IMG/VR virus record: IMGVR_UViG_2706794670_000003
Reading direction: 5' to 3' (one strand)
DNA: 4,552 bases
Source: a virus
Taxonomy: Duplodnaviria; Heunggongvirae; Uroviricota; Caudoviricetes
Shown here: in pieces, positions 1 through 4,552 of the stretch
Numbering within the stretch: position 1 is the stretch's first letter
Layout: each line of letters begins with the position of its first letter
The notes under the pieces: model-generated
The model's database searches: none
Told to the model about the DNA's origin: nothing
What the model saw: the letters and a program-made list of their open reading frames with translations, nothing else
Position numbers and translations under genes: made by a program

Positions 1-184
1 CGTTTACAACGTGGGTGCTGGCAATTTCAGAACATCGACGCTTCTTCGCAAAATAAACCAGGGCGATATCAAAGGCGCATGTGACCAGCTACGTCGCTGG
101 ACATATGCTGGCGGTAAGCAATGGAAAGGGCTGATGACCCGTCGTGAGATTGAGCGTGAAGTCTGTTTGTGGGGGCAGCAATGA
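1..184 (+). CDS. R: Phage endolysin (T4-lysozyme-like, GH24 muramidase), C-terminal fragment; 5' end lies outside the window
   Basis: Frame 2 is open from the window edge to TGA at 182-184 and translates ...[60 protein letters not shown]. From memory this matches the C-terminus of P21/DLP12 (RrrD)-type lambdoid lysozymes. Its stop overlaps the Rz start (ATGA at 181-184), the usual lysis-cassette arrangement. Confidence 0.8.
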
Positions 185-645
185 GCAGAGTCACCGCGAT
201 TATCTCCGCTCTGGTTATCTGCATCATCGTCTGCCTGTCATGGGCTGTTAATCATTACCGTGATAACGCCATTACCTACAAAGAGCAGCGCGACAAAAAC
301 GCAAGAGAACTGAAGCTGGCGAACGCAACCATTACTGACATGCAGCAGAGACAGCGTGATGTTAATGCACTCGATGCTAAATACACGAAGGAGTTAGCTG
401 ATGCGAAAGCTGAAAATGAAACTCTGCGCGCTGATGTTGCCGCTGGTCGTCGTCGGTTGCACATCAAAGCAGTCTGTCAGTCAGTGCGTGAAGCCACCAC
501 CGCCTCCGGCGTGGATAATGCAACCAGCCCCCGACTGGCAGACACCGCTGAACGGGATTATTTCACCCTCAGAGAGCGGCTGATGACGATGCAGATGCAA
601 CTGGAAGGGGCACAGGAGTATATCCGCACTCAGTGCATTAAGTAG
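181..645 (+). CDS. Rz: Rz inner-membrane spanin (i-spanin)
   Basis: ATG at 181 gives [61 protein letters not shown]...QCIK, with an N-terminal TM segment followed by a charged coiled-coil-like periplasmic domain. It is near-collinear with lambda Rz as I recall it. The ORF track's GTG at 169 is a possible alternative start; the ATG is preferred by analogy with lambda. G-rich SD-like run at 171-175. Confidence 0.9.
387..393 (+). promoter_or_regulatory. Shine-Dalgarno sequence for Rz1 (GAAGGAG), internal to Rz
   Basis: GAAGGAG lies 7 nt upstream of the Rz1 ATG at 401. Confidence 0.6.
401..583 (+). CDS. Rz1: Rz1 outer-membrane lipoprotein spanin (o-spanin), embedded in the +1 frame of Rz
   Basis: ATG at 401 preceded by GAAGGAG (387-393). 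Product [60 protein letters not shown] has a lipoprotein signal with lipobox LVVVGC and a proline-rich mature part, closely resembling lambda Rz1. It lies entirely inside Rz. Confidence 0.85.
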
Positions 646-687
646 CCTTTTTATCGTGGTAAACATTTCGCAGGGTATGAGGTATTT

Positions 688-989
688 ATGCCATCACTAA
701 TCCCACGTGCCTGCCGTAAGCGTGGATGTGCAGGTACAACCACAGACAGTTCGGGTTACTGCGATAAACATCGCGGTGAAGGCTGGGTGCAGCACCAGCG
801 CGGACTGAGCCGCCACCAGCGTGGCTATGGCTCAAAATGGACGGTGATTCGTGCCCGTATTCTGAAGCGCGATAAAGGTCTGTGTCAGTTGTGTCTGCGT
901 GTCGGTGTGGTGAGCGAGGCGAAAACCGTCGACCACATCATCCCGAAAGCGCATGGCGGAACAGACGCAGACAGCAACCTGCAGAGTCT
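688..989 (+). CDS. HNH endonuclease (visible part only; 3' end runs into the masked block 990-1070)
   Basis: ATG at 688 with GAGG at 679-682. Product MPSLIPRACRKRGCAGTTTDSSGYCDKHRGEGW...CQLCLRVGVVSEAKTVDHIIPKAHGGTDADSNLQS carries a CxxC plus DHIIP..GG..D..NLQ HNH signature, with a Cys-rich N-terminal region. Position immediately upstream of the terminase genes is as in HK97 gp74-type packaging HNH proteins. Confidence 0.8.
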
Positions 990-1070
990 NNNNNNNNNNN
1001 NNNNNNNNNNNNNNNNNNNNNNNNNNNNNNNNNNNNNNNNNNNNNNNNNNNNNNNNNNNNNNNNNNNNNN

Positions 1071-1415
1071 AGCGAGCCCTGAACAAAGATGAACCTGTTT
1101 TTACGCCCATCAAAGGTGTTGAGCCACCAGAGTGGTTCGCTGAAGAAGATCTCCCTCTCGCCACGATCATGTGGCAACTGACAACCAAAGAACTCTGCGG
1201 TCAGGGCCTGCTGTGCGTGACTGACCTGGCGGTACTTGAGCGGTGGTGCGTGGCCTATGAGTTCTGGCGACGTGCCGTGAAAAATATTGCCATACAGGGC
1301 AACACCATCACCGGTGCAATGGGCGGCAGGGTCAAAAATCCGGAGCTGACCGCCAAAAAAGAACAGGAGTCCGAGATGAGCAGCACGGGGGCAATGCTCG
1401 GACTCGACCCCAGCA
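1071..1415 (+). CDS. Terminase small subunit, P27-like family (internal fragment; both ends fall in masked blocks)
   Basis: Frame 2 between the N blocks translates RALNKDEPVFTPIKGVEPPEWFAEEDLPLATIMWQLTTKELCGQGLLCVTDLAVLERWCVAYEFWRRAVKNIAIQGNTITGAMGGRVKNPELTAKKEQESEMSSTGAMLGLDPS with no stops. The pattern resembles P27-family small terminases and sits directly upstream of the large terminase. Confidence 0.7.
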
Positions 1416-1563
1416 NNNNNNNNNNNNNNNNNNNNNNNNNNNNNNNNNNNNNNNNNNNNNNNNNNNNNNNNNNNNNNNNNNNNNNNNNNNNNNNNNNNNN
1501 NNNNNNNNNNNNNNNNNNNNNNNNNNNNNNNNNNNNNNNNNNNNNNNNNNNNNNNNNNNNNNN

Positions 1564-3121
1564 ACGGGCCGCGAAATTTATTCAGCTGTTGCCGCACACC
1601 AAGGGGGAGTGGGCATTCAAACGGATGCCCATCACGCTGGAGCCGTGGCAGCTATTTGTGATCTGCTGTGCGTTTGGCTGGGTCAATAAAGGCACCCGGT
1701 TGCGCCGCTTCCGGGAGGTGTACACCGAAATCCCCCGTAAGAACGGCAAATCAGCAATCTCTGCCGGTGTTGCCCTGTATTGTTTTGCCTGTGATAACGA
1801 GTTTGGCGCGGAAGTGTATTCCGGTGCCACGACAGAGAAACAGGCGTGGGAAGTCTTTCGCCCGGCGCGACTGATGTGTAAACGCACACCCATGCTGACG
1901 GAAGCGTTCGGGATTGAGGTTAACGCCTCAAACATGAACCGTCCGGAGGATGGCGCGCGGTTTGAACCGCTGATCGGCAACCCAGGTGATGGTTCATCAC
2001 CCCACTGTGCCGTGGTTGATGAATATCACGAGCATGCCACCGATGCGCTTTATACCACAATGCTTACCGGGATGGGGGCGCGACGTCAGCCACTGATGTG
2101 GGCCATCACCACCGCCGGGTACAACATTGAGGGGCCGTGCTACGACAAGCGGCGGGAAGTCATCGAGATGCTCAACGGCTCGGTGCCTAACGATGAACTG
2201 TTCGGGATCATCTATACCGTTGATGAAGGTGACGACTGGACCGGCCCGCAGGTGCTGGAAAAAGCCAATCCAAATATTGGCGTGTCGGTTTATCGCGAAT
2301 TTTTGTTAAGTCAGCAGCAGCGTGCGAAAAATAACGCCCGTCTGGCAAACGTCTTTAAAACAAAACACCTCAATATCTGGGTGTCGGCGCGTTCGGCGTA
2401 TTTCAACTTGGTGAGCTGGCAGAGCTGCGAGGATAAATCACTGACCCTTGAGCAGTTCGAGGGGCAGCCGTGCATTCTGGCCTTTGACCTGGCGCGTAAG
2501 CTGGATATGAACAGCATGGCGCGACTTTATACCCGCGAGATTGACGGTAAAACGCATTACTACAGTGTGGCCCCGCGTTTCTGGGTACCGTATGACACGG
2601 TGTACAGCGTCGAGAAAAATGAAGATCGACGGACAGCCGAACGCTTTCAGAAATGGGTGGAAATGGGCGTTCTGACCGTTACCGATGGTGCGGAGGTGGA
2701 TTATCGCTACATCCTCGAGGAGGCCAAAGCGGCGAACAAAATCAGCCCGGTCAGTGAGTCACCCATCGACCCCTTCGGGGCGACCGGGTTGTCACATGAC
2801 CTTGCTGATGAAGACCTGAATCCCGTCACTATCGTCCAGAACTTCACCAATATGTCCGATCCGATGAAAGAGCTGGAAGCAGCGATTGAATCGGGACGTT
2901 TTCATCATGACGGCAATCCCATCATGACCTGGTGTATCGGCAACGTGGTCGGCAAAAACATGCCGGGTAACGATGATGTGGTGAAACCCGTCAAAGAGCA
3001 GGCGGAAAACAAAATCGATGGTGCAGTTGCGCTGATTATGGCGGTTGGCAGAGCCATGCTGTACGAGAAAGAAGACACGCTGTCTGACCACATTGAGTCC
3101 TACGGGATCCGCTCGCTTTAA
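1564..3121 (+). CDS. Terminase large subunit (Terminase_1/HK97-like); N-terminus hidden in masked block 1416-1563
   Basis: Frame 2 is open from the mask to TAA at 3119-3121 (about 519 visible codons). P-loop-like RKNGKS at 1736-1753; Walker-B-like VVDEYHEH at 2012-2035; C-terminal nuclease-domain signatures [11 protein letters not shown] and [15 protein letters not shown]. Gene order TerS-TerL-portal. Confidence 0.9.
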
Positions 3122-3132
3122 CTGAGGTAATT

Positions 3133-3315
3133 ATGATCATGCTGATTCTCGCGCCTCTGGTGGGCGTGCTGGGTGCGCTTTTGCTGGCGTATGGTGCCTG
3201 GCTGATTTATCCCCCGGCGGGTTTTGTTGTTGCCGGGGCGCTGTGCCTGTTCTGGTCGTGGCTGGTGGCGCGATATCTCGACCGTACACGGCAGTCTGTC
3301 GGCGGAGGTAAATAG
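3133..3315 (+). CDS. Small hypothetical membrane protein (60 aa, two predicted TM helices)
   Basis: ATG at 3133 with GAGG at 3123-3126, 11 nt after the TerL stop. Product [60 protein letters not shown] has two hydrophobic stretches separated by PPAG and a basic C-tail. Its TAG stop (3313-3315) overlaps the GTG start of the portal reading frame. No family recognised. Confidence 0.5.
3304..3308 (+). promoter_or_regulatory. Shine-Dalgarno sequence (GGAGG) for the frame-3 portal start at GTG 3315
   Basis: GGAGG followed by a 6-nt spacer and GTG at 3315. A frame-3 stop (TAA 3309-3311) sits immediately upstream, so GTG 3315 is the first possible start of that frame. Confidence 0.55.
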
Positions 3316-4471
3316 TGTTCTTTTCGGGATTATTTCAACGAAAAAGCGATGTGCCGGTGACCACGCCAGCAGAACTGCTGATGCTATCGGGCTGTCATAC
3401 GACACCTATACCGGAAAGCGGATCAGTAGCCAGCGGGCCATGCGCCTGACGGCGGTCTATTCTTGCGTCAGGGTGCTGGCAGAGTCTGTTGGTATGCTGC
3501 CCTGCAGTCTCTACAAAATCAGCGGTACCCTGAAAACACGGGCGGTGGATGAACGACTGCATAAGTTGGTTTCGGCAAAACCTAATGGCTACATGACACC
3601 GCAGGAATTCTGGGAGCTGGTTATTGTCTGCCTGTGTCTACGGGGGAATTTTTACGCCTACAAGGTAAAGGCACTGGGAGAAGTGGTGGAGCTTCTTCCG
3701 ATAGATCCGGGCTGTGTGGAACCGAAGCTGAACAGCCAGTGGCAGCCGGTTTATCAGGTGACGTTTCCGGATGGTTCCGTGGATGTGTTGACCCAGAATG
3801 AAATCTGGCATGTGCGCACCCTGACGCTGGATGGACTTGTCGGGCTGAATCCCATTGCGTATGCGCGTGAGGCCATTTCACTGGCAGCGGCAACCGAGGA
3901 GCACGGTGCCAGGTTGTTTAGTAATGGTGCGGTGACATCCGGTGTGTTGCGTACGGAACAAAAGCTCACGCCGGATGCTTACGAGCGTCTGAAGAAAGAT
4001 TTTGAGGAGTGTCACACGGGGCTTGGCAATGCTCACCGCCCGATGATTCTGGAAATGGGGCTGGACTGGAAGTCGATGGCGCTGAACGCCGAGGACAGTC
4101 AGTTCCTGGAAACCCGCAAGTTTCAGCTGGAAGAAATCTGTCGTCTGTTCCGGGTGCCGTTGCACATGGTGCAGAACACCGATCGCGCCACCTTCAACAA
4201 TATCGAAGAGCTGGGGCTGGGATTTATCAACTATTCACTGGTGCCGTATCTGACCCGCATCGAACAGCGGATCAACACCGGACTGGTACGAAAAAGTAAG
4301 CAGGGCGTTTATTACGCCAAATTTAACGCCGGGGCGTTACTGCGCGGGGATATGAAGTCCCGTTTTGAAGCCTACGCCACCGGGATCAACTGGGGAATTT
4401 ACTCTTCCAATGACTGCCGCGACCTGGAAGATATGAATCCGCGTCCCGGTGGTGTAATGCCGATCAGTTAA
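3315..4471 (+). CDS. Phage portal protein, HK97 family, with an apparent frameshift near 3415-3425 (possible pseudogene or sequencing error)
   Basis: Frame 2 from about 3420 to TAA at 4469-4471 translates ...ISSQRAMRLTAVYSCVRVLAESVGMLPCSLYKISGTLKTRAVDERLHKLVSAKPNGYMTPQEFWELV...GINWGIYSSNDCRDLEDMNPRPGGVMPIS, which looks portal-like and follows TerL. The best translation start is GTG at 3315 in frame 3, with GGAGG at 3304-3308 and a 6-nt spacer; it gives [36 protein letters not shown]... before hitting TGA at 3447-3449. The frame-2 ORF start at 3224 in the track overlaps the upstream gene with an implausible Cys/Trp/Arg-rich peptide. Confidence 0.8.
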
Positions 4472-4503
4472 GGATCAGTTGACCGATCCAGTGGCTGTGT
4501 AAG

Positions 4504-4538
4504 AATCCGGAAACGCTCACTTGTTTCCGGATTTTTTT
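4504..4538 (+). terminator. Rho-independent (intrinsic) terminator
   Basis: Perfect 11-bp inverted repeat AATCCGGAAAC (4504-4514) / GTTTCCGGATT (4523-4533) with an 8-nt loop GCTCACTT, running into a T7 run at 4532-4538. Located 33 nt after the portal stop. Confidence 0.8.
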
Positions 4539-4552
4539 ATGCACATTGGACA

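Follow-up and report, generated by a model that had tools for sequence, protein, structure and literature searches.

The portal gene in the stretch of DNA analysed here (the window, 4,552 nucleotides, IMG/VR record IMGVR_UViG_2706794670_000003) is very probably a pseudogene in a defective Shigella sonnei prophage remnant bounded by insertion sequences (IS), carrying two independent and real lesions, of which the insertion of IS4 likely came first and the deletion of a single base later. The window, a draft scaffold interrupted by N runs, contains a phage late region, as its open reading frame (ORF) map and closest annotated relatives show. The features to which we refer are as follows.

5′ part of the window: lysozyme gene, end only (ORF map and annotated relatives)
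169–645 and 401–583: Rz gene and the Rz1 gene embedded in it (ORF map and annotated relatives)
From 688: HNH endonuclease gene (ORF map and annotated relatives)
Broken by N runs at 990–1070 and 1416–1563: terminase genes TerS and TerL (ORF map and annotated relatives)
3133–3315, plus strand: gene for a YmfR-like small membrane protein of 60 aa (ORF; equivalents annotated in relatives)
3304–3308, plus strand: Shine-Dalgarno sequence GGAGG, 6 nt before the portal start GTG 3315–3317
3315–3377, plus strand: portal codons 1–21 in the native frame, matching the N-termini of phiP27, ST64B, e14 BeeE and 96 other loci
3377–3378, plus strand: site of the 1-bp deletion, ancestral CTG GCT (L21 A22) to CTGCT, one G of the GG pair gone
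3378–3449, plus strand: out-of-frame tail of the 44-codon ORF, LMLSGCHTTPIPESGSVASGPCA and then TGA 3447–3449 (ORF map and homologue reading frames)
3380–4454, plus strand: portal codons 23–380 and the first base of codon 381 in frame 2, DAIGLSYDTYTGK...NPRPGG (nucleotide alignment, dN/dS, Pfam)
3440–3442, plus strand: first ATG of frame 2, where gene callers begin the 343-aa 'portal protein [Shigella sonnei]'
4443–4454, plus strand: IS4 target site GTCCCGGTGGTG, left copy of a 12-bp duplication (the same 12-mer follows the IS4 right end in scaffold L020)
4455–4552, plus strand: left end of IS4, TAATGCCGATCAG..., inside which the window ends (IS4-end matches in E. coli records)

The 701 bases around the frameshift share 95.7% identity with the Stx2e phage phiP27, at most 95.9% with E. 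coli prophages, and ~85–86% with ST64B, SfII, SfIV and SfI. The place expected of an HK97-family portal gene is after the large terminase and before the prohead protease and major capsid genes; upstream of the portal lie HNH, TerS, TerL and YmfR genes, and downstream lie IS4 and then host or IS genes. The stop codon of the YmfR-like gene (TAG 3313–3315) shares one base with the portal start (TAGTG); equivalents of this small gene are labelled 'ymfR' or 'membrane protein' in phiP27, E. coli A36, ST64B and the e14 element of K-12, and its exact 60-aa sequence carries the name YmfR [Shigella sonnei] in the protein collection.

The portal GTG stands in a start context, GGAGGnAAnTAGTG, that is common to 113 related loci. 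From this GTG, frame 3 runs over 44 codons (3315–3449) to TGA 3447–3449, with the native portal frame ending after L21 (CTG, 3375–3377); in that frame, residues 22–44 are absent from all intact homologues. Frame 2 is authentic portal already from 3378, reading ADAIGLSYDTYTGK... and ADAIGLSYDTYTGKRISSQRAM in agreement with the homologues. The ORF called in this frame spans 3224–4471, and the frame is open from 3206. Its first ATG, at 3440, is placed 7 nt ahead of the frame-3 stop, and inspection of the sequence upstream of this ATG found no Shine-Dalgarno sequence. Automatic annotation of S. sonnei starts the portal at Met-3440 or at GTG 3473. Translation from GTG 3315 would be expected to give a 44-residue peptide only.

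The frame is lost through one missing base. Alignment of the window with its relatives (alignment A1) shows GAACTG-CTGATGCT in the window at the position where the relatives have GAGCTGGCGGA(G/T)GCT. When 3315–4454 was globally aligned to phiP27, E. coli A36 and STEC308, to which the portal is 92.6–92.8% identical at the nucleotide level, the missing G at 3376–3378 was the single indel in the 1140 nt of portal sequence, and the extra G is present in 95/95 family loci outside S. sonnei that cover the site. Restoring one G yields ...PAELADAIGLSYDTYTGK..., the most frequent N-terminus in the portal family. The restored protein matches the Pfam profile Phage_portal (PF04860) with its residues 47–373 over profile positions 2–321 of 321, at 361 bits (cutoff 39.1; E = 5.7e-108). 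Comparison of the restored ORF with phiP27, A36 and STEC308 gives dN/dS = 0.04–0.05 at dS ~0.3, which indicates that purifying selection acted on the portal during almost all of its divergence and that both lesions are therefore recent.

For the family baseline, 120 further loci that share the portal 3′ end were collected, and the reading frames were compared in the 113 loci that have the GGAGGnAAnTAGTG start context. An unbroken ORF of 413 codons follows the GTG in 96 of these 113 loci, across which residues 1–42 are conserved at the protein level. The 44-codon reading is found in 14, all of them S. sonnei; of the other three, one is truncated differently (337 codons) and two run off their contigs. 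Among the 113 loci, the two-frame layout is thus confined to S. sonnei. Set against the intact HK97-family portal ORF of ~413 codons, the window has 44 codons from the GTG and a frame-2 body that ends in IS4. Judged by its sequence, the gene is a member of the HK97-type portal family, yet a pseudogene.

Searches with short sequences across the deletion gave the following results. A degenerate 22-mer had seven matches among species-representative genomes, which came from Treponema, Bacteroides and other unrelated taxa and were about as many as chance would give, and an exact 31-mer had 0 matches in metagenome contigs. The restored 32-mer had one match in IMG/VR, locus L029, which we considered as the immediate intact ancestor and rejected, its identity to the window being just 94.8%.

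A sequence-only reading of this DNA had already proposed that the portal is frameshifted, and the contrast between 96 loci with 413 unbroken codons and 14 S. sonnei loci with 44 places this beyond chance. It had also described the GGAGG site ahead of GTG 3315 (now at 3304–3308, with a spacing of 6 nt), the frame-3 ORF ending at TGA 3447–3449 with the portal remainder in frame 2, and a first frame-2 ATG at 3440 with no good ribosome-binding site, all of which agree with our data. Its location of the lesion needs revision: the deletion was placed near 3415–3425 (AGCGG-ATCAG), a stretch identical in all relatives in alignment A1, and the real site is at 3377/3378, ~40 nt upstream, with the frame switch falling at codon 21/22 and not about 35 codons in. 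The portal N-terminus that it saw in frame 3 is genuine through ...PAEL, that is, for 21 residues, whereas the following LMLSGCHTTPIPESG is out of frame.

At the other end of the gene, homology to portal genes ends at 4454. The frame-2 ORF closes with ...NPRPGGVMPIS and a stop, where phiP27 instead continues with ...NPRPGGDVYLTPMNMTT... and 33 further residues; the truncated ORF takes its stop codon (TAA 4469–4471) from within IS4 and lacks the final 33 codons of the portal. Positions 4455–4552 are matched in 2695 E. coli records as 'IS4-like element IS4 family transposase'. Alignment of three IS4 copies in unrelated contexts, beside mlc, ptrR and ygcG, fixes the first base of the element at 4455, with the flanks diverging exactly at TAATGCC. 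The IS4 part of the window includes a hairpin and T-run at ~4504–4538 and the transposase start ATG 4539; the transposase begins MHIGQALD, its gene follows in the S. sonnei chromosomes, and the domains PF13006 (Nterm_IS4) and PF01609 (DDE_Tnp_1) were found directly downstream in loci L022, L024, L026 and L027. In L020, a single and oddly assembled scaffold, GTCCCGGTGGTG (4198–4209 of L020) comes directly after the right end of IS4, with ATGTCTATC... next, and the presence of GTCCCGGTGGTG on both sides of IS4 indicates a simple insertion with a 12-bp target duplication. Target duplications of IS4 are 11–13 bp long (ISfinder data). The truncation at 4454 was missed by the sequence-only reading.

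The same locus recurs throughout S. sonnei. Our sample comprised eight chromosome-scale assemblies from different projects and six IMG/VR contigs. Positions 1564–4552 of the window are 100% identical to most of these 14 sequences, 6/8 of the chromosomes among them. An exact 46-mer with the deletion occurs in 14/14 S. sonnei loci and its restored version in 0/14, and the portal/IS4 junction occurs in 12/14, one contig stopping short and L020 differing. In a collection of 15 billion proteins, the 343-aa product (Met-3440 to the stop in IS4) is found on at least 1000 contigs under the name 'portal protein [Shigella sonnei]'; it occurs in 1695 index blocks, 46 of which have contigs of >1 Mb, with S. 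sonnei as the species name throughout.

The order within the element is the same in all eight chromosomes, namely IS3-family element, DnaB-like helicase, RusA, Q antiterminator, ORF6N protein, holin, lysozyme, Rz, HNH, TerS, TerL, YmfR, portal and IS4, the IS4 itself being cut by another IS3-family element in most strains. The host genes that follow are bamE-recN-nadK-grpE, or raiA-pheA-tyrA-aroF in CP044191. Between the bounding IS elements of these eight assemblies we found no protease, capsid, tail or integrase genes. The locus is a cryptic prophage remnant and, with head and tail genes missing, would produce no virions whatever the state of the portal 5′ end. Loci L024 and L027 show extra gene splits, a sign of continuing decay of the element. 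For Shigella genomes in general, pseudogenisation and rearrangement driven by IS elements have been described (PMC8072062).

The order of the two lesions can be approached through the protein collection. The 385-aa protein obtained in silico, with the G restored and the IS4 tail of the window retained, has an exact counterpart in entry P0032, named 'portal protein [Shigella sonnei]' and carried by 19 contigs. Four more S. sonnei contigs have a partial, 379-aa form of the undeleted allele; CSN80531.1 and CSQ26545.1 are examples from these 19–23 contigs. The exact match to P0032 implies that both alleles carry the IS4 truncation and that the 1-bp deletion is polymorphic within S. sonnei. Because IS4 is in both alleles, while the deletion is in the great majority of assemblies but not in all, IS4 most likely inserted first and the deletion probably followed in a gene that was already dead, an order that rests on exact protein matches and not on DNA or a phylogeny.

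Taken at face value, one locus contradicts this order. L020, an S. sonnei draft scaffold (CST26286.1), combines the deletion allele with an uninterrupted target site and reads on into a protease gene. Next come an N, an IS4 copy that begins at about its nucleotide 50 and runs to the right junction, a second portal 3′ end, and then protease, capsid and tail genes. The 371-aa product of L020 occurs on a single contig, the hairpin loop beside the N has the opposite orientation to that in all other IS4 copies, and the differences from the window at 4406 and 4453 sit at the switch to uninterrupted sequence. L020 may well be a chimera, produced in assembly, with a paralogous prophage. We considered from it a frameshift that preceded IS4 and dropped this order, in view of the one-contig product, the join at N with its inverted loop and clustered single-base differences, and the reciprocal allele on 19 contigs. 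The right junction of L020 suggests that the head and tail half of the prophage may persist somewhere, in at least that strain.

The history that we propose for the locus starts from a remnant whose terminase–portal module resembles those of phiP27, ST64B and e14. IS4 entered after nucleotide 1141 of the restored 1242-nt gene (4454/4455 in the window), duplicating 12 bp and exchanging the last 33 portal codons for VMPIS and a stop; as the probable first event, it would have killed the gene. One G was lost from CTGGCT at 3377/3378, shifting the frame after codon 21, and this deletion would later have become fixed neutrally in the dominant S. sonnei lineage.

Other explanations fare poorly against these observations. 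That the frameshift is a sequencing or assembly error of the draft scaffold, behind which the true 5′ end of the gene would be intact, is extremely unlikely, even though the scaffold has N gaps, the missing base belongs to a GG pair and the undeleted allele is real (19–23 S. sonnei contigs). The same deletion is present in every one of the 14 S. sonnei loci, eight of them at chromosome scale, and the 343-aa call is made on at least 1000 contigs; there is also no second indel in the 1140 nt of portal, so the assembly is not indel-prone. Occurrence of the deletion allele across many independent assemblies excludes a sequencing error in the window, an option that the sequence-only reading had listed beside a true inactivating mutation in a decaying prophage; the latter is what the shared deletion and the IS-bounded remnant bear out. 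The same reading had mentioned recoding as a less likely possibility, and we regard programmed −1 ribosomal frameshifting or transcriptional slippage, joining the frame-3 start to the frame-2 body in a working portal, as very unlikely, to the point of being negligible. A −1 shift anywhere in 3315–3446 would fuse the two frames (frame 2 being open from 3206), and an A5 run is available at 3341–3345; a shift at this run, however, would replace the conserved residues 11–21. No zero-frame X_XXY_YYZ heptamer occurs in 3315–3446, where the longest homopolymers are T4 and A5, and two frames are used by 0/96 homologues. Moreover, with the gene truncated by IS4 and no capsid, protease or tail genes at the locus, nothing would select for recoding, and the single-frame ancestral allele persists within S. 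sonnei.

There is next to no chance, either, that the two frames are two genuine genes, an independent small protein of 44 aa (3315–3449) and a portal natively starting at Met-3440. The automatic S. sonnei annotation, with its starts at Met-3440 or GTG 3473, speaks for such a layout, but annotated intact homologues, whose start the sequence-only reading had singled out as decisive, begin at the equivalent of GTG 3315 and are 413 aa long. The conservation of residues 1–42 across 96 loci points the same way, as does the missing Shine-Dalgarno sequence before ATG 3440. The frame-3 peptide, which that reading said would refute the frameshift if it were an independent small protein, is fused to the portal in the 96 homologues; the 44-aa ORF matches no Pfam family and does not occur as a gene product in the 15-billion-protein collection, and its residues 22–44 are confined to the 14 S. 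sonnei loci. Highly improbable, finally, is the idea that termination–reinitiation yields a portal fragment lacking both ends, which is kept as a benefit to the host, for example by hindering portal-ring assembly of related superinfecting phages. ATG 3440 and TGA 3447–3449 are near enough for coupling, the fragment retains nearly the whole Pfam portal domain (47–373), and the remnant is retained across S. sonnei. Yet drift alone predicts retention in a recent, IS-laden clone, the fragment lacks 42 N-terminal and 33 C-terminal residues, and the locus offers no capsid to assemble into. S. sonnei is too young and clonal for dN/dS to gauge constraint in the time since the lesions, and the element is still decaying, as the split genes of L024 and L027 illustrate. 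The specific form of this idea, in which the 343-aa fragment (Met-3440 to VMPIS), reinitiated after the 44-codon leader, would act as a dominant-negative decoy against portal-ring assembly of related superinfecting phages of the SfII, ST64B or phiP27 type, is exceedingly hard to credit; if true, it would make the fragment a domesticated anti-phage function of S. sonnei.

The portal of this remnant, with its two lesions, is an ordinary pseudogene and a product of ordinary genome decay, and public records already annotate it as partial. Its proper annotation is a single portal pseudogene with lesions at 3377/3378 and 4454/4455, rather than a 343-aa 'portal protein', and beyond correct annotation its importance is small. 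As a polymorphism (at least 1000 contigs deleted versus 19–23 undeleted), the 1-bp deletion could serve as a simple lineage marker if it is clade-specific. Taken together, the two lesions would also be a neat teaching example of neutral decay setting in after an initial hit, in a pathogen that is young and rich in IS elements.

Among known systems, the portal of phiP27 (L38, NP_543090.1) is a close counterpart. As in the window, the gene order is HNH, TerS, TerL, YmfR-like and portal, with the same TAGTG overlap; the portal is 92.6% identical to the window at the nucleotide level, and the restored protein differs from it at 10/380 residues. Equivalent portals of the HK97 family (PF04860) are found in ST64B (Sb4), SfII, SfIV and many E. 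coli prophages. Portals of the phiP27 type are encoded by a single 413-codon ORF followed by protease and capsid genes, whereas the window has lost a G after codon 21 and has IS4 in place of codons 381–413 and everything downstream.

A second counterpart, and the nearest analogue, is beeE (b1151) of the cryptic prophage e14 in E. coli K-12, a member of the same portal family that shares the ymfR–portal junction and GTG start of the window. Over its first 135 residues BeeE has 85% identity to phiP27, and it is likewise the truncated leftover of a defective prophage. In e14, however, the 5′ end has kept its frame, and an internal deletion that joins beeE to jayE ends the gene after ~135 codons, whereas the S. 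sonnei gene keeps 380 codons and bears both the IS4 insertion and the frameshift at codon 21/22. With IS4 in a coding sequence, a 12-bp duplication and bounding IS elements, the window fits IS-mediated inactivation in Shigella as published (PMC8072062); it shows no substantive difference from that pattern and adds one more instance to it.

The left part of the remnant carries a lysis cassette in which a 60-aa Rz1 ORF, assigned to PF06085 in L028, lies in a different frame inside the Rz-like ORF, so that the two form a classic embedded spanin pair. This cassette is lambdoid, whereas phiP27, the Stx2e phage closely related to the terminase-portal module, has an M15 peptidase neighbourhood, and the element is therefore a mosaic. 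The features discussed here, in window coordinates, are:

169-645, Rz-like ORF (Pfam Phage_lysis in S. sonnei gene calls)
401-583, embedded Rz1 ORF
990-1070, N run (81 nt)
1416-1563, N run (148 nt)
4455-4552, stretch containing the IS4 left inverted-repeat end; the window stops inside IS4
~4504-4538, hairpin and T-run of IS4
4539, ATG of the IS4 transposase

A comparison with the S. sonnei chromosome CP044191.1 (L026) gave 93.9% identity with 7 gaps over window 1-989, comprising the lysis genes and the part next to the HNH endonuclease gene, and 100% identity over the remainder. The confinement of this divergence to window 1-989 suggests that the left part of the remnant was replaced by recombination in this one strain. 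At the other end, an IS3-family element truncates the portal-side IS4 in most S. sonnei chromosomes; CP044191 has an undisrupted IS4 copy, after which raiA-pheA-tyrA-aroF take the place of bamE-recN, indicating an IS-mediated rearrangement.

A single S. sonnei draft scaffold (L020, IMGVR_UViG_2663762996_000003, region 2400-4330) combines the portal allele bearing the 1-bp deletion with an uninterrupted IS4 target site, followed in order by N, IS4 with an inverted hairpin loop, and the IS4 right junction with a 12-bp duplication. Beyond this junction lie a second portal 3' end and protease, capsid and tail genes. The arrangement is probably an assembly chimera; it also hints that some S. sonnei strains may retain the part of the prophage that encodes head and tail.

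As judged from blast coordinates, complete S. sonnei chromosomes contain 246 nt at the position of each N run; the runs are wrongly sized scaffold gaps and do not mask sequence of equal length. Because they bridge the small and large terminase genes (TerS and TerL), the listed 722-aa 'ORF' at 953-3121 is an artefact.

Within the portal gene, the frame-2 ATG at 3440, which gene callers use as the start of a 343-aa 'portal protein', lies 7 nt upstream of the frame-3 TGA at 3447-3449, a geometry compatible with termination-reinitiation. In a related IMG/VR portal locus (L132), just 337 codons are read from the conserved GTG, apparently because this portal gene was truncated independently in another genome. 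Some S. sonnei assemblies (L024, L027) have two gene calls each for TerS, TerL, a DnaB-like gene and the host genes recN and nadK, which may reflect either additional decay or indel errors of those particular assemblies.

Follow-up and report, generated by a model that had tools for sequence, protein, structure and literature searches.

The closest described relatives of the gene examined here are ymfR of e14, a defective prophage, and the near-identical genes annotated as membrane proteins in phiP27 (L37), ST64B (Sb3), SfI, SfII and 118970_sal3. In SfI and SfII the annotation reads "integral membrane protein", and RefSeq matches in Escherichia coli carry the entry "ymfR: protein YmfR". The gene itself is thus already known, annotated and named, including in E. 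coli K-12, and is ordinary in that sense. No functional study was found in the literature searched on ymfR (b1150) and on small membrane proteins encoded between terminase and portal. Mentions of ymfR there comprise gene lists, one transcriptome table, in which it is co-induced with other e14 genes, and its use as a neutral integration site. A K-12 ymfR deletion has no reported phenotype, but it affects a prophage that is defective.

Other small proteins invite comparison by position or by proposed function. Lactococcal phages may carry a small DUF1056 ORF between the genes of the terminase large subunit (TerL) and the portal; YmfR has no Pfam match to DUF1056. In T4, assembly of the portal initiator takes place on the inner membrane and is assisted by gp40 and YidC (PMC9958956).

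The ymfR gene of the window

The window, the whole 4,552-nucleotide stretch of DNA analysed here, is a piece of a P27/ST64B-like enterobacterial prophage. Its gene order is lysozyme 3' end (2-184), Rz (181-645, with Rz1 embedded at 401-583), HNH endonuclease (from 688), a P27-family small terminase subunit (TerS), TerL, the ORF and the portal gene (Table 1). The N-terminal part of TerL is masked by a run of N at 1416-1563.

The junctions of the ORF are tight on both sides. The TerL stop (TAA, 3119-3121) is followed by an 11-nt spacer (3122-3132) whose GAGG lies 5 nt ahead of the ATG at 3133. The frame then runs for 60 codons to a TAG (3313-3315), the G of which is also the first letter of the portal GTG (3315-3317). 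This GTG opens the portal N-terminus MFFSGLFQRKS and is the annotated portal start in phiP27; the strong Shine-Dalgarno sequence ahead of it lies within the last Gly codons of the ORF. The initial annotation had listed the ribosome-binding site, the 11-nt distance and the TAGTG overlap, all of which were found in the sequence. It had further proposed co-translation with the packaging and head genes, and the 11-nt and 1-nt junctions agree with a gene embedded and translationally coupled in their operon.

Table 1. Coordinates of the ymfR-family gene, its parts and its neighbours in the window
Feature	Position	Strand	Evidence
Terminase large subunit gene	1565-3121	+	Pfam TerL_ATPase 6.8e-26, TerL_nuclease 3.2e-33, phrog_9 1e-188
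ymfR Shine-Dalgarno, GAGG	3124-3127	+	Sequence; identical in phiP27 and ST64B; GAGG kept in enterobacterial loci
ymfR-family CDS	3133-3315	+	phrog_502 E=2.8e-28; RefSeq name ymfR; dN/dS ~0.2; codon-position pattern
Predicted transmembrane helix 1, codons 2-25, small-residue face G11/G14/G21	3136-3207	+	AlphaFold2; hydropathy 1.9-2.7
Turn Y-P-P-A-G, codons 26-30, predicted to face the periplasm	3208-3222	+	Most conserved stretch of the family
Predicted transmembrane helix 2, codons 31-47 (G35, C38, WSW), ending in the R47 anchor	3223-3273	+	AlphaFold2 helix 27-57
Variable basic tail, codons 48-60, predicted cytoplasmic	3274-3312	+	pN and alignments; last codons also serve as portal ribosome-binding site
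Portal Shine-Dalgarno, GGAGG, within ymfR Gly codons	3304-3308	+	Sequence
TAGTG, ymfR stop/portal start overlap	3313-3317	+	Sequence; phiP27 annotation the same
Portal gene 5' fragment (MFFSGLFQRKS...)	3315-3449	+	44-aa ORF; alignment with phiP27 and ST64B
Remaining HK97-family portal gene, other frame, 3'-truncated	3389-4454	+	Pfam Phage_portal 2.1e-107
IS4 element end interrupting the portal gene	4436-4552	.	95-96% identity to IS4 copies in >3000 E. coli genomes

Residues 1-55 of the product align with profile positions 3-57 of 58 of phrog_502 ("membrane protein"), and identity to E. coli copies is 88-97%. The copy at the e14 position (L085) shares 97% protein identity and has Q53/S54 where the window copy has R53/Q54; TerL and portal genes are truncated in the E. 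coli loci at that position. By these matches the ORF is a member of the family of the e14 gene ymfR (phrog_502), already named and functionally uncharacterised.

The portal gene of the window is a pseudogene. Relative to phiP27 and ST64B it has lost 1 nt between 3376 and 3377, so that the GTG frame closes at 3449, and its 3' end has been replaced by an IS4 end. Homology to E. coli prophage portals stops at about 4454, and the IS4 junction lies between 4436 and 4455. Neither the frameshift nor the IS4 interruption had been noticed in the initial annotation. Since the portal gene is frameshifted and cut, coupling of ymfR to a working portal no longer applies in this copy. The prophage is decaying like e14 while its ymfR is still intact, which may be chance for a target of 183 nt.

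Coding status and selection

A 60-codon open frame is not significant by itself; it is conservation that makes the case for a gene. In 55-59% GC DNA, 60 open codons are not rare, and two antisense frames (3118-3405 and 3137-3289) are also open in the window, so that an accidental open frame in the DNA separating TerL from portal had to be considered. A profile-guided scan with one genome per species yielded 30 loci from different species, all with the order TerL, ORF, portal. Conservation of the ORF at this position, which the initial annotation had named as a check on its description, was found in 29 of these 30 loci, where the frame is intact and 54-65 aa long; a single Shigella copy is frameshifted. 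The antisense frames are not conserved and are broken in many homologues.

Substitution patterns point the same way. For the core of the protein dN/dS is about 0.1-0.3, with a median of 0.20 (Nei-Gojobori; 234 pairs with dS>0.1, synonymous sites being near saturation), and heterozygosity at the first, second and third codon positions is 0.32, 0.20 and 0.55, the 3>1>2 order of coding DNA. The C-terminal tail evolves far faster than the core (pN 0.5-0.7 vs 0.1-0.3). Together with the strong profile match to the family, these comparative data indicate that the ORF is a real gene under purifying selection, and they already refute the chance-frame reading, to which we assign practically no probability.

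Predicted topology and conserved core

The initial annotation had described a hairpin of two hydrophobic helices with a basic C-terminal tail and had named topology and structure prediction as checks. Both predictions give this hairpin. The AlphaFold2 model, built from a 25-sequence alignment, has helices at residues 2-25 and 27-57 with a mean pLDDT of 75, and hydropathy agrees with it and with the basic tail. Among 222 family members, Lys or Arg occurs in the N- or C-terminal flanks of 94% and in the turn of 11%. YmfR is therefore predicted to be an inner-membrane helical hairpin with both termini in the cytoplasm and the turn facing the periplasm.

When 1.8 billion cluster representatives were searched by profile, 401 relatives were returned at E<=0.001, nearly all of 45-90 aa. 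Alignment of 138 representatives defines a conserved core, G14-x6-G21-x-W-x2-Y-x-P-A-G-x4-G35, followed by R/K47. The helix positions are nearly invariant (G14 in 133/137, G21 in 136/138, G35 in 131/131), W23 also belongs to the invariant core, and R/K47 is present in 86/95. In the turn the counts are 103/137 for Y26, 116/137 for P28, 109/136 for A29 and 123/135 for G30. Every one of these signature residues, whose family frequencies come from the 138 representatives, is present in the window protein. Conservation thus peaks at the turn and in the half of each helix next to it. The tail, predicted to be cytoplasmic, is short and varies between members, although the overlapping portal ribosome-binding site constrains its final residues. 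The two-transmembrane architecture and the length are kept at 30-40% identity.

Small residues form a face on each helix, and in a few relatives two hairpins are fused in tandem (P0155 and P0170). These features suggest that YmfR probably oligomerises.

Two elaborations of the coding arrangement were rejected. A dual start of the lambda S type at M1-I2-M3 fails because the second Met is not conserved, and programmed frameshifting that would fuse the hairpin to the portal fails because the junction holds no conserved slippery site. Among the 150 best family matches none is portal-sized; their lengths are 26-122 aa except for one repeat protein of 1523 aa.

Database comparisons bear out the earlier statement that a function cannot be read from the sequence. 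Scans of YmfR against Pfam, NCBIfam and PADLOC gave sub-threshold hydrophobic noise only, and a profile search of PDB sequences gave no match at E<=1. In a Foldseek search with the AlphaFold2 model, no PDB or BFVD entry reached E<=0.001; BFVD gave E=0.1 at best, and the highest-ranking hits are uncharacterised phage proteins of 51-59 aa. Several GenBank phage records label the gene "head-tail joining protein W". This label was apparently chosen from the place of the gene and is incorrect: Pfam and PHROGs searches gave no gpW match, and the protein is a predicted membrane hairpin.

Linkage to the portal gene

The order found in the 30 genomes persists at a TerL identity as low as 36% (Serratia) and a portal identity as low as 38% (Halomonadaceae). 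Hairpin stop and portal start overlap in all 29 intact loci (TGATG, TAATG or TAGTG), and a purine-rich Shine-Dalgarno equivalent lies 5-10 nt before that start. In distant relatives the hairpin start also overlaps the TerL stop, in the manner of ATGA, so that both neighbours are overlapped. Nine distant representatives were looked up, and an HK97-family portal gene lies directly downstream in 8/8 that could be assessed; in one of these eight (L131) the upstream gene is not TerL. A degenerate DNA motif of the core recovered 22 viral contigs from environmental sequences, with a portal ORF directly downstream in 21/21 assessable cases. In total, a hairpin ORF directly before an HK97-family portal gene occurs at about 60 loci, which range over enterobacteria, Halomonas, Burkholderia, Vibrio and environmental viruses.

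The hairpin is inherited with the portal gene. Pairwise hairpin identity correlates more closely with portal identity than with TerL identity (Spearman 0.77 vs 0.61). Two loci show the same association: in Serratia microhaemolytica (L098) the hairpin stays with the portal across a recombination joint at which TerL is exchanged, and in SfV hairpin and portal switch together at the TerL 3' end. The hairpin gene of SfV is an unannotated 53-aa ORF (L003, 2289-2450) whose ATG overlaps the TerL stop, and it belongs to a second family, phrog_7105. The members of this family (SfV-type, Ralstonia YO192_1 and Vibrio K330) are predicted two-transmembrane proteins of 53-67 aa that occupy the slot of YmfR, with a start overlapping the TerL stop and the portal gene directly after. 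The family cross-matches phrog_502 (E=6e-6 to 2e-4). Its core is more divergent than that of YmfR, W23 and YPPAG being degraded to VYLQFGMAPA.

The gene is left out of the annotation of several reference genomes. Copies are unannotated in SfIV, PY54, Burkholderia vB_E174 and Ralstonia YO192_1, the record of which is itself unannotated, and are labelled "hypothetical" in YeP1 and Vibrio K330.

The initial annotation had presented the ORF as an insertion into a canonical arrangement in which the portal gene directly follows TerL. That arrangement holds for HK97 and some relatives; beyond these it does not, since a hairpin ORF intervenes in the loci counted above, and its presence in this element, as a gene with a name, is not unusual. 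TerL leads directly to the portal gene, with no hairpin, in HK97, Pseudomonas TC7, Serratia Bigdog, Psychrobacter Psymv2 and Bacillus Gamma. In the four of these portals that were checked (HK97, TC7, Bigdog and Gamma), there is no N-terminal transmembrane segment. The related portals of these five phages do without the hairpin, so the assembly pathway does not need it. Among sampled phages, the hairpin is present in 6/12 proteobacterial ones with HK97-family portals and in 0/2 from Firmicutes, and where present it is always in the same slot. Other cargo is also found at the TerL-portal junction: a Streptococcus phage has Phd/Doc there, and Xanthomonas CP1 a probable GIY-YIG gene. On these gene orders the hairpin is a frequent but non-universal, accessory member of the portal module. 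Proximity by itself is weak evidence of a functional link, as the order of head genes is conserved in phages in any case.

The universal stop/start overlap, with the portal Shine-Dalgarno sequence inside the last hairpin codons, would suit an ORF that serves purely as a spacer, controlling translation of the portal through termination and reinitiation and encoding a functionless peptide. We consider this very unlikely. A functionless peptide would not be expected to show strong purifying selection on G14, G21, W23, Y26, P28, A29, G30 and G35 or a constant length and architecture at low identity, and HK97-type phages couple TerL to the portal directly without any hairpin.

Expression and a possible late membrane effector

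Neither a promoter-like site nor a flanking terminator was found in 2800-3700. The GC content of ymfR is 0.59 (0.53-0.57 in its neighbours), and its composition shows only the T-richness expected for hydrophobic codons. Since the gene has no signals of its own and its junctions are short or overlapping, ymfR is read only within the late packaging and head operon, together with TerL and portal, and probably reaches a similarly low level.

The absence of a promoter and terminator argues against a moron, and the "moron" category given to the family in PHROGs is not supported. Of the analogies offered in the initial annotation, those to a prophage-expressed superinfection-exclusion protein and to a stand-alone toxin are not borne out: there is neither promoter nor terminator, the composition is not deviant and linkage to the portal is strict. 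The analogy to the phage's own holin fares no better. The lysis genes are elsewhere, with lysozyme, Rz and Rz1 2.5 kb upstream of the ORF and HNH, TerS and TerL between, and no YmfR match at E<=1 was found among the holin families of Pfam and PHROGs. One relative has a separate Phage_holin_3_5 gene.

YmfR could be a late membrane effector unrelated to assembly that acts inside the membrane or from its predicted periplasmic face. It might affect lysis timing (antiholin-like), stop DNA of superinfecting phages from entering late in infection (T4 Imm-like), or neutralise a membrane-bound host defence or another host membrane protein. Its size and predicted topology resemble those of class II holins and small exclusion proteins, conservation peaks where the protein is predicted to face the periplasm and not in the tail, half of the sampled proteobacterial phages dispense with the gene, and its junction tolerates other cargo. 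Against this stand the lack of a promoter, terminator or compositional break specific to the gene and, in distant relatives, its overlaps with both neighbours. The gene also keeps its position ahead of the portal in phages of widely separated hosts, which typical exclusion genes do not. Expression coupled to TerL and portal should be low, whereas holin-type action needs many copies, and these phages have separate lysis cassettes, with no holin family or PADLOC match for YmfR. A late effector is in our view possible, though on balance unlikely.

A proposed role in portal assembly

We tentatively favour, with somewhat less than even confidence, a role of YmfR as a late, low-copy membrane factor for portal synthesis or assembly, because the gene is linked to the portal gene in cis and is inherited with it. 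According to this proposal the hairpin would insert in the inner membrane with TM1 (residues 2-25) and TM2 (31-47) spanning it, the YPPAG turn in the periplasm and the basic tail in the cytoplasm. Ribosomes would run from ymfR directly into the portal gene, so that portal protein would be made in step with YmfR, possibly beside the membrane site where YmfR inserts. At the inner membrane YmfR might then help or localise either packaging or the assembly of the portal, the procapsid initiator, in a role like that of gp40 for the portal of T4. In a variant of the proposal, co-translational insertion of the hairpin would itself bring the mRNA, and hence the nascent portal, to the membrane.

The conservation pattern qualifies this role. 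Selection acts on the turn and the membrane-embedded halves and not on the tail, which fits direct binding of a cytoplasmic portal poorly. The pattern points to a partner inside the membrane or on the predicted periplasmic side, and it would fit a late membrane effector equally well.

The same genetic linkage and matching low expression could also be explained if YmfR were a minor component of the virion or an ejection protein. It would then be packaged close to the portal and leave with the DNA on infection, helping to form a conduit in the inner membrane. Other phages have portal-adjacent genes for minor head proteins or ejection proteins; SPP1 gp7 and P22 gp7, gp16 and gp20 are proteins of these kinds. 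The positive-inside pattern of YmfR, however, fits insertion from the cytoplasm of the producing cell, an almost wholly hydrophobic protein of 60 aa has no evident soluble form for packaging, and no virion proteomics reporting YmfR was found in the literature searched. This explanation is improbable.

The portal-assembly role can be extended to the whole group. The YmfR/phrog_502-7105 hairpins might be a widespread device by which proteobacterial phages couple the synthesis of the portal and the initiation of procapsids to the inner membrane. They could work in trans, by gp40-like nucleation, and also in cis, by dragging the TerL-hairpin-portal mRNA to the membrane. This generalisation is speculative, and we regard it as rather unlikely. 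If it were true, many HK97-type phages would begin head assembly at the membrane, like T4.

A tiny membrane protein is kept before the portal in phages of enterobacteria, Vibrio, Burkholderia, Ralstonia, Halomonas and uncultured hosts. Knowledge of its role, be it membrane-linked head assembly, control of lysis or entry, or counter-defence, would close a gap in what is among the most thoroughly studied gene modules of virology. The association with the portal and the conservation pattern make ymfR a reasonable small target for experiments. Two database labels, "head-tail joining protein W" and the PHROG "moron" category, are corrected by the present analysis.

Comparison with known systems

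The window gene shares the signature residues, the ribosome-binding site, the TAGTG overlap and the length of 60 aa with ymfR of e14, L37 of phiP27 and Sb3 of ST64B, and no essential difference from them was found.

Class II holins and pinholins, such as S21-68 of phage 21, are like YmfR small and late, with two Gly/Ala-rich transmembrane helices, an N-in/C-in topology and a charged C-terminus. Unlike them, ymfR is not in a lysis cassette and has no conserved dual start, its TM1 is strongly hydrophobic and not SAR-like, and its expression is coupled to low-abundance genes.

T4 Imm and HK97 gp15 are, as predicted for YmfR, small phage-encoded inner-membrane proteins. The gene for HK97 gp15 presumably lies inside the structural-gene cluster. 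These exclusion genes are expressed early or from the prophage by their own signals, whereas ymfR has no such signals and keeps a single position across distant host groups.

Lambda gpW is of similar size to YmfR and is encoded at the same position between TerL and portal; gpW is soluble, in contrast to the membrane hairpin predicted for YmfR. In T4, gene 40 and the portal gene are not neighbours, whereas ymfR directly precedes the portal gene. T4 gp40 is a small phage membrane protein tied to portal and prohead initiation at the inner membrane (PMC9958956), and its likeness to YmfR is a functional analogy only, with no homology expected.

Portal gene decay and the state of the prophage

The portal gene of the window, read against those of phiP27 and ST64B, has a 1-nt deletion at 3376/3377. 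The portal frame that starts with GTG therefore closes after 44 codons, and portal homology resumes in another frame. The gene is a pseudogene. Where its 3' end should be, one end of an IS4 element is found instead, and the prophage is a degraded remnant. N runs at 990-1070 and 1416-1563 cover parts of the HNH, TerS and TerL genes. Window positions 1-4452 correspond to ~5.5 kb in matching E. coli prophages. The window is thus ~1 kb short of the length seen in its relatives, owing either to shortened N masks or to missing genes. Near the 5' end, downstream of the lysozyme gene, Rz and Rz1 are a classic embedded spanin pair.

Features of the window and of the compared TerL-portal junctions (record coordinates)
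Feature	Record	Position	Remarks
Lysozyme 3' end	window	2-184	upstream of Rz/Rz1
Rz	window	181-645	Pfam Phage_lysis, 2.8e-52
Rz1 lipoprotein gene	window	401-583	+1 frame, inside Rz; Pfam Rz1, 6.4e-20
GTG-started portal frame	window	3315-3449	
IS4 element end	window	4436-4552	95-96% identity to IS4 copies in >3000 E. coli genomes
Phd/Doc toxin-antitoxin pair	Streptococcus phage phi-SsuFJSM5_rum (L124)	1753-2378	TerL-portal junction
214-aa ORF	Xanthomonas phage CP1 (L157)	1696-2340	TerL-portal junction; GIY-YIG-like N-terminus
Frameshifted ymfR	Shigella flexneri CP182557, second copy (L095)	4001-4216	TerL and portal apparently intact
53-aa two-TM ORF, phrog_7105	SfV (L003, NC_003444)	2289-2450	unannotated; between TerL and portal
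Hairpin-family member	Yersinia phage PY54 (L159)	2298-2492	unannotated
Hairpin-family member	Burkholderia vB_E174 (L125)	2203-2388	unannotated
Hairpin-family member	SfIV/KC814930	2361-2483	unannotated
Tandem hairpin, P0155	L117	127-495	122 aa

Variation at the TerL-portal junction

The junction that holds ymfR, the two-TM hairpin gene, carries non-hairpin cargo in two of the compared phages, a toxin-antitoxin pair in one and, in the other, an ORF that probably encodes a homing endonuclease. The ymfR gene is frameshifted in one of the two prophage copies of Shigella flexneri CP182557. In P0155 and P0170 (111 aa), two relatives of the hairpin family, the hairpin is naturally duplicated in tandem within a single polypeptide, and the genes still adjoin the portal gene, directly upstream of it. 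These duplications hint at a hairpin unit that functions in dimers or larger oligomers.

Annotation of hairpin genes and their records

Hairpin genes have been left out of several phage annotations. The annotated portal start of SfV (2392) falls within the 53-aa hairpin ORF, in a different frame, and was probably placed too far upstream; the GTG at 2440, which opens 'VLLDALFRSKS', is a better fit to related portals. In the 77-kb record of Salmonella phage 118970_sal3 (L004), the annotation of the hairpin gene begins at its third codon and that of the portal at an internal start. The portal 5' end is overlaid by an 'attR' feature and by a hypothetical ORF on the reverse strand. Probably this record either joins two elements or is misannotated at 4240-4695.

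TerL-ymfR-portal DNA 95-97% identical to E. coli/Salmonella prophage is present in OR844959.1 ('Enterococcus phage Efm 3-10', 1764 bp), in a 'MAG: Bacillota bacterium' (L086) and in Edwardsiella hoshinae (L088). At least the first two records are probably contaminated or mislabelled, so that the organisms they name would not be the true hosts.

GenBank records ON470584, ON470603, ON470580 and PQ793804 label the hairpin gene 'head-tail joining protein W'. The identification of the hairpin protein as gpW is rejected, the two being unrelated; the label was apparently given by position, by comparison with lambda, where W lies between A and B.
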